DNA of 64,000 bases, from contig OZ220691.1 of NCBI GenBank assembly GCA_965116475.1, forward strand, positions 384,001 to 448,000. The letters are read 5' to 3'. Of this stretch, positions 1 through 64,000 are shown one piece after another (the stretch's first letter is position 1; every line of letters begins with the position of its first letter). The translations under genes and the position numbers were made by a program. The notes beneath the pieces were generated by a model. The model did no database searches. It was not told the DNA's origin and worked only from the letters and a program-made list of their open reading frames with translations. Origin of the DNA: Gemmatimonadota bacterium (lineage in GTDB: Bacteria; Gemmatimonadota; Gemmatimonadetes; Palauibacterales; Palauibacteraceae).

Positions 1-8
1 TCGGGCTC

Positions 9-3000
9 ATGCTCGCCACGGCGGGCGGGGCCTCCTCGCAGGAGGCCTCGAACGGGGCCGAAGGGCCGGATAACGAGGATCTGCCGTTGCCGGTCGACCG
101 CACGGTGGCGCTGGACATGACGGAGGGGAGCTGGATCTCTCTCGACGTGAGTCCGGACGGCGAGACGATCGTCTTCGATTATCTCGGGAACCTCTTCACC
201 ATCCCGATCGGCGGCGGGGATGCGACGCAGCTCACGTCGGGGATGGCCTTCGACGCCCAGCCGCGCTTCTCCCCGGACGGGACGCGGATCGTCTACACCT
301 CCGACTACGACGGCGGGCAAAACATCTGGATCCGCTCGCTCGATGGCTCCGACACGACGCAGATCTCCCGGGGTTCGGCCAATCGCGCCGAGTCCCCCGA
401 GTGGCTCCCGGACGGGGACTACATCGTGGCGTCGATGGGCGGCTTCCGCGGGGGCGGGCTACCGAAGCTCAAGCTGTTCCACGTGGACGGCGGGAGCGGG
501 ATCGAACTCGTCTCGGAACCGGACAACCTGAAGATGCTCGGGGCCGCGGTCTCCCCCGACGGCCGCTACATCTGGTACGCGCGCCGCACCGGCGACTGGA
601 CCTACAACGCGCAGTTCCCCCAGTACCAGCTCGAGGCATACGACCGCGAGTCGGGCGAACGATACACCCGCTCCTCGCGGTACGGCTCCGCGATCCGGCC
701 GGTGCTCTCGCCCGACGGCCGCTGGCTCGTGTTCGGGACGCGTCACGAGGCGCACACCGGGCTCGTGATCCGGGACCTCGAGAGCGGCGACGAGCGCTGG
801 CTCGCGTATCCCGTGCAGCACGACGACCAGGAGTCGCGCGCCACGCTGGACGTGCTTCCCGGCATGTCGTTCACGCCGGACTCCCGGCACCTCGTCACCT
901 CCTACGGCGGGAAGATCTGGAAGCTCCCGGTCGACGGGGGCGACGCCGAGGAGATCCCCTTCCGGGTGCAGTTCGACCTCGCGCTCGGACCACGCGTCGA
1001 CTTCGACTATCCGATCGAGGACACGCCGACCTTCACCGTGCGCCAGATCCGCGACGCGGCGCCCTCCCCCTCCGGCGACCGGCTCGCCTTCACGGCGCTC
1101 GACCGCCTCTGGGTGTCGGCCGCCAACGGCTCGGACCCCGAACGCCTCACCGACGCGGACATGTCGGAGCACTTCGCGACGTGGTCGCCGGACGGCGCGT
1201 GGATCGCGTACTCGACGTGGGATGGGAACGCGGGACACCTCTACAAGGCGCGGAGCGACGGCGGCGGGGACCCGGTGCGGCTCACGCGCGACGCGGCGAC
1301 GTACTTCGCCCCCGCGTGGGGGCCGGGCGACCGGATCGTGGCCGTGCGGGGGCTCGTGCGGGCCTACGAGACGCAGGGCGAGGGCGGCGCGCCGGGCACG
1401 GAGATCGTGTGGGTGTCGGCCGACCCGGACGGCTCGGACGGCGGGCCGGCGACGCTGATCGCGCCCACGGACGGACGGGCGAATCCCCATTTCGTGGAGG
1501 AGAACGACCGCATCCATCTCTTCCGTTTCCCCGACGCCCTGGTCTCGATTCGCTGGGATGGGACGGACGAGAAGGAGCATGTGAAGGTGCGCGGGCCCAC
1601 GCCTCAGGGTTCGACGCAGGGGCTGTCTCCGTCGACCATCGAGATGGCGCCGCGCGGCGACCAGGCGCTCGCGGAGATCCAGCGCGAGATCTACACCGTG
1701 ACGGTGCCACGCGCCGGCGTGACGCCGACGATCAACGTCTCCAACCCGGACAACGCCTCCTTCCCCGCCCGCCGCGTCACCGATATCGGCGGCGAATTCC
1801 CGGCCTGGAGCGGCAACGGCCGCACGGTGCACTTCTCGCTGGGCAATGCCCACTTCTCCTACGACCTCGACGCCGCGCAGGCGCACGAAGACAGCGTGGA
1901 GGCGGCCGGAGCGGCCGAAGAGGAAGAGGAAGAAGAAGAGGCAACTGAAGAAGAAGAGGAGGACGAAGGCTACCGCGCCGTCGAACACCGCATCCTCATC
2001 GAGGCGCCGCGCGACATCCCCGCAGGCATCGCGGTACTCCGCGGCGGGCGCGCGATCACGATGAACGGCGACGAAGTCATCGAGAACGCGGACATCGTGG
2101 TCCGGAACAACCGGATCGAGGCGGTGGGCGCGAGCGGTTCGGTCGCCGTGCCGGACGATGCCGTTGTCTTCGACATCCGCGGCCGGACGGTCGTCCCGGG
2201 CTACGTCGACACGCACGCGCACCTGCGGGCGCGCGACCAGCTCCACCGCACCGACGTGTGGCCGTACCTCGCCAACCTCGCGTACGGCGTGACGACGACG
2301 CGGGATCCGCAGACCGGGAACACGGAGGTCCTCTCCTATGCGGACATGGTCCGCACCGGGAGCGTGCTCGGGCCGCGGGTCTACTCGACCGGGCCGGGCG
2401 TCTTCTGGCAGGACGGGATCGACACGGAGGAAGAGGCGAGGGACGTCCTCTCCCGCTACGCCGACTACTTCGACACGAAGACGATCAAGATGTACGTGGC
2501 CGCGGCCCGGAAGGGGCGCCAGCACATCATCATGGCGGCCCGCGAACTCGAGCTCATGCCGACGACCGAGGGGTCGCTGAACCTCCGGCAGAACCTCACG
2601 GAGACGATCGACGGCTATCCGGGGCTCGAACACTCCATCCCCGTCTTCCCGGTGTACGACGACTACGTGCGGCTCTTCGCGGAGACGGAGCGGGTCTACA
2701 CACCGACGCTGCTGGTGTCGTACGGGGGCCCGTGGGCGGAGAACTACTTCTATTCCCGCGAGAACCCGCACGACGACCCGAAGCTGCGCCGCTTCGTCCC
2801 GCACGATGAGGTGGACTCGCGCACGCTCCGCCGGCCGCAGTGGTTCCGCGAGGACCAGCACGTGTTCGTGCAACACGGCGAGTTCGTCAGGAACCTCGTC
2901 GACGCGGGGGGGAAGGCGGGCGTGGGGAGCCACGGCCAGCTGCAGGGGCTCGGCTACCACTGGGAGCTGTGGGCGATGGCGGCCGACGACATGGACGAGC

Positions 3001-3281
3001 ACGACGCATTGCGCACGGCCACGATCTTCGGGGCCGAAGCGATCGGCCTCGACCGGGATCTCGGCTCGATCGAAGCCGGCAAGCTCGCCGACCTCGTGAT
3101 CCTGACCGCGAACCCGCTCGACGACCTGCGCAACACGAACGCGATCGAGCAGGTGATGCTGAACGGGCGCCTGTTCGACGCGGATACCCTCGACGAGATC
3201 CATCCCCGGCAGCGGCCGCTGGCCCCGCTCTGGTGGTGGGACGACGAGCCGGAGGGGGTCCCGGGCGTGACGTCCCGCTGA
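9..3281 (+). CDS. TolB/PD40 beta-propeller + amidohydrolase family protein (probably 5'-truncated by window edge)
   Basis: Repeated PD40-like motifs (PRFSPDG, PEWLPDG, WSPDG); C-terminal amidohydrolase with DTHAH metal motif and GSIEAGKLADLVIL; frame is open to the window start. Confidence 0.85.
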   Translation: MLATAGGASSQEASNGAEGPDNEDLPLPVDRTVALDMTEGSWISLDVSPDGETIVFDYLGNLFTIPIGGGDATQLTSGMAFDAQPRFSPDGTRIVYTSDYDGGQNIWIRSLDGSDTTQISRGSANRAESPEWLPDGDYIVASMGGFRGGGLPKLKLFHVDGGSGIELVSEPDNLKMLGAAVSPDGRYIWYARRTGDWTYNAQFPQYQLEAYDRESGERYTRSSRYGSAIRPVLSPDGRWLVFGTRHEAHTGLVIRDLESGDERWLAYPVQHDDQESRATLDVLPGMSFTPDSRHLVTSYGGKIWKLPVDGGDAEEIPFRVQFDLALGPRVDFDYPIEDTPTFTVRQIRDAAPSPSGDRLAFTALDRLWVSAANGSDPERLTDADMSEHFATWSPDGAWIAYSTWDGNAGHLYKARSDGGGDPVRLTRDAATYFAPAWGPGDRIVAVRGLVRAYETQGEGGAPGTEIVWVSADPDGSDGGPATLIAPTDGRANPHFVEENDRIHLFRFPDALVSIRWDGTDEKEHVKVRGPTPQGSTQGLSPSTIEMAPRGDQALAEIQREIYTVTVPRAGVTPTINVSNPDNASFPARRVTDIGGEFPAWSGNGRTVHFSLGNAHFSYDLDAAQAHEDSVEAAGAAEEEEEEEEATEEEEEDEGYRAVEHRILIEAPRDIPAGIAVLRGGRAITMNGDEVIENADIVVRNNRIEAVGASGSVAVPDDAVVFDIRGRTVVPGYVDTHAHLRARDQLHRTDVWPYLANLAYGVTTTRDPQTGNTEVLSYADMVRTGSVLGPRVYSTGPGVFWQDGIDTEEEARDVLSRYADYFDTKTIKMYVAAARKGRQHIIMAARELELMPTTEGSLNLRQNLTETIDGYPGLEHSIPVFPVYDDYVRLFAETERVYTPTLLVSYGGPWAENYFYSRENPHDDPKLRRFVPHDEVDSRTLRRPQWFREDQHVFVQHGEFVRNLVDAGGKAGVGSHGQLQGLGYHWELWAMAADDMDEHDALRTATIFGAEAIGLDRDLGSIEAGKLADLVILTANPLDDLRNTNAIEQVMLNGRLFDADTLDEIHPRQRPLAPLWWWDDEPEGVPGVTSR

Positions 3282-3314
3282 CGGACCCGGCCCGCGGGGG
3301 CTCGGAGCCCGCCC

Positions 3315-5339
3315 TCAGTCCTCCGGCGTGAGCGCGAGCCGGATGGCGCCGAGCGGGCGGTCGGCCGTGTAGAGCGCGAGTTCGATCCGCCCGGCCATGA
3401 GGTCGTCAAGGTGGGCGGCGCTCAGCGCCACGCTGCCCTCGGCCGACGTGTGGCCCGGGCCGGAGAGACGTCGCACGACCGCGTTCGGACGCGTCCCGCT
3501 TCCCCGCCGCTGGAGCACGATCGCGTGGGCGTCGGCCGGCCCGAGGCCGGACGTGGTGATGAGGTATCCCAGCGTGCCGCGCGGCAGGTCGAGGCTGAAG
3601 CTGCCGTGGAGCCGAGGGGCGGCGGGCCGCCCGGCCCATCCGCCGTCGCCGGCGACGCTGAAGCGGAGCGGTTCCGGCGCGCGGCCGTCCACGAGCGGGG
3701 GCGTGCGGGGTGGCGCGCGGCGCGGCTGGATCGCCCGTTCGAGCGCGTACGCGAACGAGACCAGGCGCGCATCGTCGAACGGGCGGCCGATCAGCTCTAC
3801 GCCGGTCGGCATCCCGGTCCGCGTGAAGCCCGCGGGCGCGCTGATCGCCGGGAGCCCGCTGTGCGCGGCCAGCTGGCACGTCCCGCCGACCGGCGGCGAG
3901 CCGATCCGCGCAGGGTCGCGCCGCAGCGTGGGATAGGCGATCGCGTCGAGCCGCTCTTCGTCCATGAACGCCACGATCGCCTCCCGCAGCGCCGTCTGCC
4001 GCTCCAGCACCTCGGCGTAGGCCGCCTCGTCGCGCGGGCCCGCCGCGCTGCGCCGCCGGAAGGTGCCGTCGAGCTGCTCGTGGTGCAGCCCCAGTCCAAC
4101 GATCTCCCCGAGCGACGCCACCGGCCCGCCGCCGGGCGCGGCCAGGTACGCGGCGAGATCCACGGCGAATTCGTGCCCGATCACCCCCGTGTTCGCGAGC
4201 AGCGAGTCCTGCGCGGGGATCTCGACATCGACGATCTCCGCCCCCGCCGCGGCCATCGCGTCGAGGGCGGCGCGAACGGCCGCCGTGACCGGAGCTTCCG
4301 CGCCCGAATCCGACAGCCACTCCGCCAGGGCCCCGATGCGCGCCCCGGCCAGTGACTCGGCGTCGAGCGCCGCGCGGAAGCCGATCGGCTCCCGGTCGCG
4401 CATCGCCTCCGTGGCCGGATCCGCCGCGTCCGCGCCGACCGTCGCGTCGAGGGCGATCGCGAGATCTACGACGGAGCGCGCCAGCGGCCCGCCCGTATCC
4501 TGCGTGTGCGACAGGGGGATGATCCCATCGATGCTCGACAGCCCCTTCGTCGGCCGCAGCCCGACGAGGTTGTGGACCGACGACGGGATGCGGATCGAGC
4601 CGCACGTGTCGGACCCCCATCCCACGGCGCCGAAGCTCGCCGTCACCGCGGCGCCCGTGCCGCCGGAGGAGCCGCCCGGATTCCGCGCCGGATCGTACGG
4701 GTTGCGCGTCTGTCCGCCGAGCGAACTGATGCTCGTGATCCCCGCCGCCAACTCGTGCATGTTCGTCTTGGCGAGGAGGATCGCCCCCGCCTCGCGCAGC
4801 TTCCGCACCTGGAAGGCGTCGTCCGGCGGCGTCCAGCCCGCGAGCGCGACCGTCGATCCGGCCGTGGGCATGTCGAAGGTGTCGTAGTTGTCCTTGAGGA
4901 GGATGGGGATTCCGTGCAGCGGGCCCCTCACCTGCCCCGCTGCGCGCTCCGCGTCGAGCCGCCGCGCCTGTTCCCGCGCCGTGGGATGGAGGCGGATGAT
5001 CGCGTTGAGCGTCGGCCCCGCCCGGTCGTACGCCGCCATCCGGGCGAGGTAGGCGTCCACCAGGCCGATGGAAGTGACGCGGCCCAATTCGAGCGCCGCC
5101 TGAAGCTCGGGGATCGAAGCCTCCCACACCTCGAACCGCGCCGACCCGGCGGCGGCCGCCGTCTGGGCCGAGAGCCGTGCCGCCGGCGACGCGCACAACG
5201 CGCCCGCCGCATACACGAGACCCCACGCGACGAGGCGACAGACGACGCGGCCGCCGACGGCGGGGCCGCCGACGGCGGGGCCGCAGACGACGGGTCTCCG
5301 GGCGCCGAGGATCCGAGCGACGGCCTTACCGGGTTCCAT
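3315..5339 (-). CDS. Amidase signature family protein with C-terminal CHRD-like domain
   Basis: GPLHGIPILLKDN, PGGSSGGTG and GSDTCGSIRIPS amidase motifs; start uncertain (ATG 5339 chosen). Confidence 0.85.
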   Translation of the reverse strand: MEPGKAVARILGARRPVVCGPAVGGPAVGGRVVCRLVAWGLVYAAGALCASPAARLSAQTAAAAGSARFEVWEASIPELQAALELGRVTSIGLVDAYLARMAAYDRAGPTLNAIIRLHPTAREQARRLDAERAAGQVRGPLHGIPILLKDNYDTFDMPTAGSTVALAGWTPPDDAFQVRKLREAGAILLAKTNMHELAAGITSISSLGGQTRNPYDPARNPGGSSGGTGAAVTASFGAVGWGSDTCGSIRIPSSVHNLVGLRPTKGLSSIDGIIPLSHTQDTGGPLARSVVDLAIALDATVGADAADPATEAMRDREPIGFRAALDAESLAGARIGALAEWLSDSGAEAPVTAAVRAALDAMAAAGAEIVDVEIPAQDSLLANTGVIGHEFAVDLAAYLAAPGGGPVASLGEIVGLGLHHEQLDGTFRRRSAAGPRDEAAYAEVLERQTALREAIVAFMDEERLDAIAYPTLRRDPARIGSPPVGGTCQLAAHSGLPAISAPAGFTRTGMPTGVELIGRPFDDARLVSFAYALERAIQPRRAPPRTPPLVDGRAPEPLRFSVAGDGGWAGRPAAPRLHGSFSLDLPRGTLGYLITTSGLGPADAHAIVLQRRGSGTRPNAVVRRLSGPGHTSAEGSVALSAAHLDDLMAGRIELALYTADRPLGAIRLALTPED

Positions 5340-5796
5340 GTGCCAGGTGTCCCTCCCTGATGGCCACGAACGTTCCCGAACAGGTGGCCGTGCATTCGCC
5401 ACCGGAAAGCAGTTCGGCTTCGACCACGACCCTGCGCTCGCCCGCTTCGGCGATCCGCGCCCGGAGCTGGACCGGAGCGTCGGAGGGCGTGGGCTTCCGG
5501 AGCCGGACCGTGTATTCCGCGGTCACGGTGACGGGCGGATGGTCCAGGCCGCGAGCCCGCATGAAGTAGTGCGCGGCGCACCAGTTGCACTGGCAGTCGA
5601 GCAGCGTCCCGATGATCCCTCCGTTGAGGATGCCCGGGAACGACCGGTGGTTCGGCCCGGGCGTCCATTCGGCCACCACGTCGTGGCTGCCGTCCGCCGC
5701 GGGGAAGCTGCGCAGCCGAAGCCCCTCCGGATTCGCGTGGCCGCAGCCGAAACAGATCGACTCGGGCGCATACTTTTCCTGCAGCGCCTCGCTCAC
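5326..5796 (-). CDS. PaaI/hotdog-fold thioesterase
   Basis: CFGCG..NP.GL N-terminus, GILNGGIIGTLLD motif. Confidence 0.85.
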   Translation of the reverse strand: MSEALQEKYAPESICFGCGHANPEGLRLRSFPAADGSHDVVAEWTPGPNHRSFPGILNGGIIGTLLDCQCNWCAAHYFMRARGLDHPPVTVTAEYTVRLRKPTPSDAPVQLRARIAEAGERRVVVEAELLSGGECTATCSGTFVAIREGHLAHGTR

Positions 5797-7382
5797 GACG
5801 CCGCGGTCCGCTCGCGCTCGACGAGGAACCGCCGGAGAATCTTGCCCGACGCCGACTTCGGGATCTCATCGAGAAACTCCACGGCGCGGACCTTCTTCTG
5901 CGGGGCCACGCGCTCCGCCACGTACCGCATGATCTCCTCGCCGCTCACGTCTCCCGCCCGCACGACGCACGCCTTCGGAATCTCTCCCGCCTCCTCATCC
6001 GCGACCGGAATCACGGCCACGTCGGCCACGTCCGGGTGCGAGAGGAGAAGGTCCTCGAGTTCGGCCGGCGCCACCTGGTAGCCCTTGTACTTGATGAGTT
6101 CCTTGGCCCGGTCGACGATCGTCACATACCCGTCTTCGTCCGCGCGCCCCACGTCGCCCGTATGCAGCCAGCCCTCGGCGTCGACGGTGCTCGCCGTCGC
6201 CTCCGGGTTGTTGAGGTAGCCCTTCATCACCTGCGGGCCGCGCACCCATACCTCCCCTTCCCGGCCGGGTCCCAGCGCTTCTCCGGACTCGATATCGACG
6301 ATCATCATCTCGGTGCTCGGGATCGTCGGCCCGATCGTCCCGATCTTGTCCGCGTCGACGTTGTCCCCGAAACAGACGTGCGTCACGGGACTCGCTTCCG
6401 TGAGGCCGTAGCCCTGAAACACGCGGCACCCGAGCCGCTCCTGGCAGGCGAGGGCGATCTCCTCTCCAAGCGGGGCCGCCCCGGACATGATCCAGTTCAC
6501 CGACGAGAGATCGTAGCCGTCGACCGCGGGGTGCTTGGCGAGGCCGAGCACGATGGGCGGAACGAGGTAGAGGCAGGTGGCCCGATACTCCTGAATCGCG
6601 CCCAGGAACTCCTCGAGATCGAAGCGGGGCATGGTGACGACGGTCGCGCCCGCCTTCAGGGCGCCGCTCATGACGACGACCATCCCGTAGATGTGGAAGA
6701 AGGGGAGGACGGCGAGGACGACATCGTCGGCGTCCACGAGGCCGACGGCGCTGAACTGCTCGATGTTCGCGACGAGGTTCCGGTGCGTGAGCATCACGCC
6801 CTTGGAAACGCCCGTCGTCCCGCTCGAATACGGGAGAGTGAGGAGGTCCTCGGCGGGACTGCTGATGCCCGCGGGTTCCGCATCCGTCCCCGTGCCGCCC
6901 TTCACTCCGTCCGCGATGAGGTCGGCGAAGGCCGTGGCGCCCTCCGCCTCGCCGAAGACGAAGATCTCTTCGATGCCCGTTCGTGCCGCGACGGCTCGCG
7001 CCCTCTCGAGGAGCGGGGGGACGGTGATGAACCAGCGGGCGCCGGAATCGTTCAACTGGGAGACGAGTTCGTCATCCGTGCTGAGCGGGTTCAGCGTCGT
7101 GCTGCAGCCGCCGGCCATGCCGGCCGCGAGGAACGCCGTTGCGTACTCGGGCAGGTTGGGGCTGCAGATCGCGACCACGCCGCCCCGTCTCAGCCCGCGG
7201 GCCGCGAGGCCGCGCGCCGCGGCGCCCGCCTGATCCCGGAGCTGTCCGTAGGTCACCACCCGGCCGCTCGGTCCCTCGATGAACGCGGGTTTGTCCCGGC
7301 GGTCCCCGAGGGAACCCAGGAGATAGTCGGAGAACGACTGCTCCGGAACGACGATCGGGGGGTGTGGGCTCTCGAAAATCAT
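5793..7382 (-). CDS. 4-coumarate-CoA ligase-like AMP-dependent acyl-CoA synthetase
   Basis: LPYSSGTTGVSKGV, QGYGLTE, GWLHTGD, KELIKYKGYQVAPAELE, PKSASGKILRR; start MIFESPHP. Confidence 0.92.
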   Translation of the reverse strand: MIFESPHPPIVVPEQSFSDYLLGSLGDRRDKPAFIEGPSGRVVTYGQLRDQAGAAARGLAARGLRRGGVVAICSPNLPEYATAFLAAGMAGGCSTTLNPLSTDDELVSQLNDSGARWFITVPPLLERARAVAARTGIEEIFVFGEAEGATAFADLIADGVKGGTGTDAEPAGISSPAEDLLTLPYSSGTTGVSKGVMLTHRNLVANIEQFSAVGLVDADDVVLAVLPFFHIYGMVVVMSGALKAGATVVTMPRFDLEEFLGAIQEYRATCLYLVPPIVLGLAKHPAVDGYDLSSVNWIMSGAAPLGEEIALACQERLGCRVFQGYGLTEASPVTHVCFGDNVDADKIGTIGPTIPSTEMMIVDIESGEALGPGREGEVWVRGPQVMKGYLNNPEATASTVDAEGWLHTGDVGRADEDGYVTIVDRAKELIKYKGYQVAPAELEDLLLSHPDVADVAVIPVADEEAGEIPKACVVRAGDVSGEEIMRYVAERVAPQKKVRAVEFLDEIPKSASGKILRRFLVERERTAAS

Positions 7383-7478
7383 CGCGGGAAGATCGGCGTA
7401 TCGGCGGCGGTCCGGCAAGGCGGCGGCGAACCCGCAGACGGCTGCGTTCGCCGCCCCGAGCGGATAGACTCGTGTGCC

Positions 7479-8279
7479 GTGACCATCAACCGAAGGATCC
7501 TGCTGTGCGCCGTGGCCCTCGCCCTGGGGGCGCTCTTCATCCGTTTCGGCTTCTGGCAACTCGACCGACATGGGGAACGGAGCGCCGGGGTGCGCGCGCG
7601 CGCCGAGCGCGCCGACGCCCCGCGGCTCGAGTGGCTCGTCCCCGGCGACGTGCCCCCGGACACGACGGGCCTCATCGGCCGCCGCGCGCGGCTGGCCGGC
7701 CAGTGGGACCGGGCCGGCGAAGTCATCCTCCGGAGTCGCACCCTGGACGGGCGGGCCGGCGCGGAGGTGCTGACCCCGCTCCTGGTCGGCGGCGACGCCG
7801 GGTCGGTCGTGATGGTCCTGCGCGGCTGGCTGCCCGCGCCGGATGGCCTCCGCCCCGATCTCGCGTCCGGGTGGATGGGGTTCCCGGACTCCGCGGACGG
7901 CGCTGCGGACCCCGCGAATGCGACAGACCCGGCCGAGGTTCAGGGGGTCTTCGTGTCCTCGCGGGACGGACGCGGCGGGCAGCCGCTCCAGGCGGAGGTC
8001 GCCGGCGCGCAGCACCTCGCCATCGCGGGGCTCGACCTGGCTCTGATCCGCGAGCAGACCGCGCTCGAGCCCACGCCCCATGTCCTGCGCGCGGACGATC
8101 CTCCCCCGGGCAGCGTCCTCCGCCCCGCCCGGGCGCTCGAGACCGATGCCGGCCCGCACCTGTCTTACGCAATCCAGTGGTTCGCGTTCGCCGTCATCGG
8201 GCTCGGCGGGACCGCGATCCTGCTCCGCTCTTCAGCCGACAGGAAGTCCGACAGAAAGTCCGAAGGGAAGCGATCGTGA
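7479..8279 (+). CDS. SURF1 family protein
   Basis: N-terminal TM followed by GFWQLDR, LRGW, and C-terminal HLSYAIQWFAFA; GTG start. Confidence 0.85.
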   Translation: MTINRRILLCAVALALGALFIRFGFWQLDRHGERSAGVRARAERADAPRLEWLVPGDVPPDTTGLIGRRARLAGQWDRAGEVILRSRTLDGRAGAEVLTPLLVGGDAGSVVMVLRGWLPAPDGLRPDLASGWMGFPDSADGAADPANATDPAEVQGVFVSSRDGRGGQPLQAEVAGAQHLAIAGLDLALIREQTALEPTPHVLRADDPPPGSVLRPARALETDAGPHLSYAIQWFAFAVIGLGGTAILLRSSADRKSDRKSEGKRS

Positions 8280-8581
8280 GCCATCGAAAGTTCTCCGACC
8301 GCCAGGGGAATCGCTGGGAGGTGCGCGTCGCCTCCCGGTCCGAATGGCGGTTCGAACCGCTACGCGGGAATCCGGGCAGGCCGCACCGCGTCCGCCCCCC
8401 GCTCTACGCCGGGGACGATCCGTTCGAACTCAGCGAGCAGGAACTCCGGTCCATACTCGGCGCCGCGACGCCGGAGGCGGGGACCGGGCGCGGGACTCCG
8501 CGTACTTCGCCCTTCGGGGAGGCCTACGAACCGAGCCGGAAGAAGTCGCCCTTCCTCGACGATCTCGCGAACGATGACTGA
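8276..8581 (+). CDS. Hypothetical protein (~101 aa)
   Basis: GTGA overlap with the SURF1 stop; RKFSDRQGNRWEVR...DPFELSEQELRSIL. Confidence 0.6.
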   Translation: MSHRKFSDRQGNRWEVRVASRSEWRFEPLRGNPGRPHRVRPPLYAGDDPFELSEQELRSILGAATPEAGTGRGTPRTSPFGEAYEPSRKKSPFLDDLANDD

Positions 8582-8624
8582 ATCAACCGAATCAACCGAT
8601 CAACCGAATCAAAGGAGGCATGTG

Positions 8625-9389
8625 ATGTCTGAAACGCCGCTCGGCCGCTTCTGCTGGTACGAGCTTCTCACGACCGATCTCGAAGGCGCGCAGGACTTCT
8701 ACCGGCAGGTGGTCGGCTGGGAGACCGGAACATGGCAGGGCGAAGGCCCGCCCTACATCACGTGGAACAACAACGGCACTCCGATCGGCGGCGTGATGCA
8801 GCTGCCGGAGGACGCCCTCGCCGGGGGAGCCCCTCCCCACTGGCTGCCCTACCTGTCGACGCCGGATGTGGACGCGACGGTGGGGCAGGCGGAGCGGCTG
8901 GGAGGTAGCGCGATCCACCGCATGGAGATCCCCGAAGTCGGCCATATCGCGGTCATCAGGGATCCCGGCGGCGCCGTGTTCACGGCCTACCAGCCGTCCG
9001 ACGACACGCCCGGACACGACGGGCCGCCCACTCCGGGAGAGTTCTCCTGGCACGAACTGATCGCCGCAGACATCGACGCGGCGTGGTCCTTCTACTCGGA
9101 TCTGTTCGGGTGGGAGAAGACGACGCAGATGGACATGGGCGAAGCGGGCATCTACCAGATGTACGGGCGCGACGGCAAGGAACTGGGCGGCATGATGAAC
9201 CGGAGCGACGACATGCCCCCGCCGTGCTGGGGGCTCTACATCCTGGTGTCCGACGTGCACGCCTCGGCGGAGCTCGTGAAGGAGCTGGGCGGGTCGGTCG
9301 TCGTGGGGCCGATGGAAGTTCCCGGCGGCGAGTTCATCCTGCAGGGCATCGACCCGCAGGGAGCCGCCTTCGCCCTGCACAGCCGGTAA
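8625..9389 (+). CDS. VOC/glyoxalase family protein (two domains)
   Basis: FCWYELLTTD...FY..VVGW and FSWHEL...FYSDLFGW; DPQGAAFAL; AGGAGG RBS upstream. Confidence 0.9.
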   Translation: MSETPLGRFCWYELLTTDLEGAQDFYRQVVGWETGTWQGEGPPYITWNNNGTPIGGVMQLPEDALAGGAPPHWLPYLSTPDVDATVGQAERLGGSAIHRMEIPEVGHIAVIRDPGGAVFTAYQPSDDTPGHDGPPTPGEFSWHELIAADIDAAWSFYSDLFGWEKTTQMDMGEAGIYQMYGRDGKELGGMMNRSDDMPPPCWGLYILVSDVHASAELVKELGGSVVVGPMEVPGGEFILQGIDPQGAAFALHSR

Positions 9390-9416
9390 GCCCGAGAGGG
9401 CCCCGGCCCGGCCGAT

Positions 9417-10034
9417 TCACACGTTCCGGTCGTCGGACAGACCCGGCGGCGTCCCGAGGATCTCGGACAGGATCACGGCCCGCGCGAGCGAGGGATAGCG
9501 CTCAAGACGTTCCAGCGGACCGCCCTGCCGGGCGGAGGCACGCCGACTTGCCTCGATGGGCCCCTGCGGTCCGCGGCGCGGACTCGCCGCCGCGAGCCCT
9601 GACGGCGGTCGCCGCCGGCTTTCGCGCTCCGGAGGAGGCGCCGGCGCCGGTGCGCGGCCCACCGGGCGCGGATCGGGCGCCGGAGCCGGCCGGATGAACG
9701 GGGGAGGCTCGGGGGTCTCCTCCGGGTCCACGTGCCCGACCATGCTGCCCGGCCGGCCCTCCTCCGCGGCCTGCTGCATCTGCTGCTCGAGCTGGCGGCC
9801 CATATCGCGCAACTGTTCGCGCAACGTCGGGCGCCGCTCCGGCGCCGCCTCGCCTCCGGCGGGCTCGGCGGCCTGAACGCCCGACGGCTCGGCTTCGAAC
9901 TCCGGGACCGCCCCCTCCTGCTCGAGCGCCTGTTCCTGCCGCTGGCGATTCTTCTTCATCGCGGCGCCGATGCTGCGCACCCAGAGGAAGATCATCAGCA
10001 GGATGAGGGGCAGCGCCCCTTCGAGATCGGGCAT
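9417..10034 (-). CDS. Membrane-anchored hypothetical protein, YqfB-like third gene of the nfeD-floA operon
   Basis: N-terminal TM, C-terminal AVILSEILGTPP; coupled to the floA stop. Confidence 0.6.
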   Translation of the reverse strand: MPDLEGALPLILLMIFLWVRSIGAAMKKNRQRQEQALEQEGAVPEFEAEPSGVQAAEPAGGEAAPERRPTLREQLRDMGRQLEQQMQQAAEEGRPGSMVGHVDPEETPEPPPFIRPAPAPDPRPVGRAPAPAPPPERESRRRPPSGLAAASPRRGPQGPIEASRRASARQGGPLERLERYPSLARAVILSEILGTPPGLSDDRNV

Positions 10035-11026
10035 CAGTCGTTCTTGTCGCTCTCCGGCGGCTTCGCGATCGACCTGCGCATCTGCGTATCGCTCTGGATG
10101 TTACGGTACTTCATGTAATCCATTATACCGAGGTTGCCCTCACGGAACGCTTCGGCCATCGCGAGGGGCACTTCCGCCTCCGCCTTCACGACCTCGGCCT
10201 GCATCTGCTCGACGAGCGCCCGGTTCTCCTGCTCCGACGCGACCGCCATCGCCCGGCGCTCCTCGGCCTTCGCCTGTGCGATCCGCTTGTCCGCTTCCGC
10301 CTGGTCCGTCTGCAGCTCCGCGCCGATGTTCTTCCCCACGTCGACATCGGCGATGTCGATGGAGAGGATCTCGAACGCGGTCCCGGAGTCGAGCCCCTTG
10401 GCGAGCACGGTCTTCGAAATGTTGTCCGGGTTCTCGAGCACGGCCTTGTGAGACGACGCCGACCCGATCGTCGACACGATGCCTTCGCCGACGCGCGCCA
10501 GGATCGTCTCCTCCCCCGCCCCACCCACGAGCCGGTTGATATTGGCACGCACCGTTACGCGCGCCGTCGCGATGAGCTGGATCCCGTCCTTGGCCATCGC
10601 GGCGACCTTCGGCGTCTGAATCACCCGCGGGTTGACGGAGACCTGCACCGCGTCGAGCACGTCCCGTCCCGCAAGGTCGATCGCCGCCGCCTGCCGGAAC
10701 GGCAGTTCGATCTGCGCCTTGTCCGCCGAGATGAGCGCGTTCACCACCCGCTCGACGTCGCCCCCGGCGAGGAAATGCGACTCCAGTTCGTTCGTGTGGA
10801 GCGGAAGCCCCGCCTTGTAGGAGCTGATGAGCGGATAAACGATCCGCGGCGGCGGGATCTTCCTCAGGCGCATCCCGACCAGGCTGCCGAGGCCCACGCG
10901 GACTCCGGACGCGAGCGCCGTGACCCAGAGCCGGATCGGCACGATCCACGACAGAATGAGCAGGCCGAGGGCTGCGACCATGAGGAGGATGATGCTGCTT
11001 CCCGCGAATCCATCGAGTCCTTGCAT
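10034..11026 (-). CDS. floA: Flotillin-like protein FloA (YqfA)
   Basis: [54 protein letters not shown]. Confidence 0.93.
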
Positions 11027-11027
11027 A

Positions 11028-12491
11028 TCAGACCTCGTTCCCGTCTTCGGATGTCTGGGGCCTCTTGGCGCGGCGCACGAGTACCCGTCCGCTCGCGACC
11101 TCGAGGACACGTATCGGGGTCCCGGCCTCGAGCCAGGGACCCTCGGTTACGACATGGATGCGTTCATCATTGATGATCGCGACCCCCGTGGGCCGCAGGT
11201 CCGTCGATGTGACGCCGAGTTCGCCGACCAGATCGTCGCGCTCGGGCGCGGAAAGATAGCCCGTCTCGCGGCTTGTCGAGTCGCGGAGGAAGAGACCGGA
11301 GAAACGTCGACTGCGCGGAAGGTGTCGCACAAGCGCCCACGTCGCGACCCCCACGAGGAGGATCGAAAGCGAGACCAGGCCGGCCGCGTTGAACACCTGG
11401 TCGAAGGTCGGCACCTGGCCGACCATGCCCATGACGGCCGCCCCGAGCACCGCGACCGTCCCGAGGATCCCGGCGACCCCGAAGCCGGGGATCACGAAGA
11501 CCTCGAGCGCGATCAGCACGACGCCCGCCCCGAAGAGCAGGATCTCCTCGATACCCGCGAGATGTACCAGGTGGTGCGCGCCGAAGAACGCGGCCAGCGA
11601 CGCGAGCCCCACCGCTCCCGCCACGCCGAAGCTCGGCGTTCGCACCTCCACGATGAGTCCGAGGAATCCCAGGCTCAGGAGGAGAGGCGCGACCGCCGGG
11701 TTCGTCAGGAAGCGGACGATGGCCTCCGCCCAGTTCGGACGGATCTCCCGCACCGGAGCCGCCGGGAGCCGCGTGACCTCCAGGAGTTCGATGAGATCCC
11801 GGACCTCGGCGTCCGCGACGCCGATCGCCGTGGCCTCGTCGGTCGTGAGCGTGAGCAGCCTGCCGGCTTCGATCACGCCGGGGACCTCGATGCTCTCGTC
11901 CACCATCGCCTCCGCGACCAGCGGATCGAGCCCCCGCTCCTCGGCCAGCGCCCGGAACTCCGAGCGCATGGCGCTCACCATCTTCTCCGGCGCCCTCTCG
12001 CCCTCGCCGGTGACCGGCGTGGCCGCGCCGATCGTCGAGCCCGGCCGCATGTAGATCCGGTCCGTCGCGAGCGCGATCATCGCGCCCGCCGAGAGGGCGC
12101 GGCGGTTCACGTAGGCGTAGGTCGGGACCTCGGCGTCGCGCAGGTCGTCGATGATCTTCCACGCCGCGTCGACCCGCCCCCCCGGCGTGTCGAGTTCGAT
12201 GATCACCGCGGGCGCTCCCGATTCGGCGGCTTCCGAGAGCGCGCGAGCCACGAACGGGGCCACGCCGAGTTCGATCGTGCCGGAGATCGGCACCCGGACG
12301 ACGGTGGCCGCGGACTGCGCGGACGGCGCGGACGGCACGACCGGCGTGGATCGCGCGAAGGCAGCGCCGAGTCCCGGCGGCACGGGTCCGCCCGACGCGG
12401 AGGCCGCCACCACCGCCAGCCCGAGGGCGAGCACCGGCGCCGGCAGCCCCGTCATGGGTGATTTCATCGTTCGTCTCGTCGTGTGTCGCAT
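11028..12491 (-). CDS. nfeD: NfeD family membrane protein (ClpP-like domain + TM + OB fold)
   Basis: [22 protein letters not shown]-terminal TDLRPTG; adjacent to floA; start uncertain. Confidence 0.88.
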
Positions 12492-12549
12492 GGCCGCAAT
12501 CTATCGGTGCCCTGGGTCGGCCGCCCGCCGGCCGCGCGTCGGGAGCCCG

Positions 12550-15500
12550 TCAGCCGCCCGGCCGGTCCGGGAGCGGGATCGGCTCGCCCGCCGCCGGCCG
12601 CACGCCCTCCGCGTAAAGCTGGGCGTTAAGCGCCGGCACGCGCGTCTCGATGAGCACGTTGAGCCGGTCCAGCAACTCCGGCATCACGTTCCACACCTCG
12701 TCGACCTGCCACAGGTGATCCGCGGTGGGAACCGTCGACGAACCCTGGATGGCGTTCGCGACGCCGGCGTTCCGGCGCGCATCCCCCAACTCGTCGCGGA
12801 TCTCCTCGATCTCCTCCTCGATCGCCTCCAACTCCTCCTCCAACCCTTCCGGCGCCTCGTCGGCGCCCTCGATGAGGTCCTCGGCGGCCGACAACTGCTC
12901 CTCGAGCGCGTCGAGGGCCTGGCCGGCCTCATAGATCGGGCCCGCCATGGCGTGGAGGCTCATGAGCGCCTCCTGCCGCGCCATCCGGTCCGCGCGGCTC
13001 ATCGGCCGGCGCGGCTCCGCGACGACCTCGACCGTGGCGGAAAACGTCTCGCCACCCGCCTCCATGCTCACCGTGTACGAGCCCGGCAGGACGATCGGTC
13101 CCTGCGGCGCGCCGCCGAAGAAGAAGCCGCCTCCGCCGCCACCGCCCGGACCGCCGCCCTCACGCTCGTACGGCGCGTCGTGACGCCAGTCCCAGATCAC
13201 CTCGTTGACGCCGACCTCCGCGGGCGCCTCCAGCGTACGTACGTGTACCCCCGAGGCGTCGCTGATCTTCAATGAGAAGGCGTCCGGGCCGCCCTCCCCG
13301 TCGTCACCTGCGTCCCCATCCTCCGAACCATCGGCGTCCTCGTCCCCTTCCCCGTCATCCCTGTCGCCGTCGTCATCGTCGCCCTCGGCGTCCTCTCCTT
13401 CGTCGTCGTCGGCGGTCATGTCCCCGGCCGGGGCGTCGCGCAGGTAGTAGCGGATCCGGGCCCCGCGCGGCGGGTTCGGCGCGCTGTACGTGGCGCCGTA
13501 GAAGGGCCAGTCCCCGCGCTCCGTCCACATGATCGACCGGTCTCCGAACACGCGTCCCGCTTCGGCCAGCATCCCCTCGGAAAGGGCTTCGAGCGGCGCC
13601 ACGTCGGCCAGGATCCAGGCGCTGCGCCCGTGCGTGCCGACGATGAGGTCGTTCTCGCGCGGGTGCACCAGGATGTCGTCCACCGGCACCGTGGGCAGGT
13701 TGTTCTTGAGCTGGACCCAGCTCTCGCCGCGGTCCACGGAGACGAACACGCCGACCTCGTTCCCGATAAAGAGGAGGTTCGGCGCGCGGTGGTGCTCGAC
13801 GATCACGTTCACCGACCACAGGTCCGGCAGCCCGTCCGCGATCGCCCGCCAACTCTGACCGTAGTCCTCGCTCACGTAGGCGTAGGGCGCGTAGTCGCCG
13901 TTGCGGTGCCCGTCGAAGGTGGCGTACACGCGCCCATCCACGTGGTGCGACGGCTCCACCCGGCTGACATAGGTCCGCTCCGGGAGGCCGGGGATGCGGT
14001 CGACGACGTTTTCCCACGTCGCCCCGTCGTCGCGCGACACCTGCAGGTTCCCGTCATCCGTCCCCGCGTAGATCAGCCCCCGCACGAGCGGCGACTCCTC
14101 CACCGAGGTCAGGTTTCCGTACGTCGAGATCCCGTCGTTGAGCGACATCTGCGGCTCGGAGCCGGGGACGCCCATGATTTGCAGCTCCTCGCGGTCGATC
14201 TGCTTCGTGAGGTCGAGCCCCCCGACCTCCTCCCACGACATCCCGTAGTCCCGCGAGCGCAGCAGGTAGTTCGCGCCCAGGTAGACGGTGGCCGGATCGT
14301 GCGGCGAGAGCAGGAGCGGCGAGTTCCAGTTGTAGCGGTAGGCCTTCGTCGTGTCCCCGTCCGCCCGCGGCCCGACGATGGGGCGCATCGGGATCTTCTC
14401 CCCCGTCGTCAGATCGTAGCGGTTCATGTTCCCGCCCTGCGACTCGGAGTAGACGATCGTCGAGTCCGTCGGGTCCACGATCGTGAAGAAGCCGTCGCCG
14501 TACGCCGTCTCGTACCAGTCCTGGTGCCGGATGCCGTGGAAGGAGCGCGTGTCCGAGGGTCCGCACCATGCGTCGTTGTCCTGCAGCCCGCCGCACACGG
14601 CGTAGGGGGTCCGCATGTCGTACCCGATGGTGTAGAACTGGCCGAGCGGGATGTTGTCGAACATGCGCCAGTGCGCGGCTCCATCCCACGAGGCCGCGAC
14701 CCCGCCGTCGCTGCCCAGGATCAGGTGGTCCGGGTCCTCCGGGTTGATCCACAGCTGGTGGTGGTCGACGTGGATCTGCACGGCGCCGTCGTTGCGGAAC
14801 GTCCGTCCGCCGTCATCCGAAATCGAGAGCTGCGTGCCGAGCACGTAGATGCGGTCGGGGTTGCCCGGGTCGATGCGGACCTGGGAGTAGTACATCGGCC
14901 GCGGGTTGGTGTCCGACACCTTCTCCCACGTCTCGCCGCGGTCCGTCGACCGGAAGAGCCCTCCCTGGCGCGGGCCGCCTCCTCCGCCCCCGAAACCCTG
15001 GCCGGGCCGCCGCGGATCCGCCTCGACGAGCGCGTAGACGAGGTTGCCGTCCTGCCGGTAGATGTCGATCCCGATGCGGCCCTTGTCGCCCTCCGGCAGC
15101 CCCTCGGTCAGTTCCGTCCAGTTGTCGCCGCCGTCGACCGTCCGGTAGAGGCCGCTCCCGGGGCCGCCCCCGTTGAACCCCCAGCCCGTCCGCTGCCGCT
15201 GGTACATGGCCGCGAAGATCGTGTTCGGGTCGGCGGGATCCATGGCCAGGTCGATGGCCCCCGTGTGGTCGTCGACGTACAGCACCTTCTCCCACGACTC
15301 CCCGCCATCGGTCGTGCGGAAGACGCCGCGCTCGGGGTTGGAACCCCAGAGATCCCCCATCGCGGCCACATGGACGATGTCGGGGTTGCGCGGATGGATG
15401 AGGATGCGGGCGACATGCTTCGTCGCCTCGAGCCCCATGTGCATCCACGTGTTCCCGCCGTCCGTCGACTTGTAGACGCCGTTTCCCCACGGGGAGGACT

Positions 15501-15858
15501 GGCGGTTCTGCGGCTCGCCCGTCCCCACCCACACGAGGTTCGGGTTCGCCTGGTGGAGCGTCACGTCCCCGATCGAACTCGTCGGCTGGTCGTCGAAGAG
15601 CGGGGTCCACGAGGTGCCGTGGTTCTCCGTCTTCCACAGGCCTCCGCTCGCGGTGCCGAGGTAGAAGATCTGCGGTTTGGCTTCGACGACATCGAGGTCG
15701 GCGATGCGGCCCCCCATGAGGGCCGGGCCGATCTCACGGTATTCCAGGTGGGAGATGGCCGTCTCGAGCGCGGACTGGGCGACGGCGGCCGGTGCGCCGG
15801 TCGTGGCGCCGAAGAGGAGACCGGCCGCGGAGAGCGCAAGGACTCGGGCTGCTTTCAT
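12550..15858 (-). CDS. Secreted VPS10/sortilin-like BNR-repeat protein (putative glycosyl hydrolase)
   Basis: Signal peptide; REIGPALMGGRI; many S.D.G.TW Asp-box repeats; GGLQDN; GTHGRS. Confidence 0.88.
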   Translation of the reverse strand: MKAARVLALSAAGLLFGATTGAPAAVAQSALETAISHLEYREIGPALMGGRIADLDVVEAKPQIFYLGTASGGLWKTENHGTSWTPLFDDQPTSSIGDVTLHQANPNLVWVGTGEPQNRQSSPWGNGVYKSTDGGNTWMHMGLEATKHVARILIHPRNPDIVHVAAMGDLWGSNPERGVFRTTDGGESWEKVLYVDDHTGAIDLAMDPADPNTIFAAMYQRQRTGWGFNGGGPGSGLYRTVDGGDNWTELTEGLPEGDKGRIGIDIYRQDGNLVYALVEADPRRPGQGFGGGGGGPRQGGLFRSTDRGETWEKVSDTNPRPMYYSQVRIDPGNPDRIYVLGTQLSISDDGGRTFRNDGAVQIHVDHHQLWINPEDPDHLILGSDGGVAASWDGAAHWRMFDNIPLGQFYTIGYDMRTPYAVCGGLQDNDAWCGPSDTRSFHGIRHQDWYETAYGDGFFTIVDPTDSTIVYSESQGGNMNRYDLTTGEKIPMRPIVGPRADGDTTKAYRYNWNSPLLLSPHDPATVYLGANYLLRSRDYGMSWEEVGGLDLTKQIDREELQIMGVPGSEPQMSLNDGISTYGNLTSVEESPLVRGLIYAGTDDGNLQVSRDDGATWENVVDRIPGLPERTYVSRVEPSHHVDGRVYATFDGHRNGDYAPYAYVSEDYGQSWRAIADGLPDLWSVNVIVEHHRAPNLLFIGNEVGVFVSVDRGESWVQLKNNLPTVPVDDILVHPRENDLIVGTHGRSAWILADVAPLEALSEGMLAEAGRVFGDRSIMWTERGDWPFYGATYSAPNPPRGARIRYYLRDAPAGDMTADDDEGEDAEGDDDDGDRDDGEGDEDADGSEDGDAGDDGEGGPDAFSLKISDASGVHVRTLEAPAEVGVNEVIWDWRHDAPYEREGGGPGGGGGGGFFFGGAPQGPIVLPGSYTVSMEAGGETFSATVEVVAEPRRPMSRADRMARQEALMSLHAMAGPIYEAGQALDALEEQLSAAEDLIEGADEAPEGLEEELEAIEEEIEEIRDELGDARRNAGVANAIQGSSTVPTADHLWQVDEVWNVMPELLDRLNVLIETRVPALNAQLYAEGVRPAAGEPIPLPDRPGG

Positions 15859-16114
15859 GGTACTGCCTCGGAAACGGGGAGATGACGGGGCTTCCGCCCG
15901 CAAACTGCACCGCAGAGATGCCCGCGCAATACGCCGCTGGCCCGCCCTCGGAGCGACGTGCGTCCACCGGCGTGCCCGCGCGCCGTTCTCGTTGCTCGCT
16001 GGCGGGGATACCGTCCAGATTGGCTGGACGGTCGGCGATGGTCGTGCACTCGGGCATGAAAGCGAGAACGGAATGCGTGACGGCATGCGTGACGGAATGC
16101 ATGAAGGAGACAGA

Positions 16115-17221
16115 ATGAGAGCAGGAGTCGTGAGACGTTTGCCGGCGGTGACCGCCCTGGCGCTCGTGGCCTTCCTTTCCGGCGTCCCGGTCCTCCCCGT
16201 CGCGGGGCAGTCGATTACCGTCGTGTCCTGGGGCGGCTCCTACGGTCGCGCCGTCAACGAGGGCGCCAACATTCCCTTCACCGCGGCGACCGGCATTCGT
16301 GTCGGCGTGGAGGACTACAACGGCGGCCTGGCCCAGATACGGGCGCAGGTGGACGTCGGCAACATCCATTGGGACGTGGTCGACCTGGAGATGGCCGATG
16401 CCGTGCGCGGTTGCGACGAAGGGCTGCTCGAGCTGATCGACATCGACGATCTGCCTCCCGGCCCCGACGGCACTCCCGCCGCCGACGACTTCGTGGCGGA
16501 GAGCCAGACCGAGTGCGGAGTGGGCAATCTGTACTGGTCGACGGTGTACGCGTACAACGACGAGAACTTTCCGGGCGACAAGCCCGCCACCATGGCCGAC
16601 TTCTTCGACCTGGAGAAGTTCCCGGGCCGCCGCGGGATGCGGCGGGTGCCGCAGGTGAACCTGGAGTTCGCGCTGATCGCCGATGGCGTGCCGCTCGACG
16701 AGGTGTACGCCGCGCTGGCGACGCCGGAGGGCCTGGACCGGGCCTTTGCCAAGCTCGAAACGATCAAGGACGAAGTGGTCTGGTGGGAGGCGGGCGCCCA
16801 GCCGCCGCAGATGCTGGCCGACGGCGAAGTGGTCATGAGCACGGCGTACAACGGCCGGATCTTCAATGCGCAGATCATGGAAAACCAACCGTTCGTGATC
16901 GTGTGGGACGGACAGCTGCTGGACGTGGGCCAGGTCGGGATCGTCGCGGGGACGCCGAGGCTGGAAGAGGCGCTGAGATACGTGGCCTTCAGCACCAGCG
17001 CCGAATCTCTGGCGCGGATCGGGCGCCGCATCTCCTATTCGCCGGCGCGGAGGTCGGGCATGCCACTTGTGACGACCCATGTCGTCGCAGGGATCGACAT
17101 GGCGCCCCACCTGCCGGCCAGCGCGGGCAACGTGGATCGTGCGCTGCGTTACGACTGGGCGTTCTGGGTCGACTACCAGGACGAGCTGAACGAGCGCTTC
17201 AGCGCCTGGCTGGCGCGTTAG
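16115..17221 (+). CDS. ABC transporter substrate-binding protein (PotD/PotF-like)
   Basis: Signal peptide, SWGGSY, WDVVD, DFFDLEKFPGRRG, LEFALIADGV, AYNGR. Confidence 0.88.
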   Translation: MRAGVVRRLPAVTALALVAFLSGVPVLPVAGQSITVVSWGGSYGRAVNEGANIPFTAATGIRVGVEDYNGGLAQIRAQVDVGNIHWDVVDLEMADAVRGCDEGLLELIDIDDLPPGPDGTPAADDFVAESQTECGVGNLYWSTVYAYNDENFPGDKPATMADFFDLEKFPGRRGMRRVPQVNLEFALIADGVPLDEVYAALATPEGLDRAFAKLETIKDEVVWWEAGAQPPQMLADGEVVMSTAYNGRIFNAQIMENQPFVIVWDGQLLDVGQVGIVAGTPRLEEALRYVAFSTSAESLARIGRRISYSPARRSGMPLVTTHVVAGIDMAPHLPASAGNVDRALRYDWAFWVDYQDELNERFSAWLAR

Positions 17222-17237
17222 CAGGTGTACGCGCGCG

Positions 17238-19475
17238 TCAGAACACCACCCGATAGCTGACGTTCAGGCCTCGCGCGGCCTCCGGCATGATCTCCTTCAC
17301 CCGGGAGAGGTGGTTGCGGTACTCGGTATTCGTGGCGTTGGCGAGGCTCACGGTCAGGACGTTCAGACGCCCGCCGAACGTAAACCGCACCCCTGCCGCG
17401 GCGTTGAGGACGGTGTACCCGCGCGTGGGCGTCTCGAATTCGCCCACCCGGTCCTGCCGGTCGGCCATCTCGACCTCCGCCCGGACATACCACGACGGCC
17501 TCTCGTACTTCAGGGCCACATGTCCCTTGAGCGGAGGCACGAGAGGCAAGGGCCGGCCGGTCTCCTTGAGGCTGCCTTTCACCGCTGAGGCCACGCCCTC
17601 CAGCGCCAGCCCCCGCCCGGCGTCAAGGTCGACGCCGGCTTCAAAGCCGCTGAACACGGCGTCGTTGCCCTGGAACTGATAGACGGGGAGGCGCACGCGG
17701 CTCAGGCGGCCCGTGTCCTCCCCGTAGATGTGGTTCCTGATATCGTTGTGGAAGCCGGTCACCTCGGCCCTCAGCCGGTCGGACTCGAAGCGGACGAAGA
17801 CATCCAGCCCGTGCCCGACCTCGCCCTCCAGCGACGGGTTTCCGACCTCGAAGACGTACGCCGCCAGATGCGGCCCTTCCGAATAGAGTTCGGCGATGTC
17901 CGGCGTGCGAAACGCCCGGGCGACGCTGGTTCCGAGCACGAGTCCCGTGGCGGACTTGTAGAGGACACCCAGCGATCCCGACAAGGCGTGGAATCTGCGC
18001 TCGCGAATCTCGCCGATGTCCGACACCCGATCTTCCCCTGGATCGACCCGGGCCCAGTCGTAGCGCAGCCCCGACTCGACCAGGACGGCGCCGAGGTCGA
18101 CCTCCTCGAGCAGGTACAGGGCCGCCCTGAACCGACGCGTGTCCGGCGTGTGAAGGGACCCCCCATATGCGAAATCCTCCCGGGAGGCACGGCCGCCCAT
18201 CGCGCCCGCCGTGAACGGTCCCCAGCTCCCGTGCCGACCCAGGACGTCCGCGCTCGCGCTCTGTTGATCGAAGAGCGTGCCCAGAATGCCCCCCGCTTCG
18301 ATCTCGCGGTGCGTGTACGAGGTGTGCGTCGCGTCGAAGCGGAGGTTGTGGAAGGACCCGACCGGCTCATCGACGACGGTCCGGAACTTCGCCGCGACCC
18401 GCTCCATTTCGATGCGCACCCCCTCGGCGTGCCCACCCACGAATCCACCCGGGATGCCGTAGTAGTTGCGGTAGCCGCGGAAGGACGCCCCGAGACGGCC
18501 CCAATCGGCCACGTAGGCCGTGCCCGCCCCTCCGCTCAACAGTTCGCCGTCGGTGTTGAGAAGCCTGCCGGCGGGGGTCTTCAAGTCTCCAGCGGTCCGT
18601 GCGGTCACCTCCACGCGCAGCGGCACGCGCTCCGCGAGGGGGAACACGGTCGACGCGCTGCCCGCCAGCGAGCCGGTCGCGGTCTCCGTCTGCAGTGTCG
18701 CGGCGCCCGTCAGCCGGTGCGGCATCGCCGAGGGAATCTCGTCGCGGATGACGTTGATGACCCCGCCCAGCGCGTTGCCCCCGTAGAGCAGCGCGCCGGG
18801 ACCCCGCACAACCTCGATTCTCCGCGCCGACGACGGATCGAGCGCGGTGGTGTGGTCCGCGCCCGAGTTGGAAGCATCCCCGACCGCCGTCCCGTCCTCG
18901 AGCATCAGCACCCGATCGCCGCTCAACCCCCGGATCACGGGTTGCGAGACCGATGGGCCCATCCGGGTGGCGGCCAGCCCCGGCATTGACGCCAGGGTTC
19001 CGGCGACGGTCGCCGTCATCTGGCGCTGCAGGTCATCGCCCGTCATGACGCTGACCGGCCGCAGCGCCTCGGCCGCGGTGCGCTCGCTGATTGTGGCCGT
19101 CACGACCAGCTCCCCGAGCGCGATGGGAGACGGCGACAACTCGATCACGACCTCTGCCGACTCCGCCACAGCTCGGCGCGCGCGCACGGCCCCCACGGTG
19201 ACTTCCACGGTGGCGCCGCGGTATCCCAGGCGATCGGCTCGCACCGTGTACACGCCCGCCGCCATCCCGGTCAGGTGGAAGGTACCGTCCGCGCGGGTCA
19301 CGGCACGGGTTTCCCTGCCGACCACCGATACCCGCGCTCCCGCCAGGGGGAAGCCGGTATTCGCGTCGCGCACACTGCCCTCGAACACATGCCTTTGCCC
19401 CGGCTCCTGCCCGTCGACTCGGGGAACGACGAGCGCGGGGGCTACCGCAAATAACAGGACAAGCGCTTTCCGCAT
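17238..19475 (-). CDS. TonB-dependent receptor (ZnuD/metal-uptake-like)
   Basis: Carboxypeptidase-regulatory-like N domain, plug PVIRGLSGDRV...IEVVRGPGALLYGGNALGGVINV, ELYSEGPH, YRNHLSR, terminal Phe. Confidence 0.88.
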   Translation of the reverse strand: MRKALVLLFAVAPALVVPRVDGQEPGQRHVFEGSVRDANTGFPLAGARVSVVGRETRAVTRADGTFHLTGMAAGVYTVRADRLGYRGATVEVTVGAVRARRAVAESAEVVIELSPSPIALGELVVTATISERTAAEALRPVSVMTGDDLQRQMTATVAGTLASMPGLAATRMGPSVSQPVIRGLSGDRVLMLEDGTAVGDASNSGADHTTALDPSSARRIEVVRGPGALLYGGNALGGVINVIRDEIPSAMPHRLTGAATLQTETATGSLAGSASTVFPLAERVPLRVEVTARTAGDLKTPAGRLLNTDGELLSGGAGTAYVADWGRLGASFRGYRNYYGIPGGFVGGHAEGVRIEMERVAAKFRTVVDEPVGSFHNLRFDATHTSYTHREIEAGGILGTLFDQQSASADVLGRHGSWGPFTAGAMGGRASREDFAYGGSLHTPDTRRFRAALYLLEEVDLGAVLVESGLRYDWARVDPGEDRVSDIGEIRERRFHALSGSLGVLYKSATGLVLGTSVARAFRTPDIAELYSEGPHLAAYVFEVGNPSLEGEVGHGLDVFVRFESDRLRAEVTGFHNDIRNHIYGEDTGRLSRVRLPVYQFQGNDAVFSGFEAGVDLDAGRGLALEGVASAVKGSLKETGRPLPLVPPLKGHVALKYERPSWYVRAEVEMADRQDRVGEFETPTRGYTVLNAAAGVRFTFGGRLNVLTVSLANATNTEYRNHLSRVKEIMPEAARGLNVSYRVVF

Positions 19476-19617
19476 GGGTTCTCTCCGGGGGGATGACGGT
19501 TCAACTCTTGGCCTTCCCGGGCAGCCTTCGCAAGCTGCATGCCTTCGTGCCGGGCGTCCCGGGCGTAGAGAACCGCCGGTTGAAGCTTCCACCGCCGAAC
19601 CGAGAGGAGGACCCGCC

Positions 19618-20868
19618 ATGGGTCGCACACACCGCCGCAGGATCTCGTCCCGCCTCGCGGGCCTGGGCGTTTGCCTCGTTCTGGCCTGCGGTGCGCCGCC
19701 GGAGGCGGGCCGGGAGGGGGCGACCGAGACGGAGCGCTCGCTGTCTGCGGAAGCGACCGCGGCGCTCGTCGAGGCCTTCCAGGCCGAACTCGACGCGGCG
19801 TGGGCGCAGGCCCGGGAGACGGACGAGAACTTCCCGGGGGCGACCGCCGCGTTCATCCTCCCGGACGGGCGCGTGTTCGGGTTCGCGACCGGCCTGTCGG
19901 ACGTGGACGACGAGATCCCGATGACACCGGACATGCGCATGGGCTCCGGCAGCATCGGCAAGACGTACGTCGCGGCAGTCGCCCTGCAACTGGCCATGAG
20001 CGGAGAGCTGGATCTCGACGCGCCGGTCTCCACCTGGCTCGGCGGTGAGGCGTGGTTCTCGCGGGTCCCCAATCACGCGGATCTCACGGTGCGCAACCTC
20101 CTGAACCACACGGCCGGCATGATCCAGCCCTACTTCGAGGACCCCGACTTCGCCGTGCGGCTGGGCGAGGTGTTCCGCGATCCGGACGCCTACATGACCC
20201 CGGAGGAGTTCATCGCCGAGACGGTGCTGGACGCGGAGCCGCTCTTCCCCGCCGGCGGCGGATACCACTACAGCGACGTGCACTACACGCTGGCGGGGCT
20301 CGCCATCGAGGAGGCGACGGGCCGCGCCTACTACGATCTCCTCGACGAGTTCTTCCTCGACCCGCTCGGCCTCGACCTCACGCTGGCGGCCGACCGGCGC
20401 GACCTGCCCGGACTCGCGCAGGGCTACGCGCACCGCAGCTCGCAGCTGTACGGCACCCCGCTCGAGGTCGTCGTGGACGGCCGGCTCATCCTCCATCCCC
20501 TCCAGGAGTGGACGGGGGGCGGCCTCGTGAACAATCCGCAGGCGATGGTGCGCTGGGCGAAGCTCCTGTACGAGGGCGAGGCGATCGAGGGGGACGACCT
20601 TCCCCATTTGCTCGACGTCGGGTTCCCGCCCGACAGCACGAAGCCGCACCTGGGATACGGGCTCGCGGTGTCGGTCGCCGAGGGCGAGCACGGGCTGACG
20701 TACGGCCACGGGGGCTTCTGGCCCGGCTACAACTCGCTCCTCGCGTACTACCCGGACCACGGCGTGGCCGTCTCGATCCAGATCAACTCCGACGACTCGC
20801 GGATGCGCGACCACCTGCCGAAGCTGGCCGGCGTGGTGCTGGAAGCTTTGGGGGCCGCCGGGGGATAA
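19618..20868 (+). CDS. Serine hydrolase (beta-lactamase class C-like) lipoprotein
   Basis: SIGK (SxxK), LLNHTAG, YSD (YxN variant), HGG; lipobox LVLAC. Confidence 0.85.
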   Translation: MGRTHRRRISSRLAGLGVCLVLACGAPPEAGREGATETERSLSAEATAALVEAFQAELDAAWAQARETDENFPGATAAFILPDGRVFGFATGLSDVDDEIPMTPDMRMGSGSIGKTYVAAVALQLAMSGELDLDAPVSTWLGGEAWFSRVPNHADLTVRNLLNHTAGMIQPYFEDPDFAVRLGEVFRDPDAYMTPEEFIAETVLDAEPLFPAGGGYHYSDVHYTLAGLAIEEATGRAYYDLLDEFFLDPLGLDLTLAADRRDLPGLAQGYAHRSSQLYGTPLEVVVDGRLILHPLQEWTGGGLVNNPQAMVRWAKLLYEGEAIEGDDLPHLLDVGFPPDSTKPHLGYGLAVSVAEGEHGLTYGHGGFWPGYNSLLAYYPDHGVAVSIQINSDDSRMRDHLPKLAGVVLEALGAAGG

Positions 20869-20898
20869 CGGCCAAAGGGGGATAACGGCCGCCGGGGG

Positions 20899-22275
20899 TC
20901 AGTCGGCGCGCGGGCCGGAGATCCGGGCTCCGGCGCCGAGGACGAGGATCGAGGCCAGGAGGAGGGCGGCCGCCGCCGGGAAGCCGGCCCGTGTCGCGCT
21001 CTCCTCCAGGACGGCCGGCTCGAAGGCGGGCACGCCGTCCCAGTCGACGGCATCGATCGGCGCAGCGTCGAAGAAAACCGGGTAGAAGTAGGTCTTCAGC
21101 CGCTCGTGGTGTCGGCGGACGGCGTCCTGGTAGGCGAGTTGGGCGGACAGATCGGTGGCGGCGAGGCGGTCGAGGGCAAGTTGGGCCGCGAGCGGGGGCA
21201 CGAAGAGGGACCACCGCCGGGCCCACGCTTCCCGCTCCCGCAGCACGTCCCGGTACGCATGCGAGGCCTCGCGCGCGGCCTGGTCGCCCCGGTGGTTCAT
21301 CGCGTAGTACCAGGCCCACGTGAAGACGTCCTCCGGGACCGTCCGGTCGCTCCACTCCGGGTAATCCGCGAAGAAACCGTCCATCGTCTCGGCCTTCGTC
21401 AGGTCCCAGGCCTCGTGATATCCCTGCCGCTGGCGCACGGTGAGTTCGAGCGCCTCCGGGGCGGGATGGAGGATCGCGTTCGCGAGGCTGAGCGCCGCGG
21501 GAGCCAGCAGGGTGAACCCGACCCACGTCCCCACCAGGATCATGGCGTTCGCGGTGGAGGACCGGCGCCGGGACGCGACGCAGAGGCAGAGCGCGAACCA
21601 GAAGAGGATGTGCAGCGCGATGAGCGCCGTCGCCCAGCCGGCCCGGCCGTCGAAGCTGAACCCCGCCAGCGACGCCGCGACCGCGACCGGCACCGCAACC
21701 ACCGCGCCGACGACGCAGGCGCGCGACGCGAGCTTCACGGCGAGGAGTCGCCGCGGGCGGGCGAAGAGCCGGACGAGATTCCAGGTGCCCCCCTCCCGCT
21801 CGCTGGAGACGAGGTCGTAGGTGAGGGCGATGATGAACAGAGGGAGGAGCGCGATGAGCAGGAAGGCGATGTCGAGATCGCCGGCCGCGGCGAGGCGAGG
21901 GTTCACCGTCTCGTGCTCGTAGAGTTGTCCCTCGAGCGCCAGGAGCCGGATGCGCAGGCTGGCCGCCTCGACTTCCGTTCGGCCCCGCGCAAGCGCGGCC
22001 AGAGGCAGGGACGGCTGGGGGGCCGGAAAGGCCAGGTAGTAGAGCATCTCCCCCGCTTCCGTCGCGGGAGGATAGCTGGAGAGGAGGTAGGCCAGCTGGT
22101 CGCGGTAGGCAGTCTCGGCGGCGACCGCGGAGGACTCCGCCGCTTCGATGTTGCGGCCGCCGCGCCACGCCGCGTAGAACCCGATCGCCAGTAGAAGGAC
22201 GACGGCGACGGCCACGCCGCGGGAGCGCGCCAGCCGGAGCAGTTCCAGCCTGAGGAGACGAAGCCAGACCCTCAC
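20899..22275 (-). CDS. ABC-2 type permease with DUF3526-like domain (type B')
   Basis: NP....GDLDIAF, SSEREGGTW; GTG start overlapping the upstream stop. Confidence 0.8.
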   Translation of the reverse strand: MRVWLRLLRLELLRLARSRGVAVAVVLLLAIGFYAAWRGGRNIEAAESSAVAAETAYRDQLAYLLSSYPPATEAGEMLYYLAFPAPQPSLPLAALARGRTEVEAASLRIRLLALEGQLYEHETVNPRLAAAGDLDIAFLLIALLPLFIIALTYDLVSSEREGGTWNLVRLFARPRRLLAVKLASRACVVGAVVAVPVAVAASLAGFSFDGRAGWATALIALHILFWFALCLCVASRRRSSTANAMILVGTWVGFTLLAPAALSLANAILHPAPEALELTVRQRQGYHEAWDLTKAETMDGFFADYPEWSDRTVPEDVFTWAWYYAMNHRGDQAAREASHAYRDVLREREAWARRWSLFVPPLAAQLALDRLAATDLSAQLAYQDAVRRHHERLKTYFYPVFFDAAPIDAVDWDGVPAFEPAVLEESATRAGFPAAAALLLASILVLGAGARISGPRAD

Positions 22276-23720
22276 GATGCGGCCCGATCCACCCCTACTC
22301 GCGCCAGCCGCCCTCGTGCGATGCCGAGGCCGAGCAGGGGAAGGAAAATCCACAGGCCGAGCGCGGCCAGAGAGAGCGCGCGACCGGCGAGCGCCCCACG
22401 GAGCGGGGGCGGCCGCGTCCCGAAGGTCGGGAATTCCGCCCAATGTTCGCGCGGCAGGCGCTGGGCGCGGTCGTTCTCGTAGTGGATCTGGCGGATGTGG
22501 AGATCGTTGAGGCGCTGGATGAGGTCGTACCGGTGGGCTTCCGCCTGCGCCCGGAAGGCCTCCACGGCCTCCGGCCCGGTCCCGGACACCGCCATCGAGA
22601 GGTCCCGCGCCGCCAGGTAGGGCGACAGGAGCCCCGCCCGGGACAGGACGCGGTCCTGACGGCGCTGGCCCGCGACCAGGTCCTGCTGGTGCTCCTCGTG
22701 GATCCGGCTGCTGATGGCCTCCCCTTCGCGGCTCACCACGCCGCCCCAGTTCACGGGAAGCTCCTCGACGGACGCGACCTCGTAGCGCGCCAGGTACTCG
22801 TCCCGCAGCGAGCGGAAGAAGGGGTCCTCGGGATTGTGGCTGTCCCCGACCTCGTTCAGCGCGCGTTCCACCTGGGCGGTGAACTCGGCTCGCGAGGGCA
22901 GCGGGTGCAGCGCCCCCGCGACGGAGGCCCCGAGGCGCGGCACGGCGACGCAGAAGACGACCCAGATCGCGATCAGTTGCGCGAGGGCGCTCCGCGAGGA
23001 GGCCCGGAAGGAGGATGCCAGGACGGTCAGCAGCACCCAGCCCGCCAGGTAGGCGGCGTAGATGCCCGCCAAGCCGGCCATGCGCCCGGCCGAGACCGGG
23101 CCGACCGACCCGGATCCGGCGATCACGACGGTGGCGACACCGATGGGAAGGGCGGCGAGGGCCGCCACCGCCGCCGTGCCCAGGACCTTGCCCGCAAGGA
23201 TCTGGCCCGGCGTCGCCCCCTGGGCGAGGAGGAGTCGCAACGTACCGCGCTCCCGCTCTGCGCTCACGGAGGCGAAGCCCGCGACGACGACGAACAGCGG
23301 AAGGAGGAGGGAGAGGACGGCCGCCGGCGTGAGGCGGCCGAAGCGCAGCATCCCGGTCGCATGGCGGGCATCGCCGAAATTGGCCGTGTTCTGCCGGTGT
23401 CCCTCCAGGAAGAGCGAGGTCCCCGCCCACGCGCCGACCCCCGGGTCGAAGAAGGCGAGCGGCGCCTCCTCCCGAAACACGAGGAACCCGTAGTGGATGA
23501 CCCGGTGCGGGTGACGGTCCGGCTGCTCCACCCACTGGCGCTCGACCATCGCCTGGTACCGGGCGCGCTGTTCCGCCTCGCTCGCGGCGTGGTGCCGCGC
23601 TCCGAGGACCGCGACGACGCCGAGGGCGATGACGAGCCCCAGCAGGAAGACGACGTACCGGTCCTCACGGACCGCACCCACCTGCCGGCGGGCGACGAGC
23701 AGCATGTTGCGGAGATTCAC
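22272..23720 (-). CDS. ABC-2 type permease with DUF3526-like domain (type A')
   Basis: QPDRHPHRVIHYG, FLEGHRQN, SAERERGTL, GDSHNP. Confidence 0.82.
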   Translation of the reverse strand: MNLRNMLLVARRQVGAVREDRYVVFLLGLVIALGVVAVLGARHHAASEAEQRARYQAMVERQWVEQPDRHPHRVIHYGFLVFREEAPLAFFDPGVGAWAGTSLFLEGHRQNTANFGDARHATGMLRFGRLTPAAVLSLLLPLFVVVAGFASVSAERERGTLRLLLAQGATPGQILAGKVLGTAAVAALAALPIGVATVVIAGSGSVGPVSAGRMAGLAGIYAAYLAGWVLLTVLASSFRASSRSALAQLIAIWVVFCVAVPRLGASVAGALHPLPSRAEFTAQVERALNEVGDSHNPEDPFFRSLRDEYLARYEVASVEELPVNWGGVVSREGEAISSRIHEEHQQDLVAGQRRQDRVLSRAGLLSPYLAARDLSMAVSGTGPEAVEAFRAQAEAHRYDLIQRLNDLHIRQIHYENDRAQRLPREHWAEFPTFGTRPPPLRGALAGRALSLAALGLWIFLPLLGLGIARGRLARVGVDRAAS

Positions 23721-23721
23721 G

Positions 23722-25152
23722 CTAGTCGGCGCCTCGCACGCGGCTGAGCCCGATGCCCGCACCGGCACCCACCAGGATGAGGAGCGCGCCCAGGACCCCG
23801 AGGGGCAGGGCGGCGCGGCGCGCGACCTCGCCGGACGCCTCGTCGGCGAGACGGAACTGCGGTACGCGGGAAAGGACACCGGGGTCCATCTGCTCGCCGG
23901 CAACGATCGCGGGCACGAAGAAGTCACGCCATCGCTCGGCGAAGGCGCGGACCTGCGACTGGAAGGCGGCGAAGCGCGCATCTCCCGTCCCCGCCGCATC
24001 GCTGAGCACCTCCTGGGCCAGGAGCGCGGGCGACAGGAAGCGGTAGCGGCGCACGAGGGCGATCTGCTCCGCGCGGCGCGCATCGTGCTCCGCCGTCACT
24101 TCCTCGAGGCGGCGGTTGACGGCGTCCGTGGCGGCCCACGCGAGCGCCCCCAGGCCGGGCTCGTCGGCCACCACGCCCTCGGCCATCTCGGGATGGTCCT
24201 CCAGGTAGCGGGCGAGGAGTTCGCTGCGGCGATTCACGGCCTCGTTCGAGGCCTCGCGCTGGGCGGTGATCATCTGCACGCGCGACGGCAACGGGTGCAG
24301 CAGGCCCGCCGCGATGTTGATCGCGGCCGGCAGCACGACGACCAGGACCAGCCACGCGCCCACCAGTACCGTGGCGTTCCAGGCGGAGGACCGCCGCAGG
24401 CCGTTCACCCACGCCGCGAGCGCGAACCAGAAGAGCGCGTACGCGACGACCGCGGCGCACCAGAGAAGGATCCGGCCGGGCGCGCCGAAGCCCCCCGTGA
24501 CGAGGAGCCCGACCAGCGACACCCCCAGCACCATGCCCACCGCAAGGAGGGCGCGGAAGGCGAGCTTCGCCGCCACGACGCCCCGCGCCGACACGGGCTG
24601 CGACAGGGTCAGCGCCAGCGTCCCCTGTTCGCGCTCCTCGGAGAGGACGTTGAAGCTCAGGGCCAGCACGAGCAGCGGCAGGAGGTAGATGACCACAAAG
24701 GCCAGGTCGAAGCGCCCGACCATCAGGTTGAGGGGACTCTCCACCTCTCCGTTCTGCTGGAACGACGACTCGTTCGTGTAGATGTTGACGTCGTAGTAGT
24801 ACGGGAGCAGGTCGCCCTGTCCGACCGTCAGGGCCGTCAGGGGGCCAGGCGCCAGCACCGCCGTGTGGCGCCCCCGCGCCCCGCCGAGCACGTTCGGGAG
24901 CCGCGGATCCGAGAAGCGCGAAGCGGGTTCCGCGCCGTTCTCGATGTCGGCCAGTTCCTGCGTGAGAGCTTGTGTGCGCTCGACGTTTCCGGCCTGCGCG
25001 GCCTCCGCCGTGCGCTCCTGAAAGCGCGTCCAGACCACGCCGTTGGCCAGCGCGTAGACCAACAGGAGCGCGAAGAGTCCGAGCGCGATCCGGAGCGGAC
25101 GATCCGCCATGAGCAGGCGCCACTCGTTCCGGAGTACGGTGCGCGCGGTCAT
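23722..25152 (-). CDS. ABC-2 type permease with DUF3526-like domain (type B)
   Basis: SPLNLMVGRFDLAFV, SEEREQGTL, HPLPSR. Confidence 0.82.
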   Translation of the reverse strand: MTARTVLRNEWRLLMADRPLRIALGLFALLLVYALANGVVWTRFQERTAEAAQAGNVERTQALTQELADIENGAEPASRFSDPRLPNVLGGARGRHTAVLAPGPLTALTVGQGDLLPYYYDVNIYTNESSFQQNGEVESPLNLMVGRFDLAFVVIYLLPLLVLALSFNVLSEEREQGTLALTLSQPVSARGVVAAKLAFRALLAVGMVLGVSLVGLLVTGGFGAPGRILLWCAAVVAYALFWFALAAWVNGLRRSSAWNATVLVGAWLVLVVVLPAAINIAAGLLHPLPSRVQMITAQREASNEAVNRRSELLARYLEDHPEMAEGVVADEPGLGALAWAATDAVNRRLEEVTAEHDARRAEQIALVRRYRFLSPALLAQEVLSDAAGTGDARFAAFQSQVRAFAERWRDFFVPAIVAGEQMDPGVLSRVPQFRLADEASGEVARRAALPLGVLGALLILVGAGAGIGLSRVRGAD

Positions 25153-25153
25153 C

Positions 25154-26578
25154 CTACGTCACCTCCGCGCGCCGCACGCGCGCCGCGGCGAGCAGGATCG
25201 CGCCTGCGAGCCACCCCCCGAGCACGACGAGCGACAGGATCCGGTTGCCCAGCACCCAGGCCAGGGTCGGGGCATCGTACCGCAGCGGCGGCGTGGACTC
25301 CCAGAGCTCGGCTCCGGCCTGGTAGGAGAAATCGCCGCTGCGGGAGTTCTCCGTGAGGTCGCCGTTCATCCGCCGCATCAGGTCCCGGCGGTACGTTTCC
25401 GCGGCGCTCGCGAAGTGCCGGTGCTGCTCGACATCGGTTCCGGCCAGTCCCATGGACAGGGCGCGCACCGCAAGCAGCGGCGCCGCCACCGCGACCATCT
25501 CGTGGACGGCCCCCTGGCGCTCGAACGTGTCCCAGAGCGCGCCGTAGTTGCGGTCGAAGATCCGGTTGCCAAACTCCTCGCTCGCCTGGAGCAGGACGCC
25601 CGACTGGTTGATCGGCAGGTCTTCGACCCGCTCGACCCCGTACTCCGCCAGCAGGCCCTCCGTCAGCGCCTCGTTGTCCGGACGAGCGATGTCCTCCGTG
25701 CCGGAGGCCATCTCCCGTTCCACCGTGCGGGCGAACTCGAGGGCGGAAGGCGTGGGGTGCATCCACTTCGACAGGTCCACCGCCACGCGCGGCGCCACGA
25801 GTCCGTTCACCACCCACACGCCCAGCAGGATCACCAGGGCGGTGCGCGTCGAACGGGTCCAGGCGGAGACGGCCAGCGAGAGCGCCACGAAGGCGGCAAA
25901 ATAGACCAGGTAGACGACGGCCAGGACCGCGGCCCGGGCCACCGGGGACGCCGCCGGACCGGGGCTCCCGACGACGAGTGCCGCCGCCCCCACCGCCGCC
26001 GCGGGCACCAGCAGAAGCGCCAGCGCGCCCGCGATCCCGAGCGCCTTTCCGAGCGCCAGATCGCGCCGCCCGACCCCGGTCGCGAGCAGTTGACGAAGCG
26101 TGCCCCGTTCCCGCTCGCCGGCGAGCGCGCCGAAGGTGAGCAGGATGATCAGCAGGGGCACGAGGTGCTGCAGTACCTGCGCCGCCGTGAGGGCCCCGAT
26201 GCGCTGGGCCGCCGTCGCGTCCTGGGCGGGGCGCAGCAGGAAGTCGTTCTGCCGGTGCGCCTCCAGCCACACCGATGTCCCGGTGTAGGGGTCCACGCCC
26301 TCGTCCACGAAGGAGAGCGCGAGGCGGGGCTTGAACGCATAGACGCCGTAGTGAGCCGCGGAATGGGGATTCTTCTCGCCCTGCGACTCCCAGTGATCGC
26401 GAGCCGTCGCCTGTGCGGCCGCGTGCTCCCGCTGCGCCTCCCGCGCCTGGACCCACCCGTGGCCCAGGGAGACGAGCAGCAGCGCTCCAACGAGGACGGA
26501 GCACCACCTGAAACGGCCGTCCCGAAGTACGTCTGTGAATTCCTTGCGGATGATGTGGCGGATGCTGTGCCTGATCAT
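25154..26578 (-). CDS. ABC-2 type permease with DUF3526-like domain (type A)
   Basis: QGEKNPHSAAHYG, WLEAHRQN, AGERERGTL. Confidence 0.85.
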   Translation of the reverse strand: MIRHSIRHIIRKEFTDVLRDGRFRWCSVLVGALLLVSLGHGWVQAREAQREHAAAQATARDHWESQGEKNPHSAAHYGVYAFKPRLALSFVDEGVDPYTGTSVWLEAHRQNDFLLRPAQDATAAQRIGALTAAQVLQHLVPLLIILLTFGALAGERERGTLRQLLATGVGRRDLALGKALGIAGALALLLVPAAAVGAAALVVGSPGPAASPVARAAVLAVVYLVYFAAFVALSLAVSAWTRSTRTALVILLGVWVVNGLVAPRVAVDLSKWMHPTPSALEFARTVEREMASGTEDIARPDNEALTEGLLAEYGVERVEDLPINQSGVLLQASEEFGNRIFDRNYGALWDTFERQGAVHEMVAVAAPLLAVRALSMGLAGTDVEQHRHFASAAETYRRDLMRRMNGDLTENSRSGDFSYQAGAELWESTPPLRYDAPTLAWVLGNRILSLVVLGGWLAGAILLAAARVRRAEVT

Positions 26579-26596
26579 CTACGCCTCCCAGTCGTG

Positions 26597-27337
26597 CTAG
26601 TCGTGCATGTGTTCCAGGTAGATGCGCTCGAGATCCGCGTGGCCGATCTCGTCCGTGCTCATCTCCGTGACGAGGCCTCCGTAACGCATGATGCCCACGC
26701 GCGTCCCGGTCTCCTTGGCGCGAAACAGGTCGTGGGTCGCCATGAGCACCGCGACCCCGCCGTGCCTGAGCCGTTCGATCAGGGCCGAGAACTCGTTGGA
26801 GGCCTTGGGGTCGAGGCCGGACGTCGGCTCGTCGAGCAGGAGGGCGTCCGCTTCCTTGGCCATCGCGATCGCGATGCCGACCTTCTGCCGCATGCCCTTG
26901 GAGTACTCGGACACGCGGCGGTCGACCGCGTCGCGCTCCAGACCGGCTTCGACGAGGATGTCCGCGAGCCGCTCGCGCCCCAGCGACCCTTTCCCCCCCA
27001 GGGCGGCGAAGTACTCGAGGTTCTCGAGTCCGCTGAGGTTGCGGTACAGCATCACCTGCTCGGGGATGTAGGCGAGCCGGCGCTTCGTCTCGCGGTCGTG
27101 GGCGGACACGTCCAGCCCGGAGACCAGGGCCTGGCCTCCCGACGGCGACACGAAGCCGAGGAAAAGGTTGATCGTCGTGGTCTTCCCCGCCCCGTTGGGG
27201 CCGAGGAGGCAGTAGACCTCTCCCGGCTCGATGGCCAGGTCGAGGGAATCGAGGGCCTGCGTGGCGCCGTAGCGCTTGCTGAGCCCGCGGGCCTCGAGGA
27301 GGGGCGGCTGCCCCGCTCTCGATTCGGCGGTCTGCAT
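26597..27337 (-). CDS. ABC transporter ATP-binding protein
   Basis: GPNGAGKTT, YSKGMRQK, LLLDEPTSGLDP, H-loop. Confidence 0.95.
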   Translation of the reverse strand: MQTAESRAGQPPLLEARGLSKRYGATQALDSLDLAIEPGEVYCLLGPNGAGKTTTINLFLGFVSPSGGQALVSGLDVSAHDRETKRRLAYIPEQVMLYRNLSGLENLEYFAALGGKGSLGRERLADILVEAGLERDAVDRRVSEYSKGMRQKVGIAIAMAKEADALLLDEPTSGLDPKASNEFSALIERLRHGGVAVLMATHDLFRAKETGTRVGIMRYGGLVTEMSTDEIGHADLERIYLEHMHD

Positions 27338-27438
27338 GGGTCTCCATCTCTCGCGTTGGCCGCGCCATCAGCGGCGCGGTCGACAAGTCTCCTGCCGGTC
27401 TCCGGACCGGGAGAGCGGCTCTTCGCTACAGACTTTCG

Positions 27439-27756
27439 CTACAGAGAGATGGGAAGCGGGGGAGCCCGGCTGCGGTGAGGAGAGAGATGGACCGCCCGGA
27501 CATTCAGCCGGTGTCCGCGAAGCGCCGGAGCCGGCACGAGACGGGGACCGCCGACAGTCGGCGTCACCGTGGACACCACCGGGTCCGCCTTGTGCGTCAG
27601 TTCGCATATCGAACACGCCGCCGGCGAATCGGCGTCGTCGTCATGCGAATGCGTACCCTCCGCGAGGCCGACGACGACGAGCGAAAGGCCCACCAGGATT
27701 CCGGGCAGCCAGCGCATGTGGCGCCTGGGTCCTCCGGCATCAACCTGGTTTGCCAT
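27439..27756 (-). CDS. DUF2946/CruR-CutF-like leader protein (TM, HxH, CxxC, C-terminal RAPP)
   Basis: GGAGGGG RBS; hydrophobic segment, THSH, CSIC, Pro-rich linker, SRAPP 5 aa before the stop. Confidence 0.75.
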   Translation of the reverse strand: MANQVDAGGPRRHMRWLPGILVGLSLVVVGLAEGTHSHDDDADSPAACSICELTHKADPVVSTVTPTVGGPRLVPAPALRGHRLNVRAVHLSPHRSRAPPLPISL

Positions 27757-27880
27757 GGCTCCCCTCCCGTCCCGCGAATCGGCGCGCCGGCCCGCCCGGA
27801 AGCGGCCGCGGCGGCGGCACCTTAGAGAACGCACGATGCCCGGTCAACGTTGAGCCCAATGACGTGGAGCTAGTGTGGGG

Positions 27881-28360
27881 CTAGTAGAGCGTGCGGTCGC
27901 GCTTTCGGGTCCAGCGCTCGAAGGCGACCCCTGCCCGGTCGGAAGGGATGCGCACGAGCGAGACGATCCGGCGCTCCGCGGGCGGCAGGGAGAACTCGTC
28001 GTAGATGTCTTCGTCGCTGAACCGGATACGGGCCGCGTCCTCGCGGGTGTTGGCGTAGTACACGCGCCGGATCCGGCTCCAGTAGATCGCCCCCAGGCAC
28101 ATCGGGCACGGCTCGCAGCTCGCGTAGAGCTCGCAGCCGCCGAGATCGAACGTGCCCAGGAGCTCGCAGGCCGTTCGAATCGCCCGGATTTCGGCGTGGG
28201 CCGTGGGATCGTTGTCCAGCGTGACGCGGTTCGTCCCCTCGGCGACGATCTCGCCGCCCTTCACCACGACGGCGCCGAACGGCCCGCCGCCCTCCTGGAC
28301 GCTGCGCTCGGACAGCTCGATGGCCCGCTCGATGGCCCGCCTCATGAACTCGTCATGCAT
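27881..28360 (-). CDS. Nucleoside/guanine deaminase (CDA-like zinc deaminase)
   Basis: GGPFGAVVV, DPTAHAE, CEPCPMCLGAIYW. Confidence 0.92.
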   Translation of the reverse strand: MHDEFMRRAIERAIELSERSVQEGGGPFGAVVVKGGEIVAEGTNRVTLDNDPTAHAEIRAIRTACELLGTFDLGGCELYASCEPCPMCLGAIYWSRIRRVYYANTREDAARIRFSDEDIYDEFSLPPAERRIVSLVRIPSDRAGVAFERWTRKRDRTLY

Positions 28361-28514
28361 CGCGACGCTCGTTTCGCCGGGGCGTGTGCGTTCGACTCCG
28401 GCCCGTCGCCGCGCGGCGGTCGACGCCCGGAGCTGTCCCGGAATATACTCAGCCCGTCCCATCCCCGGTTTCCCGCCGGGGCCGCCGTCTCCCCATACGT
28501 CACGGCGTACGCGA

Positions 28515-29447
28515 TTGACGAACTCGAAGGGTGGCCGCCCGTCCCGACCGCGTCCGCGCGATCTCACGGTGGACCTCGGACTCCTGCTCACCGCGATCAT
28601 CTGGGGCATCAACTTCTCCGTCGTGAAGATCGTCCTGCGATGGGTCGATCCGCTGGCCTTCAACGCCGTGCGCTTCCCGTTCGCGGCGCTGGCCGTCTGG
28701 TTCCTCCTCCGGGCCACGGGACGCCCCGTCTTCCCGCCGCGTAGCGAGTGGCCGCGGATCGTGGGACTCGCGGTCGTGGGACACGTAATCTTCCAGGCCG
28801 CTTTCATCTACGGGATCGACCTGACGCTGACCGGGAACGCCGCCCTGCTCCTCTCCACGAGCCCCGTGTGGGTGCTCCTGATCGCGTCCGTGCTCGGGCG
28901 GGAGCGGTTCAGCCTCGCCATCCTCCTGGGTGTCGTCGCCACGCTCGCCGGCATGGCGATCCTCGTTACCGGGGGCACGGAGGAAGTCGGAGGTGCGGGC
29001 CTCGGCGACCTGCTCGTCCTCGGGGCCGCGCTCTCCTGGGCGTCCTTCACCGTCTTCGGACGGCGCATCACGAAGCGACGCGGGGCGCTGGAGGTGACGG
29101 CGTGGACCCTCTGGGCCGCCCTTCCCGTCATCGTCGTCATGGGGATTCCGGATCTGATGCGCGTCGACTGGGGCTCGATCCCGACGGGGATCTGGTTCGC
29201 GTCGGCCTACACGGGGGTCTTCGGGATCGCCATCGCCTACCTGCTCTGGTCGCGGGGCATGAAGACGATCGGACAGAGCCGGACGGCGGTGTACCAGAAC
29301 CTCGTCCCGGTGATCGCGCTCGCAACGGCGTGGATGTGGCTGGGGGAGACGCCCACGCCGCAGCAACTGGCGGGCGCCGCCGTCATCCTCTCGGGCATCG
29401 CCGTGGCGCGCGGCCTCGCCGGGCGACGGCGCCGCCGCGCGCCGTGA
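28515..29447 (+). CDS. DMT/EamA family transporter
   Basis: IWGINF, about 10 TM segments in two EamA repeats, LGET; start uncertain. Confidence 0.88.
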   Translation: MTNSKGGRPSRPRPRDLTVDLGLLLTAIIWGINFSVVKIVLRWVDPLAFNAVRFPFAALAVWFLLRATGRPVFPPRSEWPRIVGLAVVGHVIFQAAFIYGIDLTLTGNAALLLSTSPVWVLLIASVLGRERFSLAILLGVVATLAGMAILVTGGTEEVGGAGLGDLLVLGAALSWASFTVFGRRITKRRGALEVTAWTLWAALPVIVVMGIPDLMRVDWGSIPTGIWFASAYTGVFGIAIAYLLWSRGMKTIGQSRTAVYQNLVPVIALATAWMWLGETPTPQQLAGAAVILSGIAVARGLAGRRRRRAP

Positions 29448-29475
29448 ACCGAATCACAGGGAGTGACCCGAACGG

Positions 29476-30339
29476 ATGAAGACGCGAGCCACGACCGCCG
29501 AACTCGTCGCCGCCATGCGCGCCCGGCATCAGCGAGACCGGGTCCGCCTCGTGGAGGATCCCTACGCCCTCGGCCTGTGCGGCTGGCACCTGCGCCTTCT
29601 CGTCAGGCTCCGGCCCATCTCCTGGTTCCTGATCAACCATGCTCTGCGGGACCTGCGCCCCAGCATGCTGGGCGTGCTGATCCGGGCGCGGTACGCGGAG
29701 CATGCGCTGGAGGCGGCCATCCGTGACGGGATCACGCAGTATGTGATCATCGGAGCCGGCCTGGACGCCTTTGCGTTTCGCCGGCCCGACCTCATGGAGC
29801 ACCTGCAGGTGTTCGAGATCGATCTGCCCGAGATGCAGGCGATCAAGCGGGAGCGGCTGCGGAAGATGGGCGTGGAGCGACCACCGGGACTCCACTTCGT
29901 CGCGGCGGATCTCGGAGAGGTGCCCGTGATGGAGGCGCTCGCGATGTCCTCGTTCGACTCCGGCCAGCGAGCGTTCCTCTCCCTGCTCGGGGTCACCTAT
30001 TACCTGCCCACGGACGTCATCGCGGCGACCGCCCGTTCGATCGCCTCAGGGGTCGCGCCCGGTTCCCGCTTCGTGCTCGACCACATGCTCGACGACGGCA
30101 GCGCGTGGCCCGAGCACCGTGAGAAGCGGGCAGCCCTCAAGGCGTACGTGGCGAAGCGGGGCGAACCGATGCACGCCGACTACAGTCCGGAGGAGATGAG
30201 CGAACTGATGGCCGGGGCGGGCTTCCGCACGCTGGAGGCCATCACGATGATGGACCTCGGCGACCGGTTCACGAGAGAACTGGGGCCGCTGCCGTTCGAG
30301 ATACCGGGCATCTTCGCCTGCGGCCTCTACGAGGCGTAG
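29476..30339 (+). CDS. SAM-dependent methyltransferase (LCM/Ppm1-like)
   Basis: DPYA, RARYAE, QYVIIGAGLDAFAFR, FEIDLP, GVTYYL. Confidence 0.88.
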   Translation: MKTRATTAELVAAMRARHQRDRVRLVEDPYALGLCGWHLRLLVRLRPISWFLINHALRDLRPSMLGVLIRARYAEHALEAAIRDGITQYVIIGAGLDAFAFRRPDLMEHLQVFEIDLPEMQAIKRERLRKMGVERPPGLHFVAADLGEVPVMEALAMSSFDSGQRAFLSLLGVTYYLPTDVIAATARSIASGVAPGSRFVLDHMLDDGSAWPEHREKRAALKAYVAKRGEPMHADYSPEEMSELMAGAGFRTLEAITMMDLGDRFTRELGPLPFEIPGIFACGLYEA

Positions 30340-30376
30340 AGGCCGGACTCGCGACGGCCTCCGGCGGCGGTCTACC

Positions 30377-31021
30377 TTGGAGCGCATGTCCGTCGAATGC
30401 AGTGTAGCGGGGATCGTGCTGGCCGCCGGGTCGTCGACCCGCATGGGGCGCAACAAGCTCCTGCTGGCCGTCGGCGGCGAGACGCTCGTGCGCCGCGCCG
30501 CGCGCCTCGCGGGTGAAGCCGGCCTGGACCCCGTCATCCTCGTCACCGGGCGTTTCCGGGAGGCCGTCGCGCGGGAGGTCGAGGATCTCGCCTGCACACC
30601 GGTGTTCAATCCGGACCACGAAACGGGCATCCAGACCTCCGTGGCCTGCGGGGTCGCCGCGGTGCCGGCGGCGTGCGGGGCGGCTGTCGTGGTGCTGCCG
30701 GACATGCCCTTCGTGACCGCGCGCATGGTGCGCACGCTCGTGGAACGCCGCGCGGAGACCGGCGCGCCGCTCGTCGTGTCCCGCTACGGAGGCGAGGTCA
30801 ACGCGCCGCCGATCCTCTACGACCGCAGCCTGTTCGGCGAGATCTCCCGCATGCGGGCGGGCTGCGGGCGGGAAGTCGTCCGACGGCACCACGAGCGGGC
30901 GGTCCTCGTGGAGTGGCCGGCCGACCGCCTGCGCGATCTCGACCGCCCCGACGAGTACGAGTCCCTGCGGCGGGAACTCGCGGGAGCCGGCTCCCGCTCC
31001 GGCTCCGGGGATCTCCCGTGA
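30377..31021 (+). CDS. mocA: Molybdenum cofactor cytidylyltransferase (MocA-like)
   Basis: LAAGSSTRMGRNKLL, LPDMPFV, DLDRPDEY; cox context. Confidence 0.82.
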   Translation: MERMSVECSVAGIVLAAGSSTRMGRNKLLLAVGGETLVRRAARLAGEAGLDPVILVTGRFREAVAREVEDLACTPVFNPDHETGIQTSVACGVAAVPAACGAAVVVLPDMPFVTARMVRTLVERRAETGAPLVVSRYGGEVNAPPILYDRSLFGEISRMRAGCGREVVRRHHERAVLVEWPADRLRDLDRPDEYESLRRELAGAGSRSGSGDLP

Positions 31022-32028
31022 ATCGCGACCTGCTCGACTTCGCGGCGCGGCTGACCTCGGAGCGCCAGCCGTACGCGCTCGCCACGGTCGTGCGGAGCGA
31101 GCGCCCCACGAGCGGGAAGCCGGGCAACATGGCGCTGATCTCAGCGGACGGCGTCATGCACGGCTGGATCGGCGGCAGTTGCACCCGGTCGGAGGTCATC
31201 CGCCACGCGCTGGAGACCCTGGACCAGGGGGAGCCCAGGCTCCTCGCCTTCGGGTCGAGTCCCGGGCGTCCGGACGACCTGGTGCCCGTACCCATGTCCT
31301 GCAGCAGCGGAGGGAAGGTGGAGGTACACGTGAATCCGGTTCTGCCGGCCCCCGTCCTGATCGTGGCGGGCCGCTCGCCCGTCGCCCGCGCGCTGGTGCG
31401 CCTCGGCGGGGCGATGGGATACGCAACCGTGGCCGAGGCCTCCGAAGACGAGGCGCTGGCCGCAGCGGCCGACGAGGTCGCGGAGGATCTGGCGGAGACG
31501 GCGGCGCGCTACGCCGAACGCCCGCGCGGCTGGAGGCTGTACGGAGTCGTCGCCACCATGGGACGGCGAGACGAGCGGGCGCTCGCGGAGTTGGCGGCGG
31601 CAGCCCCGGACTACCTGGGCGTGATCGCCTCGCCCACCCGCATGGAGGAAGTGCGCCGCGTCCTGGCCGCCCAGGGACTCGACGCGGAGCAGATCGCGCG
31701 AGTGCGCGGCCCCGCCGGGCTCGACATCGGCGCCGAGAGCCCCGAGGAGATCGCCGTCAGCATCCTGGCGGAGATCGTCCAACGGGTGGCGCAGCCTCGG
31801 GAACCGGAGACCGTCGACGCCGATGACGCGTTGGCGGACGAAGCGACGGACGAGCCGGCGTCCGCGACGCGGGCGACCGACCCCGTGTGCGGTATGAGTG
31901 TCTCGATCTCGGGGTCTCCGTCCTCGGTATTCGAGGGGGAACCCGTCTACTTCTGCTGCGAGGGCTGCCGAACCCGATTCGACGCATCGCCGGAGGCGTA
32001 TCTCCGGGAGCAGGTCACCAGGGGGTGA
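31018..32028 (+). CDS. XdhC/CoxF-CoxI family Moco chaperone with C-terminal YHS/TRASH domain
   Basis: GWIGGSC, MSCSSGG, PAGLDIGAESPEEIAVSILAEI; C-terminal DPVCGM...YFCCEGC. Confidence 0.88.
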   Translation: MNRDLLDFAARLTSERQPYALATVVRSERPTSGKPGNMALISADGVMHGWIGGSCTRSEVIRHALETLDQGEPRLLAFGSSPGRPDDLVPVPMSCSSGGKVEVHVNPVLPAPVLIVAGRSPVARALVRLGGAMGYATVAEASEDEALAAAADEVAEDLAETAARYAERPRGWRLYGVVATMGRRDERALAELAAAAPDYLGVIASPTRMEEVRRVLAAQGLDAEQIARVRGPAGLDIGAESPEEIAVSILAEIVQRVAQPREPETVDADDALADEATDEPASATRATDPVCGMSVSISGSPSSVFEGEPVYFCCEGCRTRFDASPEAYLREQVTRG

Positions 32029-32034
32029 CAGGGG

Positions 32035-32250
32035 GTGATGTTGAAAACCGCATTGAGAGTTGCCGTGCACGTCGCGGTGATCGCATTGCTCTACCTGATG
32101 TTCTCGTTCTCGTTGTTCCTTGGACTGCAGGTCAGCACGACCTGGGGGAACGTCGGCATGGTCGTCTCCATCGGCGCCCTCATCGCCTACGTCCTGCTGG
32201 TCCTGCGCAGACGCGCCGTGCGGGTGGCAATGGAGGATAGAGACCCATGA
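32035..32250 (+). CDS. Small two-TM membrane protein inside the cox operon
   Basis: Two hydrophobic segments; ATGA overlap with coxG. Confidence 0.6.
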   Translation: MMLKTALRVAVHVAVIALLYLMFSFSLFLGLQVSTTWGNVGMVVSIGALIAYVLLVLRRRAVRVAMEDRDP

Positions 32251-32714
32251 GAATCGAGGAAGGGTTCACGATCGACGCGCCCGCCGCCGACGTGTGGGCG
32301 ATCCTCTCCGACCCGCGGCAGCTGTCGGAACTGTTGCCCGGGGCGGAAATCACGGAGCAGATCGACGACACGACGTGGGAGGGCGGCATGACCGTCAAGG
32401 TGGGACCCCTCGTCGCCGCCTATACCGGGACCGTATCGTTCCTGCTGAACCAGGAGGAGCGGTCCGCGGTGATCCGCGCCCGGGGCCAGGGCAAGGCCGG
32501 CATGGGCACCGCCGACATGACGATGAACAGCCGGGTGGCGGCGCTGCCCGACGGGGGTTCCGAGGTGACGATGGACTCGGATGTGACCGTCACCGGGATC
32601 CTCGCGCAGCTCGGCCGCGGCATGACGCAGGTCGTCTCCAAACGGATGCTGCAGGAGTTCGTCAGGAGACTGACGAGCGCCATTGAGAACGAGGCGAAGG
32701 AGGCAGGGCCATGA
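32247..32714 (+). CDS. coxG: CO dehydrogenase accessory protein CoxG (SRPBCC)
   Basis: VWAILSDP..L..LLPGA, VKVGPL, GILAQLGRG. Confidence 0.85.
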   Translation: MRIEEGFTIDAPAADVWAILSDPRQLSELLPGAEITEQIDDTTWEGGMTVKVGPLVAAYTGTVSFLLNQEERSAVIRARGQGKAGMGTADMTMNSRVAALPDGGSEVTMDSDVTVTGILAQLGRGMTQVVSKRMLQEFVRRLTSAIENEAKEAGP

Positions 32715-33649
32715 TCCCCCCGCAGTTCGATTACCACGCGCCGGCAGAACTGGAAGACGCGGTCGACCTCCTCGGCGAACTCGACGACGCGAAGGTGATG
32801 TCGGGCGGCCAGAGCCTCCTCCCGATGATGAAGCTTCGGCTCGCCTCTCCCGCGCACATCATCGACATCGGCCGCATTCCCGGGCTCGACACGATCGAGG
32901 AACGGGACGGCTACCTGCGGATCGGCGCGCTCGTGACCGAGACGCAGCTCGAGGAATCCCCGGCGGTGGCGGAGCGCTACCCGATCCTGCTCGACACGGC
33001 CCGCGTGATCGCCGACCCGCTCGTGCGCAACCGCGCCACCGTGTGCGGCAACATCGCCCACGGCGACCCGGCGAACGACCACCCGGCGACGATGCTCGCC
33101 CTGCGCGCCCGTGTCGTCGCGACCGGGCCGAACGGCGAGCGCACCATCGACATCGACGACTTCTTCCACGGCCTCTTCATGACGGCGCTCGGGGAAGACG
33201 AGATCCTCACGGAGATCCATATCCCGGTCCCCTCCGGCGCCAGCGGCGGCGCGTACGTCAAGCTGGAGCGCAAGGTGGGCGACTACGCCGTCGCCGGCGC
33301 CGCCGTGCAGCTCACGCTGGACGAGGACGGCAAGGTGACGCAGGCGGGAGTCGGGCTCACGAACCTGGGCTTCGCGCCCATCCGCGCGACCGCCGCCGAA
33401 GAGACGCTGCTCGGCGCGGACTTCGTGCCGGCGGGCGGGCTGCGCGGCGCCATCGAGCGGGTCCGCGACGCGATCACGAAGGCGCCCGACGCCGAAGAGA
33501 TCATCGCCGCCGCCGCCCAGGCCGCGGCCGATATGACCGAGCCCGTCGAGGACCGGCGCGGCTCCGTCGAATACAAGAGGAACATGGCCCGCGTGCTGAC
33601 GGCGAGGGCCATACGCCAGGCGCTGGCGCGCGCCGGGGCCGGAGGGTAG
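32711..33649 (+). CDS. coxM: Aerobic CO dehydrogenase medium (FAD) subunit
   Basis: [51 protein letters not shown]. Confidence 0.92.
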
Positions 33650-33653
33650 AGCG

Positions 33654-34169
33654 ATGGCGACAATTCCGATCAGCGTCACCGTGAACGGCGAGACGCACGA
33701 GATGGAGGTCGAGTCGCGCCTGCTGCTCGTCCACCTGATCCGCGACGAACTGCGGCTCACCGGTACCCATATCGGCTGCGACACGACCCACTGCGGCGCC
33801 TGTACCGTGCTGCTCGACGGCAAGCCGACGAAGTCGTGCACCGTCCTCGCCGTGCAGGCGGACGGGGCCGAGATCGGGACCGTGGAAGGGCTCGCCGGGG
33901 CCGACGGCATGCACGCGCTCCAGGAGGGCTTCTGGGAGAAGCACGGCCTCCAGTGCGGCTTCTGCACGCCCGGCATGCTGATGACCGGCGCCGCCCTCCT
34001 CAAGGCGAACCCGAACCCGAGCGAGGCGGAGATCCGCGAGGCGATCTCCGGCAATCTCTGCCGCTGCACCGGCTACGTGAACATCGTGAAGGCGGTGCAG
34101 TACGCCGCCGAGAAGATGGGCGCCGCCGCCGAAACCGCGAACGCCGCGACCGACGGGGAGGACAGCTGA
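33654..34169 (+). CDS. coxS: Aerobic CO dehydrogenase small (2Fe-2S) subunit
   Basis: [29 protein letters not shown]. Confidence 0.95.
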
Positions 34170-36535
34170 TGGCACCGAAGACTTCCGCCGACATCTGCGG
34201 CATGGGGCACTCCATGAAGCGCAAGGAGGATCCGCGCTTCCTGCAGGGCAAAGGCAACTACATCGACGACATCGTCCTCCCCGGCATGCTGTGGCTCGAC
34301 ATCGTCCGCAGCCCGATCGCCTACGGGAAGATCAACGGCATCGACTCGAGCAAGGCGCTGGAGGTGCCCGGCGTGCTCGCCGTCCTCACCGGCAAGGACC
34401 TCGAGGCGTACAACCTGCACTGGATGCCGACGCTGATGTCGGACACGCAGATGGTGCTCCCCACGGACACCATCATGTACCAGTCGCAGGAGGTCGCCGC
34501 CGTCATCGCCACCTCGCGCTACGCCGCCGCCGACGGGGTGGCCGCGGTCGAGGTCGACTACGAGCCCATGAAGCCCGTCATCGACCCCTTCAAGGCGCTC
34601 GAGGAGGACGCGCCCGTCCTCCGCACCGACAAGGAGGGCCAGACCGACAACCGCATCTGGCACTGGGAGGCCGGCGACAAGGCGGCCACCGACAAGGTGT
34701 TCGAGGAGGCGGACGTCGTCGTGCGCGAGAGCATGCACGTGCCGCGCATCCACGTGGCCTCCATCGAGACGTGCGGCTGCGTGGCCGACTTCAACGCCGT
34801 CGAGGGCCACCTCACCGTCTACATGACGAGCCAGGCCCCCCACGCGATCCGCACCGTGCTCGCGCTGGTGGCCGGACACGTCGGGCTCTCCGAGGAGAAG
34901 ATCCGCGTCGTGTCGCCCGACATCGGGGGCGGCTTCGGCGGCAAGGTGCCGGTCTACCCCGGCTACGTGATCGCGATCGCGGCCTCCGTCGTGCTGGGCA
35001 AGCCGGTCAAGTGGATCGAGGACCGGATGGAGAACCTCCAGGCCGACTCCTTCGCGCGCGACTACCACATGGACGCCGAACTCGCCGCCGACGCCGACGG
35101 GAAGATCCGCGGGCTCCGCATCAAGACGCTCGCGGACCACGGCTACTCCGACGCCCAGGCCGCGCCCTCCAAGTTCCCCGCCGGGCTCTTCTCCATCTGC
35201 ACCGGCTCGTACGACATGGAGCAGGCCTACGCCGAGGTGGACGCCGTCTACACGAACAAGCCGCCCGGCGGCGTCGCCTACCGCTGCTCCTTCCGCGTGA
35301 CCGAGGCCGTGCACTGCATGGAGCGCGTCGTCGACACGCTGGCCCACAAGATCGGTAAGGATCCGGCGCAACTGCGCGAGGAGAACTTCATCCCGAAGGA
35401 GGCCTTCCCCTACCAGTCGCCCCTGGGCTGGGAGTACGACAGCGGCGATTACCAGGCCGCGATGGACAAGGCCAAGGAGATGATCGGCTACGACGACCTG
35501 CGCCGCGAGCAGGCCGAGAAGCGCGCCCGCGGCGAACTGATGGGGATCGGCGTATGCAGCTTCACCGAGGTGCTGGGCGCGGGGCCGTCCAAGGACTTCG
35601 ACATCCTCGGCATCAAGATGTTCGACTCCGCCGAGGTGCGCGTACACCCCACCGGCAAAGCGATCGCCCGCTTCGGCACCAAGTCGCAGGGCCAGGGCCA
35701 CGAGACCACCTACGCGCAGATCATCGCCGAGGAACTCGGCCTCCCCGCCGCACACGTCCAGGTCGAGGAGGGCGACACCGACACCGCCCCGTACGGCCTG
35801 GGCACCTACGCCAGCCGCTCGACCCCGACCGCCGGCGCCGCGGGCGCGATGGCCGCACGCCAGATCCGCGCCAAGGCCGCGAAGATCGCCGCCCACCTGA
35901 TGGAGGTGAGCGAGGAGGACCTCGAGTGGGAGCCCGGGAAGTTCTCCGTGAAGGGCGCCCCCGACCGGTTCGTGACGATCCAGGACTGCGCCTTCGCCGC
36001 CTACACGAACCTCCCCGAGGGAATGGAGCCGGGGATGGAGGCGACGAACTACTACGACCCGCCCAACCTCACCTTCCCCTTCGGCACGTACATCTGCGTG
36101 GTCGACATCGACCGCGGCACCGGCGAGGTGACGGTGCGCCGCTTCGTGGCCGTGGACGACTGCGGCAATATCATCAACCCCATGATCGTGCAGGGCCAGA
36201 TCCACGGCGGCCTCACCCAGGGCATCGGTCCCGCGCTGTTCGAGGAGATCCCCTACGACGAGGACGGCAACAACCTCGCCGGCTCGTTCATGGACTACCT
36301 CGTCCCCACCTCCATGGAGACCCCCGCCTGGGAGACCGGCCACACCGTCACGCCGTCACCCCACCACCCCCTCGGCGCCAAGGGCGTCGGCGAGTCCGCC
36401 ACCGTGGGCGCGCCACCGGCGATCGCGAACGCCGTCGTGGACGCGCTCGCGCACCTGGGCGTGACGCACCTCGACATCCCCATCACCCCCGACAAGGTGT
36501 GGGCGGTCCTCCACAGAAAAGGACTCACCGAGTGA
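34169..36535 (+). CDS. coxL: Aerobic CO dehydrogenase large subunit, form I (Mo-Cu)
   Basis: Active-site loop AYRCSFR (about 35276-35296); MSL gene order; GMGHSMKRKEDPRF N-terminus. Confidence 0.95.
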   Translation: MAPKTSADICGMGHSMKRKEDPRFLQGKGNYIDDIVLPGMLWLDIVRSPIAYGKINGIDSSKALEVPGVLAVLTGKDLEAYNLHWMPTLMSDTQMVLPTDTIMYQSQEVAAVIATSRYAAADGVAAVEVDYEPMKPVIDPFKALEEDAPVLRTDKEGQTDNRIWHWEAGDKAATDKVFEEADVVVRESMHVPRIHVASIETCGCVADFNAVEGHLTVYMTSQAPHAIRTVLALVAGHVGLSEEKIRVVSPDIGGGFGGKVPVYPGYVIAIAASVVLGKPVKWIEDRMENLQADSFARDYHMDAELAADADGKIRGLRIKTLADHGYSDAQAAPSKFPAGLFSICTGSYDMEQAYAEVDAVYTNKPPGGVAYRCSFRVTEAVHCMERVVDTLAHKIGKDPAQLREENFIPKEAFPYQSPLGWEYDSGDYQAAMDKAKEMIGYDDLRREQAEKRARGELMGIGVCSFTEVLGAGPSKDFDILGIKMFDSAEVRVHPTGKAIARFGTKSQGQGHETTYAQIIAEELGLPAAHVQVEEGDTDTAPYGLGTYASRSTPTAGAAGAMAARQIRAKAAKIAAHLMEVSEEDLEWEPGKFSVKGAPDRFVTIQDCAFAAYTNLPEGMEPGMEATNYYDPPNLTFPFGTYICVVDIDRGTGEVTVRRFVAVDDCGNIINPMIVQGQIHGGLTQGIGPALFEEIPYDEDGNNLAGSFMDYLVPTSMETPAWETGHTVTPSPHHPLGAKGVGESATVGAPPAIANAVVDALAHLGVTHLDIPITPDKVWAVLHRKGLTE

Positions 36536-36631
36536 AGATTGCCAAGCTGCTTCCAACCTATCGGTCCCACCGGCTCGACCCTTGCTCCTCCTTTTCTTCC
36601 CCCAACGTACTCCTGCGCAGAAAGGATACCG

Positions 36632-37030
36632 ATGCCTGATACTAACTATGTCGCAAATTATGCGGCACGCATTACCCGCATTCTCCCCACAGAATTTGTC
36701 GGTGCCTATCTCACCGTAACCCAAGTCGTCCGGCATAACCTTGACTTCCGCCAGCCCGCACTGTTGTTGTCACTGTTTGTTTGTTTATTCCTCATCCCTA
36801 CGTTCCTTACTCGGATCAAGGGGATCAACAATCGGCAACATCACCGCGTCGTCCAGATCTCCTTTCTCGTCTGGGTCTACGCACTCGGAGACTTGTTTCA
36901 GCCCGGACGACTGCTCCCTTATGACCTGTATCATCCAGAACTTGGCACAGTCCTTCTTGTCCTTTGGGGCCTCGTTCCCCTCGTATTGCACATTGAACCC
37001 CATGCGGAGGTACAAGACAATGGTAGCTAA
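36632..37030 (+). CDS. Hypothetical ~4-TM membrane protein
   Basis: AAAGGA RBS; YAARITRILPTEFVGAYL...ISFLVWVYALG; lower GC. Confidence 0.7.
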   Translation: MPDTNYVANYAARITRILPTEFVGAYLTVTQVVRHNLDFRQPALLLSLFVCLFLIPTFLTRIKGINNRQHHRVVQISFLVWVYALGDLFQPGRLLPYDLYHPELGTVLLVLWGLVPLVLHIEPHAEVQDNGS

Positions 37031-37823
37031 CCGTCCACTCCCGTGCTGCCGTATCGTGATGGCCGCGATCATGCTTTCGATCGCACCAAGTGGATCCTAT
37101 GCTCAAATAGATGTGTATCCGAAGCTTGACCCCTATCACTCGAAACGTCTCTTTTTTGAAACGAGTCCGTTCGGCACGCTCGCCCTTATGCCCAATGTGA
37201 GGTCTCCATCTCAAGCGAAGCTCGAACACCAATATATGGCATTCCCAAAGAGCGGATCATATGACATTCCAGCGCGTTCCGAGTGGTGGTTTGTCGTCAA
37301 TCATAGAAAAAGCGTGGCCGCAACAGATGACTATACATATGTCGGTGTTTTTATAGCCAGGTTGTTGTCGGCAGAACAGATAGAGCCGCTAAAACTACAG
37401 CGCAACGAGGGTTGGTACAGCGGACAAGATCTCGATGCCATGGATGAGGACTTTATCTCGTGGAGCAATTTCTTCGTACTTCAAGATTCTGACGCGGAAG
37501 AAGCTTTTCGACAGGAGTATGGCGAATGGCACGCTCTCCCTGATTCGGAGGCAAGGAATTCTTCTTGGTTTCATCGCGACAGGTGGCTTAGTGACGATAG
37601 TATCAATAGTTGCTTTGGGGATGTTATTGGTCAAGAGCCCGACTCGTCTTTCATCTCATATCGCGCCCATCTCATTCGATTTCAGGTCACGTCAGGAGTG
37701 AACACGCAAAGACCTGTGGCGTGGAACGTCGCTGAACTGAACATGGCTCGTGGTATATTTGTAAAGACGTTTTCGCCGGAAGGCGTTGGGCTAAATCTGG
37801 AGTACTGTTTGGCTCTCCGATAG
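37020..37823 (+). CDS. Hypothetical secreted protein
   Basis: Overlaps the upstream stop; signal-like N-terminus ending SYA-Q; long ORF in lower-GC DNA. Confidence 0.6.
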   Translation: MVANRPLPCCRIVMAAIMLSIAPSGSYAQIDVYPKLDPYHSKRLFFETSPFGTLALMPNVRSPSQAKLEHQYMAFPKSGSYDIPARSEWWFVVNHRKSVAATDDYTYVGVFIARLLSAEQIEPLKLQRNEGWYSGQDLDAMDEDFISWSNFFVLQDSDAEEAFRQEYGEWHALPDSEARNSSWFHRDRWLSDDSINSCFGDVIGQEPDSSFISYRAHLIRFQVTSGVNTQRPVAWNVAELNMARGIFVKTFSPEGVGLNLEYCLALR

Positions 37824-37905
37824 CCAATTGTCAGCTTGGTGCAGAAACTGTCGATCGATTCGGTCCCTTACGATGAACTGAAGGGCCGTTCGGGCGGTCT
37901 CGGAT

Positions 37906-38342
37906 TGGAGTTGCCCCGCTCTCACGGACACCTTTCCATTGGGCCAACCAAGGAAATGTGTCGTGGCGGCAGGAGCGGGGCGGTACCCGCCGGAGTACCG
38001 GGAGCGGCTGGTCGAGCTTGCGCGGTCCGGTCGTAGCGCGCGCTCGGGAGTTCGATCCCTTCGGAGTAGACGATCCGCAACTGGGTCAAGCAGGCGGAGC
38101 TGGACGAGGGGGAACGGAGTGACGGGCTGACGGCGGAAGCGCGGAGCGAGATGTCGCATCTGCGTCGTGAGAACGGGCGGCTCCGGACGGAGCGGGACAT
38201 CCCAAAAAATGGCCGTGGCCTGGTTCGCGAAGGAGAGCGGATCGATCCCCGGCGGGGGTACACGTTCATGAAGGCGCACCGGGCCGAGTTCTCGCTCCGC
38301 GCCATGTGCCGGGTGCTGGGTCTCTCCTCCAGTGGGTACTAC
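37906..38342 (+). mobile_element. IS3-family element remnant (left IR, frameshifted orfA, start of orfB)
   Basis: TG...TGCCCC...GGACAC left end; RYPPEYRERLVELARSG and LRRENGRLRTERDI (OrfA); A6 run at 38204-38209; MCRVLGLSSSGYY (OrfB start), then truncation. Confidence 0.8.
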
Positions 38343-38604
38343 ATCGTGGACCTCATGGACGGCGACCGCGGCGCCTATTGGGAAGGGGGGGGGGGGGGGG
38401 TCGCCCAAGCGCTTGACAAACCAGTCGGATACATCATGCACCAAGCAGCCTTCGATGAGACCGAGGCGCACTTCGACACGAACCACTAACACGATCGTTT
38501 TTGGGGGGCCGGGAAAGACAGATGATCAGTTCGTAGAAGAACTCATCGCCACGCTTCGGCGATACCCTAGTCGGCTGGACCTTTGGGATATCCTCAGGAG
38601 GTAG
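38343..38604 (+). pseudogene. C-terminal remnant of a nucleoside 2-deoxyribosyltransferase/TIR-like protein
   Basis: IVDL..D.GAYWE.G..ALDKPV.Y...HFDTNH, then in another frame FVEELIATLRR; G16 tract within it. Confidence 0.55.
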
Positions 38605-38623
38605 ATGGTAAGAGGCAAACGGG

Positions 38624-40060
38624 TCAGCGTGGGTCGGCCTCTACTGCTGCTGCGAAACGACCAATCCAACGCTCAATAAAGCTCCCATCCTCCCCTTGGT
38701 CGATCGTAACCGGGGACTTTGCCAGCTCAATCCTATGAAGCCCTCCGCGCAGCGCCCACTGAGCATTCTCACTCGCGGGAGGAAGCGAGAATGGGTTCAC
38801 ACGGGCTCTCTCAGCGAACAGCGCGCCAATCCTGAAGGCAAGCTCATACCATCGACAGCCACTGTCACTTCGCTGTACATACCACAGGGAATGAGACTGG
38901 CCTTCATGTCCATCTCGATCACGAGGAATACTCAACGTTATTGCCGTAGATGCTACCACGGTGCCCTCCAAACGACCGTGTTCAGGCAGCATTGCGTTCT
39001 CGCTCTTGATTGGCTCCACGTCGAGAGTCGCGCTCCCCAGCGTAAACCGCCACCCTGAGACCTCATCGCCACTTACTTCAGAGGCTGATGCAAGAGAGCA
39101 AATCCGCCGTTCAAGTAGTTCAATCATACGTTTCAAAGATGCTTTCGCGGCTACTCGCAGTTGTTCCCTACGCTCTCGGTCAGACCGATCGCGCGACGCA
39201 GTCCTAGCGCGCTCCATCCGCTGACGAACCACTCCCAAGTTCGCCTCCTGAAGACGTTGCGCGGCCTCCGATTCCGGCTGAGCTAACTGCTGCAGTCTCG
39301 CCAACACATTGGTGGCAGACGGGCGCGCACGTGGCTCCTTGTACAAGCACTCCTCGACCATCGATGCCACCCTAGGAGGAATATCGGCGATCGGCTTGGG
39401 TGAGTCGTGGAGATGTTGTTGACGGAAATCGTTCCGGTCTGGTCCTCGAAACGGAAGCGTCCCAGCCAGCAACTCATAGGCAACGACGCCAAACGAATAG
39501 ATGTCTGTGGCGCTCGACGCAGTCTCGCCCCGCCACTGCTCCGGTGCCGCATACGCGGGCGTCCAGACGAACTTCCGCGTTTCGGTGACCGTGGTGGCGT
39601 CGGCATACTTAGAGATACCGAAGTCTGCAAGACGCCAACAGGCATTGAGCTCGAGTATGTTGGCAGGTTTGACGTCCCGGTGGATAATGCGGCCATCCAT
39701 GGAAGCGAGGGCCTCCGCGATATCGACGAGAATTCCCTTGGCGTCATCTACTGAGAGTGGCGTAGTCGGACTCGAGAGGAAGGCAGCCAAGGTTCGTTCG
39801 GCCCTCGGCATCAGAATGACCCAGTAATCATTCCACTCTCCGCGATCCAACACAGGTATCACGTTCCGGAGATCTGCAAGGTCCGGAAATAAGAGTTCGC
39901 GATCAGCTCCGGGGTCCTTGGGAATGAACTTGGCGACATGGGGTTCGGCGCCAGCGGATTCCACTAGGAACACTCTGCCAAATCCGCCTGAGCCTATCTG
40001 TTCTCTCACGGACCAATCTTGCCCAAGGCGCACCGTCCGTGGTGGCTGGAAGTTGAACAC
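38624..40060 (-). CDS. Hanks-type Ser/Thr protein kinase with coiled coil and unknown C-terminal domain
   Basis: IGSGGFGRV, VAK, IHRDVKPANIL, DFGI, YAAPEQW, DIYSFG; GTG start after GAAAGGA (alternative start 40090). Confidence 0.9.
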   Translation of the reverse strand: MFNFQPPRTVRLGQDWSVREQIGSGGFGRVFLVESAGAEPHVAKFIPKDPGADRELLFPDLADLRNVIPVLDRGEWNDYWVILMPRAERTLAAFLSSPTTPLSVDDAKGILVDIAEALASMDGRIIHRDVKPANILELNACWRLADFGISKYADATTVTETRKFVWTPAYAAPEQWRGETASSATDIYSFGVVAYELLAGTLPFRGPDRNDFRQQHLHDSPKPIADIPPRVASMVEECLYKEPRARPSATNVLARLQQLAQPESEAAQRLQEANLGVVRQRMERARTASRDRSDRERREQLRVAAKASLKRMIELLERRICSLASASEVSGDEVSGWRFTLGSATLDVEPIKSENAMLPEHGRLEGTVVASTAITLSIPRDRDGHEGQSHSLWYVQRSDSGCRWYELAFRIGALFAERARVNPFSLPPASENAQWALRGGLHRIELAKSPVTIDQGEDGSFIERWIGRFAAAVEADPR

Positions 40061-40140
40061 TGGAATGGTAGGTCCTTTCTGGTCGATCAAGCCGCGGCAC
40101 GGGTTGGCGCATAGGTGAGCTGGTGGGAACCACTGGTTAC

Positions 40141-43100
40141 TCAGCCCTCCCGGGAAGTTGTCAATCCCCTGCTGCCTTGCAGATTCTTAGGCAGCTGTCC
40201 GAACCGAGTGCGAGTGTATTGGCGCGTGTCCTCAGACGACAGTTTCACGGTTCCTGGGCCGCTGCGGACGAAGAAGTCCCCATCTTCGGTGTTGTCGAAT
40301 CCCTTCCACCGGAGGTAGACGGGCTCAGGGCTTCGTTGGCAGCTCACGACGCAGACCGAGCCGCCGTCCAGGATCTGAGTTCTTGGATCGATGCATGTCC
40401 CGGCGCGGTCGCCCAGTGCGTTTCGCACGATCTGGGTTAGATGGAGCATGAACTTGTCGTCGGTGTCGAAGCCGTCCCGCTCGATGCCGACGACTGATCC
40501 ATCGTCGGCGACGCCGAGGAGGAGGTCGCCGCCTTCCGTGTTCTGGAAGGCCGCGATTGTCTTCAGGGCGGCGTGGGTTATGCGGTTGTCCTTGCGGTCC
40601 TCCTTGAGGTTCCAGCGTAACGTGGACTTGAATTCCAGCGTCTTCGACTCGCCACGCTTGATCAGTTCCTCGGCGTTCCGGTGGCCGCGCAGGTACTGGT
40701 CGAAGAGGAGCGTCTTCACGAGTTCGCCGAACGCGCGGTCGTCGGTGATGCGCTTGTAGAGGTCGAAGTTCGAGTCGACGATGCCCTGGATCACCTCCTC
40801 GACCTTGTGATCGAAGGTGAGGCGCACGTTCTCGCGGGTGTTCACGCGGGCGGCCGCGGCGAGCGCCGTGTCGTCCTCGAGCTTGTCCATCATCTGGTTG
40901 AGGGTCACGCGGTGTTCCGGCCCGAGGTTTAGGCCGAAGCGATCGTTCAGCTCCGCGATGATCCGTGAGAGGGCCTCGATCTCCTCCTGCGCCACTCCCG
41001 GTTGTAGGCCGGTCTTACGGGGTTCGATGGTGCCGGAGCCCCGTGACAGCTCGATTCCCCCCTTCCCCGTCTGCTGGATCCGGTACGACTCCATGTCGAT
41101 CTTCTGCTGTACTTCCCGCGGGAGTTCGTTCCCGTCCGCCGGGAGGAGTTGCCGGAGGTAGCGGGTGAAGACGTGCAGCTTCTCGAGGTCCGCGTCCTTG
41201 AAGGTCAGGATCTGCGCCAGGAACGAGTAGAGGCGCGTGTACTTCCGCAGCCCGCCGCGGAACTCCGAGCGCGCGTCGGGTTCCAGATCGCGGAAACGCC
41301 CCACGGGGTCGGCGAGCGCGGCGTACAACTGATCCTGCGTAGCGTCGCTCCCGAAGTAGACCCGCGCGAAGGCGTCCACCTCCGCCTCGGTGTATACGTG
41401 GAAGCCGAGAAGCTCGCCTTGGAGATCGTAGAGGAGGTTCGGATCCGTCGCCTCTGAGAGGATCGTCGTCTCGTAGTACGGTTCGAACGCCTCGCGGATG
41501 TGGTCGGCTTCGTTGGCGAAATCGAGGACGGCCGTCTCGTCCTTGCCGGGATGAGTCCGGTTCAGGCGCGAGAGAGTCTGCACCGCGTTCACGCCGCCCA
41601 GCTTCTTGTCGACGTACATGGTGTGGAGGAGGGGCTGGTCGAACCCCGTCTGGAACTTGCTCGCCACGACCAGGAACCGGTACTCGGGCTTGGCGAATTC
41701 GGCCGCCGTCTGCTGCTCTCCGATCAGGTGCGGTCCCCCGGCCGAGTTCATGCCGGGTTCGGTGTATTCTTTCCCCTCGTCGTTCACCTTCCCGGAGAAG
41801 GCGACCAGGCACTTCCAGGGATACCTCTTCTCCTCCAGGTAGGCGTCCACGGCGAGCTTGTAGCGCACGGCGTGGAGGCGGGAGCGGGTGACGATCATGG
41901 CCTTGGCCCTGCCGCCGATCCTGTCCTGCACCTGCTCGGCGAAGTGCTCGACCATGATCCGCACCTTCCGCCCGATCGCGTGCGGGTGCAGTTCCACGAA
42001 GGACTTGAGCAGGTATGCAGCCTTGCCCTTCTCGTACCTCGGGTCGTCCTCGATCGTCTTGAAGAGCCGCCAGTAGGCCGAGTACGTCGTGTAGTTGGCG
42101 AGGACGTCGAGGATGAAGCCCTCCTCGATTGCCTGCCGCATGCTGTACAGGTGGAACGGCTCGAACCCGCCATCGGCCTGCCTGACGCCGAACAACTCAA
42201 GCGTCTTCGCCTTGGGCGTCGCCGTGAACGCGAAGGTGGAGAGGTTCGGCAGGGGGCCGCGTTTCTCCATCTCGGCGAGGACGGCCTCCTCCAGTTCCTC
42301 TTCCGGCGTCGCGGCTTTGGCTTCCTCCTCCTCGGCGGCAGAGAGGCTTCCAGCGGCGAGTACGGCCTTGAGGCTCTTCGAACTCTCGCCGGACTGGGAG
42401 GAGTGAGCCTCGTCGACGATCACCGCAAACCGCTGCCCGGGAAGCGATCCGATCTGCTCAGCGATCACCGGGAACTTCTGGAGCGTCGTGACGATGATCC
42501 GCTTGCCGGATTCCAGCGCCTCGCGGAGCTGCTTCGAATCCTTGTCGATCTTCTCGACCACCCCGAGCGTCTGCTCGAACTGGGTGATGGCGCGCTGAAG
42601 CTGGCGGTCCAGCACACGGCGGTCGGTGACGACGACGATGGAGTCGAACACCGAGCGATCATCGGCATCGTGGAGCGTGGAGAGCTGGTGCGCGAGCCAG
42701 GCGATCGTGTAGCTCTTGCCGCTCCCGGCCGAGTGCTGGATGAGATAGCGCTCACCTGCCCCGTGGTTCCGGGCGTGAGACACCATGCGCCGTACCGCAT
42801 CGAGCTGCTGGTAGCGGGGGAAGATCAGGCGTTTCGTCTTCCGGCCCGCGTCGTCTTCTTCCTCCACCTCGTGGATGAACTGCCGGACGAGATCGAGAAC
42901 GCTGTCCCGGGCCCAGACTTCTTCCCAGAGGTAATCCGTGGAGTACCCGCTTTGGGTCGGGGAGACCGGAGGATTTCCGGCGCCGCCGAATCTGCCGCGG
43001 TTGAAGGGCAGGAACCGCGTCTTCGCTCCTTCGAGTCGCGTGGTGACATACACTAGCTCCGGATCCACCGCGAAGTGCGCGAGGCAGCGTCCGTGCGCGA

Positions 43101-43725
43101 GGAGCGGTTCGCGAGGATCGCGATCATGCCGGTACTGGCGGATCGCATCTTCGACGTTCTGCCCGGTGAACGGATTCTTGAGTTCGACCGTGAAGAACGG
43201 GATGCCGTTCAGGAACAGCACCAGGTCGAGGCTCTGTTCCGTCTTGCTGCTGTAGCGGAGCTGGCGGACCACGGAGGAGATGTTCGCCGCGTGGAGGCGC
43301 CGCGTCTCCTCGTTGAGGCCGCTGGCGGGGCGGAAATAGGCCAATTGGAACTTGCACCCCGAGTCCTTGATGCCTTTGCGGAACACGTCGAGGGCACCGC
43401 GCCGCTCAAGCTCCTTCGATAATCTCCTCAGGAATCGATCCCGAACTTCGGCTCCATGATGCTCTTTCAGCTGCGCCCAGGTGCGCGGTTGAGTGGCGAC
43501 GAGGAAGTCGATGACATCTTGCGGTAGGAGACCTAGGCCACGGTCGTAGTCGGCCTCTGAACCCCGGCGGCGGTAGCCGACGGGCGCGAAGCCATCGCCG
43601 TACGGGACCGACAGGGCCTCGTGGACGGCGCCGCCGCTCTCAGCACGTGCACCAAGGCCCCCGCAAAGCAAAGCGGACTCGATCGCATCCTCGAGCGCTC
43701 GCTCGGAGATGTCCACAGCTGTCAT
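40141..43725 (-). CDS. hsdR: Type I restriction endonuclease subunit R with C-terminal AlbA_2 (Schlafen) domain
   Basis: DLVLFLNG...ELKN nuclease motif, HSAGSGKS, DEAHSSQ, FTATPK, QTGFDQP; C-terminal GESKTLEFKST...IAAFQNTEGGDLLLGVADDG. Confidence 0.93.
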   Translation of the reverse strand: MTAVDISERALEDAIESALLCGGLGARAESGGAVHEALSVPYGDGFAPVGYRRRGSEADYDRGLGLLPQDVIDFLVATQPRTWAQLKEHHGAEVRDRFLRRLSKELERRGALDVFRKGIKDSGCKFQLAYFRPASGLNEETRRLHAANISSVVRQLRYSSKTEQSLDLVLFLNGIPFFTVELKNPFTGQNVEDAIRQYRHDRDPREPLLAHGRCLAHFAVDPELVYVTTRLEGAKTRFLPFNRGRFGGAGNPPVSPTQSGYSTDYLWEEVWARDSVLDLVRQFIHEVEEEDDAGRKTKRLIFPRYQQLDAVRRMVSHARNHGAGERYLIQHSAGSGKSYTIAWLAHQLSTLHDADDRSVFDSIVVVTDRRVLDRQLQRAITQFEQTLGVVEKIDKDSKQLREALESGKRIIVTTLQKFPVIAEQIGSLPGQRFAVIVDEAHSSQSGESSKSLKAVLAAGSLSAAEEEEAKAATPEEELEEAVLAEMEKRGPLPNLSTFAFTATPKAKTLELFGVRQADGGFEPFHLYSMRQAIEEGFILDVLANYTTYSAYWRLFKTIEDDPRYEKGKAAYLLKSFVELHPHAIGRKVRIMVEHFAEQVQDRIGGRAKAMIVTRSRLHAVRYKLAVDAYLEEKRYPWKCLVAFSGKVNDEGKEYTEPGMNSAGGPHLIGEQQTAAEFAKPEYRFLVVASKFQTGFDQPLLHTMYVDKKLGGVNAVQTLSRLNRTHPGKDETAVLDFANEADHIREAFEPYYETTILSEATDPNLLYDLQGELLGFHVYTEAEVDAFARVYFGSDATQDQLYAALADPVGRFRDLEPDARSEFRGGLRKYTRLYSFLAQILTFKDADLEKLHVFTRYLRQLLPADGNELPREVQQKIDMESYRIQQTGKGGIELSRGSGTIEPRKTGLQPGVAQEEIEALSRIIAELNDRFGLNLGPEHRVTLNQMMDKLEDDTALAAAARVNTRENVRLTFDHKVEEVIQGIVDSNFDLYKRITDDRAFGELVKTLLFDQYLRGHRNAEELIKRGESKTLEFKSTLRWNLKEDRKDNRITHAALKTIAAFQNTEGGDLLLGVADDGSVVGIERDGFDTDDKFMLHLTQIVRNALGDRAGTCIDPRTQILDGGSVCVVSCQRSPEPVYLRWKGFDNTEDGDFFVRSGPGTVKLSSEDTRQYTRTRFGQLPKNLQGSRGLTTSREG

Positions 43726-43728
43726 CTC

Positions 43729-45039
43729 TCAGCCGTCGTGTATGCCACGCGCCTCCGCGCCTTCCCAGCGGTTCCTCACATCTATCCCTCCGGTGACCGC
43801 AGCTGAGATAAGCGCCGCCCGGTACTCATCCAAACGCCGGACAACGCTCTTCGTCTTCGCGATAGCTGCGTCAAGCCTCGCGCTTTCGCGCTCCACGTGC
43901 ACAAGAATCGCATCTTGCTCGGCAAGCGGCGGTACGACAACCGGAAAATTCTGCAACATCGGAAGCCGCAGGGAGTCAACCGTCGACTTGGCAGTGCCCC
44001 GCATGGTCTCGAACCGTAGCGATGCCCCGAAGTAGTGATAGAAGAACTTCCCGACAACTTCTTCGAAGCCGCTGAACTTGTATACGCGCTGATGGAAATC
44101 AAATTTTCCGTTCACGTAGTGAAATACTTTGGCGACGCCAACGCCATCGCCCGCCGTCAGCACGGCTTCGCCATCAAACGACCAAGTGTCTATTCGTTCC
44201 ACGGTCGGCGAGCGAACAAAAAACGGGTATTCCCCTCCTTCTTGTCGATCTACTGTGTCGCGCCCACCCGTCGTGATGTTCGCCAGCGTCCTAAGTCGCT
44301 GCAGCCCCCAATGCGCCGGAATCTCACCCAGCCACTCAACGCCGGACTCCTTCATCGGTACGTTCGGGTCGAGGCCGAGGGTGACGGCACGGGTGATGAG
44401 GGCAGTGCGTTTCTCTTGCAGCAAGTCGATGAGTCGCTCCTGCCTCGCGAGCAGTTCGTCGATCTTGGCAGTTTCGCGGTCCAAGAAATCAAGGATGACT
44501 TCCTGTTCGGTTCGCGGAGGGATTGCCAACGGTAGGGCAAGCCAGCGATCCGTGGGCAAGCGTCGACTACCGTGGCCCGCCACATCCACGAGTGACAAGA
44601 GGGCCTCCTGTGTTGCCGCCAGGGCTCGGCCCAAGAACCGCTCGTTGACTCCGCGTAGCGGTCGCAACGCTTTCATGTCCTGATTGATGGTGACCCGACA
44701 TGTGGTCCAAGCGACCGGAACGGCCTTGGCCAAGATCATGCCGCGGACGACCATGAGTACCGCTCCGCTGTCCACAACTGTGAGCGATGTCTCGTGGACG
44801 GCGGCTTCCGTCACCCGGATGGCCGAGTCATCGATGGCTTCGACCTTCATGTCCTTGGGCGTAACCCAAGGGATAGAGCCATTCCAATACGCCTCAACTG
44901 CCATGCTTGGGGTCATGCCGCCGGTGACTGCCACGCATCGCTTTAGCTTCTTTACGTTCCAATGTGCCGGGATCTCCCCCAACCACTCGACGCCGGAGTC
45001 CTTGTATTCCGGATACGGCCGGGGAGTACGGTTCGCCAC
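43729..45039 (-). CDS. hsdS: Type I R-M specificity subunit
   Basis: YPEYKDSGVEWLGEIPAHW and MKESGVEWLGEIPAHW conserved regions, PPLAEQ, LISAAVTG; GTG start 1 nt after the abiEi stop. Confidence 0.92.
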   Translation of the reverse strand: MANRTPRPYPEYKDSGVEWLGEIPAHWNVKKLKRCVAVTGGMTPSMAVEAYWNGSIPWVTPKDMKVEAIDDSAIRVTEAAVHETSLTVVDSGAVLMVVRGMILAKAVPVAWTTCRVTINQDMKALRPLRGVNERFLGRALAATQEALLSLVDVAGHGSRRLPTDRWLALPLAIPPRTEQEVILDFLDRETAKIDELLARQERLIDLLQEKRTALITRAVTLGLDPNVPMKESGVEWLGEIPAHWGLQRLRTLANITTGGRDTVDRQEGGEYPFFVRSPTVERIDTWSFDGEAVLTAGDGVGVAKVFHYVNGKFDFHQRVYKFSGFEEVVGKFFYHYFGASLRFETMRGTAKSTVDSLRLPMLQNFPVVVPPLAEQDAILVHVERESARLDAAIAKTKSVVRRLDEYRAALISAAVTGGIDVRNRWEGAEARGIHDG

Positions 45040-45040
45040 G

Positions 45041-45652
45041 TCAGCGGGCGCGGTCGTAGAGCAGCGGTTCCACCAAGTAGCGCGCACGGCAGGCCTCTGC
45101 GGCGCGCCAAATCTCATCCGGCGTCGCTTTGCGTTCAAGCAGGACGTCGTCGAAGGCCTCCAGGGCGGCCTCGAGACCCACGCGGCGCCTGAAACGGAAG
45201 CAGTCCACTACCGTGCGCGCCGGCGTTGTGATCTTGGCGGGCACGCCCTCAAACTCCGTGTCCACCACGCCGTACCGGAGAGATGGGCCGGAGAATCGCG
45301 TCACATGGAGCTTGACCGAGTCCATGCTGGGCGCCCGCTCGCCGTGTGGGACGGCGATCCAGACGCCGTATCCGAGTTGCGTGCCGATGTCGTGAACCGT
45401 CAGGGCCGTGATGAGGGAGACGATCGCGTGCGGCGCCCGCGCGCAGACGGCCGCCACGCTGTGGTGTTGTGTGATGTCCGCATCCGTCCGCCAGTAGAGC
45501 CCCCACCCTTCGCGCTCAACCAGCCCCGCCGCCTCCATGCGCCGTAGATTGTCATACGACACCCCGGCCGCCTCCGCGTCCTGGGGACGGAAAAAGGCGG
45601 GGAGACCGGCATCGCGCAGGCGCTGGGCGTTGGTGGTCGTTGTGCGAAACAA
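45041..45652 (-). CDS. abiEi: Type IV TA antitoxin AbiEi family (copy 1, orphan)
   Basis: wHTH with GLVEREGWGLY, SLITAL..HDI.TQ, TTPARTVVDCFRFR; TTG start inferred from alignment with copy 2. Confidence 0.85.
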   Translation of the reverse strand: MFRTTTTNAQRLRDAGLPAFFRPQDAEAAGVSYDNLRRMEAAGLVEREGWGLYWRTDADITQHHSVAAVCARAPHAIVSLITALTVHDIGTQLGYGVWIAVPHGERAPSMDSVKLHVTRFSGPSLRYGVVDTEFEGVPAKITTPARTVVDCFRFRRRVGLEAALEAFDDVLLERKATPDEIWRAAEACRARYLVEPLLYDRAR

Positions 45653-45676
45653 ACGTTCACGCTGTTTGCATAAAAC

Positions 45677-45729
45677 GTCACATCTACAAGCAGATGTGAC
45701 ATTTTTCTGCATGAACCCGAGCCTGTCAA
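45677..45729 (-). promoter_or_regulatory. sigma70 promoter + inverted-repeat operator of abiEi copy 1
   Basis: TTGACA (45729-45724) N17 AAAAAT; IR GTCACATCT-N6-AGATGTGAC at 45677-45700. Confidence 0.65.
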
Positions 45730-45784
45730 GAGGCGCACGTAAGCCCCGTACTCTGAGTGCCGCCACCCCCAACCCTCAACCACT

Positions 45785-47896
45785 TCAGGGCCGTAGGGCC
45801 GAAAGGCAGCAGAACTTCAGCTTCTCACCTGACCCGCAGGGGCACGGGTCGTAGGGATTCCACCTGCCTACCCTCCGAAGCTCATCCAGCCGAGCGCGGC
45901 TTTTCCTCCGCCAGCCAGCCATTCGTTCGTCGCCGTTTCGAAGATCACCCCATACGGCAGGTCGCAGAATCGGACCAGAGATTCGTGGCATGAACAGCCC
46001 TGAGAGTTCATCATGAGCCTGCTGTAGCACGGCTGCTGGGATCGCTTCACGCAGTCCGGCGTTGACGGCTGCGACCGTTTGGCCGCCTTCGTTCGTAGCT
46101 AGTCGCGCCGCCAACTCGCGGCGAAAGCTGTGCCCGCCATTCGACTCCCTGAAGCGCAACACGCCGCCAAGAAGCGCTGGCTGATGTTCGATCACCGCGC
46201 CCAGATCCGAATTGAATCGCCCGGTCAAGGCGTAGCTTGCCGCCTGATCCGCCCACGCGCGACCGCTTGAAGCGGCGAAAGCCACGCTCGCCAGCGTCTC
46301 ACTGCCCAGCAGCATTCGCGTGGCGGTGGCCCCGACGTGCTGACAAATCACTCCTTGTCGTATCACTCCTGCAAGACGGATTACAGGGTAGGCCAGCCAC
46401 CGCGGAACGGCGTCCAACGGTGTTCCGCCACTCATGCCTAAGAGCCGACGAACGGATGGATTAACCAACAGACTACGCGTCATCTGTTCCAACTCATCGC
46501 TCGTCATGGCCTGCGTCAGATCTATGCTCGCCGACGCGAGCCTCTCCATCTGCCTCGCGGCTCCATCCTCCTTGCCAGGTACCGCGGTCAACTGCCGGCC
46601 GATTCTCTCCGCGATCGTTCGCTCCTTGAACGACTCTGCTGTGCTGGACTCGCCCCCCACCGCGAATGCCTTTATCTCTCCGGTCAGTGCACCGGGCTCC
46701 GGGAACATCACAAGCGGTTCGTGCGGCGGTGCAATCAGTCGTATCGCCTCCGCCTCAACGAACCTCCAAAACCAGGACGATCCGAGCAGATTGTGCAACC
46801 GTCCCAAATGATCGATGGAAAGGCACGTAACGTCGAAGCAGATGAGTCCAACGACCACATCGTGTAGGGCGGAATAGCCGTCAAGCACGACCTCGCCATC
46901 GACATACCCTTCGCCGACGAAGCACTCCTCCGTTCCCGCGCTGCTCTCGACAGTGATCACTTGCGAGGTCGTGTGTTTCCCCCACGGCAGCAAGGCTCCC
47001 ATGAAGTAGACGCTCTCCCGGCTCCGTTGCTCCTCACCGTTCCACGCAGTCGAGGTGGCCGAGCTCCGCAAGGCCTGCATGTTGGCAACGGCCTCGAGGC
47101 TCATGATTGCGCTGCGGTGGTCGGCCGGATCGACCCGATACCTGATGTGCTTCACGCCCTCCCGTGCCGGTGACGATCCTTCCGGCACCACCATGAAGTG
47201 GGGACCCGCGCCGAACAGCCGATGAGTTGATGCGCCGCGCCGCAGCGCTTCGATTACATGTTCGTCCCTAAGACCGTAGCCCAAGAATAGGACGCTGCAC
47301 TCCGCGAAGATCGAGTGGAGTGCGTCAACGAAACGCACGTCGTCCAGCACGGCGTCGTAGTCCCGCGCGGAGAACACCATCGTCTCCACGGCGCTGACCG
47401 ACCCATGCACCTTGCAGATGAAGGCCCTGCGTTCGCCCAGCAGCCGCGGCAACCGTTCGATATCGGACCTCTGGACCGTCTCCGGTCCCGGCAGGTGCCG
47501 CTCCAGCGACTCGTCTACGTTGGTCGTCAGGAGGTACGTCGGCCTGATCGTTCGAAGAGCACGCAACATTCGCTCGTAGACGGGGGTCGGTTGCCGGTAT
47601 GCGAAGGCGTCAGTGAGCAGAGAGAAATAGAGCGCCGAGTCGCTTGTCTTCATCTCCTCGAAGACCTTGGGATAGGCCCCTTCTGCCAAGAGCGAAGAAG
47701 CGGCCTCTTTGGTGTACGTGCCCACTTCCCTTGCGAATCGCCCGTGCATCTCGTCGGCTAGCTCCTCCCACAGCGGATAGCCCGCCCACTTGCTGGCCCC
47801 GGCCCCGAACCAAACCACCAACGGACGCGGGCGGCTCAGAATCAGCGATTCAAGAGCGCTTAGCGCCTGCTTCGTCTCCAGGTCGTCACTGAACAC
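45785..47896 (-). CDS. SIR2-like (SIR2_2) NADase domain protein with C-terminal SEC-C zinc motif
   Basis: WFGAGASKWAGYPLW, LLTTNVD, KVHGS, LFLGYGLRDEH; C-terminal DPCPCGSGEKLKFCC. Confidence 0.88.
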   Translation of the reverse strand: MFSDDLETKQALSALESLILSRPRPLVVWFGAGASKWAGYPLWEELADEMHGRFAREVGTYTKEAASSLLAEGAYPKVFEEMKTSDSALYFSLLTDAFAYRQPTPVYERMLRALRTIRPTYLLTTNVDESLERHLPGPETVQRSDIERLPRLLGERRAFICKVHGSVSAVETMVFSARDYDAVLDDVRFVDALHSIFAECSVLFLGYGLRDEHVIEALRRGASTHRLFGAGPHFMVVPEGSSPAREGVKHIRYRVDPADHRSAIMSLEAVANMQALRSSATSTAWNGEEQRSRESVYFMGALLPWGKHTTSQVITVESSAGTEECFVGEGYVDGEVVLDGYSALHDVVVGLICFDVTCLSIDHLGRLHNLLGSSWFWRFVEAEAIRLIAPPHEPLVMFPEPGALTGEIKAFAVGGESSTAESFKERTIAERIGRQLTAVPGKEDGAARQMERLASASIDLTQAMTSDELEQMTRSLLVNPSVRRLLGMSGGTPLDAVPRWLAYPVIRLAGVIRQGVICQHVGATATRMLLGSETLASVAFAASSGRAWADQAASYALTGRFNSDLGAVIEHQPALLGGVLRFRESNGGHSFRRELAARLATNEGGQTVAAVNAGLREAIPAAVLQQAHDELSGLFMPRISGPILRPAVWGDLRNGDERMAGWRRKSRARLDELRRVGRWNPYDPCPCGSGEKLKFCCLSALRP

Positions 47897-48003
47897 GATT
47901 GGCTCCCCTTGAAGTCAGTCTTCGGCGTCATCGTGGTTGCTGAAGGTATTGGATGGATGCACTCCCGCGGAGCGAGAACAACGCGCCTCGCACGCTCCCC
48001 GAA

Positions 48004-48255
48004 CTAGGGATCCAACGAACGACGGGGGTCCACATCCCGGGTTCCCCGGAACGTGTCGGCGCCCCGCACGACAAACAGGGTCGCACCCTTCAGCGTGAAT
48101 AGGTCGGACGCGGGCGACCGGCCCATCCGGTAAAGGAATCGCTCAGCCGCGTAGGACTGGAGGAGGAAGTTCAGTTGCGTCCCCTGGTCGCGCGCCACGT
48201 TCAGCGGGCGGGCATGGACTGACGCAAGGACGTTCGTGATCGGCCTGCGCCGCAT
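48004..48255 (-). pseudogene. abiEii: Truncated AbiEii nucleotidyltransferase toxin (83 aa)
   Basis: ASVHAR..N.A, ERFLYR, FTLKGA, R.TRDVD, then a stop; start overlaps the abiEi copy 2 stop. Confidence 0.82.
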
Positions 48256-48863
48256 CAGTACGCCCGCATCCTCAGGGCCGGCCCCAGAAGTGAACGGGCG
48301 CCGCACACGTCTGCGGCCCGCCAGATCTGATCGGGCGTTGCCTTGCCGTCGTCGAGCACCTCCTGCAGCGCTTCGAGAGCAGGTTCGAGTCCGATCTTGC
48401 TTCGGAACCGAAAGCAGTCCACCACGGTTCGCGCTGGCGTGGTGATCTTCGTGGGCACACCGTCGAATTCCGTGTCCACGACGCCATACGTGAGGGACGC
48501 CGCGCTGAAGCGCGTGATGCGAACCGGTAGCCTCTCAAGGGCCGGGGGCCGGGACTTGTGGGGGATCGCGATCCAGACCTGGTGCGGCTTCTGCGTGCCG
48601 ATGTCGTAGACTTCCAGCGCTGTGAGCAGGCAAACGACGGCCTGCCGCGCCCGCGCGCACACGGCCGCAATCGTGTGATGGCTCGTGACGTCGGCACGCG
48701 TTTGCCGGTAGAGGCCCCAACCTTCACGCTCGACTAGACCGAGGCCCTCCAGGCGCCGAAGCTCGTGGTAGCCGATTCCGGCCGCCTCCGCATCGCAAGG
48801 ACGGAAGAACGTACCGAGACCTGTCTCGGAGAGCCGCTCGTCGTTGAGGGATTCCTGAATCAT
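48255..48863 (-). CDS. abiEi: Type IV TA antitoxin AbiEi family (copy 2)
   Basis: Same motifs as copy 1 (LVEREGWGLY, KITTPARTVVDCFRFR). Confidence 0.88.
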   Translation of the reverse strand: MIQESLNDERLSETGLGTFFRPCDAEAAGIGYHELRRLEGLGLVEREGWGLYRQTRADVTSHHTIAAVCARARQAVVCLLTALEVYDIGTQKPHQVWIAIPHKSRPPALERLPVRITRFSAASLTYGVVDTEFDGVPTKITTPARTVVDCFRFRSKIGLEPALEALQEVLDDGKATPDQIWRAADVCGARSLLGPALRMRAY

Positions 48864-48889
48864 CGCGTACCCAAGCTTGTTCTATAAAC

Positions 48890-48944
48890 GTCGGCAATTG
48901 CAATTCAATGCCGACAATTTCTTGGCACACGAGCTTTGAGTCAA
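48890..48944 (-). promoter_or_regulatory. sigma70 promoter + inverted-repeat operator of abiEi copy 2
   Basis: TTGACT (48944-48939) N17 GAAATT; IR GTCGGCA-N12-TGCCGAC at 48890-48915. Confidence 0.6.
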
Positions 48945-48963
48945 GCGAGCGCAAGCCACGTTC

Positions 48964-48996
48964 GTCAACAGATCTGTTGCCAACAATTCTGTTGAC
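48964..48996. repeat. Nested palindrome array (CAACA/TGTTG)
   Basis: GTCAACAGA...TCTGTTGAC outer IR; perfect CAACAGATCTGTTG at 48966-48979. Confidence 0.7.
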
Positions 48997-49007
48997 AACG
49001 GTGCGGA

Positions 49008-51173
49008 TCAGGACTCCGATCCGTAGGGAATCCGCGCCACTTCCCGGAGCATATCCACGATCTCGGCCCCGATGGCCCCGATGTCGGCTTCGATCTCCTC
49101 AAGCGGGCGGGGCGGCTTGAAGCGGTAGAAGTAGCGGTTGAAGTTGATCTCGTATCCCACGAGACCGACGTCGCCGTCGCGTCGGTCGCGCTTCGTCGTA
49201 TCGATCCAGGCGTCGTCCGCGTGCGGCTGGACCTCGCGCGCGAAGAACTCTCGCACGCTTTCCGGGACGCCGTCGTCGTCCACAGGGTCGTCACCGTCGG
49301 GCAACGGCACGCGCTCTGTGTCCCGCAGTTCCGGATCGGGCTCGGGATGGCCGTGGGCGTCGCGGCAGATCTCCGCCGTCTCGTCCCGTTCCGAGAGCGC
49401 CTTGAGGATCGCCTTCCGTACCGGAACGCGCAGGTTGATCTCCGCCTCCTCCATGGCTGCATCCAGTACGACGGCGAACGCGTCGCGATCCTTGGGGAGA
49501 TCGTCCGGCATCGCCTCAAGCGCCGTCTTGATCGCTGCCTGTAGCGCCCGGCCTTCCTCCTGCTCGCGCTCCCCGGCCTCACCCCGTTTCCGCGACTTGG
49601 CCAGGTTCGCGAACGCCGTCTGCTCCTCCAGACGTGCCATGCGCTCCTCGCTCGCCTGGAAGTTGAGTCGCAGTGGACGTTCCACCGTGATCTTCCGGAA
49701 CCCGAACCGGGTCGTGGGGAATACGCGGCTGACCGGCACGTCCTCCTCACCGTCGGCGCCGACCACGGGCCGGGTCTCGCCATCCCGGAAGCCGCGGACG
49801 AGCGCCAGAATGTCCGCCGCCTTCTCCGCTGGAATGTCGCGCCGCTTGTCCCCGAGGCTCTTCTTGCGCGGCGTCCAGAAGGAGGTGGCGTCGATGAGTT
49901 GGACCTTGCCCGCCCGCCCCGGCGCCTTGCGGTTCGTGAGGAGCCAGATGTAGGTGCCGATGCCGGTGTTGTAGAAGAGCTGTTCCGGGAGCGCGATCAG
50001 CGCCTCAAGCAGGTCGTTCTCCAGGATGTGGCGGCGAATCTCGCTCTCGCCGCTCCCCGCGTCGCCGGTGAAGAGCGGCGATCCGTTCATGATGATCGCG
50101 ATGCGCGTGCCACCCTCCTCCGGCGTCCTCGCGCGCGCGAGCATATGAAGAAGGAAGAGCGTCTGCCCGTCGCTGATCCTCGGGAGGCCGGGACCGAAGC
50201 GGCCGGCCGCCCCGCGCTCGTGCTCGGCCTTGACCGCGTCCTTGTCCCGTTTCCAGTCCTTCCCGTACGGCGGGTTGGCGATCAGGTAGTCGAAGTGTTT
50301 GTCCGCGTGCCGGTCGTTGGAGAGGACGCTCCCGAACGCGATGTTCCTTGCGTCATGTCCCTTCGGATCCTTCATGAAGAAGTCCGACTTCGACACGGCC
50401 CACGTCTCGGGGTTCACCTCCTGCCCGAACAGGTGGACCTCCGCGTCGCGGTTGATCGCGGGCCGCAGGAGTTCGCCGTCCTCTTCCCTTCCCTCGAGGA
50501 TGCGCTGCTTGGCGATCATCAGCATGCCGCCGGAGCCGCAGCAAGGGTCGTACACGCTGCGCACGGTCCCCACCCGCGAGAGTTCCTCCTCGTCGCCGGC
50601 CAGCATCAACTCGACCATGAGGTGCACCACGTCCCGCGGTGTGAAGTGCTCGCCGGGGTTCTCGTCGAGGGCCTCGTTGAACTTCCGGATCAGCTCCTCG
50701 AAGATCGTCCCCATGGTGGGGTTGTCGACGACGTCGGGATGGAGGTCGAGCGTCCCGAACCGCTCCACGACCTGGTACAGCAACTGCGACTCGTCGAGCT
50801 TGCTGATCGTGTTGTCGAAGTCGAACCGCTCGATGACCTCCCGCATCTCGTCGCTGAACCCGACGATGTAGTTGCGCAGGTTCGCGGCCAGCGCGGGCGC
50901 GTCGCCGAGAAGGCGCTCGAAGTCGTACCGGGACGTGTTGTAGAACGCGAACCCCGACGCCTTCTTTAGCTGCGCGTCCATGTCCTCAAGACCCATCCCG
51001 CGCAACTCCGCCTTCCGCGCCAGCACCTTCTCCTTCGTCGGCGCCAGCACGCAGTCGAGCCGTCGCAGGACGGTCAGCGGCAGCATCACATCCTGGTACT
51101 TCCCCCGCTTGAAGGTGTCCCGAATCAGGTTCGCGACATCCCAAATGAAGCTGACGATCTCCGTGTGGGTCAT
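49008..51173 (-). CDS. hsdM: Type I R-M methyltransferase subunit (N6-adenine)
   Basis: FIWDVANLIRD, GEHFTPRDVV, YDPCCGSGGML, ANPPYG, GYEINFNRYFY. Confidence 0.95.
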   Translation of the reverse strand: MTHTEIVSFIWDVANLIRDTFKRGKYQDVMLPLTVLRRLDCVLAPTKEKVLARKAELRGMGLEDMDAQLKKASGFAFYNTSRYDFERLLGDAPALAANLRNYIVGFSDEMREVIERFDFDNTISKLDESQLLYQVVERFGTLDLHPDVVDNPTMGTIFEELIRKFNEALDENPGEHFTPRDVVHLMVELMLAGDEEELSRVGTVRSVYDPCCGSGGMLMIAKQRILEGREEDGELLRPAINRDAEVHLFGQEVNPETWAVSKSDFFMKDPKGHDARNIAFGSVLSNDRHADKHFDYLIANPPYGKDWKRDKDAVKAEHERGAAGRFGPGLPRISDGQTLFLLHMLARARTPEEGGTRIAIIMNGSPLFTGDAGSGESEIRRHILENDLLEALIALPEQLFYNTGIGTYIWLLTNRKAPGRAGKVQLIDATSFWTPRKKSLGDKRRDIPAEKAADILALVRGFRDGETRPVVGADGEEDVPVSRVFPTTRFGFRKITVERPLRLNFQASEERMARLEEQTAFANLAKSRKRGEAGEREQEEGRALQAAIKTALEAMPDDLPKDRDAFAVVLDAAMEEAEINLRVPVRKAILKALSERDETAEICRDAHGHPEPDPELRDTERVPLPDGDDPVDDDGVPESVREFFAREVQPHADDAWIDTTKRDRRDGDVGLVGYEINFNRYFYRFKPPRPLEEIEADIGAIGAEIVDMLREVARIPYGSES

Positions 51174-51311
51174 AGGCTCGAATCCGGGGACGTTGGTCCG
51201 GTGCCCCCCGCGGCGATCGCGCGTCAAACACTCGTTCCGTTGAAGGTGGCCCGCCCGTTTCGTATCACTTATCGACATTTGTGTAATGCAAATCTTGTAG
51301 CACCAAAACGG

Positions 51312-52432
51312 CTACCACACAACCGTGTCGCGCTCGACGATGTCGAGAAGGGGCTCGAACGCATACAGGGCTGGCCGGCGTCCGCTTGCCTTCTCCACCA
51401 CGTCGATGACGTCGCCCTCGCTTAGCAACTTGAGCGCTCGATGGGCAGTAGCGTTCGTTACGCCCGTGTCCTCAATGAACTCGGTCGTCGTGAAGATGGG
51501 CTCGCTGAAGATCGCATCCAGGAAACGAACGGTGTACGGCGATCTCGTGAGCCCTTCCACATGGGCCTTCATGTCGTCGTATAGGCCCAGGATCTCGCGG
51601 ACCCGTTTGTATTGTCCTCGGCCTGCGCCTGGAGCGCTCGTAGGAAAAAGCAGGACCACTCCGTCCAATCGTCGTCGCGAGACACCGCTCTGAGCCGCTC
51701 GTAATACTCTGCGCGATGGGAATCCAAGTAGTAGCTGATGTAGAAGACGGGCCTGCGGATGAGGTCATGCTGCCACATGAAGAGCGGTACAAACAGTCTT
51801 CCGAGGCGCCCGTTCCCATCCTGGAACGGATGGAGAGCTTCGAACTCCGCGTGGAGGATCGCGAGCTGCACCAATTGATCGAGGGGCGAGGGATCGTGCA
51901 TGTACTTTTCCCACGCCGACATGGCATCCGGCAGCAGATTCGCCGGAGGCGGGACAAACCACGCCTCGTCGATCGTACACCCCGGCGGGCCAATCCAGTT
52001 TGGTCCCGCCCGGAACTCGCCGGGGTTCCGGTTACGGCCGCGTACGCCCGCCAGGAGTCTCTCGTGAGCCTGCCGAAGCACGCGCAAGCAAAGAGGCAGG
52101 TCGTTCAGCAACCGACTCGCGTCGTACATCGCGGTCCGGTAGTTGAGCACCTCCTCGAAATCGTACTGCCGATGCTCCGACCCCTCGCGCCTTCCCGCCC
52201 TGAACTGAAGAACCTCCTCCATCGTCGTTCGGGTGCCTTCGATCCTGTTGGAAAACACCGCTTCCTGTGTCGCCATGGGAGCGAGGAGAACATCCGGATC
52301 CAAGATCGCTGCAAGCATACCGTCGTATCTCGCAACCGCTGCAGAAGCCGGACCCAGGAGAGGGATAATCCGAGACCAGTCAAGAAGGCCGTCCGGAGGG
52401 AACTTCCCGATGTGGTATTGTACCGGACTCAA
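51312..52432 (-). pseudogene. Fic family protein with a single frameshift (or sequencing error)
   Basis: AGGAGG RBS + TTG start; SNRIEGT, HPFQDGNGRLGR; frame switches near 51607 into a C-terminal wHTH (GRRPALYAF). Confidence 0.8.
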
Positions 52433-52572
52433 CCGGGACCTCCTACGTCTTTCTCGAGACACCCGCCGTCGCCGTCGCCCACGGCCTCTCCGGACAGATC
52501 CAAGGTAACGATATCGCGGCCGCTTCGGGAAAGCTCGCGGCCGATGTGGCCGAGGCCCGACCGACATGGAAG

Positions 52573-52601
52573 TTGCCCCTCGACGCATCCTCCGACATCT
52601 T
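52573..52601 (+). promoter_or_regulatory. Putative sigma70 promoter for a near-leaderless leader transcript
   Basis: TTGCCC-N17-CATCTT ending 8 nt before ATG 52610. Confidence 0.4.
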
Positions 52602-52609
52602 CTCGCGCC

Positions 52610-52738
52610 ATGATTTGCGCGCCTGACATCCGACCTCTCCGCGCCCGCGGAGCGAGCTGCGCCTGCGGCACCCCTGCCTGCGGCACCTGCGCCTGTATGT
52701 GTTCGTGTCCCCACGACGCGTGGATCCGGGTGTGTTGA
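52610..52738 (+). CDS. Cys-rich leader peptide (42 aa, 9 Cys)
   Basis: MICAPDIRPLRARGASCACGTPACGTCACMCSCPHDAWIRVC*; followed by a terminator. Confidence 0.65.
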   Translation: MICAPDIRPLRARGASCACGTPACGTCACMCSCPHDAWIRVC

Positions 52739-52770
52739 TGCGCTGAGCTCCAAGCTCAAACCGTTTTTCG

Positions 52771-52805
52771 AGCCGCCCCGGTCTGCCGACCCGGGCGGCT
52801 TTTTT
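52771..52805 (+). terminator. Intrinsic terminator (attenuator) in the 5' region of the ATP-grasp gene
   Basis: AGCCGCCC-C-GGTC-tgcc-GACC-C-GGGCGGCT followed by a T run; ends 38 nt before the downstream ATG. Confidence 0.85.
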
Positions 52806-52843
52806 CGTGCCCCGTCCAACCGGACTCAACCCGAGAGAAACCG

Positions 52844-53881
52844 ATGACTCGTCCCGTTTTACCGCAGATACATGTCCTGTACGAAAACCCGGCCTGGATT
52901 CCGCCCCTTGAGGAGGCGCTCGCGAGGGAGGGCTTCCGGGTCCGCCTCGTGCACGTGAACGAGGGGCTCGTCGATCCGTCGGCCCCTCCGCCCGAGGGCG
53001 TCTGGATCAACCGCATCAGCCCGTCGTCGCACACGCGCGGCCACGTCCACACGGTGGAACTGGCCCGGCAGTTCCTGTACTGGCTGGAGTCGCACGGCCG
53101 CCGGGTGATCAACGGGCTCGGCGCCTTCGAGCTTGAGATGAGCAAGCTCCGGCAGGATCTCGTCCTGCGGCGGCACGGGATCCGCACGCCGCGCACCGTG
53201 CTGGCCGTGGGGAGAAGGCACCTGCTCCGAGCGGCCGCCACTTTCGATGGCCCGTTCATCACGAAGCACGACCAGGGCGGCAAGGGCCTCGGGATCCGCC
53301 TCTTCCACGACGCGCGGGAACTCGAGCGGCACCTCGACGGCGACGGCTTCGACGCGGGACCCGGCGCCCGCATGATCCTCCAGCAGTACATCGACGCGCC
53401 GGAGCCGTTCATCACGCGGGTGGAGATCGTCGGCGGCCGCTTCCTGTTCGCCATGCGGAGTTCCACGGCGGACGGATTCGAACTCTGCCCCTCGGATGCG
53501 TGCAACCCGATGCCCTCCGAGGGCAACGCACCCTCCGGGAGAGACGCGCCCTCCGGGACGGACGAGGAGGCGGCGCTCGAGGAAGCGACGCTCGAGGTGT
53601 GCCCGGCCGGCCCCGGCCTCTTCAGCCCCTCGCCGGTCAGGGAGGACGACCCGCTCGTGCAACGGTACATTCGGCTCTGCAACGAGGAGCGGATCGAGAT
53701 CGCCGGCATAGAATTCGTGCGGGACGCGTGGGGCCACCGCTACACGTACGACATCAACGGCACGACGAACTACAACCAGACGCTCGGCGCCCGGATCGGC
53801 GTCGACGGCATGGGCGAGGTGGCGCGCTACGTACGCCGGACGGCGACCCCGGCCCGACGGCGCCAGCGCATCGCGAGTTGA
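52844..53881 (+). CDS. ATP-grasp ligase (RimK/glutathione synthetase-like)
   Basis: NRISPSSHTRGH, ITKHDQGGKGLGI, ILQQYI, FELCPSDAC, AGIEF, YDINGTTNYN. Confidence 0.85.
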   Translation: MTRPVLPQIHVLYENPAWIPPLEEALAREGFRVRLVHVNEGLVDPSAPPPEGVWINRISPSSHTRGHVHTVELARQFLYWLESHGRRVINGLGAFELEMSKLRQDLVLRRHGIRTPRTVLAVGRRHLLRAAATFDGPFITKHDQGGKGLGIRLFHDARELERHLDGDGFDAGPGARMILQQYIDAPEPFITRVEIVGGRFLFAMRSSTADGFELCPSDACNPMPSEGNAPSGRDAPSGTDEEAALEEATLEVCPAGPGLFSPSPVREDDPLVQRYIRLCNEERIEIAGIEFVRDAWGHRYTYDINGTTNYNQTLGARIGVDGMGEVARYVRRTATPARRRQRIAS

Positions 53882-53895
53882 GCGGTGTCCACCGG

Positions 53896-54291
53896 TCAGA
53901 CGCCGGGCATCGCCCTGATGTCGGGACACTCCAGCAGCGACGCGTCCGCCGTGACGAGCGTGAGATCGTGTACCATGGCGGTCGCCGCGATGAAGCGATC
54001 GGCCGGGTCACCATGGTCGAGGCGGATGCTGCGGCTGCCGAACGCGACCTCGAACGTCAATGGGACTTCGTGCACCGGCCGCACGGTCAGCGCTGTCCGG
54101 ATCCAACTCCAGGGATCGGGATTGAGGAGCACGCGCCCCTTCTCGGCGAGCACCAATACCTCCCAGACGCTGACGGGCGACAGCGCGAGGGTATTCTCCG
54201 GCGCGGCCAGCGCCGAGCGGGCCCGGCCGGAGATCCGGTCGGGCTCCAGCAGGCTCCAGAGCCAGACGTGCGTATCGAGGAGCAGCTTCAC
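53896..54291 (-). CDS. vapC: VapC PIN-domain toxin (copy 1)
   Basis: LLLDTHVWLW, SVWE, HGDPADRFIAATA, LVTAD. Confidence 0.92.
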   Translation of the reverse strand: MKLLLDTHVWLWSLLEPDRISGRARSALAAPENTLALSPVSVWEVLVLAEKGRVLLNPDPWSWIRTALTVRPVHEVPLTFEVAFGSRSIRLDHGDPADRFIAATAMVHDLTLVTADASLLECPDIRAMPGV

Positions 54292-54656
54292 CGGGTCCGG
54301 TCGTCGCCCGGATCGGCGGTCTCCGAACGCAATGCCGCCCACTCGGAGGGGTCCGCCGCCGGCGAGACGATGTCGCCGACGATCTCACCGGTGTCGCTCA
54401 TCGCCCCCATCCAGCCGCTGCCGCCGATCTGGACCTCGGCCGCATCGGTTGCGGTGCCGGAGACGTTCGGGGTCGCCGTGTAGCCGGCGGCCAGCCGGGC
54501 CCGCTCGCGCACGACGCCGAACATGGGCTGCGGGAGCGCATGGCGGCTCAGCAAGTAGCGCAATTCGCCTTCCAGGGAACGATGATTCGCCTTCGCCCGT
54601 CTCTTGAGCGCGGCGATCAGGTCGTCGTCCACGTTCCGAATCGTGAGCACTCCCAA
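54288..54656 (-). CDS. FitA-like RHH antitoxin (copy 1)
   Basis: LTIRNVDDD....LKRRAKANHRSLEGELR; GTGA overlap with vapC. Confidence 0.85.
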   Translation of the reverse strand: MGVLTIRNVDDDLIAALKRRAKANHRSLEGELRYLLSRHALPQPMFGVVRERARLAAGYTATPNVSGTATDAAEVQIGGSGWMGAMSDTGEIVGDIVSPAADPSEWAALRSETADPGDDRTR

Positions 54657-54711
54657 GTGTCCTCCCCTTGCATCAGCCCGGCCTGGTCGTGCAGGTGATG
54701 TCGTAGTGTAG

Positions 54712-54725
54712 TGAAACCGGTTTCA
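54712..54725. promoter_or_regulatory. Palindromic operator upstream of the antitoxin
   Basis: Perfect TGAAACCGGTTTCA; degenerate counterpart GGAAATCGGCTTCA at 57256-57269. Confidence 0.6.
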
Positions 54726-54819
54726 TTATGCCATCTTCTTTCGGGGCGCGAAGACGTTCCCGCGGGAACGTCAAGGGCGAGGCTTCGAGCGTGGACACGA
54801 TGTCAGCACTGGGCACGGT

Positions 54820-56430
54820 GTGGAGGAAACGAACCGGATGAACGGCGGGCGGCGCCGGCGGGCCACGGCGCAGGGCGGGCTGTGGAAGGGGCTGAATCCC
54901 GGGATGGCGCTGGCCGCCAAGGGGGTCGTGCTCGTCTTCGTCCTCGCCACGGTCTGGGACGTGGAGGCCGCCGGCGCCGTGTTCGGCCGCGTCCGCGCCT
55001 GGATCGAGGGCACGCTCGACTGGTTCTACGTGCTGACCGTCTGCGCCACCCTGTTCACCTGCCTGTTCCTGGTCTGCAGCCGGTTCGGCCGCATCCGGCT
55101 CGGCGACGAGGACTCCTCGCCCGAGTTCAGCCGCTTCTCCTGGCTCGCCATGCTGTTCTCGGCCGCCGTCGGGATCGGATTGCTCTTCTTCTCCATCGCC
55201 GAGCCGATCTTCTACTTCGACAACAGCCAGGCCGCGGGTTACCCCAACAACCCGATCGCCGACCTCGCGGGCGCCGCGACGCTGGACGAACGGCGGGCCA
55301 CCCACGCCCTGCGCGCCACCTACTTCCACTGGGGCCTGCACGGTTGGTCCGCGTACGTCCTGGTCGGGCTTTGCCTGGCCTACTTCGGGTTCCGCAAGAA
55401 GCTGCCGCTGACGCTGCGCTCCGCGCTGTACCCCCTCATCGGCGATCGGATCTACGGCCCGCTCGGGGACCTGGTGGACCTGCTGGCGGTGTTCGGCGGG
55501 GTGTTCGGCATCGCGACCTCCCTCGGCCTCGGGGCGAGCCAGATGGCCGCCGGCCTCAACGTGCTGTTCGGCGTCGATCCGGGTCTCCTCACGCAGGTTG
55601 CGCTCATCGCCGTCATCTCGGTGGCGGCCACGTTGTCGGTGGTATCCGGCGTGAAGCGCGGGATCCGCCGCCTGTCCGAGTGGAACATCGGCGTGAGCGT
55701 GGTCCTGCTGGGGTGCTTCCTGTTCCTGGGTCCCATCCCGTGGCTCGTCAGTTTTGTGGCCACATCCGCCGCCGAGTACCTGTGGCGCGTGCTACCCATG
55801 GGGTTCTGGATCGCCGACGATCCGGGGGAGGCCGCCTGGCAGAACGCCTGGACGATCTTCTACTGGGGCTGGTGGATTTCCTGGGCTCCCTTCGTCGGCA
55901 CGTTCATCGCCCGCATCTCGCGCGGGCGCACGCTGCGGGAGTTCATCCTCGGCGTGCTCATCGTTCCGACCGGCCTGGCGCTGGTGTGGTTCGGCATCTT
56001 CGGCGGCAACGCCATCCACCTGGAACTCACCGCCCCGGGCGGGGTCGGGACGGCGGGAATCATGGACCTGGTGCGGAGCGGGAACTACGAGGCCGCGCTC
56101 TACGCGACGATCGACCGGATGAGCGACACCGACTGGCTCGCGTGGGCCATGTCCGCCATGGCCACCCTCCTCGTGGCGACGTGGTTCGTCACATCTTCGG
56201 ACTCGGGCACCCTGGTCATCACCACCTTCCTGAGCATGGGCGAACCTCACCCGCCGCGGCGTTTCCGCATCGTGTGGGGTCTTGGCGTGGGAGCGGTGGC
56301 CGCCGTGCTGCTGCTCGCCGACGGCCTCCAGGCCCTGCAGACCGCGGCCATAGCCGCCGCCCTGCCTGTGAGCGTCGTGCTGCTGTTCATGATCGCCGGG
56401 CTGCTCCGATCCCTGGCCCGCGACCCGTAG
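54820..56430 (+). CDS. BCCT family (betaine/carnitine/choline) transporter
   Basis: FSWLAMLFSAAVGIGL, FHWGLHGW, WTIFYWGWWISWAPFVGTFIARISRGRT, TSSDSG. Confidence 0.95.
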   Translation: MEETNRMNGGRRRRATAQGGLWKGLNPGMALAAKGVVLVFVLATVWDVEAAGAVFGRVRAWIEGTLDWFYVLTVCATLFTCLFLVCSRFGRIRLGDEDSSPEFSRFSWLAMLFSAAVGIGLLFFSIAEPIFYFDNSQAAGYPNNPIADLAGAATLDERRATHALRATYFHWGLHGWSAYVLVGLCLAYFGFRKKLPLTLRSALYPLIGDRIYGPLGDLVDLLAVFGGVFGIATSLGLGASQMAAGLNVLFGVDPGLLTQVALIAVISVAATLSVVSGVKRGIRRLSEWNIGVSVVLLGCFLFLGPIPWLVSFVATSAAEYLWRVLPMGFWIADDPGEAAWQNAWTIFYWGWWISWAPFVGTFIARISRGRTLREFILGVLIVPTGLALVWFGIFGGNAIHLELTAPGGVGTAGIMDLVRSGNYEAALYATIDRMSDTDWLAWAMSAMATLLVATWFVTSSDSGTLVITTFLSMGEPHPPRRFRIVWGLGVGAVAAVLLLADGLQALQTAAIAAALPVSVVLLFMIAGLLRSLARDP

Positions 56431-56450
56431 CGGAGAGTACCTGCCGTCGG

Positions 56451-56846
56451 TCAGGCACCGGGCAGTGCCTTGATGTCGGGGCACTCGAGCAGCGACGCGT
56501 CCGCCGTGACCAGGGTGAGATCGTGCACCATGGCGGTGGCCGCGATGAAACGATCGGCCGGATCACCGTGTCCGAGGCGGATGCTGCGGCTGCCGAACGC
56601 GACCTCGAACGTCAGCGGGATTTCGTGCATCGGCCGAACGGTCAGGGCCGTACGGGTCCAGGTCCAGGGATCGGGCTGGAGGATTACACGTCCCTTCTCG
56701 GCGAGCACCAGGGCCTCCCAGACGCTCACGGGCGACAACCCCAGGGTGTTCGCCGAGGCAGTCAGTTCGCGGCGGGCCCGGCGGGAGAGACGATCCGGAT
56801 CCAGCAGGCTCCAGAGCCAGATGTGGGTATCGAGGAGCAGCTTCAC
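56451..56846 (-). CDS. vapC: VapC PIN-domain toxin (copy 2)
   Basis: Close paralog of copy 1, same length. Confidence 0.92.
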   Translation of the reverse strand: MKLLLDTHIWLWSLLDPDRLSRRARRELTASANTLGLSPVSVWEALVLAEKGRVILQPDPWTWTRTALTVRPMHEIPLTFEVAFGSRSIRLGHGDPADRFIAATAMVHDLTLVTADASLLECPDIKALPGA

Positions 56847-57211
56847 CGCGTGCGACCGTCGCTCGGATCGACGGCCTCCGGGCGAAGTGCCGTCCACTCG
56901 GAGGGATCGACCGCCGGAGAGACGATGTCGCCGACGATCTCACCCACGTCGCTCATGGCTCCCAGCCACGTTCCGCCGCCGGTCCGGGGATCCGCCGCCT
57001 GGGGGGCGGTGTTCGGGTCGTTCGGCGTCACCTCGTAACCAGCGGCCATCCGGGCACGCTCGCGCACGACGCCGAGCGTGGGCTTCGGGACCGCGTGGCA
57101 GGCAAGCAGGTGGCGCAGTTCGCCCTCCAGAGAACGATGGTTGGCCTTCGCCCGCCTCTTGAGCGCGGCGATCACGTCGTCGTCCACGTTCCGAATCGTG
57201 AGTACCCCCAC
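56843..57211 (-). CDS. FitA-like RHH antitoxin (copy 2)
   Basis: Close paralog of copy 1, same 369-nt length. Confidence 0.85.
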   Translation of the reverse strand: MGVLTIRNVDDDVIAALKRRAKANHRSLEGELRHLLACHAVPKPTLGVVRERARMAAGYEVTPNDPNTAPQAADPRTGGGTWLGAMSDVGEIVGDIVSPAVDPSEWTALRPEAVDPSDGRTR

Positions 57212-57409
57212 CTGTGCACCTCCGGCGTCAACTTCTCCATGAAGGCGTAATGTATGGAAATCGGCTTCATTATGACAGCGCACGCCTCATCGCCAGAGAC
57301 GGGACTCTGCAACCTCCCCCGCTCCTCCTGTCCTCACGCCATCCCCCGACGTACGATCCGTTCGATAGGCTCGCAGATGCTCCCCCGCCTCGTCGCCGAA
57401 GGTGATCCG

Positions 57410-58246
57410 TTGCGTTTATGGGCGTTGTCCGACCTGCACGTCTCCCATCCGGAAAACCGGGAGGCACTCGCGCGTCTGCCCGCCCGTCCCGACGACTGGC
57501 TGATCCTCGCCGGCGACGTCTCCCACGGTGCGCAGCGACTCGAGCAGTGCTTCGCCCAATTGACCCCGAAGTTCCGGCAGGTCGTCTGGGTCCCCGGAAA
57601 CCACGAGCTGTGGACGATTCCGGACGCGGCTCCCGGGCTCCGTGGCGTGGCCCTCTACGAGCACCTGGTCGCGGTCGCCCGCACCCACGGCGTGCTCACG
57701 CCGGAGGACCCCCATCCGGTGGTGGAACTGCCGGACGGACCGGTGCTGATCGCGCCGCTCTTCCTGCTCTACGACTACAGCTTTCGGCCCGGGCACGTAC
57801 GGCGTGATGGGGTGGTGCGGTGGGCCCGGGAAACCCGCGCGGTCTGCTCCGACGAAGTGATGCTGCACCCCGACCCGTTTCCGGACCGGGACTCGTGGTG
57901 CGCCGCACGCTGCGAGGACGCCGCCGCCCGGCTCGCGTCGGCTCCGGCCGACCTTCCCAAGCTCCTGGTCAATCACTATCCGCTCGAGGAGCGACACGCC
58001 GTGCTGCCGCGGATCCCCCGCTTCACGCCCTGGTGCGGGACCCGCCGGACGCGGGGTTGGCACCGGCGGTTCAACGCGTGCGCGGTGGTGTACGGTCACC
58101 TCCACATCCGGGACACCCACTGGCTCGATGGCGTGCCCTTCCAGGAGGTCTCGCTGGGGTATCCGGGACAGTGGGACCGCACGCGGGGGATCGGCGCCTA
58201 CCTGCGGGAAGTCACCCTGGCGCCCCGGGGCGCAACCGTCCGATGA
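57410..58246 (+). CDS. Calcineurin-like metallophosphoesterase
   Basis: SDLH, AGD, PGNHELW, NHYP, YGHLH. Confidence 0.9.
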   Translation: MRLWALSDLHVSHPENREALARLPARPDDWLILAGDVSHGAQRLEQCFAQLTPKFRQVVWVPGNHELWTIPDAAPGLRGVALYEHLVAVARTHGVLTPEDPHPVVELPDGPVLIAPLFLLYDYSFRPGHVRRDGVVRWARETRAVCSDEVMLHPDPFPDRDSWCAARCEDAAARLASAPADLPKLLVNHYPLEERHAVLPRIPRFTPWCGTRRTRGWHRRFNACAVVYGHLHIRDTHWLDGVPFQEVSLGYPGQWDRTRGIGAYLREVTLAPRGATVR

Positions 58247-58893
58247 CGAGCGCCATGCGGCACCGGGCGGAAGAAGGATGGGTCGAGGTCGTCGCCGGCG
58301 TCATGTTCAGCGGCAAGTCCGAGGAGCTGATCCGGCGCGTGCGGCGCGCCCTCATCGCCGGCCGGCGGGTCCAGCTCTTCAAATCCCACCTCGACGACCG
58401 CTACGGCGGCCGGTTTCACATCTCGTCCCACGACGGGCGGGAGATCGACGCCGAGCCCGTGTCCAGTTCCGTGGAGGTGGCCGAGAAGGTCCGCCCTTCC
58501 ACGCAGGTCGTCGCGATCGACGAGGCCCAGTTCCTGGACGACGGGATCTGCGAGGTCGTGGACGCGCTGGCCGATGCGGGGATGCGCGTCATCGCGGTCG
58601 GGACCGACATGGACTTCCGCGGCGAGCCCTTCGGCCCCATGGGTCTGCTCCTGGCGCGGGCGGAGCGGATCGACAAGCTGACCGCGATCTGCGTCGTGTG
58701 CGGCGACGCGGCGACGAGGAACCAGCGCCTCATCGACGGGAAGCCGGCGCCCGCCGAGGGCCCGACGATCCAGGTGGGGGGCGCCGAATCCTACGAGGCG
58801 CGCTGCCGCCGGTGCCACGACGTACCGCAGCGGGATCGCAGCCAGACGGAGCTGTCGCTGCGGCGCAAAACAGAGGGCTGGGAAGGCGTTTAG
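58243..58893 (+). CDS. tdk: Thymidine kinase
   Basis: GVMFSGKSEELIRR, IDEAQF, DFRGEPFG, CVVCG...YEARCRRCH. Confidence 0.95.
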   Translation: MTSAMRHRAEEGWVEVVAGVMFSGKSEELIRRVRRALIAGRRVQLFKSHLDDRYGGRFHISSHDGREIDAEPVSSSVEVAEKVRPSTQVVAIDEAQFLDDGICEVVDALADAGMRVIAVGTDMDFRGEPFGPMGLLLARAERIDKLTAICVVCGDAATRNQRLIDGKPAPAEGPTIQVGGAESYEARCRRCHDVPQRDRSQTELSLRRKTEGWEGV

Positions 58894-58924
58894 CAGCCCA
58901 CCGTAAGAGCCCTGCGTCGGCCCG

Positions 58925-60502
58925 TCAGCCGCCGGGGATGCGGAGGATGGGATACGGCTCGCCGGGGCGCAGCCGGTCCGCGAGGAAGCCCCAGTTCGCG
59001 AAGCCGTCGTCCGACTGCGGCTCGAGCAGGCTGAAGAGCAGGCGTCCGAGCGGCCGGTCGGTCCGCGCCAGCATGTCTCCGGGGGCCGGTGTGACGCGCG
59101 CCGGCTCGTAGCTCCCGAAGAGCGTCTGCTCGTTGCGGCCCTGGAACGGCCGCTCGGCCGTCCGCACCGAGTCGATGCGGAAGGCTTCCACCTCCCACGG
59201 CGTCCCGCCCGCCGGCTCGAGCGCGATCCCGTGCGCGGCAAGCCGGATCAGGACATCTCCCAGCTCCGCGGGAATCAGGTAGGCCGCCGGCACGCGCTCG
59301 CGCAGCGTCGGCTCGAACGTCCCGTACTCGTACATCGTCTCCACGTACTGGGTATCGGCGCGCAGGAGCAGCGGCCTTCCGGTGAGGGGGTGCGCTTCCT
59401 CGATGGTGGCGCCCATGAGGATGTCGACCGGGGCGGCCGAGCGTTCGGGGACGGCGCGCAGCGCGAGCGAGTCGCCGGTCACTCCGGCGGCGTCGGCGGC
59501 CGCCACGATGCGCCGCACCTCCTCCGCGTGCTCATGGACGTAGTCGAGGATCTCCTCCACGAAGTACAGCGTCGCGAGCACGCGCTCCTCGAAAGACGCG
59601 TACGAGTAGGCCTCGCTCAGGATCGCGATCCGGTTGCGGAGGCCGATGTAGTTGTTGTTGAAGCGCGGGCGGTGGTCGAAGGTGTACCAGCCCGGCGCCT
59701 CCCCGCCGCGGGCGAACGCGTTCCCGTAGTAGTAGTACTCCCAGCCGTACTTCTCCCGGATCTCCCCGGTCACGTGGGGGAAGAGCCCCTCCCGCAGGAA
59801 ACCGTCGATCTCCGCCGGCGTGTTGGGGTGGAGCGGCGGAGAGTACGTGAGGTGATACGCGTGCCGGGTCCCGTTCGTCGTGTGCAGGTCGACGGCGACG
59901 TGCGGATCGTATTCGCGGAACAGCCGCGCCACCGACCGCGCCTCCGGCGAGTCGAGCTTCATGTGGTCGCGGTTGAGGTCGTAGCCCTGGGCGTTCGGCC
60001 GCTGGCCCATCCCGCCGACCGGCCCGTGCTGACGGCCGCGGTTCGTGAGGAGCACCCGCTCGTTGCCGTCCGCGTTGTAGATCGGCGCGATGAGCAGGAC
60101 CATCGACTCCCGCCATGCCCGGTGGCGACCGGCGAGGAGGTCGCGCAGCAGCATCTGGAGCGCCTCCTTCCCGCACACCTCGCCGGCGTGGATGTTGCCC
60201 TGCAGGTAGACGACCGTCTTGCCCGAAGCCTTCACGGCCTCCGGACTCGCGTCTTCGACGTCGCCCACCACGGCCATGGGGATCGGCCGCCCCTCGTTCG
60301 TATAGCCGTACGTCGTGTAGTGGACCGACGCATCGCTCGCCGCGGCGCGCTCCAGGAAGTCCACCACCTCGGCGTACGAACTGGTTTCCCGATATGCCGT
60401 CCGCTCCGCGCGGGTCAGAAACCCCTCGCCCGCCGGCGCCGACCCCCCGCACCCCGCCACCGCAACCGCCACCGACCCGAGTAGGAGGTATTTTCGCGCC
60501 AT
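58925..60502 (-). CDS. M14 family zinc carboxypeptidase lipoprotein (frame continues upstream to 60703)
   Basis: Lipobox VAGC; NIHAGEVCGKE, NADGNE, DLNRD, DLHTTNG. Confidence 0.88.
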   Translation of the reverse strand: MARKYLLLGSVAVAVAGCGGSAPAGEGFLTRAERTAYRETSSYAEVVDFLERAAASDASVHYTTYGYTNEGRPIPMAVVGDVEDASPEAVKASGKTVVYLQGNIHAGEVCGKEALQMLLRDLLAGRHRAWRESMVLLIAPIYNADGNERVLLTNRGRQHGPVGGMGQRPNAQGYDLNRDHMKLDSPEARSVARLFREYDPHVAVDLHTTNGTRHAYHLTYSPPLHPNTPAEIDGFLREGLFPHVTGEIREKYGWEYYYYGNAFARGGEAPGWYTFDHRPRFNNNYIGLRNRIAILSEAYSYASFEERVLATLYFVEEILDYVHEHAEEVRRIVAAADAAGVTGDSLALRAVPERSAAPVDILMGATIEEAHPLTGRPLLLRADTQYVETMYEYGTFEPTLRERVPAAYLIPAELGDVLIRLAAHGIALEPAGGTPWEVEAFRIDSVRTAERPFQGRNEQTLFGSYEPARVTPAPGDMLARTDRPLGRLLFSLLEPQSDDGFANWGFLADRLRPGEPYPILRIPGG

Positions 60503-60703
60503 TGCCCTGTACCGGGGATCGTCGCGGTTCGCGGCTCGAAACTGCCCTCTCCATCGCGCCGAGAAGGGAGCATCCTCAGCCTGAATCATCTCCTTCAGCG
60601 ACGCCTCGACGAGCGATGAAACGGAGACCCCCCGTCTGCGCGCGTATCGCTTGGCAGTTCGTGCTACCTCGGAGTTGACCGTGACCGTGAGTCTGATCTT
60701 CAT
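60485..60703 (-). CDS. DUF6364-like RHH antitoxin, lacking its own stop (in frame with the M14 gene)
   Basis: MKIRLTVTV....AKRYARRRGVSVSSLVE...DDPRYRAMARKYL; GGTGAGG RBS. Confidence 0.7.
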
Positions 60704-60851
60704 TCCTCACCTTCCAGAGGCATGTATACGTGCCGTTGATAACTAGACGTATATCCGAGGAAGGACGAAAGGAGCCGGCCTCCATCGGAATGGCTCAAGG
60801 CAGGATGCAGTCTTCGAGGCCGGCACCGATAGGCAACTCGATTGCCCCCAA

Positions 60852-60866
60852 TGCGGCACTGCCGCA
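60852..60866. promoter_or_regulatory. Inverted-repeat operator upstream of the higBA-like module
   Basis: TGCGGCA-C-TGCCGCA ending 8 nt before the toxin ATG. Confidence 0.5.
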
Positions 60867-60874
60867 CATTGCCA

Positions 60875-61207
60875 ATGCGAATCCATACTACGCGAACCTA
60901 CGAACGCGCCGTGCGAAAGCTCTTGTCGAAGGCGGACCGGCAGGCGATGGAAGCAGCTATCGTCGCCGACCCGGTGGCTGCACCCGTTGTCCAGGGAACC
61001 GGAGGACTTCGCAAGTTGCGCTGGGCAGGCTCGGGGAGGGGCAAGCGGGGGGGCATCCGCACGATCTATTTCCGTCAAGCAGGTCCGGAAGCAATCTACC
61101 TGTTGACCGCCTACGCGAAGGCGGACCGGGAAGATCTGAGTCGAGCGGACAAGAAGGTGCTGACACGGATCGTTGCCGCGATCAAGGAGGAGGAACGACA
61201 CCGATGA
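60875..61207 (+). CDS. RelE/HigB-2-like toxin
   Basis: GTGGLRKLRW..SGRGKRGGIRTIYF, LLTAYAK..REDL. Confidence 0.88.
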   Translation: MRIHTTRTYERAVRKLLSKADRQAMEAAIVADPVAAPVVQGTGGLRKLRWAGSGRGKRGGIRTIYFRQAGPEAIYLLTAYAKADREDLSRADKKVLTRIVAAIKEEERHR

Positions 61208-61509
61208 CGAACCGGCGAACCGACTTGGGACGGGAGGTGGAGGCGGCGCTTGAAGAAGTGCTCGCCCATGTCCGCGGCCAAACGCGGCTTCCCTGTCGCA
61301 TCGTCGACGACCCCGCCGCCGAGCACATCGTGGCGCTACGCAAGCGCATGAAGTTGAGCCGCAAGAAGTTTGCGGACAGCTTCGGTCTGGATGCCCGCGC
61401 GGTACAGGAGTGGGAACAGGGGCGACGGGTCCCGGACCGCGCCGCTCGCGTCCTGCTCACAGTAATCGACCGCGATCCCGAGGCGGTGATACGCGCCCTC
61501 GGTAGGTAG
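61204..61509 (+). CDS. HigA-like Xre HTH antitoxin
   Basis: LSRKKFA..FGL....VQEWEQGRRVP; toxin-first gene order. Confidence 0.88.
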   Translation: MTNRRTDLGREVEAALEEVLAHVRGQTRLPCRIVDDPAAEHIVALRKRMKLSRKKFADSFGLDARAVQEWEQGRRVPDRAARVLLTVIDRDPEAVIRALGR

Positions 61510-61524
61510 GGGTGTAACCTCCTG

Positions 61525-62274
61525 CTATTCCTCCTGACCGAGCCGGTCGGCCCAGGCGACCGCGCTCGCGGCCATCTCATCGGCGACCTCCTCGTTCGTG
61601 CGGGGGCTGCGCTTGAGGACGCGGAAGGAGTGGTCGGCGCCCTCGAGCTGCTGGAGCGTGGCGCGCGGGCCGAGCGCGTCGCACGTCTGTTCGATCAGGT
61701 CCCAGCGGGCGAGCGCGTCGCGCGTCCCCTGCTGAAAGAGCATCGGCACCGTGACGTCGCTCAGGTGGGCCGCCCGCTCGGCGGCGCGCTCCGGACGGCC
61801 GGGCGCGTGGAGGGGGAAGCCGAAGAAGACGAGACCGCGCACGCCCGGCAGCGGTGCCTCGGAGGCGGCCGTCGACGTCATGCGGCCGCCCATCGACTTG
61901 CCGCCCGCCAGGAGCGGCAGTCCATCGGCCAGACGCCCGGCCCTCGCGACCGCGGCCCGCACCGTGTCGACGAGGATGTGCGGCCGGTCGGGGGGACGGC
62001 GGCGGCCCGAGAGAGCGCGCGCCTCCATGTAGGGGAAGTGGTAGCGAAAGGTCGCGATCCCCTGCCCCGCCAGGCGCTGCGCCATGTCGGACATGAACGG
62101 GTGCTCGATCCCCGCCCCGGCCCCGTGCGCGAAGGCGAGCATGGCACGCGGCTCGGGCGGGCGCACGAGCAGCGCGGACACTTCGCTCACGCGGAGGGAA
62201 ACGAACTGGGCCTGCTCGGGAAAGCGGTGCGTCTCGCCGACCTCGCCCGCCGCGCGGGGAGCAGGCCGACTCAC
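61525..62274 (-). CDS. Alpha/beta hydrolase (KANL3/Tex30-like)
   Basis: AHGAGAG, GGKSMGGR, GFPLH, QGTRD, GADHSF. Confidence 0.88.
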   Translation of the reverse strand: MSRPAPRAAGEVGETHRFPEQAQFVSLRVSEVSALLVRPPEPRAMLAFAHGAGAGIEHPFMSDMAQRLAGQGIATFRYHFPYMEARALSGRRRPPDRPHILVDTVRAAVARAGRLADGLPLLAGGKSMGGRMTSTAASEAPLPGVRGLVFFGFPLHAPGRPERAAERAAHLSDVTVPMLFQQGTRDALARWDLIEQTCDALGPRATLQQLEGADHSFRVLKRSPRTNEEVADEMAASAVAWADRLGQEE

Positions 62275-63536
62275 GGAGACTTCGTGTCCGGCTGATCCCG
62301 CGGCTCGTGCGCCGCGACCGGGCCCGTCCAGCGGTCGGTGGGGTCGAGTTTTTCCTCCGCCGTGGGATCGCGCGGCGCCGGAATCCGGAGCGCCAGCCAC
62401 AGGGCGATGGCGGAAGCCGCGGCCCCGACGAGGAACGGGCTCTCGATCGTGTACAGTTCGAACAGCCAACCCGCCGCCAGCGGCGCCAGCACGCGGCCCA
62501 ACCCCCCGGCGAGCTGGCTTCCCCCGAGCACGGAACCCTGCGAGTGCTCGTCCGTGTTTCGGGAGATCAGGGCGTGAAGCGATGGGAAGATGAGCCCCGT
62601 CGCCGCCGCCCAGCTCGGCACAAGGAGCCAGAGTTGCCAGCGGTCGACCAGGAACGGGATGGCGCCGACGCCCAGGGCGAGCAGCGCGCACCCGGCGCGC
62701 ACGGTGTTCGGTTCGCCGAAGCGCTTCACGATCCGACCCACGAGCCCGCCGCGCACGATCACCGTGACGCCCCCCGCGAGCGTGAACACGAGACCCATGT
62801 CCGCCGCCGTCATCGCGAACACGCGCTCGGTGTAGAGGGCCAGGACCGACGTCATCGAGGTGAAGCAGGCGAGCGTCAGGAAATACACCGCCAGGAGCAG
62901 CCACAGGGGAAACCGCGTCAGGGAGCCCAGCCACATGCCGACGGTCGCGGCCTCCCCCTTTGACGCGTCGGCCCGGCCGGAGCGGAAGTGTCGCGACTCC
63001 GGCAGCAGCACCATCGCTGCCATCAGGTTCAGCAGGCACAGCCCTCCGGCGACGTAGCCCGGCGCCCCCAGCCCGAAGCGGCTGAAGAAGCCCCCGATCG
63101 CCGGGCCGAGCATGATCCCGAGGCCGGACGCGGCCCCGATGAAGCCGAGCCCCCGGGCCCGTTCCTCGCCCTCCGTCGAGTCCGCGACGTACGCCTGCGC
63201 GATCCCGAGCGTCCCGCCGGCGGCGCCCGCCGTCGCGCGCGAGACGAGCAGCAGCCACAGGTTGTCGGCGAGCGCGAACAGTAGATACGAGAGCGCCGAC
63301 GCCAGAAGCCCGATGAGGAGGAGCCGGCGGCGTCCCACGCGGTCGGAGAACCTGCCCCATATCGGCGCCGAAACGAGTTGTGTGATGGAGAACGAGGCGA
63401 TGATGAGGGTGACCCAGCGCGGGGAAGCCCCAAGTTCCTCGGCGTAGAACGGGAGCAGCGGGAGCACGATGCCGAAGCCCATCATGTCCACCATCACCGT
63501 CCCGAACAGGACGCCGAGCCCGGAGCGTCTCAGCAT
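62271..63536 (-). CDS. MFS transporter (TetA/DHA1-like)
   Basis: DMMGFGIVLPLLP, motif A GRFSDRVGRR, motif C GIMLGPAIGG. Confidence 0.92.
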   Translation of the reverse strand: MLRRSGLGVLFGTVMVDMMGFGIVLPLLPFYAEELGASPRWVTLIIASFSITQLVSAPIWGRFSDRVGRRRLLLIGLLASALSYLLFALADNLWLLLVSRATAGAAGGTLGIAQAYVADSTEGEERARGLGFIGAASGLGIMLGPAIGGFFSRFGLGAPGYVAGGLCLLNLMAAMVLLPESRHFRSGRADASKGEAATVGMWLGSLTRFPLWLLLAVYFLTLACFTSMTSVLALYTERVFAMTAADMGLVFTLAGGVTVIVRGGLVGRIVKRFGEPNTVRAGCALLALGVGAIPFLVDRWQLWLLVPSWAAATGLIFPSLHALISRNTDEHSQGSVLGGSQLAGGLGRVLAPLAAGWLFELYTIESPFLVGAAASAIALWLALRIPAPRDPTAEEKLDPTDRWTGPVAAHEPRDQPDTKSP

Positions 63537-63859
63537 GCGGTTGCGGCGGTCATCCCGTGCTTCAAGCCGAACTCCTCCCTGCTCGGACCGTGCCCGGACC
63601 GGGTCGGCCGCGGGCGCGAGGCGCGGCGCGGATTCGGCCGCGTCGACGCTGTGCTCACGACACCCCGGACGATCCCCGCGTTGCGCTTCCGGCAGCGGAG
63701 GCCGCGGCGCAAAAACTCACTGTCCGTCGGGTGGGAGCGGGGATAGTTTGCCCCTCCACCGGCCGCCGGGGACAGCCCCGGGTCCCGGAACGCCCGTGGG
63801 ACGGCCGCCGGCAATCTTCAGACTCCATCTTCAGAACGGTTTTCAAGGGGAAGGGATTC

Positions 63860-64000
63860 ATGGCTGACACGCTGATTCGATTTGCGGCCGAGGACGGCGT
63901 CGCGGTCTTCACGATCGACGACCCGCCCGCGAACACATACACGTACGAGATGATGCGCGACCTGGACGACGCGATCCTGCGCGCGCGCTTCGACGAAAAC
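63860..64000 (+). CDS. Enoyl-CoA hydratase/isomerase family protein (partial, runs off the window)
   Basis: MADTLIRFAAEDGVAVFTIDDPPANTYTYEMMRDLDDAILRARFD. Confidence 0.75.
   Translation, partial: MADTLIRFAAEDGVAVFTIDDPPANTYTYEMMRDLDDAILRARFDEN

Follow-up and report, generated by a model that had tools for sequence, protein, structure and literature searches.

Ribosome-mediated attenuation is a textbook mechanism of gene regulation. In the literature that we found, cysteine attenuation has been tested only as translational control in mycobacteria, while a terminator-type Cys attenuator has only been predicted. In mycobacteria, leaderless polycysteine sORFs were shown experimentally to act as a cysteine gauge at the translational level (Canestrari et al., bioRxiv 10.1101/834739); the attenuation passage of this preprint presents attenuation by Cys uORFs as previously undescribed, and a passage in PMC13236596 still cites the mycobacterial control as translational. 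A Cys uORF followed by an intrinsic terminator (i.e., uORFC-8-2) was predicted before cysS in Rhodobacterales, according to sections of Brewer et al. 2021 (PMC8632094). Excerpts of two other reports describe a transcribed leader with two Cys codons before cysS in Deinococcus deserti (PMC4007540) and predicted Cys leaders with no conserved terminators in Actinobacteria (PMC1262725). Excerpts of PMC2965389 treat swaps between sensing systems in general; these excerpts and those of PMC11109978 and PMC6429828 hold no relevant passage on cysteine. Full-text searches, mainly of openly accessible main texts, returned nothing on Cys attenuation in Gemmatimonadota or on the ligase family described below.

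Here, we analyzed a 64,000-nucleotide stretch of a Gemmatimonadota genome (contig OZ220691.1, positions 384,001 to 448,000; hereafter, the window), in which a Cys-rich leader precedes the gene of an uncharacterized ATP-grasp ligase (Table 1). The element is most probably a transcription attenuator in which ribosomes gauge the supply of charged tRNA-Cys, and the gene is most likely switched on under cysteine shortage.

Table 1. Positions (window numbering) of the features of the leader and the ligase gene
Feature	Positions	Strand	Remarks
Putative -35 box TTGCCC	52573..52578	+	GTTGC at 52572-52576 invariant in 20/20 genus loci; conservation of the element starts here
Putative -10 box CATCTT	52596..52601	+	All 6 columns unchanged across the 20 genus loci
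Predicted protector fold of the untranslated leader	52602..52745	+	5' part with 52722-52745; local hairpin 52697-52721
Leader (sensor) ORF	52610..52738	+	42 aa, 9 Cys; from the sequence and the ORF list
Cys control codons 17-33	52658..52708	+	7 Cys, the final three TGT
Predicted antiterminator	52722..52784	+	52722-52732 with terminator 5' arm 52774-52784; encloses inner stems, including hairpin 52744-52758
Intrinsic terminator (GC stem and T6)	52770..52805	+	Stem 52770-52801 (-25.8 kcal/mol), T6 at 52800-52805; paired in 94% of cells across 40 sequences, with little covariation
SD-like GAGAG of the ligase gene	52833..52837	+	Downstream of the terminator, outside its hairpin
Uncharacterized ATP-grasp ligase, 345 aa (RimK/LysX fold)	52844..53881	+	Pfam RimK, E = 2.8e-6

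The leader ORF runs from an ATG at 52610 to a TGA at 52736 to 52738, with Cys at codons 3, 17, 19, 24, 27, 29, 31, 33, and 42. The original prediction had described this 42-codon, 9-Cys ORF with seven Cys in codons 17 to 33, the GC hairpin with a T run between it and the ligase gene, and the TTGCCC-N17-CATCTT box 8 nt before the ATG (52573 to 52601), all of which proved correct. It had also remarked that the ORF is not listed separately, which is explained by its position at the end of a longer, 340-aa frame (51716 to 52738) antisense to the Fic gene. Since the upstream DNA differs among relatives, this longer frame is not conserved. Cys makes up 0.8% of codons in the long high-GC3 ORFs of the source genome, and 89 of the 137 leader Cys codons in the 20 genus loci are TGT, vs. 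15% genome-wide. The leader region is more stable than all 200 shuffles (fold z = -3.8). Among 135 Cys-rich short ORFs genome-wide, four passed a loose terminator filter, and only the leader in the window lies near a strong hairpin (-24.3, vs. -12 to -17 for the other passers). No Cys-leader regulon was found in the source genome with these crude filters, and no Cys leader was seen at its four Cys/Met PLP genes or its cysK/CBS-like gene. In an Rfam scan, the element matched no family at the gathering score (best score, 20 bits; cutoff, 50). The source genome encodes tRNA-Sec (G000:C1:3530731-3530826), and the leader TGA stands in a Cys-TGA-Cys context; selenocysteine read-through was nevertheless rejected, since the downstream spacing shifts the frame and several relatives stop at another codon.

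The putative promoter boxes, separated by 17 nt and followed after 8 nt by the ATG, were missed by a consensus sigma-70 promoter scan, which found 0 promoters. Over the 20 genus loci, the spacer is 74% conserved and the DNA just upstream 57%. The sigma-70 spacing places the predicted TSS at ~52607 to 52610, which would make the leader (nearly) leaderless, with no SD. Two metatranscriptome contigs (X1 and X2) span the leader and ligase of related strains and reach 111 to 255 nt upstream; they run beyond the predicted TSS, also span the opposite-strand neighbor, and are uninformative on RNA ends.

Within the genus, the ligase is present in 19 of 35 congeners, and the full leader element co-occurs with it exactly (the same 20 of 61 genomes hold both; other matches to the element in the 61 genomes are 27 to 52 nt long with E > 1e-4). 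All 20 loci, the window's own included, retain the promoter boxes, the ATG, 5 to 9 Cys codons, the stop, and the terminator, and the neighboring genes and the DNA 5' of the -35 box vary among them. A search of orthologs for a conserved Cys ORF and terminator, proposed as a check in the original prediction, thus came out in its favor: the Cys uORF is kept in 20/20 genus and 62/78 GTDB loci, and the terminator in 20/20 genus loci. The genus set omits one weak match (L024) and second pieces of genes counted already (L025 to L030). Among the further loci of the congener ligase survey, one carries an unrelated Cys leader (L021) and two have no leader (L022 and L023). The leaders, whose frame has survived several indels, fall into five length classes (99 to 129 nt), all multiples of 3, while the stop-to-terminator spacing (30 to 35 nt) changes in 1-nt steps. 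Codons 2 to 16 exhibit 19 amino-acid vs. 8 synonymous variants, with more change at the first and second positions than at the third. Since lengths change by threes and nonsynonymous variants outnumber synonymous ones, we conclude that the leader frame and its Cys codons are under selection and the peptide sequence is not.

These patterns bear on the possibility that the ORF encodes a real small protein (i.e., a metallothionein-like chelator or a graspetide RiPP precursor), with the terminator merely setting a high peptide-to-enzyme ratio. Such a role would suit a Cys-rich peptide that adjoins an ATP-grasp enzyme, is well conserved within the genus, and is followed by a ligase whose fold matches include the graspetide ligase PsnB. 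However, the excess of nonsynonymous variants does not fit, and across clades the leaders are unrelated apart from Cys. Graspetide systems comprise an MvdC/D-type ligase and a precursor with a conserved leader and a Ser/Thr/Lys-Asp/Glu core; here, the ligase had no NCBIfam match of the MvdC/D type at E <= 0.1, and the peptide lacks an acidic core motif and a linked transporter or protease. A family match and selection on the peptide sequence, as expected of a bacterial metallothionein, are likewise missing, the peptide having no match in Pfam (E <= 0.01) or NCBIfam. Many ligases also occur without the peptide or with a riboswitch in its place. We therefore regard a small-protein function as quite improbable.

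Under attenuation, transcription would start just 5' of the leader ATG. With plentiful cysteine, the ribosome would reach the stop at 52736 and cover 52722 to 52750, whereupon the terminator would form and the RNA would end before the ligase gene. With scarce cysteine, the ribosome would stall at Cys codons 17 to 33, its footprint ending just short of 52722, and the freed segment 52722 to 52732 could capture the 5' arm of the terminator while the 3' arm is still to be transcribed, letting RNA polymerase read into the ligase gene.

Folding with ribosome-protected segments, another check named in the original prediction, gave a geometry that fits such a switch. If the ribosome covers ~12 nt beyond its A site and transcription has reached the terminator loop, the antiterminator is predicted for stalls with the A site at codons 19 to 33 (-27.1 kcal/mol and P = 0.83 in the codon-33 case), is reduced to P = 0.51 at codon 35, and is ~0 from codon 37 to the stop, where the terminator alone is predicted. 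In the untranslated leader, the predicted protector fold (MFE from the TSS to 52750, -62.3 kcal/mol) would be beaten by the antiterminator once the RNA reaches 52787. The segment GATCCGGGTGTGTT (52723 to 52736) does pair imperfectly with the terminator 5' arm, as originally claimed; the predicted antiterminator (52722 to 52784) is longer than the 14-nt duplex then named, and the short duplex alone is no stronger in the window copy than in shuffles (p ~0.47), reaching p <= 0.05 in 7/64 loci.

Comparative data fit the antiterminator. Over 40 sequences, 86% of its cells are paired (sliding controls, 20 to 49%), five pairs are changed on both sides, and the covariation was equaled in 1 of 500 shuffles, a test inflated by the relatedness of the sequences. 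Two unrelated leader types (A and B) fit their own terminator arms better than foreign ones (AxA, -17.7 vs. AxB, -13.4; BxB, -17.3 vs. BxA, -15.8), the own arm beating the foreign mean in 17/24. A hairpin of <= -12 followed by at least four T occurs in 44/64 leaders. Among the 26 leaders for which a terminator was located, 9 were clean switches, against 10 of 64 unrelated source-genome terminators, a comparison in which the terminator finder chose some wrong hairpins; 7 of the 26 leaders remained sequestered with the ribosome at the stop. The window copy scored 0.79 vs. 0.22, and 4/64 background terminators reached at least 0.8. The predicted switch-folding energies are thus only modestly above background. 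At equilibrium, the terminator always beats the antiterminator, and untranslated RNA folded to 52787 also yields the antiterminator (P = 0.73); the switch would therefore need kinetics. Given these folding limits, the case for an attenuator leans more on comparative evidence than on folding. A G..YG pattern near the leader stop (35 and 38 of 40 sequences), in a stretch conserved anyway, presumably resembles the pause consensus, and we gave it no weight as evidence.

The equilibrium folds, together with antiterminator energies near background, would also suit another arrangement: a terminator of fixed leakiness, or one that ends a separate sRNA, before a ligase gene transcribed from a promoter of its own, with the Cys ORF playing no part. 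However, the T run and the ligase ATG leave little room for such a promoter (~38 nt in the window copy; 23 to 91 nt in the genus), the interval is poorly conserved, and the specificity for Cys recurs across phyla, which makes this arrangement very improbable. As for the level at which an attenuator would act, the ligase SD lies 3' of the terminator and is unpaired with the Cys tract in the MFE structure; since it is outside the terminator hairpin, transcriptional control appears likelier than SD occlusion. A 13-nt direct repeat, ACCGGACTCAACC, occurs at the start of the Fic gene (52421 to 52433) and before the ligase SD (52819 to 52831) and may be due to chance.

Beyond the genus, a Cys uORF (10 to 50 codons, at least three Cys in 12, ending 40 to 200 nt 5' of the gene) precedes the ligase homolog at the 62 GTDB loci mentioned above, of which 51 have at least four Cys, and is absent from 16 of the 78. 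Control amino acids gave far lower counts (Y, 0; H, 3; F, 1; W, 0; D, 9; E, 3; N, 1; Q, 2; K, 1); the 78 loci, which share members with the genus set, are not independent. Among 26 GTDB loci labeled Myxococcota, Deltaproteobacteria, Bradymonadales, or unclassified proteobacteria, 13 carry a Cys uORF, in some cases with as many as 8 Cys in a row, and many of the Myxococcota-labeled leaders have no U-tract terminator. A 44-member family profile matched 73 of 251 own-phylum genomes (a tally including the unpublished genome G210, which entered no other analysis) and 59 of 251 genomes in the phylum of locus L092, where the Cys uORF occurs at 9 of the 30 best loci (0 to 3 for control amino acids) and is absent from 21.

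In several Longimicrobiales (L054, L057, L060, L063, L064, L067, L071, L075, L080, and L088), the leader begins at the end of the upstream gene, without a promoter box; this gene encodes a TM2 domain by Pfam at L054, L057, and L060, and at L059 and L073 the same gene end is found with the leader and terminator lost. At L105 (~1640 to 1740), a Cys-rich frame, a stop, and a terminator like the window's have no in-frame ATG, GTG, or TTG, reflecting an unusual start or an assembly error.

A second, distant ligase subfamily in the same phylum, set off by a long branch in a quick tree, was sampled at 29 loci (9 from the profile search and 20 picked for long contigs). Unrelated Cys or Cys/Met uORFs occur at 16 of these, 8 directly upstream of the ligase (two further script matches were judged spurious) and 8, including L156, before a preceding FMN-reductase-like gene (assigned by Pfam for three reductases and by likeness for the rest). 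Another three loci have uORFs with two Cys, and five have nothing. At L147, L149, and L157, the same position is occupied by a SAM-II riboswitch scoring above the Rfam cutoff; L144 scored 34.5 bits (cutoff, 36), and L143 has the same motif by eye only. All five are Gemmatimonadota loci in which SAM-II (RF00521, named for alphaproteobacteria) is followed by a terminator-like hairpin. The replacement of the Cys leader by SAM riboswitches in relatives supports the attenuator proposed in the original prediction. Leaders rich in both Met and Cys (L134, L136, L137, L139, L140, L151, L155, L160, and L161) suggest joint sensing of both sulfur amino acids.

Sulfur-related genes also accompany the ligase in relatives. 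An LLM monooxygenase adjoins it in 10 of 24 distant-subfamily loci scanned, with SfnG as the best match, below the cutoff, in 4/4 tested. In Bacillus sp. N5-665 (L112), a SAM-I riboswitch is followed by an SfnG-like monooxygenase and then the ligase, and in Spirosoma, a family member precedes permeases and an SsuD-like gene. Fusions, which may reflect mis-joined genes, link single family proteins to a glutaredoxin, a thioredoxin, a DAACS symporter, or part of a CysJ-like flavoprotein. In Pediococcus, the copy comes after a T-box-like element (69.7 bits; cutoff, 93) with a specifier region and a UGGU bulge that, by our reading, do not point to Cys, and a Bacillus mycoides plasmid copy showed no sulfur context.

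The distribution of leaders also helps assess whether the leader is instead a nascent-peptide sensor, in which CxC/CxxC thiols would sense metal, redox state, or a general slowdown of translation and act through the same terminator. The Cys residues lie 9 to 25 codons from the stop, where a nascent chain is still within the exit tunnel, which speaks against sensing by their thiols. The CxC/CxxC spacing of the Gemmatimonadota leaders and the fusion of individual family members to Grx or Trx would fit such a sensor; however, across leaders the Cys spacing is free (CxC, CC, and up to 8 consecutive Cys), no arrest motif is conserved, and the SAM riboswitches swapped in by relatives sense sulfur amino-acid status. 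A precedent exists in the copper-responsive CruR of Bordetella, which according to passages of PMC9426467 uses Rho, whereas the window element has an intrinsic terminator. On balance, we consider a nascent-peptide sensor improbable and retain attenuation by charged tRNA-Cys.

Homologs are labeled "alpha-L-glutamate ligase" in databases, and those closest to the window ligase come from "Ca. Palauibacter" and other Gemmatimonadota. The protein itself falls below every NCBIfam cutoff (RimK family alpha-L-glutamate ligase TIGR00768, 52.6 vs. 143.4 bits). Its AlphaFold2 (AF2) model (pLDDT, 87) shares the fold of the amide ligases ArgX, LysX, and RimK in Foldseek matches (TMq, 0.62 to 0.67); unlike them, it has only 13 to 18% identity to these enzymes, scores below the family cutoffs, and carries a family-specific ELCPxDxC-like motif with invariant P216 and C220. 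Right after this motif lies a low-confidence, indel-prone insert (residues ~220 to 254; 53500 to 53620). A PDB sequence search gave one weak match, and the ESM Atlas gave only unnamed RimK-like clusters. The family comprises 1,368 representatives (50% clustering, E <= 0.001), 188 of them at <= 1e-30; no characterization was found in a literature search on the family with sulfur terms. LdmS, an ATP-grasp ligase whose upstream regulatory elements connect it with sulfur amino acids (as described in part of PMC9486568), is not among the listed top fold matches or the PDB sequence match of the window ligase.

No conserved operon partners were found in the close clade; one convergent Cys/Met PLP gene occurs among the 96 neighbor ORFs of 35 loci, and no sulfur genes neighbor the ligase there; the sulfur context comes from more distant relatives. 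Since the source genome (96% complete) has no match to PF00296, the ligase here would work without an LLM monooxygenase. This genome carries GCS2, PAPS-reductase-family, cysK/CBS-like, and the four Cys/Met PLP genes. Most likely, the ligase serves a salvage response to sulfur starvation. Its expected induction on sulfur amino-acid shortage and the SsuE/SfnG-like linkage suggest salvage rather than cysteine-consuming thiol synthesis. Our best guess for its reaction, a tentative one, is ADP-forming amide ligation with a sulfur amino acid or an organosulfur compound as the substrate. More broadly, and with slightly less than even confidence, we propose that Cys attenuators with intrinsic terminators are recurrent sulfur sensors, which occur in Gemmatimonadota and Myxococcota in two or more unrelated sequence types and are swappable with SAM-I/SAM-II. 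By this reading, they mark this ATP-grasp family as central to an undescribed salvage pathway for organosulfur/cysteine; the family may use its invariant Cys motif in catalysis, and the pathway would feed an SfnG-like monooxygenase in some lineages.

In the window, a Fic/SoFic-like gene (51312 to 52433, -) diverges from the leader promoter and appears frameshifted; its Fic frame (Pfam Fic_N and Fic) ends at 51569, with a probable C-terminal part in another frame (51312 to 51668). Type I restriction-modification genes lie within 43729 to 51278 (-), including HsdM (49008 to 51278, by Pfam) and an HsdS-like ORF (43729 to 45138, by eye), along with what we take to be a SIR2-like 703-aa ORF (45785 to 47896) and two similar AbiEi-like ORFs (45041 to 45772 and 48255 to 48863). 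We read this region as a putative defense island adjoining the leader/ligase cassette. On the other side, two similar RHH antitoxin/PIN toxin pairs (53896 to 54656, -, and 56451 to 57283, -, the second assigned by sequence likeness only) flank a BCCT transporter gene (54820 to 56430).

The element gives a first entry point to the function of a widespread ligase family labeled only by distant likeness, points to amino-acid sensing by RNA in an uncultured phylum of sponge symbionts, and is compact, portable, and amenable to reporters in Escherichia coli. Compared with the mycobacterial polycysteine sORFs, cited as a precedent in the original prediction, it has a similar Cys-rich and probably leaderless uORF; that precedent holds as a cysteine gauge but is translational, since Ms5788A, as described in part of bioRxiv 10.1101/834739, works through SD occlusion rather than termination, whereas the window element has a terminator. 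Mycobacteria have several Cys uORF loci per genome, according to the same source, and one was found here. The original prediction knew of no described example in this lineage and gene context, which stands in the literature searched; the combination itself (i.e., a Cys-codon uORF and an intrinsic terminator, with the same proposed logic) was already predicted for uORFC-8-2 before Rhodobacterales cysS (passages of PMC8632094). By that description, uORFC-8-2 differs in having two tandem Cys at codons 14 and 15, in preceding a cysteinyl-tRNA synthetase gene, and in its phylum. The hallmarks of the classical attenuators (i.e., E. coli trpL, Salmonella hisL, and the thr, leu, ilv, and pheA attenuators, as treated in parts of bioRxiv 10.1101/834739 and PMC4007540), namely, a conserved one-amino-acid uORF and an intrinsic terminator between it and the gene, are both present, and the predicted antiterminator strand likewise lies just past the footprint of the stalled ribosome, with geometry and covariation that fit and energies only modestly above background. 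Unlike these attenuators, the window element would read Cys in a nearly leaderless uORF of 42 codons, precedes a single enzyme gene and not a biosynthetic operon, and occurs in Gemmatimonadota. It is most probably a Cys-sensing, terminator-type variant of the classical attenuators in a new lineage and gene context.
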